From NCBI GenBank assembly GCA_049999805.1, contig JBNGIO010006161.1, positions 124,001 through 168,527 on the forward strand: a stretch of DNA of 44,527 nt. Reading direction: 5' to 3'. Source of the stretch: Folioceros fuciformis (Eukaryota). This document shows positions 1 to 44,527 of this stretch, piece after piece. Positions within the stretch are counted from its first letter, which is position 1, and every line of letters begins with the position of its first letter. Below the pieces are notes generated by a model that searched no databases, was not told where the DNA came from, and worked only from the letters and a program-made list of their open reading frames with translations. A program made the position numbers and the translations under genes.

Positions 1-465
1 AGATCTAATGAGGTCATGCAACTGCACCAAGTTCCTTGCGATGTGGATACAGTTCAAGTGTTCGTAACTGACCTTGAAGCTTGCGCACTGGCTGTCTACT
101 TGTAGTCTGACAGAAGAGTGCACTTTGACCTGCTGGACAGTAGTAGTGGTAATCCTCTTGGCTTAACTTGGCTTGTATCTTTGCTTCTGCCAGGTGGATG
201 GCAAGCAACTTGAAGTAAAGTGACGATGCTCAGCTGGGCCATGTGTCCAGCAAAGGCTCGGACTGTGCATGTTCAGCTTGCAATTGGCTGCAAGAAAGTA
301 GTGACCTGGACGGAGCTGATTAGTCATGCACGCATGCCCAGCAGCGACTCGGCCAAGAGTGTGTGTTACGTGTGGAGAGATCAAGATGAAGACGTTTACT
401 TCTCTTACAATTTTGGACTTTTTTTCTTGGGGGAGGGAAGTTGGGCCAGAACAATAGTCTACAGT

Positions 466-2273
466 TCACATAGACTTCTGTTCTTGTCTTTGCATACGGC
501 AGAGAGAACAACCAAGGCATGCCTCCTGGCCATTTGGGGCATGGACCAAGCCCAAGGGACAAGAATCAGGGCCTGGACAACTCCTCATATACGTCTTGGG
601 ATCCATGCACTTTTCTCTAAGAAGGTGACAATCACTACAGTAATGGACAGCTCCACGGCAAAAACGAGTAGCCACGGAGCAGCAATACCTGCACTTGAAT
701 TCGATGTAATCAGTTCCATGGCCTTTTACCCTGCATCGGTCATGGCCGGTTGCTGCAGCAAAGCAGTGGGTACACTTGAGCTCGCGCAGATCATAATCGG
801 CCCCCCTGCACAGTCAAAGTTGAATAGTACCAGTGCAAGCTCTCAAACGACTTCACCACCAGAAGATCTGAATCAAACAAGAAGAGAGACCTGCAAGCAA
901 ACAAAGTACGTACCCTTCGTCTACCGCCCTGCAGTTCCGAACACCACCAAAATATGGCTTTGCGCACTGAGAGCACAAGTAATGATGATACGTCTTCATG
1001 ACATCAGTCACCAACTCCTCGCCTATTTCTACCTGAAGGCCGTTGTCATCCGACTTTCCTCGCTTCCCCTTCGTCATGAACTCCATCGTGAGCTGCTCCT
1101 TTACCATCTCCTTGATCTGAACAGCCAAACGTTTCAAACTGAGCTCTCCGTGCATGACAGATGAACGAGTATTGCCAATCCCCAAGAGCGAGGCATGCAT
1201 GCGCGTCTGGAAATACCCGCCCTCGCAGCGTCTCGTGTCCCTTCACAAAAGGTTCCAACGCGGGATGCCTCATGACTTGCAGACAGACCGGACAGTCGAG
1301 GAAACCGAAACTGATTTCGGGGCCCGGATATCCCAGTTTTATCTTCAGCTTCGAACAATGGAAGTGCACGATATGCCCGCAAGCCAGCAGTATAGCAGGT
1401 GCTTGCCTGACGGGATTCAGCATACATATCGCACAGAGCTCGTCCCCGGACGTGAAGAACTTCTGCGCCGCGCACGGATCTGAGAAGCGACAGCCATCCT
1501 ATGAGGAAGGAAAGCTGTCAGATACAGTTGTCCGCCATACCTACCTACCACAGCACTGCACTGCACTGTACTGCACTGCACTTTGGCAACGCAAAAAATC
1601 GTCACCCGGGTTACCGCAATCAAATCACCTCTAGACAAGGCAGGCAGGAACGCTCCCCGCGAACTCCTCGGCATCGATGCCCGCATCCCAAATTCCGTGC
1701 ACATGTCAGCTTCAACAGCTCCCTGCACTCCGATTCCGAGCACACAGCCGCAGCAAGATTCAGAACCTGCAAAAAGTCCCTCCTTTGCCCACACCAGGAG
1801 ATATCCATGCCGATAGTCAAAAGCTTGCGCTTAAGCTCCCACAGCGACATGGCTTCCAATTCTTTCAGCCTCTGACTCTCAGCACGGGAAGAACGAACAA
1901 TTAGCTCACAGAAGAGGCACTTGATGTCTGATATCTCCTCTGGGAGCCTGTCAGATCTAGGCTCACACTCGGGCTGCTCGCCAATTCCCCCGACACCGTC
2001 CTGTCTGCCTTCCACCTCACTTTCAGAATCGCTCCCCGCAAGCCCACACTGCTGGCGTGCCAACCGTGCCAGAAATTTTCCACCATCGCGATTGCTTGAC
2101 GATCCATTCTCACAGCTCTGCATGCAAAGGCAGCGACTCAAGCTCCGGAAGGAGCAACATGGCATGCATGCAGTTGCATCAATGTGCGCCCAACAGCAGA
2201 GGATGTGATCCCACACACGGGACATCCCCGACGTCACGTTTCTCTCACGCCTCGTATCCATTTCTCCCACCAT
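466..2273 (-). CDS. Stand-alone MYCBP2/Highwire/RPM-1 (PHR)-type RING-Cys-Relay E3 ubiquitin ligase, ~490 aa, at least 4 exons
   Basis: Manual splicing gives exons 2273-1629, 1498-1217, 1116-914 and 805-466, all with GT-AG introns and consistent phase. The protein reads ...VCSESECRELLKLTCARNLGCGHRCRGVRGERSCLPCLE / DELCAICMLNPVRQAPAILLACGHIVHFHC..GPEISFGFLDCPVC (RING-H2) / [83 protein letters not shown]. This is colinear with the recalled MYCBP2 C-terminus ([102 protein letters not shown]). The 5' exon may hide one more intron. Confidence 0.9.
1553..1582. repeat. (CACTG)n pentanucleotide microsatellite in an intron of the RCR ligase gene
   Basis: gcactgcactgcactgtactgcactgcact lies inside intron 1499-1628. 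Confidence 0.8.
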
Positions 2274-2991
2274 CTTCTCCACGCCTCACTGCCTGCGCTT
2301 CGCTTGACAGCTGTGTGCCTTATTTTTTGCGAGCCTTCAGCTTCTTCCGCTTCAACGCACCGTCCCCGACTCCATTTGTTTCATATTTAGCCTTTTGAAA
2401 TCAACACATTTTCGGTGGTCTCAGGATGACATTCGTTTTCCGTGCTTTCATTAAATCCAGTAACTAAGACATCATGCAGTAAAATTTTTAATCTAAATAT
2501 TTAATGGGGATAATCATTTTGTAAGCGTTTCTTCTGCTACTACTGCTTTTAACTTCGTGTTTGTACCACCACTGAAGTTGGAGCCATTGCTTAAGTTCGC
2601 TCCTGTCATAAAGAAATTCATTACCACACATTCAGAGTGCAGTATTTCGTACAAAGTAATATACAATCATCAAAATCGCACATTGTTATTAGGCGAGGCA
2701 AAGGAGCGCGCAACTTCGTCCTTAACAAAACAAGCCAAAGGAGCAAACCTTCCTTTCCCCTATGCAATGTGTACCTCATCAAAATTGCAGAAGGAACTGT
2801 CATCGAAGCTTCCAAACTTCTCCGCTCCAGGGTCCTCCACCAATCCCTTTGTGGAAATGCTAGGAGTCGGACCCGCAAGATGAACGCATGCTTCTCCGCA
2901 GCAGAAGACTCCTACCCATCCTACTCCAATGAGTCACCTGGAATTTCTCTTCCCCCCAAAAAAAAAGAAAAAAGAATTCGCCTGAGTCTCC

Positions 2992-5900
2992 TCATGAGGC
3001 CCTTCCACCCCTGTGACCCTTGCTTCTCTTCTTCAATGGCTTGTCGCCACCCGTTCCACGCCCTGCTTTCCCGTTCGACCCGCCTCCCTTCCCGAAACCG
3101 GATTCACCCGCTTTTCTATCAGCCCGTTTTCTCTTACCATCGTTCTTGCCGTCTCTCCGGTTCTCAGCAGGTCCTGTGATGACGTGCTTATTTCGACCGT
3201 TCTGGTTGAAAGCAGGCCTTGGGCTTTTAGCTGAGCCTTTGTGCTTGAAAGCAGGCCTTGGGCTTTTATCTGAGCCCTTCTGCTTGAAAGCAGGCCTGGG
3301 GCTTTTAGCTGAGCCGTTCTGCTTGAAACCAGGCCTGGGGCTTTTAGCTGAGCCGTTCTGCTTGAAGCCAGGCCTCGAGCTCTTTTGACGCTTAGCTTGG
3401 GACTTGATTTTCGTCCGTTGCCTGTCCTCGTCTTCTTCACTTGCGGCCTGATCTTGTGTGTCTGAGTCACTTCCTCCCATCTCATCCTCAGAGGACAGGA
3501 GAAGATCCTCAACGATATCATCCTCGTCCTGTGCTGGAGAAGAGCTTGGTTTACTCGACATGGCTACCTCCCCGCTGCATGAATGCCGTGCGACATCAAC
3601 ATGATGAGAATACTGTACAATTAGACACGAGCAACAGACAGGAGACCGTGCACGGGACACGGAGACCGTGCACGGGACACAGAGACCGACTTACTCGCTG
3701 CTTTTCTTCTGTGGAAGCCAGTCTTTACTGAAGACTTCCTCCCCCACGTCAAGCGCTTCGTCGTCCCCGTCTTCCGCATCCTCAGTTGCAGGTGCTGTAT
3801 CTCCAACAACCATGCTGCAAAATGGACCACATTAGTACCGTTTCAAACAGGAACCACAATTAAGTGGAAACCAACCGAAGAAATACCTGGATGTCTGGAG
3901 GTTCTTTTCTCTATCTGCTGCTCGTTGCCGGAGCTGGGCAGCATACTGTAATAGAGGACTTGCGCCTGATTTCTTCTCATCCTGTTCATGGTAGTGCAAC
4001 AGTGAGATATGTACGAAGGTGGCTAGCCTACGAGAAGCCGAAATAGGGTCCACAAACCTGAAGAAATGCAGTCACACCAGGAATGTCCTTTGGGGATATT
4101 GTGACTTTTTCTCTCTGTCTTTTGACAAACTCAACGTTGCGGTCTATCTGGAAAATGCCAACCAAACCATGAGACTTGCATAAGATCACCAACATGCCCA
4201 ATGTCCACCCTCTGAGCCAGAGATTACCTGTTCAATCAGCTGTTTGATATGACGACGGAACCGATCTACACTTGTCCCTTTCAGGAATTTTTTCAGGTGA
4301 ATTACGGGAACCACAGCGAGTTCAGGGAATGCAATTGCACAGCTCCACTGAGCAAGATGCTCCACAAGCTGGTCGACAACACGGAATACACATTCCTCAT
4401 GGAAACCACGAGTTTTCAACATAGGCTTCGGTACCTGCAAAAAACGTTGCAGCAAAGTCAGTGCATGAGCGAATAACAATACATCCCTCCTTAGATCAAC
4501 ACCCATTGCAAGCAGAATCATCAACTGGCACAGCAAAGTATTCGGGATCAGAGATCAGTGCAATATGACATGAGATCAAACCTTCAGAGCCAGGGAGAAA
4601 TCAAAAGCATTTCCTGCCCCACCAGTTGGCGGCACGTACAGCTCCTTAAATTGCAAGATGTCCATGAGCAGTGTAGAGACTGGAATGTAAGAGCCAGTAG
4701 AAGCTGCAAGTCTGTTCAGAAGCTTGACACACTGAAGCCTCAATGGGAAGTACCGAACAGTTGGTACAAGGCGAGCAACTCCAGTTATAATCTGGGCTAC
4801 AGGGTATACAAGAGGGCGGAGGTCCTCCTTGTCGGAGTATGTGCACAGAATGTTGACCCACACTTCAAGGCAGTTCATGTATTGCCAGCGATAAACAGAC
4901 TTGAAAGAATCCTGCAGAAGCTATCACATCTTAGCCTTTGGTTTCGGAAAGCATCTGCTTTAGAAACACTTACACCACTTACAGAACGTACCTTGGTCTT
5001 CATGGTAAAGGCCTTTCTCAAAAGTATAGCCAACTGCCTAATGAACACGAAAGCATGCTGGTAGGAGGCAGCCAAGTCTAGTCCATACAACTCTACGACA
5101 CAATTAGCCATGAAGCGAATCTGAGGAAGCCTGGTGGAATTCACAAATCTGGAGTTGGCCGCATACTCCTTGTAAATGCCTTTCAGACATGCATCTAGAT
5201 AATCAGTCCCAAGCTGCATAGCCATTTCTCTAATAAAAAGCAGTGAGATCACTGGCAATGCTCCTTCACTGGTGCCCCAAAAGTGTAGAGCCGCCTGAAA
5301 ATCCCAAGCCAGCCAGAGATTTTAGGATTATGGACTGACGTGGCTACAAAGTACTTGCTTCAGCATGCTAGCAACAAGTAGATCAAACACGTCCTGGTCT
5401 GCCGTTTGCAATAGCAAGCCACTTAGTGGACCCGACTTTGGAGCAAACAAACAATTACCTTCAGATAGAGACGTGCAAGCTTTGGGAAAGCTGCCAAGAA
5501 AGGCACTGAGACTTTGATTCGCCTCAAAGTGAAACCTATCATTTGATTATCAGACATTTGCTTCAATATGTGGTGAGCATTTCCAAGATAGGATTTCAGA
5601 AGGGGTTCAACTTTCTTCCACTTCGAATTCTTTTGATAATCAAGCGCCGCCATGTGCCTCCCGCTCTTTTTCTCAGTCACATCTTCATAACCCAGCGTCT
5701 TTTTGAAGACACCATCCATCTCAGAGAGGACAAATAGCATGATCTTATTGAAAACATGACTGCTTGCAACATTGAACGTGGAGGCAAGGTCCTCATCCTC
5801 TCCATCACCGTAGTGACAAGCACTACGGAAGGCGCGGAGCATGTTACGAACAGCTCCCATGTGCTGCTTCTCTTTTATTGCCTTGCTCCAAGCATCGACA

Positions 5901-7105
5901 AGTGCAGTGGACAGCACAACTTGTTCATCAGCCTGCTTCTCAACAGCTTTTCCTCCTGCATCCGCAGCTACTTGATCCTCATCCTCAGCTACTTGATCGT
6001 CATCCTCTCCACTCATACCCTGAACAAGAAAGCACATGCACACGATTACAAGGCTGGGAAGGGTTACAACAACCTCTTCCAAGGGTGCGTAGACAGCTAG
6101 CTTGCCTCCGCTTCGTCGTCTTCAAACTCAAGCAGTTCATTGTCATGCTCCTGCAGAAATTTGTAGAATTCCGGGTCCTGAAAGCAACGAGTATTTTAGC
6201 ATGTTATAACCTCCAAGACAATTTAGCACGACAACGGGGCCACCTCCTGAAAAACGTCACCTTTTGCTTCAGCTTCTCCAGATCCTTCTTGTGTTTGTTG
6301 GCTTCTGACCTCAACTTTTTGTTCTGTGCACCCAGATTCCCTTCTTCCTCCTCATCTGTTAAGATTATGCACATATCACTAGTTTATGGTCTGGGTGAGG
6401 AGAAAAGAGAGGCCAATGAGACGCAACCCATGAGACGCACATGGCCTTGACGAATATGACAGGGAACAGCAGCAAGCCAACCTTCAGAGCTCTCCTCCTC
6501 AGCAGAATTAGGTGTGATATCGACAAAATCATCATTATCGCCCTGCGATAGAGAAAAGGATAAAAACCACATGTCACCCCAAGTGACTCCTCACCAGTCC
6601 GAAAACAGAGCTTCATCCTACCCACCATACCTTTTCTGGAGGAAGGTCCACATCGTTAACATCCTCTTCATTCAGTTCTGCCTCATCATCACTTGACGTC
6701 TCAATAAAGTCTCCCCGCAATAGCTCATCGACGTCCAAATCCTCCACTTTCCTGTGACGAGGTAACAAACACATCGCATCAGACAACGGAGATTGTTGCT
6801 CATGACGTTCTTTCGGATAGCCAAGGTAGGTTCATACTTTGCTTTGACGTCGCCTGCACCTTCTGCAATCGATTCGGATGACCGTTCCAGCCTTTTCCCT
6901 TCTGCTCACAAGGCACCACCCCCAGACCTGAGCGGGGGCAAAAACAGCTAAACTTGTCATACCAGTACTCGCAACAACACTAACCTGCAGCAACCTGTTT
7001 CCGTCGCAGGGCATTTTTCATAGGCTTCAGCTTGCGCCGAACAGCCAGAGCAGATCCCAGCTGCTTCTTGATGAATTTCCTGGTGCTTTTAGCGGGCTTC
7101 CCCAT
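2992..7105 (-). CDS. NOC2: Nucleolar complex protein 2 homolog (Noc2 family), multi-exon
   Basis: ATG at 7105 gives MGKPAKSTRKFIKKQL..RRKLKP. Noc2 motifs are spread over exons: HKKDLEKLKQK/DPEFYKFLQEHDNELLEF, RAFRSACHYGD, YQHAFVFIRQLAILLR, LRPLVYPVAQII..YFPLRLQCVKLLNRL, WSCAIAFPEL and DEDDIVEDLLLSSEDE. A basic tail ends at the stop at 2992. Confidence 0.92.
3190..3384 (-). repeat. Coding minisatellite, 5 x 39 bp (13-aa KSPRP[GA]FKQNGSA), in the last NOC2 exon
   Basis: Units at 3190-3228, 3229-3267, 3268-3306, 3307-3345 and 3346-3384, all in frame in ORF 2992..3660. Confidence 0.92.
3641..3688. repeat. 20-bp tandem duplication, probably intronic in NOC2
   Basis: ggagaccgtgcacgggacac x2, followed by a partial copy (agagaccg). 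Confidence 0.8.
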
Positions 7106-8863
7106 TGTGGCAGCACCGCTCTTCACTGCTGGTGCACAAGCTTGAGACGAAAATCGTACCGAACAATTTTAGGTCTCCGAGCTCACGGTCCCCACAGGAG
7201 ATGTGAGCAGGAACGCAAGAACATTACATAATTGCGCACCAGGCGTGAAGTTCAGGAGATTTCGTTCGACCTCTTGACGCTCGTTGGACCCCTTTGAGAT
7301 GGAAGGACGACTGCCCTACCCTCCCTGTGACCTGCCGTCACAAGAATGCACTACCAGTGAAGCTCGGAATATATGTACGTAACGAAACCCCTATAATAAA
7401 TTGGGCAACTGGCCGTGTAAGAAGGCACTTGTTCAGAATAAGGACTTCGCCGTCCGGTCGATGATCGGGGAGAAGAGGGAAGGCAGGGTGCTGCATACCT
7501 TGAAGAAAGGAGGAATTGCTGAACGAAGTTCATCCAAGAGTTCTGTGGACGTGGAGCAGCAGGTCGGGTTTCAAGTGACACTTTTCCAAGGTCCGGATTT
7601 CTATCTTGATAGCAAGCTGTGTCTCTCCACCTCAATGTACAAGGGGTGTGATCCGGCCAGGTGCAACATGGGGTGATATTTCTTTCTGCACCTGAGCGGC
7701 ATCGAAATCGGCACTGAGCAAATGTTCCCGTTCGAAGATGTTGTGATCCGTTTAGAGAATTGAGTGTTGTCGCATCAGCCTTGGAAGGGATTGTTAGGAT
7801 TATAACCAAGTCTAGATGTGAATCAATCAGAGTGACGCAGGGGAAGTAAGTATGGCTGGCCCTCCATTGATTGTGAGAGCTTGATCACCTCTTTTTTCTT
7901 TCTTTCTTGGCTCCAATCCTAGCAGCGTAGTTCATGATTGGGGTGGACGGGTGGAGAGATTTTTGACAACAATCGTCATTTCTTCCAGAGTGCCCTTGCT
8001 TGAGTTCCAGAAAGCTCAAAATGGCCTGCATTTCTGTATTTATGCACCACTGTTCAGCAGGACAGGAAGGAATCCCTGCACACCAGGGCATCACTGTGTA
8101 GGGCTGCATGAAGCCCGGTGTGCCGTGAATAGTGAGATCCACCTGTTGTTGAGTTCCAAGTCTCAGATCTCTGAGCAACCACCCTGAATTGGAGGATTGG
8201 CGGCAAGTGTCTGTTTACATAGCTACATGAACCAGGTAGGTATGCACTGTTAAAAGAAAAATTAAAAAAGAAAAGAAAAAAGACGTAGACACATATCATT
8301 GGACGCTGCTGGAATGTGACCCAACAGACCCCTGCCTGAAAGGGACGAGAAAAGGTGAGAGGAGCGTGAGGAAAATGGGGGACGTCGCTCTACGTCCAAC
8401 CACAGCAAAACGCAAAAAGGGAAAGGGCCCTGTTCACACATGCACAAAGCCCGAGATAGGCATGTGACTTGTATTTGGACAGGTGCGTGTCGTCGACATA
8501 AAAACATGCCAGCAATTTGCCACATAGTAGCAAATGAGGAGGAAGGGGGTGTTCCACCTGAAGGTCCGAAGTCGTAGGCCTCCGAAAGGTCGTGCGAGAG
8601 GTGGCCTTCACGATGCACGAACTGGGAGGCAGGCCAGGGCCAGGCCAGGCCAGGCAGCGTCGGGTGTGTGTCCCTCTCGGACCCCGAGCAAAGCGTCCAA
8701 ATATGAAACCGGCGCGCGCCATAGCCGCCGATCCGGCTCCATCTCCAGCTTCAGCTCCAACTGTTGGCTTGTCTTGCTCCCGGCGCTGTGGTTGTTGTTG
8801 TTGCTGCCGCTGCCATGATGTGACAAGGCCTGCGTAGGGGCCGAGAGCTCGCGGTAGGCGGAG

Positions 8864-11800
8864 ATGGCCGAGAGCGGAGGATGGGACGACGACGAGGAGG
8901 CCCCGCCGGCGCTGCGGCAGGTGATGCAGGAGCTGGCGGTGGCGTCCCCGGCGGTGCCGATGCGCATTCTGCCTGACCTCACGGAGGAGCAGTACGGGGA
9001 CGCCTTCAATCACCCGGGGCACGGTAAGGGCCCGGCATGGCTGCGACTCCGCCTGCGCGTGCTGGAGCTGGTCGGGGCCTGCTCAACCCTAATGTCGCTC
9101 GACCTGTCGCTGTGCGACTTGACGCGGGAGGCGGAAGTGGAGACGCTCTGCCAAGGCCTGCGCTCCAACCCCGTGCTGGTGGACCTGCGCCTCAGCTACA
9201 ACTCGGGCTTCGGATCCGAGAACGCTTGCCGCCATCTCGCGCGCGTCCTGCTCTCCAGCTGCAGCCTCCAGGTTCTGCTGCTGAATGGGGTAGGGTTAAC
9301 CGCGGCTGGTTTGGCGCACATCGCCGACGCCATGCTCTCCAACGAGCACTCCAGCCTCCACTACCTCGATGTGTCGGGAAACCGGAAGCTGGGAGACGGC
9401 GGGGCCAAGAGCCTGGCGCAGGTGCTCAGCGCGCAGTTCACCGGCCTCCGCACGCTCATGATGTACGACATCGGAATGGAGCAGGCCGGTGCGCAGCAGC
9501 TCGCCAGGGGATTGGTGAACAACACTACCCTCAAGGAGCTCTTCGTCGGAGACGAAGGATCGGGCTCTTCTTGTAACGGCATGGCTCCCGGAGCGCTCAC
9601 CACGCTCCTCCGGGCGCTGGCTAACCCTGGGCCTCTCGGGGACGACATCAATGTTTCTCCTAAAGCTAATCTTGTTACAGGCCCGTCCCACTTGGACATG
9701 CTGCACCAGAACACCTCCATCACCACCTTGGACCTGGTGCTGGCGGACGAGAAGGGTTTGGGTGCCACGGCAGCCAGGATGCTGCGCACCAACAGCTCGC
9801 TGCGATCGCTCTCGCTGCGCCATAGTCGCTTCTCCAGGATGGAGTGGCGGAACCTCTTCAGATCGCTGCACAGGAACACCACGCTCGAGTACCTCGATCT
9901 GCACAATTGCAAGGGCCTCGATAACTCGCTCTTCACCGAGCTCATGGAGCTGCTCGAGGTGAACTCGTCGCTCAAGACCATTAATTTGGAGTGCACCCCG
10001 TGGAACAACAAGGCCAAGTGGATCATCGAGCTCCTTCAGGAGCATACCCTCATGGACATGCTGCATGTGGAGGCTTCCAGGGACGACGTCGTCGGCGATG
10101 ATGCAGCCAGTTGCAAGACAGACGGCAAGGAGGCTGCGGAGAAGGAGGCTCTCAGGCGGAATGCGAACCAGGCCGCATACCTGGCTGTGCTCAGGGAGAA
10201 GCTGCGGTTCGTGGCGCCCAAGGCAGGCCGCCTCTTCATCTGCGGCTCGGGCATGGCAGGTCTGTATTTACCCAATCCAATTGCACACTTTCTTATCCAC
10301 ATTCATGCCATGCATTCCAGGCATTCTCATCGTCTGATCCATAATCTTGTTGCTGCAGGGAAAAGTACGTTACGGAAATCCATGGTGAAATGCAGCCTGG
10401 CTTCATCTTCCTGGCTGCACAGAGTTATGTTTAGAGGGAAGTCCCTGGTGCACACCAAGCAGTCCACCTGCTTCCCACCCTGGATTAGCCGGACCAAGAG
10501 CAAGGGATATCCATCCGAGGTGGAGCTGCTCAGGGACGACGCAGAGATGCAGATTCTGGTGTGGGACATGCCAGGGCAGGCGGAGGTCCACACTCTCCAC
10601 GACTACCTCTTCCCCGACATCAACCAGCCGTGCGTCTTCGTCTTCGTCTTCAGCCTGTTCGACCATCAGACCGGGACGGTGAAGATGGAGGCGGAGACCG
10701 ATCTGGAGAGGGAACTGCAGGACTGGCTGCGCGTCATCGCCTCTAGCAGGAGCGCCAGCCACATTCCCCCACAGGTGTGCGTGGTGCTGAGCCATCTGGA
10801 CAGGGTGTCCGGGTGGACGCAGGAGAGGATAGTGGATTGGGCCAGCGAGACGGTGGACACCATGAGGGACAAGTTCCAGGGAGTGCTTGATCTCTCGCCG
10901 ACCATACACGCCGTGAATTCCTTGTCGGGGAAGAGTGTCCGTCCGCTCATGGAGCATGTCTTCGCCTGCTTCCGCGACCTGCTCTCGCACGAGCTTCCGC
11001 TCCTGCCCGAGGCGTGCACTCAAATGAGCCTGCTTCTCGCGGAATGGGCGTCCGCGCACAGCACGCACCCCATCCTGAGGGAGGATGAATTCTACTCCCT
11101 CTGCGCCAGCAAGGTGGAGGCCCTCAAACCTTTGGTGCACGGCCACCACCCGGGGGAAGACGTCTCAGAAGACGTTCGGGAGGGCAGGGAAGCGGTTGTG
11201 GCCTACCTCCACGACGTCGGCAGCATAATCCATATCCCTGACCTCAAATTCATGATCGCCAATCCCAACTGGCTGGCGCATGTGTTCCTCGGCCGCCTCA
11301 TCCGGCTGAGAGACCAGTTTCAAGGACTCGTCGACAAGAGATTCGACGGCTTCGTCTACAAGCAGGACCTCGAACTGGTCCTGGAGGAGTTCCTTAAAAG
11401 CAGCAAGTACTCCGGGTTCACCACGCAGGATCTCATAACCCTGATGCTCAAGCTGGAACTGTGCTACGAGGAGCCTGATCCCACAAACACTGATCAGGAC
11501 AGCAGCCGCTTCTTCGTTCCCAGCGCCTTGGAGGATCATAATGACAAGGCCTTGTCGGGCTTGAGGCAGCTTACATGGCCCCTTGCGCACCGAGACAACA
11601 TTACCTGCATCTACATCGGCCGCCGTCTGCAGTGCGCAGACAGGCACCGAACTGTCCTCACCGCCGGTTTCTTTCCAAGATTTCAGGTGCGCTGCAAAAC
11701 CTTTCAATGTTCGCTCGTCTCTGAATTTGCCCCGCTGCGTTGAATGCTGGAAGATGGGATGCCGTTCTGTTTGATAGTTGGCAGGTTATGTTCGCTGCAG

Positions 11801-13628
11801 GTTCCTGATATCGTTCCTTCGTGTCCTGATCTTGCTAGACTTTCCATCAATTGCAGTTGCTGCTGATATCTGATTTCTTGCATCGCAATTCCTTCCTGCA
11901 GTTGCATATCTGTTTTCCAGCATACTTTGCACTTGATCCTGCTGTGTTGTGCCGCTTTTGTTGATTGACGCTTCCACGAGTCAGCATGATTTGCAGTTGT
12001 TCTCATATGGTTTCCTTAGTCAGCTTTCTTGATTGTCAGTTCCTCAATCCTTGAAGCGTCCGCTGCAAGTCCTGGTTGACTGAGGATACGATTCCCCAGC
12101 TGACCAAGCCGTTCTTCCTGCCTCGTCTTTCATTCAGGTGATTTTGCGCAATCGCCTCGTCTCGAAGCTTGGAATTTTCCCGGAGCAGTATAAGAACAAG
12201 CGCAACCTCATCTCCATGCTCGTGGACGGCATCGAAATCCTGGTGGAGTGCAAAGGAGAGGTTGGGGAGTATGTGGACGTGCTGGTGCGATCGAGCAAGT
12301 CCCCGATCCAAACCATGGACTTCGTGAGGGAGCACGTGGTGCGGGAGCTGCACGCATTCTGCCCGAGGGCCTGCCCGGGTGTCGAGCTGGTGGAAGGGAT
12401 ACTGCGTCCCGAGTGTGTGAAGAACCTCACTCTTTGCGCGCACAGGGAGCAGCAGGCCGTGCTGGTAGAGAGCCTCAAGGCGGAGCTCATGCACCAGCTT
12501 ATGGACGAGGACATCTTGTACAGGGACCACGAGGAGATCTTCTCCCTGGCAGCGTCCCTGGAGCACGAGCATTCCTTCCCGGAGGAGCCGCAGGCGAACC
12601 TTCCGGAGGGGAGCCACCGCGCGGTGGATCTGCTGGGAGCCAGGGATTTAATGAAGGCCATCGACAGGAAGCTCCAGATTCTGTCGCAGCAGCGACTGCA
12701 CATCGAGGAGGCTGCCGATGAGGTTATGCTCCGCAGCATACAGAACAATCTGGATCCCAAGCTGCTAAGCCGAATCAGCCTGAGCGAGCGGCAGCTCCGG
12801 CTGCTGCGTCGGGTGGAAAGCAGCAGCAGGGGCCAGTATTCTCGCAGGAGCATGGACGCGGGAGTGCAACGTCACTCCTTCGGGGATCTGGAGGTCATGG
12901 TGGAGAATTTCCTCAGGGTTACGAAGCAGCTGGACCAAGCCACGGCCGCCATGGACGAGCAGAAGGTTTTGATGAAAGCCATCCTGCCAGAGGTGAAGGG
13001 GATCCAGTCCCTGCAGGAAGACATGCTTCGCACATTGATGCACAGGATGGACGATGTCATGGGATTCTCAGCGCAGTTCCACCAGCGGAAGATGCCCCGC
13101 CTGCCCTTCTTTACCGACAGCGATGTCGGCATGCTACAGCGCTTCTCCGCCGTGATGCGGGTGGGAAAATCCGTCCGCTTGCACTTCATGTGCGAGGAGC
13201 GCAGTGGAAAGCACTATGTGGAGAAGCAGGAGGGGTGCGAGATGACCTTGGAGGATGGCAAGTGGAGGCGGCTGCGGCCCATCGCCATGGGCGCAGCAAA
13301 GCTTCTCTACATCATGCTGCGCGCAGGGCTGCCCACCGTGCCCCTCCCGCTTCCCGTGCTGGGGGCCTCCAGCAGCATGGCCATGGACACTCTCCTGCAC
13401 GACATCCGCGCCAACGAGCTCGCCTGCATCACGCCCGCCGATTTCAGCGACGCCTGGCTCTGTTTGCAGGATTTTCTGCGCCCCCGCATGGACCTCATCT
13501 CCAGCCTCTTCGAACTGTACCACATCCGCTACACCCGCGGCGAGCCCCGCGAGGTCGCCTGGGTGTGTACTGCCTGCCGCCAGAAAGGCCTCAACAAGGA
13601 CATCCTCGAAGACTACTGGCCGCACTAG
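8864..13628 (+). CDS. TRN1-like: TORNADO1-like Roco protein (RI-like LRRs + Roc GTPase + COR + TRN1 C-terminus), 1404 aa, 3 exons
   Basis: Exons 8864-10259, 10359-11686 and 12138-13628 total 4215 nt, in frame. LRRs include LHYLDVSGNRKLGDGGAKSLAQVL. After splicing the P-loop reads GSGMAGKST, G3 is WDMPGQ and G4 is SHLD. COR motifs: YLHDVG, NPNWL, KLELCYE, FFVPSAL. TRN1-specific motifs: YIGRRLQC..LTAGFFPRFQV, QRKMP..LHFMCE..HYVEKQEGC and terminal AWVCTAC. Confidence 0.9.
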
Positions 13629-13989
13629 GTGTAGTTAATGCAGAGTCAGATAGATTTTTTATGTAAATCGTCACACATTTGAGAGTTTAATGTACATTCG
13701 TAACGTTTGATGCAGGCATCTTTCTGGACAGTAAATAATGCAAGAAAGAAACAGGATGCGGGTCGCAAGATTGTTGCAGCCAGTCTTGGGAAGATGCTAG
13801 CGGTAGAGTGAAAACCGCGACAGGAGGGATGGACTAATCCATCTTGGCAATGGCAGCGTCCGCCCAGTGGAGCGGAGGGATGGGTGCATACTTTTTTGGC
13901 AGCAGGAGTGTCCGCACTGGTTTCGGGGTGGCCTTCACTGTAGCAGGGGGACACATGGAGGCAGAGCAGTCTCTGTTGTAAACAGAAGC

Positions 13990-15220
13990 CTGTGATTCTG
14001 TTGTTGAGACTCTGACAGTGTTGGATTTCATGGAGGTTGGAACTGTTTTTGTTCCACTTGCCGTGTCCATCCAGAGGCAGCAGACGGGTCGAGCCGTGGC
14101 CAAGCGGTGCGGGATGGAAACATGTGGTTATCCCTGAAGGCGTCAGGATTTTGGTCCTTGATTTTGTTGTCAAGACTCTGAAACAGTTGGAGTCCTTGGA
14201 GGTTAATTATCATCTGTTCATTCCACTTGTCTTGGAATGGTTGCTTGCATGATGATTGTGGCCGGCCCTTTGGACGAAATTGGTGGCTGTTGCTGCTGCT
14301 CAAGGCTACGGGGAATTTCCCAAGCTGTTTACTGGCTACACCAAGGCGGAATTGGCGTGTGTGGATGAAATGTCAGTGTATGCACTCCACGCTGGAAGCC
14401 AAGTTCAGCAGACTACCTCAGGATATGTCGCCAACATTGTGCACGTCCCCTGTATCACTAAGGGCTGCGCCGGGACTGAGGTAGCGCATCCTCAACCTGT
14501 GGCTTGACGGAAACCCTAAGTGGAAGGGAATGAGGTTCTGTCGCGTGGAGGATGGCTTGAGTAAGCTCTCGTCACCGAGTTCTTAGCAAGTGAGCCCTGC
14601 TACTCGTGGAGAGGATCGGAAGCTTGGAGGATTGCTTGACGCAGGTTTTGTCATCAAGTTTTTCAGAGGCGACATAATTGGTGTTGCGGGAAAGGTTCAG
14701 ACATGAGCGCGTGGGAGGTTGGAACCTGATTGAGGGCATTCGTGGAGTGTCTTGTGTAATGGAGAGTTTATTGTGAAAAGCAGCTGGGGAAAACCAACTT
14801 CTCCACACATGCAGACACGGAGGAGACAGAACCAGGCAGAGGTGAGTTCTCGTGGTCTTCAATTTTCATGGTCTTGAGGAGAAACGGGTTATGGAGTGTG
14901 ATTTTTCATCTTCAAATTACGGATAAGTGGTTTGGATCCTGCTCTGGAGGTCTGAAGTATCACGCTATGGAGTCGTGGGCTCCTGGAGGTTGCATCACTA
15001 ACATTTGCTTGTCGTGGAATTGTATCAAGGTTGGATGTGGAGTTACGCTTCTTCCAAGTCACCTCACGAAGAGATCAGGTCTATCTTGGTACGACCAGCA
15101 AGTAAATTTTTAGAGAAAGCATTCGTTCTGTATCATCTGTGGTCGGTATCCTGCCGGAAAGCCAGTATGCGGATCCACGAGTTGCAACAAGCAGCAGTTT
15201 CCTTGCCAGCCCCAGGCTAA
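13990..15220 (-). pseudogene. Possible heavily degraded plant LRR (RLK/RLP-type) remnant
   Basis: Scattered minus-strand fragments: GNCCLLQLVDP[frameshift]YWLSGRIPT (~15145-15200), CLNLSRN (~14685), NLQGLQLFQSLDNKI and NLHEIQHCQSLNNRITG. The last two are related ~45-bp segments at ~14160-14205 and ~13993-14038. There is no continuous ORF. Confidence 0.3.
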
Positions 15221-16250
15221 AGCGCACGCGGAGCTGGTGGTGGGCCTGCTGCAAGCACAGGAGGAAGCTGCTCTGCCTCGCCAAGTATTTGCCGCGTCAG
15301 CAGTCTTCGTCATCAAGACACCATTTGCTTCAGGAGGAGAGAACGAAGACCAGCCAGCAAACAAGAAAAACGGCTACCCAAACCTCGTGGTGTGACTGGC
15401 GATGAGGTGGTACGAGGAGTCTTGAGACGCGGATGCCATGAACGGGCAAACCCCAACGTCCTGAGACGTCTCTGTCGTGGTCAAAATATACGGCGTGCTG
15501 GACCTTTCGATCAGGGGTCGGCTGAAAGAACCAGGCGGAGCTGCTGGTGTGTCAAGACCGAACATCGCTACGGAAGGCTGCTTCTCAAGATTTCGCACTC
15601 AGTCTTGACTCCTAGTCTGTACTGTGCTCATCATGCTCTGACGGAAGAAGAAGAGATGGGACTGGACCGCTGCCCCATATTGCTCTTGATCACTTAGGTG
15701 TTTGACATTGCCGGAAGCTTCCGGCCTTGGGTGGTATGCTGGTACGGTATTACTGCCACTGCCACTACCACCGGCACTGGAGTGTGTGCGGGCCATTCTT
15801 GTGTGGGACCGGTGGGCAGTGGCGTACACAACGATACAACAATATCCCAGAGCATTTCAGTGCCCACAGCCAATTGGGATGCAACCCAGAAGCAATCGCT
15901 GGGCCAGGCTAGTGCGATGATGTTCTTAAGAGCGTGCTTCGCGTGAGTGAAGCAACGCGCGTCATCACACTTGACGCTTGACCTGGAGGATAAACAAGAG
16001 CTGGAAACTAGGAGAAGGGGCGAGGCTTTCGGGCCAGATGAAACGTTGCGTATAGTAAGTACAGTAGCCTGTTATCTGTGAGCTGCTGTTCCGTGCTGCG
16101 CAGTTACCAGCTGGCTCCTTTCCTTTCCATTCCCGACGCAGGTCTGTGGCTAAAAGTGGCGGCCTTCTTTATTTTATCTGGCTTATCCCGGACTGAGGAG
16201 CTGCTATTCTTTCCTTCCTGGATCGCCCCTGCGAAGCTCGTCTGTGTCCT

Positions 16251-16277
16251 GAGCCAGAGCTAAAGCCGGAGCCGGAG

Positions 16278-16314
<37 letters not shown>

Positions 16315-16316
16315 CA
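16251..16316. repeat. (GAGCCA)n hexanucleotide microsatellite upstream of the lipase gene
   Basis: About 11 units of GAGCCA/GAGCCG, with slight variants. Confidence 0.9.
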
Positions 16317-16691
16317 GATCGTGTTGGGGTCAGAATCGAGGCGGGGATGTGGGTGGCCGATGCCGCTTCTGGATCTGCAGGTCTTCTGGGCTGAGAATTG
16401 CAGGGATCGGGTGAAGGGACTCGGTAGCGGCGCTGCGGCACCGCAGCCCAAGGACTGAAGCTTGGTTTTGTGGCAAGATTCCCTTCGCTGACGGGCCCGG
16501 AGCCCCAGGACTGCCACTGGTTTCTGGGTTACTCGCTCCTTTTGGATCTCGGGCTTTGCTGTGCAGTATAGGTGAGTGTTGGTGCGATTGATGATTTTAT
16601 CAGAATTCCTTGGTGCGCATCTAATCTGCCTGACCGTTTCTTCATGGTTGTGGACAGCCGTCTTTGCGGCTCAGTCTTAGTGGTACGCGCA

Positions 16692-18486
16692 ATGGCTCGG
16701 CGCTTCAAGTATGAAACTGTAAGTGGGCTGCGTGGCGAATTCTGTGGGTGAAGGCTGATTGGTAGCTCGTGGGTTGCAACGGGGGCATGATCCTGTTTCT
16801 GCTGGGTGTCGCTGCTGGGGTCGCAGGAATTCATCGTCAACGCCCGGGGCGTGGAGCAGTTCACCTGCAGGTGGCTGCCTGTGGACCAGGAGATGAAGGC
16901 ATTGATCTTCCTCTGCCATGGTGAGCGGCAATGGTTTTACACGGAAGGAAGCATGTTGCTCGCTCTCCCGGGCCCGACAACACGCTTGATTGGTGGAGCA
17001 CTTTGCTGATGCGCGATACGTTTTCTTGTCGTATGCAGGGTACGCTATGGAATGTGGCATCTTCATGAAAGGTGCATGCTTGGTACCCGTGTCGCATGTC
17101 AGGACTGCACGTCTTTCGTTTTCTGAGCTCAGGGATGAACGCATCCGAACGCTGTTACCAACAACGTGGCTCGTCGTGCGCGTGCGTTGCAGGGACGGGA
17201 GAGAGGCTGGCTGAATCAGGGTACGCTGTGTTCGGAATCGATTATGAAGGCCATGGCAATTCGAAAGGGCTGCACGGACTCATTAGCAGCTTCAATGACG
17301 TCGTTTCTGACTGTGTGGCGTACTTCAAGAGCGTACGAGGTGTGTGAAGTTCTCATGCTGTCTCAGTCTGTGCAATGGCTGCGTGTTTGCCCGTCTGTCT
17401 GGCTGTCTCTGTCTGTGCACTTGAGGTGCCCTCGTCTCAACTTCGTCCATGTGCCCTCGTGCAGAAAGGGAAGAGTACAGGACCAAAGCCAGGTTTCTGT
17501 TGGGCGAATCTATGGGTGGTGCCGTATCTCTGCTCATCCACAGGAAGGAGCCAACCGAGTGGAATGGAGCTGTTCTTCTGGCGCCCATGTGTAAGGTGCG
17601 CTCCTGCAACCCGGTGCCTTTGCTGCACTCAGTCATGGTAACAGTGGCAGTACCTCATCATTCTGAAAAGGGGATTTGTTTGTACAGATTTCCGACAAGC
17701 TAAAACCACCGAAGTTGGTTGTGAATATCCTTGTGAAACTGGCGCCCATGTTTCCCACCTGGAAGGCTGTCCCAGCTAAAGACATCTTCGACAGCGCCTA
17801 CAAAGACCCCGTGAAGAGGAAAGAGGCGAGCCGGTTTGGTTTGAATTGGGTCCTTTATGCTGCTCATATTTCTTGACATCCCATTAGGGTTGTGTGGATG
17901 CGGTTGAGGACACTCACTCAACCCCATTACTGGCGCAGATAAGGGCAAATCCTCTAGCGTACCAGGGCAGGCCCCGCCTCAAAAGTGCCTTGGAGATGTA
18001 CCAGGCGAGCATGGATCTGGCCGGGCGACTTGATGAGGTGCGTGTCCCTGTGTCTCTGTATGTACAGTCTCTGTTCTGTTCTTCGCATCACGCGCGCGCC
18101 TCCCTGCTTTGTGTGTGTTTGTACCTACGCACGTCTTCATACGCGTCATGTTGCTCCAGGTTACTTTCCCCTTCCTGGTGTTGCACGGGGAGGCCGATGT
18201 GGTGACGGATCCTGAAGTGAGCCAGGAGCTCTACGAGAAATCCAAGAGCTGCGATAAGACTATGAAGAAGTACCCCGGAATGTGGCATGGGCTTACTACA
18301 GGAGAGCCGGATGAGAATGTGGAGCTCGTGTTTGGGGACATCATCCATTGGTTGGAGGAGCGTAGCCCGGTAGGGAGTGTTACTGGTAGCCCCATCAGGC
18401 AGTCCGATCTGAGGGGGTTGCATGATACATCTGAACCCGGGTTTGAGGAGGAAAAGCAGAAGGCGACAGTGAAGTCTGCTGCATAA
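16692..18486 (+). CDS. Monoacylglycerol lipase / caffeoyl-shikimate esterase-like alpha/beta hydrolase (Hydrolase_4), 8 exons
   Basis: Exons 16692-16718, 16827-16920, 17039-17071, 17193-17339, 17465-17595, 17688-17825, 17939-18037 and 18160-18486. Motifs: EFIVNARG..FTCRWLP, LIFLCHGY, GIDYEGHG.S.G, nucleophile GESMGG, LHGEADVVTD (Asp) and YPGMWHGL (His). Intron 17826-17938 is GC-AG. Confidence 0.93.
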
Positions 18487-19362
18487 CACGTCAGGGCTGC
18501 TACCTACCACCAATTTTTTTGTATAGCGCGCTGCATGACGAAGCCTTGCAGGAACAGGGTTACGTCATGGCAACACATGAATGGGCCCTTCTTAAGAAGA
18601 AGACGGACCGTCACAGAATCCTACAAGGCAGACTATAGCGTGAGTACACTGTGTTGGTTTCGTGTTAGTGTAAAAGCGAAGCTGGAAACAAGTCGTTGGC
18701 CCACCCGCCAGCGCCCTGTACGTAGACCACAAGGAAGGGAAAATGCCCCAGTGAAAGTCAGGCTTTTGTGAATTGGCAGTCAACCGTGGTGACTACTTTG
18801 TGCAGAAGATACCTTGCTGCAGCTTGGCACTACTGGAGCAATTGCCCGTCAACTGTGGTACCTGCTTTTTGTTGAAAAATCCTTGGTGCAGTATTGCCAG
18901 GTTGTGGGGAATAAAGAACTTTCCCACCACTGTGATGACAATAATTCGTTGTAGCAGGCGTGCGAGGAAAGGCCAGGCTTTTGGAAATTGTGGACTTCTC
19001 CGTCAACTGTGGTCACAGCTGTTTGTTGAAGATACCATGCCCTCTCAAGATTATGGTGAACACAAAACACGTGATTACGCGGGCTGCCCACCACAGCTAG
19101 AAGGCTACATCCAAATTAAAGAAGGCTACATCTAAATTAGCGAACCGGACAGCTCCCTAACTTGTTATGTCATGCTTTCGAATAACTGTTTCCTATCGTA
19201 TCATAATAGAACAACGCAACTAGTATACCTCTAACTACTCCTGAAGAGCTGTACCACCCACCTCCAAGGGCTCCGCACGAGCTACACCCAGGCAGACGGT
19301 AGCATGCAAAATCTTTCTACTAGCGGATCACAGCCCCACCTCCATACTGTAATCCGGTGCAT

Positions 19363-21888
19363 TCACTCCAGCACCCGGCTGAGATCAACAAGTTTTGACT
19401 GTACACGTTGAATTTCAGAATGATTCGAATCTCCAGCCACAAATACATGAATTGCATCATTGTGTTCTACCCAGCTCAACCCAGGAACCTTCCAAGGAGA
19501 TACGGTCCGTCGCATATGTTCTATCTTGCTTGCATCGTCCAACATATGAGCCTGGACGTAAATGCTTGTCATCATTACATATGGTGCACCTAGTGTTGGT
19601 TCCAACTCTACAGCGCCCTCGAATGCGCGGCTTCCGAGAGCTACATTGTTGTGTTTTTGGCATGCACCAAGAAGAGATAACCAAAACGCCAGATTGGGCT
19701 TGACAGGCATTTGTGAGAGTATTTCTCCCACCTTATCAAAGAGCCCTGCACGGCCAAGAAGATCGACCAGACTCACGTAATGTTCAATCGTCCAGGGGAT
19801 GCCATGATCCCTGCTCATGCTCTCAAACACCTGAAGGCCCTCTTCAACCAACCCTGCATGGCTGCATGCTCCCAAGACAGATAAGAAAGTGACACTATCT
19901 GGGTCAACTCCAGACTGCAGCATCTGCCTGAAGCATTGCAAGCTTGTTAAACCCTCGCCTTGCTGTGCGTATGCTGCGATCAATGCAGTCCAACAGTAGA
20001 CATCACGATGCACCAAGGCATCAAATACATCCTGAGCGTGCACCAAGCTTCCACACTTGCCGTACGCATGAATAAGGGTAGTTGCCAAGCTTGTGGTGAC
20101 CTTCACATCACTTTCAAGGATCTCGTGGTGAATTTGACAACATGTTTTAAGTGCTCCGATCTGACTGGTGGCTTTCAGGATGCTGAGAAAGGTCGCTTCG
20201 TTTGGTATGACTCCGAGCCTTCGCATGTCTGCATACAGGCGCAGAGCCTGTTCGCCCTGTTCCTGCTCAGTGTAACCTGCAATCATGACTGTCCAACTGA
20301 CGATATCACGCTGAGGTAATTGGTCGAATACATGTTCTGCGTCCACCATGCTGCCACATTTAGCATACAGGTCAACCAGAGTAGCACCGAGAAACACATC
20401 GGGCTCAAGGCCACATTGCAGAATTTCACAATGGATAGCCTTTCCCTTCTGCAGGCACCCGATGCTAACTGAGTGCTTGTCCACAACCATGACGCCATCC
20501 GAGGCTACCTTGCCTCCACATGCTTTCAGCACACTAACGAAGGATCGACAATTTGCCTTCACACCTTTCCTCTGCATCACACTAAAAAGTTGCAGTGCCA
20601 TGTCAGTTTGACCTTGCAGGACATAACCTGCTAAGAGCGCATTCCATGTCACCACAGTGCGGTGAGACAGGGTGTCGAACACCTGTTGAGCATCAACCAA
20701 GCTTCCGCATCTACTATACATGTCAATCAGAGTGTTACCAACAAATACATTTGAATCAAAGCCCTCCAAAGAAGCTTCGAAATTAACCCTTTTCCCCCTT
20801 TGCAGACATCCCACTCTCACATGCTGCCCATCCACCAACTCGGGTAGCTCCTTCGCCGCAAGGCTTGCAGTAGCTTTCAGCACGCTGACAAACGTCCGAT
20901 CGTTCGGCCTCTCTCCTGTCACTTGCATCTGGGCGAAGAGCTGCAAAGCCTCCTCACCCTGGTTTTGCTGGGCATATCCCGAAATCATAGCGTTCCATGA
21001 AACTACGTCACGCTCAGGCAATGTGTCAAACGCAAAGCGTGCATCTGCCATGCTACCACATCTTGCATACATCCCGAGCAAAGAAGTGGCCACAAACACA
21101 TCAGACTCGAATCGAAATCTCACAACATCAGCATGAATCCTCTTGCCCTGTTCCACGTCCCCTAAGCAAGCACAGGCTTTCAGTAGACATACAAAGGTGA
21201 ATTTGTTGGGAGCTACGTCCCTCTCTTGCATTAGATTGTACATTACGAGCGCATCCCGTTCTTGTCCAACCTTACAAAACCCTGAGATTATGGCTGTCCA
21301 AGACCGAGCTGTGGTGTCGGGCAGCAGCCAAAAGACCTCCAAAGCATCTGAAAGACTCCCACAGTTGACGAGCATGTCGACAACCAAGTTCCCCAGATAG
21401 CTCTCAGTCAGAAGAAGCCCATTGCTGGCCAGTAAGGCCTGAACCCGTTTGCCCTCAACCAAGGCCCTCCTTTTCGTGCACTCTTGTATAAGGCACGCAT
21501 ACGTTTGCAACGAAGTTACACTGTCCAGCGGCTCCAAAGGCTGCAGAGCATTCAATGCCTCCAGCAGACGTCCATCCCGGCACAATCTCCCAATCTCCTC
21601 CCATGGTCCCAATTCTGCTGGCGAGCGCTGTGACTTGCCACCGTTCAGACATGGGCGAGAGGTTGGTGTTCTGCAATGGTCACAATGCCTAGTTCTGGCT
21701 GAGATGCCCTCAGGGGACGGCTTAGAAAGTCCTGAATTCTGCTTCTGAACAAACGGCCCAAATTCAAAAGCCGCACACGTTAGGGTTCCGTGGTTGTAGA
21801 CCGGGTCATGCACGCAGGGACCTGATAAAGCAATCCTCCACCCCAGAACAGGGTTGCTACATTTTGCAAACCCCCAAGCCGAAAGCAT
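19363..21888 (-). CDS. PLS-class pentatricopeptide repeat protein, E+ type (no DYW domain); organellar RNA-editing factor family
   Basis: Intronless ORF with first ATG at 21888. It has repeated P-L-S triplets (VVSWNAMISGYAQ, FVSVLKAC, VFVGNTLIDMYSRCGSL), then P2-L2-S2, E1 (FWLSLLGACQKH), E2 and a PG box (KVPGLSWVE..HVFVAGD.NH), followed by a stop. Confidence 0.92.
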   Translation of the reverse strand: MLSAWGFAKCSNPVLGWRIALSGPCVHDPVYNHGTLTCAAFEFGPFVQKQNSGLSKPSPEGISARTRHCDHCRTPTSRPCLNGGKSQRSPAELGPWEEIGRLCRDGRLLEALNALQPLEPLDSVTSLQTYACLIQECTKRRALVEGKRVQALLASNGLLLTESYLGNLVVDMLVNCGSLSDALEVFWLLPDTTARSWTAIISGFCKVGQERDALVMYNLMQERDVAPNKFTFVCLLKACACLGDVEQGKRIHADVVRFRFESDVFVATSLLGMYARCGSMADARFAFDTLPERDVVSWNAMISGYAQQNQGEEALQLFAQMQVTGERPNDRTFVSVLKATASLAAKELPELVDGQHVRVGCLQRGKRVNFEASLEGFDSNVFVGNTLIDMYSRCGSLVDAQQVFDTLSHRTVVTWNALLAGYVLQGQTDMALQLFSVMQRKGVKANCRSFVSVLKACGGKVASDGVMVVDKHSVSIGCLQKGKAIHCEILQCGLEPDVFLGATLVDLYAKCGSMVDAEHVFDQLPQRDIVSWTVMIAGYTEQEQGEQALRLYADMRRLGVIPNEATFLSILKATSQIGALKTCCQIHHEILESDVKVTTSLATTLIHAYGKCGSLVHAQDVFDALVHRDVYCWTALIAAYAQQGEGLTSLQCFRQMLQSGVDPDSVTFLSVLGACSHAGLVEEGLQVFESMSRDHGIPWTIEHYVSLVDLLGRAGLFDKVGEILSQMPVKPNLAFWLSLLGACQKHNNVALGSRAFEGAVELEPTLGAPYVMMTSIYVQAHMLDDASKIEHMRRTVSPWKVPGLSWVEHNDAIHVFVAGDSNHSEIQRVQSKLVDLSRVLE

Positions 21889-23072
21889 GACAACCAAGTC
21901 TTTCTTCTGGCACGCGAAGACCACTGCTTGTCATGCCCAGGTTCAAAGATTGAGCACATCCTTCCGTCTCGTGGGAGGAAAAATGCTAGAGGATATGAAA
22001 GGAAATCTCAGACAGCCTTGGAGAATCATGTCTCAAACATGAAGGGTGGCTGAAATTTAGCAGGGTGACACAGCAATGGATGAAATGACGACCTGAAGAA
22101 CTTCTTCAGACCTCGGACACAAGATTGCACACTCGAACAATCTCAGCGCTCAGGTTCTTTCAAACATGATCGCAATCGAAGCAACAGGCCCGTCCAATGT
22201 TGAACTTCAGGACGTGAGTCCAGAGTTCAAGGAGGAAATTTCCTACTACGCATCCCACTGCCGCAGCATCCCGTCTGGCCTAGACTAAACCTCGCCATTA
22301 TCCAGGCGTGCTTCGAGCCACCATGGCAGGAGTTAGCAGACTTTATCATGAGTAGATGCAAATGCAGCAGGATACAGATGCCAGATTACCTCCAGTAAGA
22401 AACTCTGTCTAGGGTTACCTCTTAAGGTGAAGCCCGAGTCCCGAGACACGCACTACGTACTACTTTCCGCTACTCACTTCTGGCCGGGAAGTTTTTTCTT
22501 TGCTGCAAACAGAAAGTTTTTGGTGTGTTGGAAAGCAAGCTTTTCCAATCGCACTTTATCCTTCCATGCAGGACGATCCAGCGAGAGGGCACCCGGACAA
22601 AGGGTGTAGTTGGCTATGTGGTGGCTGCATGGAGGGTGGGGTTTCCGCTTCGCCTTGGTCTCCTCGACCGACGACATGGTGACCAATTCTCTAAAAGTCG
22701 GGAGAACAGACTCAGCAAAGAACCACAGGTTGCCGATGTATAGGGGTTTGGATTGATGGAGGGATGCGACTGTTAGAACTTGTGCCGCTTGGATAGTAAC
22801 AGTCCGTTAATTGGGTTAGAAAGGACGCTGGTGATGACAGTACATCGAGTGTGGCAGTGAAGACCTGCACTGGCATACCAGCATTGACAGGGAAGGGCGC
22901 AATGCCAGAAATTGGGGCTAGAATAGTGGATCATTTGGACTAGTTGCTGCATCAGCAACAAATGCTCAAACCAGTGCACTGGACCCGACCTTTCCTCATG
23001 GGCACCAGCACTGAAGGCACTACCATACTTGTCGGTACTCTGACAATGCAAGCCGTTAGTAACAAGTTGCGG

Positions 23073-25330
23073 TCATTTCTCTAGCTTACTCAAAAGCGCA
23101 TCCAAAGGAGGTAGCTCTTCGATCAACCCTGCCCAGTCTGGGACTCCCTGAAGAAGCAGAGAAGACACGTAAGAAAACCTGTTCACGAGCAGAAGAAACA
23201 CGATGGAAACTTTAAGGCCATCCTGCTCCTCCTTACCCTGCCTGATTTACGGACGCGCCCATCCAGACGAAGCACTATGTACACATCTTCACCAGGTCTG
23301 ACACCTTCTGCTTCTTGCTGGTCTCTGACCCAACTGCAAAGCATGACCGATTGGGGCCTGAGTCAACATCAGCAAGCAACCATGAGTCCGAACTTCAAAT
23401 GGCAGGAGCTCAGAATCACTCCACAAACCTTTCCCATTCGGCAGGCGACACAGGATCTGCCTTAAAACGCTTCTCAGACTGAGCAATAGCCTTGGAGGCA
23501 ATCTCCTGTGATCGTCTTTCAAAATCATCCTGGTCATGCCACCAAGCGCCGTGGTCTTACACTATTGAACGACAGAGAGGGAAGGTGGAATCGGAGACAT
23601 CCACCCTGCTGGACACTGTGAGCAGTAATTATTTGGATGTAGCTAGCTACCAGGCCAGAGACAGGGCTCATTGAAGACTTGCGCTGACCTCCAAAACCTT
23701 TTTTCTTGGCCACTTCCTCTTTGGAAGCGTTCCAAATCAAAGGAATCAGCAACACTCCCCTTTTCAAAAGCTCCTCCCGATACCTCTCTGCCTGTTTCAC
23801 AGCCTTGTCCACAACTTCCTTCGTGCCAACGATAATAACCTGAACCAACAAGGAAGGTGAGTGGACATCATGACATCGTTTACAAGACAGTTCCGCTGGA
23901 CAGCTATCCAAGTTTTTCACTTCTACACCAACTCCACCATGTGCAACAAGAACCATAGAGCAGAGGACCGATATTATTGCACTGAAGAAACTGACCGGTC
24001 TTGTGTTCTCACGGAGCTGCACCAATTCTACTATCTTGGATGATTGCAACCGTAAAGGTAACCTAGAGAGAACTTCATTGCGGGAGATGATTGCCAATTG
24101 TTCGTCCTCCTTCTTTACATCCCAGTAGAACAACCCACCGAAGACCCCTATACCTGCGGATTCAAAAGTGATGAGAGACTGGCATAACGGTGACCGTTTT
24201 CTGTTCAAGCTGCTATGTGCATCTCCCACACACACTGGCTCGACTCACCCGCAAGATTGATGGCTAAATTCTGGAGAGGACCGATCACGTCCGGTGCAGT
24301 TTCCCCACCCTGTACAGCCTGAATAAGACGGGGTGCAGTGAACAGAGTGGAAATCCCTGCTGCTGCAGAAAATGCAACGTAGAAGAACTTCCGAACAGCC
24401 CGAAAGGGATCCTGCACTTCACTGATCAATTTCAGATCCCTTCGCAGGCTGTCACCAACTTCTTCCCCGCCCTTCCTAGCCTGTCAGCACATGACGTTAG
24501 CAGACCTCTCAATTCCATAACTCCTTGCAACACCTAGCATCTGAGCCACTGCTTTTTCTACAGCCCTTCCACATGACAAGCCATGATACGAAATGTGAAG
24601 TAGCTGCATACCTCAGCTTGTAGGACTTTAAATTCAGGCATTGCCCTGAATGCAGCCATATCCGGATCATTAAGGATCACGGTGAACTTGAGGTCATACT
24701 TCCCTAGAGCCTCTCTCAAGGCCTGCGAGGCTTTCTCACCCTCTTCTCTGATGAAGAATAACAGGACTCAAACATCTGGCAATGCTGCTGGCAACCATTC
24801 ACAAAGCTAAGGTCCTCCGGCAGGGGATGGCATAACGTACGTGCCTGGAAGCATGGCAGCAGGCCTTGTTGTAGAGAGCAGCTTGTGCCTCTTGTGGATT
24901 AGGATTCATCGACAAGGCCGCATCGAACATCCCCAATGCATCTCCCACCTGGCCATCAACAGCATTCCCTTCAATCCGACTGGCAATTCAAGGATGGAAG
25001 AGAAAACCCACCCCAAGAGCACAACTGTGATCAAAGCTATACCCTGCCTTTGGAGAACAGAGAGAGACCAATGCTGACAGCTTCAGCAGCAGATGCAGGA
25101 ACCGGGGGAAGAGCCTTGGAGGCACTGGAGGTGGTGGTTCCCTCGGAAGCCGCGCTTACCGGCATCAATGTCCGTATCCTTCCCCTCTGCTGGTCTGAGG
25201 AGAATCCCTCCACGAAAATGCTTTTGCCATTCCTAGGACGGCACAGCACAGGACAGATGCGGACGGCCAGACAGACAGACCCGCAGTCGGCCGTAGAAGG
25301 GACGATGCAGGACAACAATCCTCCTGACAT
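23073..25330 (-). CDS. LPA1: LOW PSII ACCUMULATION 1 homolog (TPR + DUF3493), chloroplast, multi-exon
   Basis: Transit-peptide-like N-terminus, then GLSLFSKGR/VGDAL..NPNPQEAQAALYNKACCHA, DLKFTVILNDPDMAAFRAMPEFK, RDLKLISEVQDPFRAVRKFFYVAF, LSRLPLRL..VELVQLRENTRP, LLKRGVLLIP and C-terminal GVPDWAGLIEELPPLDALLSKLEK* (stop 23073-23075). Confidence 0.93.
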
Positions 25331-25649
25331 GCTCTTTGTTCTGGCGGCAAGATTCAAGAGCGAGGCATCTCTGCGTCTACTTGTGCGAAATTGGTGTGCC
25401 TACTGCTGGCATTTGCAACCGTTGGTGCTACCCCCAGCTTGGGAGCAGCTTCGAAACACCGAAACGGGATCGAATGCTGCAGATGATGGGCAGCTTGATA
25501 GGAATGTGTGATGGGCAGCTTTTCCTTGTAGGGAATCTGATGAGCAGCCGGATAGAGATGAACTCCAGCAAATTGAAAAACAACGTGGTTACGTGGGACC
25601 AACTTCACAGCCAACCAGGGCTTGGCTCAGCAAATCCTTGGCGTTTGCC

Positions 25650-25745
25650 GCGCCATGCAGCAAGCAGGCTTAGACGATGGCGCCAACCCCACTGCGCCAC
25701 GCAGCAAGCAGGCTCAGACGATGGCGCCAACCCCACTGCGCCATG
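25650..25745. repeat. 44-bp tandem duplication upstream of LPA1
   Basis: gcgccaYgcagcaagcaggctYagacgatggcgccaaccccact at 25650-25693 and 25694-25737, followed by gcgccatg. Confidence 0.88.
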
Positions 25746-26806
25746 AGATTCCTCTGCCTCCTTCATGCAATTGATGTAATATGTGTGAGTAGAATGCGGC
25801 AGGCTGAAGCTTCGCATACAACTGCTGAGGGGACCTGGGGTCTACCATGCCGGCTATCAGGACCTTCTCCCTGGCCCTGGGCTTGCGCATGAGGACGCCA
25901 GCTAGAGCTTCAGATCCATTTAGTGTCATGGGCATCAGTGCCCATGGTGGTGATGGTAGCTGGGATGCTGCGGGGCGCCAGCAGCAGCACGGGCTAGGCT
26001 CGGCAGGAGCTGGATGGTTCTGATGAGCAAGAGTCTGGATGAGGAGATGTGGGCCTAGGATGCTGCTGTCCTGCGGGTTGATGATGCAGGGATGGCCCTG
26101 CAGAGGAGCCTGAGGAGCTTAGATGGAGTTGGGTTAGGTGCCAGGGGCAGCAATGTGCAGCGATCAAGGCCCAGGGCAGCTGCTGCGTCCTTGCAGCTGG
26201 GGGCTAAGAAATCTGCTCTGGAATGTGGTCGTGGCTGCACGAAGCTGGGAGGTGCACGCAGGATGCTTTCAGCCAGTCTAAAGATGTTTAAACAGAACCC
26301 TTTTGCCACAGATGGGGTTGATGAGCAGCTCGCTTCCTGTGATATGCAGATACGGGTCTTGATGTCTGCAGATGACGGGAGGGCCGGCATGTTTAGTGGT
26401 AGGTAGGAAGCCGTGTGCTACCTGATAAGGTCTCTTGGTAGGTGTTCATATTTAAATTTTGTGACGGCTAGAGGTCAGTAGGAAGCCGGGTGCTACCTCA
26501 TAAGTAGAACGAAGAACTCGAGCCCGGGGCGCTTTTTTGGAGCGCCTTTTTGGATTAGAAGCTTTTTGTGATGAGAAGTGAACTTTCGTAAGTCTATGCT
26601 GACATGTCGATAGAAAGTTGAGACGGGAGTGTTTTGTTCGATGTTGATTGCAAAGTTTTTTGGCGACTGATTGGGAGTGTTGGACGTAGGGTGAGGAAGG
26701 TGTAAGGAGTCTTGTTGAGAAACAAGTGTTAGGTGTAAGGAGTTAGACTTGTTAAAGGGAGTATTGAGGTACTTCTAAATGATGAATAGTGTCCTCCATT
26801 GTCTCC

Positions 26807-27096
26807 AGGCATGGTTGGATTGGAAAAGGCATGGTTGGATTGGAAAAGGCATGGTTGGATTGGAAAATGCGTAATTGGATTGGAAAATGTGCAATTGGGA
26901 GTTTTAGCTGATTGGATTCTTAGCTTATGCTGAAGGTTCATAGACATAATCGGGATGTAGTTGCCTCTAAGCTCTGGGGAGTGATTCCAGAGCGAAAGGT
27001 TAATAGGCATAGTCTAAGCTCTGGAGAGTGATTCCAGAGCTAAAGGTTAATAGGCATAGTCGTGGTGTAGCTGCCTCTAAGCTCTGGGGAGTGATT
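26807..27096. repeat. Cluster of tandem repeats (20-bp x3-4; 47-bp x2 plus partial), probably TE-derived
   Basis: aggcatggttggattggaaa x3 at 26807-26866 plus a degenerate 4th copy. tctaagctctggRgagtgattccagagcKaaaggttaataggcatag at 26966-27012 and 27013-27059, with a partial copy at ~27076. Confidence 0.85.
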
Positions 27097-27199
27097 TAGC
27101 AAAAGCTTGCAACGGCCGTGGATTGATATGACCATGATAAATGGTCATATCAATCACTGCTATATAGAAGAACCATGTTAAAAATTGCAAGACCATCGA

Positions 27200-27536
27200 T
27201 CATGGCTTTATAGGGCCCAAATAGGGAATTTGGTAAGAACATCCAATTTAGAGGTGCACACCATGCAATGTTTCCTATCACAACAAAGTAGACTTAAAAG
27301 CATGTTTAAACTTCATTCCAGGGGAGCACTTCAAAGTGTCAACAAATTAGTTTCAAAAGCATAGTCCTAAACATTTGACCCACGATCGCAAAAGAGATTG
27401 CTTGACTCCGAAAAATTATAGGTTTCCTCGTTTCACCTATTGGCACAATCTTGGCAGCATAGATCCCTATGCGGATTATTAGATCCGCAAACTCAGAGGG
27501 TAGCCTTGCCACTCCCCGCTCTTCTCTTGAAGCCAT
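27200..27536. repeat. Diverged dispersed repeat, copy 1 (partner at ~35083-35414)
   Basis: Colinear shared blocks: tttagaggt, tgcaatgtttcct, aaagcatgtt.aaacttcat, caacaaattagtt, actccgaaaaattat, agagggtagccttgccactc and ctcttctcttg.agcc. Confidence 0.8.
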
Positions 27537-28279
27537 CTTGCAGTTTCTTGCAGTTTCTTCCTTCTGGTTCACGCAAGCCTTTTTCCTTTCCCCATTATAT
27601 AGATGAGATGCATGCTCCGGCGACTGCGACAAAAGTTGTTGCGAAATTTGCTTACAAGCAAGGGAGTTGCATGTGTGAGCAGCCCGGATGTTGTCCCGTG
27701 AGCCTCGAACAATGAGGAGGCGCTGCATGGAATTATGCCTTCCTATCCACGTCCAAGTGATATCCTGCACAATTGGGAAGTGGTCCTCGGCCGGTGATGG
27801 AGCCAGGTTCTGGCACGGGCCACTAAGGGATCAGGGACGAGGTCCCAGGGGGTCTGATGACCGAGGTCGGTACTCGGGTCTCAGCCACTCCAAGACCCTG
27901 TGCCCGCACGGCCTTGATGCCACAGGCCATGGGAGCCTCAGACTGGAGGCGGATCGCGGCCTCCGGCCGGGCCTGACCCGGGACTGCGACCCGGTCTCGG
28001 GCGTGGCCTCTGGATTTAGGTCTCGCGGGGTTTGAGGCCTGAGGCTCCGCCTGATCCGAGGCCCATGCCTCCACCGCGGGGTCTGGGGCCTCAGAGCAGG
28101 CGGCCAGGGACTGGAGGCGGGGAGGGGTCTCCGGCGATAGAGTAGAGCGTCGAATGTTGTATGGGCAGGAGCTCGCTGGTAATGAGCTCTTCTTCACTGT
28201 CATGTGGTCTGCAAAGTGCAAACATGTCCACCTCGCTGAACTGATGGACTCGGTAGACACACCCAGAGGCAGCGCCAGT

Positions 28280-28900
28280 AGCTTCCAGACCAGAGCCATG
28301 CTCAGCGTATCCTTTAATCATTGAATTCCATGCCACCGGGTCTTTGCTTGGCAGCCCGTCAAAAATTGTGCAAGCCTCCCTCCACGAACCACACTTCACG
28401 TACATACCCACCAATGCATTCCCAACTGCTGTGTCGAGTTCCAAACCCTTTTGAACAATTCGTGCATGAATTGCCTTGCCTGTGTGCACGACCCCAATCC
28501 CCCCACATGCTTTTCGACCACAGAGAAATGTTGATCTTGTCTGGAGCCACACCATGATATTCCAGTAGATCCCTAGTGCGTCTTCACAAAGTCCATGCTC
28601 AGCATTCCAGGTAACCACATTTTTGGTGGACATAATATCAAAACTAGCCTGAGCCATCCTCCAAGCTTCCGCATCTACCATTCATATCCACCAGGCTGTT
28701 CCACACAAACACGCTGGGCTCCAGCCCATATTCATCAATGTCACCATGGACCAGCTTGCCGGATGCCAAATCTGCAGCTCTGCCACATGCTTTTAAGAAT
28801 GCCACAACTTCGTGGTTGGTAAGCCTGACAGCAGATTCTGGCATTTGCCCATACAACAGAAAAGCCACATCAGCATCCGCAGTAGCATCTGTGCAGCGCA
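28280..28900 (-). pseudogene. Degraded PLS-class PPR gene fragment
   Basis: PPR motifs lie in two frames: FLKACGRAADLASGKLVH..VFVWNSLVDMNGRCGSLED, then a frameshift to NVVTWNA..GKAIHARIVQKGLELDTAVGNALVGMYVKCGS..DPVAWNSMIKGYAEHG. There are internal deletions and no E domain. Confidence 0.85.
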
Positions 28901-29299
28901 CTCCTCGAGGAACATGAATAACCCGTAAGAGCACTGACAGCCTGCTGGCCCATGACATTCTCTGGCCCCCAAGCCTCATCCTCTTGTCTGTTGCCAGAAT
29001 TTTCTGCACTGGTCCCAGTATAGAACTATTGCAAAGCTTCGGGGAAATAGCAACAGCCGCAACAGCCGAAGGCCCTGATATATCCATACCACAAAATCGA
29101 TTCACACTGTTGCTGTGAAGAGAAGGAGACACATCTCCAGCCCTTCACCCTGCCCGCCTGTCGATCCACATTGAGCTTGGACCTGTTACATGATGGAAGG
29201 ACCAGAACCCGTTACACGACGGAAGGACCAGAACGCCTGAACCACGAAAGTTAGAGTCTACAAATGTGTCTCCTCCACTCGCTCAACAACCTCCTCTAG

Positions 29300-29835
29300 G
29301 TGTACAAAAGGCATGTACAGGGCCCCGCTTCGATGTACTGGGCCATTAAAAACAAGCTACGTTGGACGTACGCAGGGAGAGAGTCCTTTCACCAAGCCAA
29401 GCTGGACACGATCGCCGACAATCTGCCCAACTTGGGGCAGATGCGGTTCGAGCGTTGGAATCCCTTCTCGCCAATTCTGAAACAGCACCGGAATGAAATC
29501 ACCGGAAACTACGATGCAGAAGTCCTTTTCGCTGGCTTGAAGAGCAGAAGCAAGGATGTGACCTAGTACGATAGGAGGCACGGATCAGCGGGATTGCAGC
29601 TGGCAGGTGCCGATCACTCTTTGGTTGGAGTGGTTGCGAATATCTAGAAAAGCAGGCTAGGTGGGCTGTCGAAAGGAAGGCACTGGGTCGCTCTGCGCAA
29701 TGTGCACGACATCTGGTGTAACCTAGACAGTGATTTGTGAGCTCCGGTTCCATTCAAAGATGGGTGGGAAGAGACCCATGTGTGTGTACGGGAAGATGCT
29801 GGACGACGGAGCGGAGATCTTTTTGGTCAGAAATC
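29300..29835 (+). pseudogene. Josephin-domain (JOSD/MJD family) deubiquitinase pseudogene, intronless
   Basis: One frame reads LDTIADNL..WNPFSPILKQHRNEITGNYDAEVLFAGL..DVT*YDRRHGS..LVGVVANI*KSRLGGLSKGRHWVALRNVHDIWCNLDSDL*AP. This matches the recalled plant Josephin (WTPLSFVLKPHHNTITGNYDVNV..WHDKR..GGLWRSRHWVVVRKINGVWYNLDSDL). Stops at 29564, 29645 and 29738, a frameshift before GAEIFLV, and a degenerate catalytic-Cys region. Confidence 0.88.
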
Positions 29836-29852
29836 TGCAAGCCTCGACACTC

Positions 29853-31767
29853 TTAGACGAAGTCATAGACTCTATCTCCGCGTAAACATAAGCCTTCCTT
29901 ACAATGGTGTACACAATGGGCATCTCTAACTGTGATCTCCCTCTTTTCAATCTTGGACAAGACCTTTGTTCTGCCATGGCAATTGTTCCACGTACGCCGA
30001 TTTTTCGTGATGGGCAAAGTTGAGGAGTGTTGAGGAGGGCAAATGCTAGGACAAGCTTCTCAGCATGTCCGCACACGGAATCGTTCTCCCCTGGTCAGAC
30101 ACTGGTTTCAGTCCCATTTCTATCTGCGGCTCGTGGCCATCCTGTATCACTTGCAAGTTCAGACTTCTAAACTTTTGAGGAGAGATTGTCCCTGTCCTCC
30201 CCAACGATGAACTCATGCAACTTGTCCACTTCGATGAAAGCTGTAGCAGGCTTGTTGTCCGCACCAGCATGTCTTTTCATTTGCTCGATTCTGTCTGCAT
30301 CTTCCTGTATTCCAACATCTTCATGGATGTTTGCCATGAGAACATAACCAGCAGCCAGTTGTGGATCGAGTGCCACGAGGCGATGGAAACACCGTCTCCC
30401 TCGCTGGACATCTCCATGAGTTTTGCACGCGCTTAGCAAGGACCTGCACCCCACAACGTCAGGTGGAAAGGCCATTGTTTGCAGCACATTTTCAGCCTCG
30501 TCCAGGTGCCCTGATCCTCCAAGAAGGTCCACGATACAGTTACAGTGCCCAAGTGTGGGTGTAATGCATGGTCGCTCCCCATTGCTGTGAAATACCTTCT
30601 GCCTTCATCCACCAGATCCACATGACTGCAGACCACCAGAAGACACTGTTAGGCTCAACGCCATGCCGGTGTATCTCATCGAAACACTGAATTGCCATGC
30701 CACAATCATTTTGCTGACCATAGCCGTTACGGAGTGCTGTCCACGTTGTCACATCTTTAGCAGGCATTCTGTCAAACACAAGGCGCGCGTCCTCCATGCT
30801 GCCACATCTACCGTACATGTCCACAAGTGTGTTCCCTACGAATATGTCTCCCTCCAGACCTCTTGCCTGTACATCAGCATTAACTTCCTTGCCCTTGTCC
30901 AAGACTCCTACATAACCACAAGCCTTGACAGCACATACAAATGTAACATCACTGGCTGGATTGATGTCTTCCTGCTGCATGCGCACATAGAGATCAGGAG
31001 CATCCTGACCGCGCCTATGCTGCACATATCCGGCGATCAGCACTGTGCATGTTACGACATCTGTGAGCGGCAGAGTGTCAAACACTGCACGAGCATCATC
31101 TAGGCTCCCACATTTAGTGCACATATCCACGAGATCACCACCTATAAACACATCTGCTTGCACCCCCACTTCCACAATGTTAACATGAATCCGCTTCCCT
31201 GTTTGGATGGCAGGTACTCCTAGGCTCCCACAGGCACTCAGAATGCTGACATATGTAACCTTGTCTAGTTTCACACTACCCTCTGGCATCCTGGCATACA
31301 GATCGAGAGCCTCCTGACTACGCCCATCATGAGCATAGCCTGCAACCATCGTGCCCCAAGCTATCACATCACTGGATGGCAAGCTGTCAAACACAGTCCG
31401 CACGTCTAGTAAATTCTTGCATTTGGAGTTCAGGTTCAGGGTTCAGTGCATACCCACTTTCCACTGTGAGCGCATGAACCCTCCTACCAAGATCCGGATC
31501 TCTCGTCTCAATGCATCCCTTGAGAACCCGATACAACATGTCTCTAGTAATCCGATCCAGTTGCTCCGCAAGTTCCAACACTTGCACGGCCTCATCCGCC
31601 CTTCCCCCATCACATAGCCTGCTCCAGGTCTCCGCAGCTTCTTCATTCCTCACCGCCCTGCACCGGACATCCGGTGCATAGCACCATGTAGCTTCTTGCG
31701 CTCCAACTCTTGAATCCAAGAAACGGGGAAGCAAATGAAGCCTCAAAGGATGAGAAATACCTTCCAT
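29853..31767 (-). pseudogene. PLS-PPR-E-DYW pseudogene with a DYW:KP-type domain
   Basis: PLS repeats in ORFs 31387-31896 and 30540-31403. E domains read DLLGGSGHLDEAE..SLLSACKTHGD. Then KPATAFIEV..HEFIVGE, DGHEP, CGHAEKLVLAFALLNTP and, after a frameshift, TKNRRTWNNCH..KIEKREITVRDAHCVHHCKEGLCLRGDRVYDFV*. Frameshifts at ~31400, ~30640, ~30540, ~30080 and ~30020, and a stop at 30167. Confidence 0.88.
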
Positions 31768-34426
31768 CCGGAATAGGGAAAGGAGCTGATTTTTGCTGCA
31801 CCTGGTTCGACCAGGTTTCAAGCCAAGGAGCCTTCCTCGTTTTGCGCTGCACGAAGTCCGACTCAGTTCATGACTAGGTGCTCTCGTATTCAACAATTAA
31901 TCCTCAACCACCAGAGCACTATACCTTGCCGGTATGGCTGTCCGCGATGAAAGTGCCCAACACTGCCTGACGTGCCATTGGCCCACCTGAAACCAAACCG
32001 AAAGATCAAACCATGAACAAGCAACACAAGTTGTCCAACACAGACAGATATCCAGTGCCGGACTTGGGTCGCGCTGGCAAGCTCGCCAGGCTTGGAATGC
32101 ACCTGACAAATTCCTTCACTAGGGCTCGGGGACTGAATCTGGTCTGCATCACTGCTTTGCACAATCAACCCCGCCCTACGGTTGCCCTCTGTTGCCGTTC
32201 TCACACAAGATTTCCAGCCCCGAGGACTAGCGTGCACTATGACCATCCGGCCCTAGTCCAGCAGTAGGATTATGTCCGATCGAAAATAAATTCCTGACGA
32301 TCGAAACTCTTGAATACCTCGTCCTGGCTTCATGAGGCATGAACTCCATGAACATCACTCTTATCTCAGCGACTTACCGCACTCCGCTACGGATCCTCCC
32401 CTTGATTGCCGACATTTGGAGCTTTGAAGATTCGACAGATCCCGAATGGGTTTAGTCAGGAAGCCTTTCAGAAGGACAACGAATTCACCTTCACATCTTG
32501 GAGGACGACTAGAGGGAGATTCGGTTCTCCAGAACAGCTTGGTCTGCAAACATAATGGGACTACCTGGTTCGCTGTGCACCGTTTAGCCAACCAGTTGTG
32601 TCTTCGAATGGATTGAATATTGCTCACAAGAGTCTTGGTCAGGAAACTCTGAGTAATCTTGCGGGCATGCAGCAACACAAATTCTCCCGAGTCCATGGCT
32701 TCGCAATGCATGTGCCAGCGTTCTGGCTGTGGGTGCAGGAAATTAGATCCTTCAGGAAACCCTAGAACAAGGACTGCACCAGTTGAGGATGCCGAAGTTT
32801 TGAGCTGACATGTCTTCATGGTGACTGCTCCTATACACATGAATGACATGGCATATGCTGGCGACATGGACTGAATCAATCACAAGGACAACACAGCTGT
32901 GCGAGATTTTGAGGGTATGCTGCGCGCTGGAGGAGAGCACAATGTTCGATTCTGACAGGTTTTGTGAACATGCAGTATGCAGGTGCAACGTCCAGGAACT
33001 GTCTAAGCAAGGTGATTGTCGATGAGCACGCTTATTAGACTTGGGCAATCTGTGGTAGGTCCTCCACGGCTGACAGTACTGAAAGCCTGAAAGGAAGGAA
33101 GCTGGATGGAAGGATTGAAAAAGTAGCCGTCCCTGTTCTACTGCCAGAAACAACATGATGAAATTCATATAAAATTTGTAGGTGCACTTGGGATTGAAGA
33201 TACGCTTTCGATTGTAGGTGTGCATTGGCATACGACAGCACGTGCCTCAAAATCCGACTTCACCTCAGTTGTGCGATGGAGGATTGTACACGGAGAAACG
33301 TCTTCATCTGTGAAAAAGAGCTAGCCAGAATAGAGGAAAATCCCCCTTCTTCACCAGGCCTGAGAGAGGTTATCCAAGGGAGAGAGAATTCTGGGCTGAG
33401 GGCCCAGATGGCTCACCGGTTTTCAGAAGCAGTTGAGGCGAATTCGCGGCTGCGTGCAGCGGGAGGGACAAGCTAACCTGTCCTCGAATTGACCCGCTCT
33501 GGACCTCGACTTGACCCGCTCTGTGCCCTTAGCGAACTTTGTCCCACTGCAAACCAGGCACCGGATCGACGGCGGACGAAATCAGCAGCCAACCGGCAAC
33601 CATCAACTTGTCCGACTATCCTGTCCCCTTCAAATTTTCCAGGCTCTCTTTCTCCCCTCGATTTCTGCCCCGTCGGCCCCTCGGGCTTCAGCCTTCTCCC
33701 TGCCCTCAACGTGTGCAGCCTCACCCTTGTTGCAAGGCAAGCAACAAGGCTGTGTGTGCCTCGACAAGCATAAGTCACACTCACCTTGGGCATTGCTTGT
33801 TGAACTGGCCCAGCTGACGGGATTCACCACGATAACAGATGGGCTCCAAAACATCGTCTTCGACCGTCACGTAAAGCTTCCCCCGACCGGCTCCACTGGT
33901 CAGGATGAATTGCCTTCCTTTTTCTTCTTCGTGAATTTCCACATGAGCATTGATCCAACACAGAGCACCGAAAGCAATAATAATCGTCGATCCTAGTTCA
34001 TGGTATCGTACTTGACAACTTTCTCGACGTACAGGAGAACCTTCGGAGTTGCAGTGAACCGTGCACATCATACTTGACTCAGATACACAGCTAGCCTCCT
34101 CTCGTTTGAGGAATTCTTTATCCCTGTATGAGTATGAGACTGAGTTAATCAACCAACCAAATGCAATTACTTGGGAACTGAAATGGGAAACTACTCCTGG
34201 CTTGACTCTCCTTGACAGCCACACTATCAACGCAAAGCAAAGCAACCTTGATGGACATCATCAATCAATCAAGTTTATTTATATTCAAGAATAAATTTTA
34301 AAGAAGACCGTGTGGAACGAACTAAGTTGAATACGAAGTATCGTTATGTGGTGGCTTTCTTTCGACAACGGAATTCTAAGGATAGCAACAAGCGCAGGTC
34401 AATCTGCTTCTTTGGCACCGGTTAGA

Positions 34427-34592
34427 GGTAGACCTTTTGTTATTGCACATCAAGACATTTGGGAGCAGTAGATAGTTTTGATATTTGAAGGGGCTAATAC
34501 CCCTTTTGGCCTTTGACGTGCTCGGGTTGTTCTCCAATCTTTGGAATAGATGGGACTTTCCATCTCTTTCTCAACAATAGAAAATACACTTG
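34427..34592. repeat. Diverged dispersed repeat (partner at ~36538-36716), AT-rich decayed TE-like DNA
   Basis: ggtaga..tttgttatt..tagatagttttga..cttttggcc..ctttggaat.gat is shared in the same order and orientation. Confidence 0.65.
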
Positions 34593-35082
34593 AATGTGTC
34601 ACTCATCAGTTTGGACGATTTCTTATGAGTCGGAGATGGATGCTTCTGCACCTCTGAAATAAAAGCACAACGTTTGCTTGCTCAAAAAACCATGTAGCCA
34701 CTGGCATGGGGTGACCAAAACCACTTACTACGGGTACCACCAATCTGGCTTCCTTGAGTTACTTTCTCTGCCTCATCCCCGAGAGAGGTTCTTGAGTAGT
34801 TGGAGGAGGAGAAGGCCGGGGTTGCATATCATGGATGCCACCAGCCATAGCAACCAACTATGTACTTTGAGTCTCAGAGCTCTCTTTGTCACACATCAAT
34901 TTTTTTTTTCATGACTATTCAATATACATGCAAGCTTCAAAGTTGGAGATTAAAGACACGATCTAATTTAACTAACCTCATGAGTTCAAGACGTTTACAT
35001 CGAAAGAACCAGTGTGTAGTGTCAAGCATTGACATGACGATTACTAGGCGGAGGACTCCGTTGCAAATTGCAAGCCCATACA

Positions 35083-35414
35083 TCATGGCCTCACAGGCCC
35101 CAAACGAAGAATCTGGCAATAATGGCCAGTTTAGAGGTACAAATTGTGCAATGTTTCCTGTCACAACGAACTTGAAAGCATGTTGAAACTTCATCCAAGG
35201 GGAGGGGAGCACTTTTAAGTGACAACAAATTAGTTGCAAAAACGTAGTCCTAAATAGTTTACTTATGGTCGTGAAAGACATTGCCTAACTCCGAAAAATT
35301 ATGTGTTTCCTTGCTTCACCTTGGCACGGTCTTGGTAGCAGAAATTCACATGTGGACTGTTGGATCACAAACTTAGAGGGTAGCCTTGCCACTCTCCACT
35401 CTTCTCTTGGAGCC
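35083..35414. repeat. Diverged dispersed repeat, copy 2 (partner at ~27200-27536)
   Basis: Same colinear blocks as copy 1, same orientation. Confidence 0.8.
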
Positions 35415-37504
35415 CTGTGTTCAGTAAATGCAAGCCAAGTGCATCATGCGTTCATTCATCTTGAAATAAGCTCTAATAAATACTCAAGGCACATGAGGCA
35501 AATCCTCCTTGTTTACATTGTCCACCTTGTTTTCATCCATTTCATTGTTGTCCCAAGTTACATCCAATGCATACTCTTGTTTAGCTGTTGCTGCATATAT
35601 AGTTACTCGTCCCTCGTCTTCCAAGTGTTGTCCAAAAATCATGATTTTGTCTACAAGGGAAATGCAAACACACAAGAAACATCTTCACACGGCAAGAAAA
35701 TGATTTTTTTCACTCACAAACATGCCATAACCATTAGCTAATATTACCGGAGGTAATAGGAGTACACATTTGAGGGCGAGACAATTCTTGTTCATGAAAA
35801 GCTCAAATCGATTCTCACATAAGAACTCATCAAATTCAATTATTATTTCGTTTGGTTGGTCTCCCTTTGTCTCTTTAACATGCTAAAGGAGATTGAAGGT
35901 ATGTGGCAAACAATTTCATACCTTGGTTGAAAATCCCTCAATACCCTAGTTGAATTTTGCAACTCTTTGACAACCCTATAACTATATGGAATCCAATGTT
36001 TGGAGCAACCCACCAAGAGCTTGAAATAATTTTCCTTTCTCAAAGAATATTGTGGTTTGCATAGCATACACATTGCATCCCAAAACCATGATTACTTTTT
36101 GCATGTTAGGCCAAAAATGATATGTAAAGTCGCTACAAAATCTTGAATGCCTCCATAATCTAATTCAAAAGACATAAGAAGATATAGTCTATATCTTCTC
36201 TACCTCATTTCTCTCTTAGAGAGAAATGAGGTTGAGAAAGAGGTGAGTTACCACATTCCCTATGTTGTATGCAGTTGTGCACTCCACCCAATTCGACTCG
36301 GATACAAAAGAAAAAATCTATAGCTTTTCATGATAAAGTGAATATGTTGAAAACAATATTTTTTTGAAAAGTTTACTATCATTTGTTATTTGTCATGGTT
36401 CATATATTGATATGCATACGATGTGAAATTATGGCAGCCCTAAACCTTTAATATGGCATATGACTACTTCAATATAAGTACAAAGTAATTGTTAGCAAAC
36501 ACCTACACAAGTAGCTTCTTCAACAACACCGATGGTAGGTAGATCCTTTGTTATTTGCATCATCATATTTTGAAAGCAATAGATAGTTTTGAGAATGATA
36601 TTCCAAGGAGCTAGTACTCTTTTGGCCCTAAGTTGTACTTAGGTTATTCTCCTCAACCTTTGGAATTGATACAAATTTTCATCATTTTTTCAATAATATA
36701 ATATAAAATACTTTGAGAAAAAATTCAATGGTACGACTCGATTTACACCAAGAGTCCACTAAGATATATTTCCAAGGTGGGACTTTGTACTTAATAACTG
36801 ATACCATAAAGGAGACTTTGTATCATAATGTGTCTAGCTATTTCCTCACAACCTGGAGTGTATAAGAGCATACACATAATTGATCCACTTTGTGTGAATA
36901 TTTTTATACTGATAATTATGTTCTATATTTTATCTTTGTCACTAGCATTTAAGGGATGTGGAAAGGCAAGCACGGAATTGTAGTTTGAACTAGTTGCGAG
37001 AGATGGAATTGGAGACAATCTCTCATAGATCTAAGGTTCATGTTGGCAGTGCATACAAAGTAAAACGTCATTCTTGACAACTGTGCTTCGAACAGGAGGA
37101 CTAAGTGTGTGTGGATTGGACATTAGAGGATCCAACCTCCTTCTCCTCATAGGCTGCTTGCAAGGCTAGCCGTAAAAATTAGGTGGCCAAGTCTGGGCCC
37201 CACAGATCCACTCGTGAAGTCGTGCCATGCTTCATGTATGACATCTCATGGCTTGTGCATAGGGATACGGTCAGCATTGGTGAGCATCGGCTAGCCGTAA
37301 AAATCAGGTGGCCAGGTCTAAGCCCCTGTGGCAAGTGGGTGTGGTACTCCTACCAGGCACCCGCTCACATGTATCGTGGCCACATCAATCCCACGGTCGT
37401 TGTAGGCTTCCCTGGAATCTATCCCCTCTGAGCCTAGTCAGCTACGACTATCGTTCCCCTACAATAGTCAACTCTCCCAACCACGTACCTACCAATCATG
37501 CCAC

Positions 37505-39140
37505 ACATCCCGTCAGTAGGTAAGCACCATTCCTTCACTTAGAAGGGCCCCAGTACCTCCCCTACCGATTTCTACCTTCCAATCACATTCCTACCAATCC
37601 TACTATAGGGTTATTAAAGCCTAATGTGCTTAGACTAATGTGATTAGTTTAATTAAACTAATGTAATTAATCTAGATTAGTGTCTAATTAAGTATCATTA
37701 GTTTAGATTAGCTTAAGCTAATCTTTAGGAAACTTCCTGCATAGCTTCCTATGAGCTTCTTGTGAAGCTTCCTTGGGAGCTTTTCTAGAGGGTATAAATA
37801 CCCTCTTGAGCTCCCTTTGCAATAGAGCTGTGAGAGGCACTGTGAGACCTCTCTTTCTCCCCTCCTCCTCTCTTCTTCTCTCCTCTCCTCCACCATGCTC
37901 CTCTTTTGATTCTTTCATCTACAACACGTCCTGTCAGTAGGTAGGCACCTTCCTTCACTTGGAAGGGCCCTAGTACCTTCCCTACTGATTTCTACCTCCC
38001 TACACTCAATACCTTTTCCTCACAAGTCTCCTCACAACACCTTCCACAACGATCCAGCTGCTTGTCTCCCTACGTCCAACGACCAACAAGGTTTTTCCAG
38101 GGCCGACTGTTGCGTGCTTGTGCTTGTTAGCGAGAACTTCTAGGAAGTCTTTCCTTGGAGTCTACCCTCAAGCCAATAGCCACACAGGTTTTGCCACACA
38201 CCTATAGTAGCACAACAACCATTCACAAGGGAAGCAACTTGTAGGGATGCCCATGGAAGAATATGAGCCCTCTGCCAAGCACTTCGACCACTGCAACTCT
38301 AGCCACAACGGGGTGCAGTAATGGCATACAGCCGGCAATGAGATTCCTACGCTCTGCTTGGCATGAGAACTCGCCGTGAGAAGTGTGCAGATGTGGTGGT
38401 TCATTTCTTTGTGTAGCCCCTCCTTATAGGAGAGATCGACACATGAACCCTCTCCTACATGTAGGTGGTGGGCTACCCTTCTCTCACACTAGGCGCCACC
38501 AACTTTAATTGCGCACACCTACCAAAAGGCTAAGTCCTACCAATAATTGCTAAGGCAGTGTGCGCCGATGAAGATTATGACTATCGGTGCCGCCATAGAA
38601 GATTCGTTGACCCCCTTTTCAAAAAGGTGTGGCTAGGATGGCTCCTGAAGGGAGAGAGAGTTTGAAGGTTGGGCCACTAGGCCCCCCTCCATTATGGGGA
38701 TTCGTCTTCTTGTGGATCCACGAGCTTCCACCGTACCTTCCTCTGTGTGGATCCCTTGGGTTATCCCTTCACCACCACCTATAGGTCTGGTAGGGGAGGG
38801 ATCCCCTTATTCCTCAACTTGAGGCTCCTTCCCTACGTAAGGTGAGAATGTTCCCTCCGTAGGTAGGGTCCCTATTGATCCCTTCGTAGGTAGGTTCCCT
38901 ACCATTCTTCTCGTAGGTAGGTTCTTTACCNNNNNNNNNNAGGTAGGTTCTTTACCCCTCCTCTCGTAGGTAGGTTCCCTACCATTCCCTACCATTCCCA
39001 CCCATTGTAGTAGGTAGACAGCCTACCCCATTGCCATAGGTGGGGTGTCTACTGTATAAGTACCTTCCCTATCTACGTACGTATCTTCCATTTTCCCCAT
39101 GTAGGTACTCTCTCTAAGTATGTAGGTAGACATTCTACTA
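37505..39140. repeat. LTR/leader-like repetitive region: ~75-bp direct repeats, TATA box, CT-rich tract, GTAGGTAGG/CCTACC tandem array
   Basis: Direct repeats at ~37505-37578 and ~37925-37998. TATAAATA at 37793-37800 is followed by a CT-rich tract ending TACAACA (~37926). cgtaggtaggttccctacc-like units at 38857-39020 surround a 10-N gap. Confidence 0.55.
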
Positions 39141-39245
39141 TGTAAGTATCTTCTTATTCTAACTTATCAGAATAGAACTAAATTACATTACATTCCGACT
39201 GTTTTCTAACTAGCCTTTTAGTCGATTTGCATCGTTTTTTGAATC

Positions 39246-41802
39246 ATGACATCCTTCGAAAATGTCATGTTCAATATCGAAAAGATATGGTACTAACTTC
39301 CCGTTCTGGAAAGAACAAGTGTACAATGTTCTAGTGTAGAAGAAGCCAATCAAGCCGATAAAGTTGCTAGGAGTGAAACTTGTTAGCATGACTCAGGATG
39401 AGTGGCAGGATCTAGACGAGCTTGCTAGGTCTACCATCATCCTAACATTGTCGAAGTCGATCTACTTCAACGTGAAAGACAAGCCCACAAGCTACGAGCT
39501 ATGGCAGAAGTTGTGTGACCTGTACGAGAAGCAAAGTGCAGCTTCTCAGGTGTACTGGTTGAAACAACTGGTGGACTCGAAGATGAAGGAAGGGACGAGG
39601 ATGTCCGATCATCTGAACGAGTTCAATACCATTTTCAGCCAGCTCTCATCTCAAGGTATCTCGTTTCCAGATTCCGTGAGAGCTATGTTTTTGTTGGTCA
39701 CATTACCAGAGAGCTGGGACACCTTTTGTACAGCTCTGAGTAATTTGGCTCCCGCCAGTGGTCTTACCATTGTAAATGTAGAAGATAGTCTGTTAACAAA
39801 GGAGGTGAACAGGAAGAATATGGAACCTTCGAAAGGTTCCAATGCCCTCATGGTGAGAGGAAGGTCCATTTCAAAGGGGAAGTACAAGGAGTGAAGTTCT
39901 TTCCATAGTAAATCTCATAGTCGTAACAATGTTGAGTATTACCATTGTCACAAGAAGGGTCACATCAGGAAGGACTACGAGAAGTTCAAGAAGGACAAAG
40001 GAAAGGAGAAGAAGCAAATCGACACCAAGGCAAGTCCGAGTACCAAGCCTAACGAGGTGAATTTTGTTGACGATGGAGATGTTCTTATCTCTTCTTGCTT
40101 CGATTTTGCACAATTGACAGTCGTGGATAGTCATTTGTTCTCTAATTGGATAATTGACTCTGGAGCATCTTTCCATGTTACTCCGCATAGGGAGTGGTTT
40201 AGCACTTATGATGCTACTAGGAAAGGATGTGTTCAGCTTGGAAATAACTACACGTGCGAGATTGCAGGCGTTGGTGATGTGGAGCTGAAGTTCCACAATG
40301 GATCTTCATTCACATTGAAGGATGTTAGGCATGTTCCAAAGTTGACAAAAAGCATGATTAGCGCAGGGCAGTTGGATGACGCTGGCTACCACTGTTGGTT
40401 TGGAGATAATTCTTGGAAGGTCTCCAAAGGTTCTCTTGTGTTAGCTCGTGGATCGAAGTGTGGTACTTTGTACTCACTTTAGGTAACCACTGTCAAGGAT
40501 CATGTGATTTGTGTAATGGAGCAGCTAAGCGTTTCCGTGTGGCATAGTCGGTTAGGACATATGTCTCAAAAAGGAATGAAGATCTTATCTCGTTTTGGTT
40601 ACATCCCTGCTTTTGACTTCTCCGATTTCTCCGTGTGTGAGCATTGTTTGTATGGGAAACAGATGAAGTCACCACATGGAGCAAGAGGTAAACACAAAAG
40701 TAAACCTTTTGAGTTGGTTCACAATGACGTGTATGGACCTATGCCCACTGTATCGTTAGGCGGTGCATCTTATTTTGTCAATTTCATTGATGACTTCTCA
40801 CGCAAGGTGTGGGTTTATCCTTTGAGGAAAAAGGATGATGTTCTGACAGTGTTTCAGAAATTCGTCACCCTTGTGGAGACTCAATCTGGCCTCCGACTGA
40901 AGTGTCTAAGGACAGACAATGGGGGAGAGTATGTCTCGAAGGCTTTCCAGTCATTTTATGATTCCAAGGGAATCAAGAGAGAATTGGCTGCGCCGTATAC
41001 TCCTCCTCAAAATGGTGTGGCTGAACGGATGAACAAGACCATCCAGGAGAGGATGCGTAGTTTATTGTCAAACTCTGGATTGCCTAATGGATTTTGGGCC
41101 GAAGCAATGGCTATTACGGTGCATCTTATTAACAGATCTCCTCACAGGGCTGTGGATGAGCAGGTTCTTGAGGAGATGTGGTCTGGAAAGAAGCCGTCAT
41201 ACAAGCATCTACGAGTGTTTGGCTAAGAGGTATACTACCATGTTCCTAAGGAGTTTCGGGACAAGTTGGCACCCAAGTCCAAGAAATGTATTTTTCTTGG
41301 CTATGGTGAATCTGGTGAGATGGGATACCGTCTGTGGGATCGAGAGGCCAAGAGGATGGTTCGTAGTAATGACGTGTTCTTCAATGAGACCAAGATGCAC
41401 AAGAAGCCTACTGCAGATGTGGAGGTGCGACGAGTGGTCTTCGAAGAAGATGGACTTGACCGTCCTGCGCAGGTTGAACGTCGTGATGTGTAGGAACAAG
41501 TTCCTCCACTTGTACAAGAGGAGAGAGTGCAACCAGCTCCGGTCGAGGCGCCATTGCTTCATAGGTCAGGAAGGATCTCACGTCCTCTTGACAGGTATGT
41601 TGCATCTCTTGATTATGTCATGCTGACGGATTGTGGGGAGCCCTCTTGTTACCAAGAGACCATGTCAGTGACTGACAAGGACAAGTGGGAGAAAGCGATG
41701 CAGTCGCAGATGGATTCACTCCACAAGAACCAAACTTGGGAGTTGGTTCGGTTGCCTAAGGGCATGAAGGCGTTGCCATGCAAATGTGTGTATAAGATGA
41801 AG
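39246..41802 (+). mobile_element. Ty1/copia LTR retrotransposon gag-pol (Tnt1-like), degenerate and 3'-truncated early in RT
   Basis: gag: FNIEK..NFPFWK, LWQKLCDLY, KMKEGTRMSDHLNEF, LLVTLPESW. Degenerate zinc knuckle YYHCHKKGHIRKDY. Protease WIIDSGASFH. Integrase WHSRLGH..CEHC, VHNDVYGP, FIDDFSR, LRTDNGGEY, YTPPQNGVAERMN. RT start WEKAMQSQMDSLHKNQTWELV..PCKCVYKMK, then abrupt loss. Several stops and frameshifts. Confidence 0.95.
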
Positions 41803-41851
41803 GACATACCCATTATGGCAAACCTATAACAGTCGCATGGACTGTTATAGC

Positions 41852-41944
41852 TCTTCTTCCTGCGTTTCCAATGAATTAGAGTGATGTTGAGAATAGAGGA
41901 TCTTCTTCCTGCGTTTCCAATGAATTAGAGTGATGTTGAGAATA
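41852..41944. repeat. 49-bp tandem duplication near the copia truncation
   Basis: tcttcttcctgcgtttccaatgaattagagtgatgttgagaata starts at 41852 and again at 41901. Confidence 0.85.
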
Positions 41945-42197
41945 TAGATCCTCTAGATCATATGGTACGGTACACTGTTTAGAACCCAAGACTCATAAAA
42001 CATTTAAAATATTTTTTAAAAAAGGTATATTAAAAACATTTTTTTTCTTTTTATATAGATATATTTATATTGAATCTTTGGGAAACATGATTTCCCATTA
42101 GCATGTAGCCCATTCAAGGAATAAGCCCGGGGCGTTCCACTCTAATTCGCTCCAGATCTACATTGCCAGCCCGTTTTTCACGGCGATAACCCAAGGC

Positions 42198-42260
42198 TTG
42201 CCGGTGCCGCTTTATTTCACCGGTTGCCGGTGCCGCTTTATTTCACCGGTTGCCGGTGCC
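42198..42260. repeat. 26-bp subterminal tandem repeat just inside the right TIR
   Basis: ttgccggtgccgctttatttcaccgg x2, followed by ttgccggtgcc. Confidence 0.85.
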
Positions 42261-42528
42261 CGGGATGTTTTACATCAATCATGGCACTGCTCCAAGACTA
42301 GATCGGTGGGGCCCAGACCTGGCCACCTGATTTTTACGGCTAGCCTGCAGCACCAAGTCAGCAGTGTTTTCGTCAGGCTGATTCGGACAGGTGCGTCCAG
42401 GGAGGGTGGCTCCTTCTGCATCTCCGCATGGACTGGAAGACGAAGTCAAGATGAGGCTTGAGGACACCACAAGGCTGGGGATGGTGTTTCATTTTACACT
42501 GACCATGGTCTTCTCTGGGTTCCAGACG

Positions 42529-44527
42529 ATGAAATCGATATCCTGCACTGGAATCGGGAGGCCTGGGCCTAGCGTGTTCCGCCTGCTATGGGTTGGCGTT
42601 GTGGTGATGGTGCTCGTGCAGAGCCTACGCCGGATTATTATTGCGCATGCCCAGGACAACACAAGTGAGTTCGTACTCCAACTGCTGCCTGGAACATTGT
42701 CTCCAAATCACATGGTAGTCAGCAGCTTGATGCTGGAATGCGCATGATTGTGTGCAGGTTTCATCAACATCGACTGTGGGGCGCCCGCATCGGGGTCCGT
42801 CAATCCCAAAACTGATCTCAGATTCGAGAGCGACGCCAACCTCATCTCCACGGGCGTAACCGCGAACACCAAAGAACGTGCCGCTCTGGATGATCTCGCC
42901 ACGCTCCGCTACTTCCCTGCGGCATCATCGCCCACAAAAAACTGCTACGACATCCCCGCCATTCCCAACACGCAGTACCTGGTGCGGGCCTGGTTCTACT
43001 TCGGGGGATNNNNNNNNNNNNNNNNNNNNNNNNNNNNNNNNNNNNNNNNNNNNNNNNNNNNNNNNNNNNNNNNNNNNNNNNNNNNNNNNNNNNNNNNNNN
43101 NNNNNNNNNGTACCTGGTGCGGGCCTGGTTCTACTTCGGGGGATACACTATGGTGCCCGCAACCGGTATCAACTTCCAGGTAGTTATTTCCACTTCTGCG
43201 CGTTTCCCTCAACTTCGGCTTTGGATTCCGCTGCATTGCTAGTAATTTTGACAGACAGGGAACCATATGCATGCACGTGGTACGATGGTGGCAGCTTGCT
43301 GTTCAGGAGACGTTCTGGACGAATATCACCATTGACATCACTGACCATGCTCCCTTCACGTACTACGAAGTCCTGGTCATGAACAAAGCCAACATCAGTG
43401 TCTGCTTGATCCGGACAGACAGCAGCGACCCCTTCATCAACACCCTGGAGCTCAGGCCCATCAATAACACCGCGTACATCGGTAGATTGGAGGACAAGAG
43501 CACAATCATGCCTCTGCTGAAGCGCGAAAATTTTGGTGAGACGCAGACCACGTACAGGTTGGCTATGATTCTTATCTGCCTATCTCTTTATCCACGAATT
43601 CGATACCAGTAATGTGCACCTCAATTCATGGGCCCTGGCATGATATGGAGCCCGTCTTTGCATGATGTAGATATCCTGACGATCCCTTTGATCGAATATG
43701 GCCGCCCTTCACGGGGAGTGCTGAAGACGATTCCACATCCAGCATTTTTGCAGATGGGTATCCAAACTCTCCTATCCCGGTGCAGTACAATGGGGTTTAT
43801 GTACAAGACAGCCCTCCCCCCATTGTTATGCAGTCAGCTATCACGAATCGCTAGTCTCTCTACTACTCCGTCACTGTGGAGACCTACAACAAGCCCTCTC
43901 TTCAATTGCAACTTTATGCCAACGTTTTCTTTGCCAACCTCTACAATAGCAGCTGTAGTGTAGATGTCAGGTGACTTCAAATCGATGCTTTGTTTGGTTC
44001 GTCACCTCTCGGGACGAACCTCTCTGGTGCTTTGTTTGGTTCGTCACCAAATGTTGCTGAAGGCTCATGTCTGGTGGGAGGTTTTGCAGCGAGAACATCG
44101 CGTCGAATTTCCTATTTGACCCAAATTTCAATGATGGCGGGCTTCTCGAGCTCCCAGCTTCTCCTCCTGTCGTTGTGTACGAGTTTGGAGAGCCCAATTA
44201 CACGCTTTCTTTGACTGAGCCCCTTCCAGCAGTATTATTCTTTGAGTGGCACATTCAAGGTTATTCCACGAGATTTCCTCCGTTCATGAACGCAATCGAG
44301 ATTTATCAGATCCTCCCACTGGGATCACCTACAAACGCGAATGATGGTGAGTCCCCGAACGAAGGTCCTCGGTTTGCTCGTTCGCATGGCTTGGTCTGCT
44401 AATTATGCGGGCGTTTCATTGCAGTCACTGCGCTGGCTAAGTTAAAGCAAGCCTTGAACTACAGTCGGTGGACGGGGGATCCGTGTAATCCTGTGCCTTG
44501 GGACGAAGTCCACTGTGCCCAAAATGC
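42529..44527 (+). CDS. Malectin-like-domain LRR receptor kinase (LRR-I type), 5' part only; carries an in-frame stop, possibly a pseudogene
   Basis: A signal-peptide-like exon (LLWVGVVVMVLV..AHAQ) is followed by FINIDCG, TLRYFP..KNCYDIP..YLVRAWF, PFINTLELRP, RYPDDPFDRIW, PPPIVMQSA, PPFMNAIEIYQ and the LRR cap WTGDPCNPVPWDEVHC. GT-AG introns separate the exons. TAG at 43852-43854 is in frame. The start codon is uncertain (42451/42481/42505/42529), and the LRRs and kinase lie beyond the window, so they are inferred. Confidence 0.82.

Follow-up and report, generated by a model that had tools for sequence, protein, structure and literature searches.

To date, RING-Cys-Relay (RCR) ubiquitin ligases (catalytic module of EC 2.3.2.33 type) have been treated as a one-protein class in the reviews consulted. 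For MYCBP2, PMC9527308 and PMC9120709 describe a relay of ubiquitin between two cysteines, a Cys-His-Glu triad (set out in PMC9527308) and esterification of Thr/Ser. Protists commonly have short RCR proteins; in Dictyostelium, Polysphondylium, Thecamonas and Hondaea, a stand-alone RING and tandem-cysteine (TC) domain with both cysteines and the histidine is found in proteins of 400-900 aa. The Dictyostelium protein DDB_G0284853 was named "mycBP2/Highwire-like protein" in PMC6743453, and the Polysphondylium protein carries the UniRef name "RCR-type E3 ubiquitin transferase". The literature searched held no link between the RCR class and plants and no biochemical data on any non-animal RCR protein.

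Here, we describe an RCR gene of the land plant Folioceros fuciformis, located within a 44,527-nt stretch of contig JBNGIO010006161.1 (assembly GCA_049999805.1), hereafter the window. We consider it probable that this locus is a transcribed, intact land-plant gene for a 489-aa stand-alone RCR E3, which would belong to a green-lineage clade of MYCBP2-RCR homologues and would be fast-evolving and shortened at its N-terminus.

Gene structure and transcript support

The intact spliced gene that the initial annotation had proposed at 466-2273 was borne out, with four exons, three GT-AG introns and a 489-aa product (Table 1). The spliced coding sequence of 1470 nt is an open frame whose one stop is terminal, and an in-frame stop at 2286-2288 lies shortly 5′ of the ATG.

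Table 1. Coordinates of the RCR gene and its features in the window
Feature	Position	Strand	Description
RCR gene, coding region	466..2273	-	ATG 2273-2271, stop 468-466; 489 aa, 4 exons
Exon 1	1629..2273	-	codons 1-215; N-terminus (disordered, Cys-rich/acidic), a small zinc ribbon, helices resembling SAP and the greater part of the pre-RING Cys cluster
Intron 1	1499..1628	-	130 nt, GT-AG; short CAGTG-like repeat inside
Exon 2	1217..1498	-	codons 216-309; RING-H2 and start of helical linker
Intron 2	1117..1216	-	100 nt, GT-AG
Exon 3	914..1116	-	codons 310-376 plus 2 nt; helical linker, first part of TC domain with upstream relay Cys
Intron 3	806..913	-	108 nt, GT-AG, phase 2
Exon 4	466..805	-	codons 377-489 plus stop; C-terminal part of TC domain with esterification-site residues
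Residues 1-110	1944..2273	-	predicted disordered; no homology to RING1/IBR-like N-terminal region of streptophyte RCR proteins
Helix-loop-helix, SAP/HeH/LEM-like (weak)	1734..1868	-	residues ~136-180; VIA-align
Pre-RING Cys/His cluster	1490..1742	-	C178...C218; intron 1 (1499-1628) inside
RING-H2	1283-1435	-	C237...C287; C3H2C3 columns retained; Pfam and phmmer to 5o6c_A
Cys371, upstream relay cysteine	931..933	-	5o6c_A index 143 (C4520 equivalent)
Glu385	781..783	-	5o6c_A index 157 (E4534 equivalent)
Cys426, downstream catalytic cysteine	658..660	-	5o6c_A index 195 (C4572 equivalent)
Arg427	655..657	-	residue right after Cys426; aromatic in relatives
His437	625..627	-	5o6c_A index 206 (H4583 equivalent)

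RNA support for the gene comes from one of the three runs listed, X1, which is recorded as "RNA? (a guess)" and which we took to be RNA given the splicing of its contigs in the neighbouring gene; X2 and X3 contributed no contigs. At least 15 joints are present: of the 15 listed, which do not include any in the RCR gene, 14 are CT..AC, and the remaining one becomes GC-AG on the minus strand once shifted by 1 nt. On the exon 1 side of the RCR gene, an X1 contig covers 1783-2297 and is identical to the genome. By our own arithmetic, the depth table fits a contig of depth 12.6 lying on exonic bases only and skipping introns 2 and 3, with observed values of 7.52 and 7.9 at the two introns against 7.50 and 7.88 expected, which is consistent with the removal of both introns in RNA. 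Repeat-bearing contigs are presumably the cause of the inflated depth (315) in the bin 1336-1602. The splicing pattern foreseen by the initial annotation thus stood in part: contigs cover the gene and the depths agree for introns 2 and 3, whereas no visible X1 contig bridges the junction at intron 1. This junction and the true 5′ end are predicted from the gene model together with a single contig end. The gene is real, intact and transcribed, and it belongs to the nuclear genome of a land plant.

The RCR module and its catalytic residues

In the predicted protein, the pre-RING Cys cluster is followed by a RING-H2, a helical linker and the TC domain, the same module order, from pre-RING cluster to TC, as in MYCBP2 and the PHR proteins (Pam, Highwire and RPM-1; structures 5O6C and 6T7F). 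When it was searched with phmmer against 177,635 PDB sequences, MYCBP2 was the sole match (E 3e-21 for the TC half and 5.2e-14 for the RING), and a MYCBP2-like protein of 4,673 aa is 37% identical over 329 aa (E 8e-58). Judged from sequence, the likeness to the MYCBP2 RCR module is far above chance. Pfam found the RING alone (zf-RING_2, E 2.3e-6). Nine Cys/His columns of the pre-RING cluster are retained, in which the consensus residue occurs in 28-30 of 30 other rows, long MYCBP2-like proteins included. Among the columns conserved in at least 85% of rows, the protein keeps 63 of 68, as well as all 38 of the conserved Cys/His columns, and it has in common with MYCBP2 both relay cysteines, the glutamate, the histidine and every conserved zinc-ligand column.

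C4520, C4572, E4534 and H4583, which we take to be the relay and catalytic positions of MYCBP2, all match the expected residue types; MYCBP2 numbers were obtained by adding to the index an offset of 4377 inferred from the 263-residue 5o6c_A chain. The exon-3 stretch YFGG...C aligns to 5o6c index 120-145, and the two relay cysteines, with Glu 14 residues after the upstream one and His 11 residues after the downstream one, align to 5o6c_A at the spacings originally claimed. The Cys371 column is Cys in 150/159 non-gap relatives and that of Cys426 in 184/186; at His437, 182 of the 189 relatives without a gap likewise have His, and at Glu385, 100 of 167 have E and 51 have D. Over whole domain rows, Cys, Cys and His are all kept in 143 of 212, most of the others being gapped fragments. 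Folding of the TC piece was confined to exon 4, whose AF2 model has a pLDDT of 85 and matched only 5o6c (E 2.5e-8) and 6t7f (E 7.8e-8; TMq 0.64) in a Foldseek search of the PDB at a cut-off of E 1e-3. Both the complete RCR module and the structural comparison with MYCBP2 suggested at the outset are therefore upheld, by phmmer to 5O6C/6T7F, the Pfam RING, the 38/38 Cys/His columns and an exon-4 model that resembles these two structures and no others.

The complete RING-H2 would also suit a conventional RING E3 that transfers ubiquitin directly to lysines, which is generally the usual mode for RING proteins, with the TC domain acting only as a scaffold stabilised by zinc or as a module for substrate binding. 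However, the non-ligand cysteine pair, the histidine and the glutamate are conserved across the family, which is hard to explain without catalysis, and MYCBP2 itself has no lysine activity according to PMC9527308; we regard this explanation as quite improbable.

Relatives and origin of the gene

In the tree, the Folioceros protein falls in a starred green clade of 15 rows (support 95/98), whose members include Selaginella, Diphasiastrum, Ceratodon, ferns, Chara, Mesostigma and Scenedesmus, and a separate starred clade holds 8 of 9 animal-like rows (99/97). Its terminal branch is 1.35 long compared with a median of 0.26, several-fold longer than those of its streptophyte relatives, and its placement is to be read at clade level. 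The short protist proteins form separate clades at 30-35% identity, several of them with a Pfam IBR upstream. The best plant-type homologue shows 43% identity over 373 aa (blastp; matches cover residues 108-484). Named homologues come from ferns, a moss, lycophytes, Chara, Mesostigma, Scenedesmus, dictyostelids and others, whereas none of the 18 organism-named matches (47 matches in total) is a seed plant.

The gene is not the first of its kind to be recorded. Orthologue-like proteins, deposited as "hypothetical" or "RING-type domain-containing", are available for Selaginella moellendorffii (LOC9631788, P0003), Diphasiastrum (O6H91_13G085400, P0008), Ceratodon (KC19_2G009400, P0156), Ceratopteris (KP509_12G090100, P0155), Adiantum (GOP47_0001568, P0154) and Chara braunii (CBR_g12593 and CBR_g39123), and some relatives already bear automatic JGI/UniRef labels as MYCBP2 or RCR-type E3. 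The RCR clusters number 808 representatives, and among the 150 listed only six are longer than 2,000 aa. The exon-4 word search returned two proteins from 11 candidates. A further profile search (A3), which was capped at 8,000 candidates, listed seven proteins, all of them already known, and carries no information on seed plants. A seed-free distribution agrees with the named plant and algal relatives, all of which are seed-free. The proposed restriction to lineages with flagellated sperm is not helped by the dictyostelid homologues, since dictyostelids are not known to be flagellated.

One might consider the gene a contaminant, or one acquired recently by horizontal transfer from animals or protists, given that animals are where the family is best known and that its look-alikes in the ESM Atlas, which serve as leads only, are mainly clusters of ciliate "hypothetical proteins" together with one MYCBP2-like mollusc cluster. 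However, the gene shares its contig with a NOC2-like gene, from which it lies ~100-300 bp downstream, and with PLS-class PPR-E genes, and its introns, short and GT-AG, are like those of these neighbours. Moreover, the GC content of the coding sequence (0.54) compares with 0.50 for the whole window, run X1 matches both the RCR gene and its neighbour without differences, and the protein sits in the green clade, apart from the animal-like one. The clade placement favours vertical descent over contamination; the initial annotation had already argued against contamination from the introns and plant neighbours. Such a foreign origin is extremely unlikely and is already largely refuted.

A probably shortened N-terminus

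At 489 aa compared with ~4,600 for MYCBP2, the protein is not a full-length PHR protein (~4,000-5,000 aa with RCC1-like, PHR, FBD1 and Myc-binding regions). It is without the RCC1-like, PHR, RAE1-binding, FBD1 and Myc-binding regions of MYCBP2 and, unlike MYCBP2, possesses a disordered N-terminus and a weakly SAP-like segment. The absence of RCC1-like, PHR and FBD domains noted at first sight was confirmed by its length, by the RING being its only Pfam domain and by the predicted disorder of the first 110 residues.

From residue ~108 onwards, the Folioceros protein resembles the streptophyte RCR proteins, with which it shares the zinc ribbon, the putative SAP-like segment, the pre-RING cluster, the RING and the TC domain. 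They differ from it in length (579-844 aa, the Adiantum protein being partial) and in a conserved RING1/IBR-like N-terminus of ~300 aa, partial rows excepted, which the Folioceros protein lacks: residues 1-107 are unmatched to this region in alignment A1, and tblastn with P0001 gave 25 bits at 1944..2273 and found no RING1/IBR-like exon elsewhere in the window. The upstream gene was also considered as the missing N-terminus and ruled out, being an open NOC2-like gene with a 977-aa product and its own stop at 2992.

In the AF2 model of the exon-1 part, pLDDT is below 50 at residues 10-83 and 75-97 at residues 111-200. For residues ~136-180, several of the 50 VIA-align rows were SAP, HeH or LEM structures (the Rho N-terminus, the SAP of MANF/CDNF, PIAS1, Hcc-1, rice SIZ1, the LEM of emerin and FAN1), all with Z of at most 4.5, which is below significance guidance. 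Pfam gave no SAP match in the protein, and Foldseek with the exon-1 model returned nothing at E <= 1e-3.

The missing N-terminal region is one of several features that could indicate a decaying or repurposed copy of a longer streptophyte protein of RBR-like-plus-RCR type, which may not esterify. The long terminal branch, the lower identity to named plant homologues (38-44%, compared with the 46-77% that these show to the fern-like P0006) and an arginine at the near-invariant aromatic site beside Cys426 point in the same direction. On the other hand, the frame is intact over four exons, the conserved columns are kept as given above, and transcripts of the gene are present and appear to be spliced, which together point to purifying selection on the catalytic core. 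Decay or repurposing, the latter for example into a regulator, a ubiquitin-thioester trap or a ligase for quite a different acceptor, is therefore unlikely in our view.

Arginines at the predicted acceptor site

The position directly after the second relay cysteine is aromatic in 171 of 189 non-gap rows (W 93, F 75, Y 3), whereas it is arginine in the Folioceros protein and in only one other row, P0148. The streptophyte RCR proteins have F, W, Y or M at this position. Three residues after His437, Arg440 replaces the phenylalanine of the animal proteins; most streptophyte RCR proteins also have arginine there, and Selaginella has Trp. The residue at Cys426+6 is Tyr, compared with Phe in 165 of 189 non-gap rows. 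The Phe residues that form the Thr pocket of MYCBP2 are, we assume, those in the columns Cys+1 and His+3. With arginine in both, a hydrophobic Thr-binding pocket of the MYCBP2 type is not conserved, and the aromatic/hydrophobic pocket associated with Thr preference was not found; this touches specificity, not membership in the RCR family. Because an arginine follows the second cysteine, Thr selectivity cannot be presumed, and the non-lysine ubiquitination route put forward in the initial annotation can be stated only in conditional terms.

Proposed mechanism

We infer the RCR enzyme activity and ester specificity of the Folioceros protein from its sequence. By homology, the RING-H2 (C237-C287) would take up E2~Ub, and ubiquitin would pass by transthiolation to Cys371, on the loop after the YFGG motif. 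It would then be relayed to Cys426, which may act in a triad with His437 and Glu385, and be discharged onto a nucleophile of the substrate, in MYCBP2 a Thr/Ser hydroxyl. Since the PHR, RCC1 and FBD1 regions are absent, substrate recruitment must differ from that of MYCBP2, and it probably takes place via the folded zinc-ribbon/SAP-like segment (residues ~111-205) and the disordered N-terminus. The replacement of the usual aromatic beside Cys426 by Arg427 means that the acceptor preference may depart from the Thr selectivity of MYCBP2.

A broader reading, possible though doubtful, is that seed-free plants and streptophyte algae keep an ancient, compact RCR ligase that was lost in seed plants and that carries out two-cysteine relay ubiquitination of a non-lysine acceptor, which would be a chemistry so far undescribed in plants, and that the Folioceros copy, devoid of the RBR-like N-terminus, has a shifted acceptor that it reaches via a SAP-like segment binding nucleic acid or chromatin. 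Here, Arg427 and Arg440, lining the acceptor site, would account for a shift to another acceptor, possibly an acidic or non-protein hydroxyl.

Implications for the green lineage

As a whole, the earlier interpretation of the locus is partly supported. The Folioceros gene is not unique, and its deposited relatives in fern, moss, lycophyte and stonewort annotations are unstudied. The value of the finding is tempered by the homology being plain and already caught by JGI/UniRef automated annotation. If the reading of the locus as encoding a stand-alone RCR E3 is true, a compact, intact and expressed land-plant RCR protein together with its deposited relatives would carry the enzymology of ester-forming ubiquitination into the green lineage. 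It would also offer an enzyme of 30-50 kDa, far more tractable than the 510 kDa animal protein, and it prompts one to ask why an RCR protein seems to be missing from seed plants.

Gene Structure and Expression

Reading of positions 1-3000 together with the stop-to-stop frames revealed four open segments on the minus strand, which can be joined into a spliced coding sequence of 1470 nt with a sole, terminal stop and an in-frame stop (2286-2288) upstream of the ATG. The 489-aa product agrees with the ~490 aa proposed in the initial annotation, whose gene coordinates (466-2273) and codon positions for the two presumed relay cysteines (931-933, Cys371; 658-660, Cys426) are both correct. At 0.54, the GC content of the coding sequence compares with 0.50 for the whole window, and its introns resemble those of the neighbouring genes in style. 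The window contains 110 N bases, none of which lies in 1-3000.

A public sequencing run (X1) contains 59% of the sampled words from 300-2700. Although its record reads "RNA? (a guess)", its contigs skip at least 15 introns in the neighbouring gene (14 as CT..AC and one as GC-AG after a 1-nt shift) and are therefore derived from spliced RNA. One contig is identical to 1783-2297, ending 24 nt upstream of the ATG of the RING-Cys-Relay (RCR) gene. Depth is 12.6 in the fully exonic bin 535-801, and the next two bins, for which 7.50 and 7.88 would be predicted if the contig comprised exonic bases alone, have observed depths of 7.52 and 7.9. This pattern fits the removal of introns 2 and 3, in line with the splicing proposed initially; for intron 1, no bridging contig is visible in X1, and its junction is predicted, with homology extending across it. 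Intron 1 also carries a short CAGTG/CAGTA-like tandem stretch (about 1555-1590), over which the depth bin reaches 315 versus about 8-13 in adjoining bins; such repeats are probably also present in abundant transcripts from other loci.

Features of the window discussed in the text
Feature	Position	Strand	Remarks
RCR exon 1	2273..1629	minus
RCR intron 1	1499-1628	minus	130 nt, GT-AG
RCR exon 2	1498..1217	minus
RCR intron 2	1117-1216	minus	100 nt, GT-AG
RCR exon 3	1116..914	minus
RCR intron 3	806-913	minus	108 nt, GT-AG
RCR exon 4	805..466	minus
NOC2-like gene	2992-8000+	minus	directly upstream of RCR gene; frame joined via RNA-supported introns
LRR + COR-A open frame	8858-11743	plus	single, 961 aa; LRR_6; COR-A sub-threshold (31.7 bits vs cutoff 35.3)
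PLS-class PPR protein with E motif	19363-21930	minus	855 aa, intronless
Second PPR open frame	30540-31442	minus
Copia-type retrotransposon integrase fragment	40483-41226	plus	gag_pre-integrs and rve matches

Homology to the MYCBP2 Module

The translation of each exon was compared separately with all PDB sequences. Exon 4 matched MYCBP2 alone (6t7f and 5o6c, E 3e-21) and exon 2, encoding the RING, matched MYCBP2 at E 5e-14, while exon 3 gave a weak match (E 0.05) whose aligned stretch ends exactly at the upstream cysteine. In a Pfam scan the RING alone was recognised and no model matched the tandem-cysteine (TC) part, which is probably why plant relatives are named "hypothetical" or "RING-type domain-containing". 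Cys371, Glu385, Cys426 and His437 align with chain indices 143, 157, 195 and 206 of 5o6c_A, so that the residue type expected from the proposed MYCBP2 equivalents is found at all four sites. Adding 4377, an offset deduced from the 263-residue chain, gives what we take to be C4520, E4534, C4572 and H4583, as MYCBP2 is reportedly numbered in Pao et al. (2018).

Across an alignment of 31 rows, 63 of the 68 columns with at least 85% conservation are retained in the window protein, as are all 38 conserved Cys/His columns. The comparison of an AlphaFold model with the MYCBP2 structure covered exon 4 alone: the AF2 model (42-row alignment, pLDDT 85) matched 5O6C at E 2.5e-8 (TMq 0.64, 112 columns), and 5O6C and 6T7F were the sole PDB matches at E ≤1e-3. 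Judged by sequence, the catalytic module is clearly homologous to one already known; it is improbable that the protein is a plain RING E3 in which the TC domain is merely a scaffold.

Relatives and Phylogeny

An exhaustive HMMER search of 1.84 billion cluster representatives with exon 4 detected 808 proteins at E ≤1e-3, including 279 at ≤1e-10. Among the best 150 of the 808, most have a C-terminal TC domain and just six exceed 2,000 aa; it follows that short RCR proteins are common. When the RCR region of P0006, a fern-like best match, was used in a word-indexed search, 47 proteins were returned. Eighteen of them are organism-named and belong to the green lineage (Adiantum, Ceratopteris, Ceratodon, Selaginella, Diphasiastrum, two from Chara, Mesostigma and Scenedesmus) or lie outside it (Polysphondylium, two Dictyostelium species, Thecamonas, Hondaea and four animal fragments). 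Seed plants are absent from these 18. The gene is not alone: relatives are already deposited, and some are automatically labelled, two JGI entries as "E3 ubiquitin-protein ligase MYCBP2" and the Polysphondylium match as "RCR-type E3 ubiquitin transferase" in UniRef.

A literature search found no link between RCR, MYCBP2 or the tandem cysteine domain and plants, although subscription papers were mostly outside its scope and an earlier mention is possible. Two plant papers naming the RING-Cys-relay only cite the class, and PMC6743453 mentions a Dictyostelium "mycBP2/Highwire-like protein" in passing.

When a maximum-likelihood tree was built from 31 rows and 327 columns, the window protein fell inside a starred 15-row green clade (95/98), apart from both the amoebozoan clade (100/99) and the starred clade (99/97) that holds eight of the nine animal-like rows. 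Its end branch is long (1.35 versus a median of 0.26), with no supported sister inside the green clade. On the question of vertical or horizontal origin, this sequence-based placement favours vertical descent and argues for rejecting contamination.

Genomic Neighbourhood

The upstream NOC2-like gene has 15 RNA-supported introns of 72-172 nt, a stop at 2992 and a 3' UTR that has an intron (2603-2774) and ends within ~100-300 bp of the RCR start. Since its 977-aa frame has its own stop and a 3' UTR intron, it is a separate gene; as a candidate for a missing RCR N-terminus it was ruled out by that stop and its NOC2-like sequence. Its product bears a Lys-rich repetitive C-terminal tail, and one RNA-supported intron (6020-6105, minus strand) is GC..AG after a 1-nt joint shift, not GT..AG.

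PLS-E PPR genes are a hallmark of land plants, and the PPR frames are in keeping with a land plant whose organellar RNA-editing factors form a large family. The LRR and COR-A frame is possibly a plant ROCO-type protein. The earlier argument against contamination from introns and plant neighbours holds, given the PLS-E PPR genes, matching intron style, GC content and green-clade tree, and a contaminant or horizontally transferred gene is very improbable.

N-Terminal Region and Putative Esterification Site

In an alignment of RCR relatives (A1), the other streptophyte proteins share a ~300-aa conserved N-terminal region with RING1-like and IBR-like cysteine patterns. It is strongly conserved in P0003 (Selaginella), P0156 (Ceratodon), P0155 (Ceratopteris), P0006, P0001, P0008 (Diphasiastrum), P0159 and P0007 (A1 and a further alignment, A3), with a motif block close to GVPE.DRTAPFTE.D. 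From their sequences these proteins look like RBR-RCR hybrids; Pfam IBR was found in none of five streptophyte proteins scanned at E ≤0.01 and occurs at the corresponding position in some protist relatives. In contrast, the window protein lacks this region and is homologous to these relatives just from about residue 108 on (A1), sharing a small zinc ribbon, two SAP-like helices, the pre-RING cluster, RING and TC. AF2 predicted residues 10-83 as disordered and 111-200 as well folded; Foldseek found no match at E ≤1e-3 with the model covering these residues, and VIA-align rows for residues ~136-180 included many SAP/HeH/LEM domains, all at Z ≤4.5, a resemblance that may serve as a lead only.

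According to PMC9527308 and PMC9120709, E2~Ub docks on the RING of MYCBP2, the first Cys receives ubiquitin, a ~24 Å relay passes it to a second Cys within a Cys-His-Glu triad, and Thr or Ser is esterified with the assistance of a hydrophobic pocket. In the window protein, Arg427 lies directly beside the putative catalytic Cys426, at a site where, of 189 non-gap relatives, 93 have W, 75 F and 3 Y, with Arg in one other row. The His+3 site, Phe in animals and variable family-wide, is Arg in the window protein and most streptophyte rows. On these two arginines, the hydrophobic Thr pocket of MYCBP2 would therefore not be conserved.

The protein's long branch, its missing N-terminal region and Arg427 also lend some support to a decaying or repurposed RCR copy, which we consider rather unlikely. 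The reading we favour, with reasonable though not strong confidence, is an active RCR-type E3 in which ubiquitin would be loaded on Cys371 and then on Cys426, and whose substrate recruitment and acceptor preference would differ from those of MYCBP2. What stands out is the apparent absence of RCR from seed plants and the unusual arginine by the putative catalytic cysteine.
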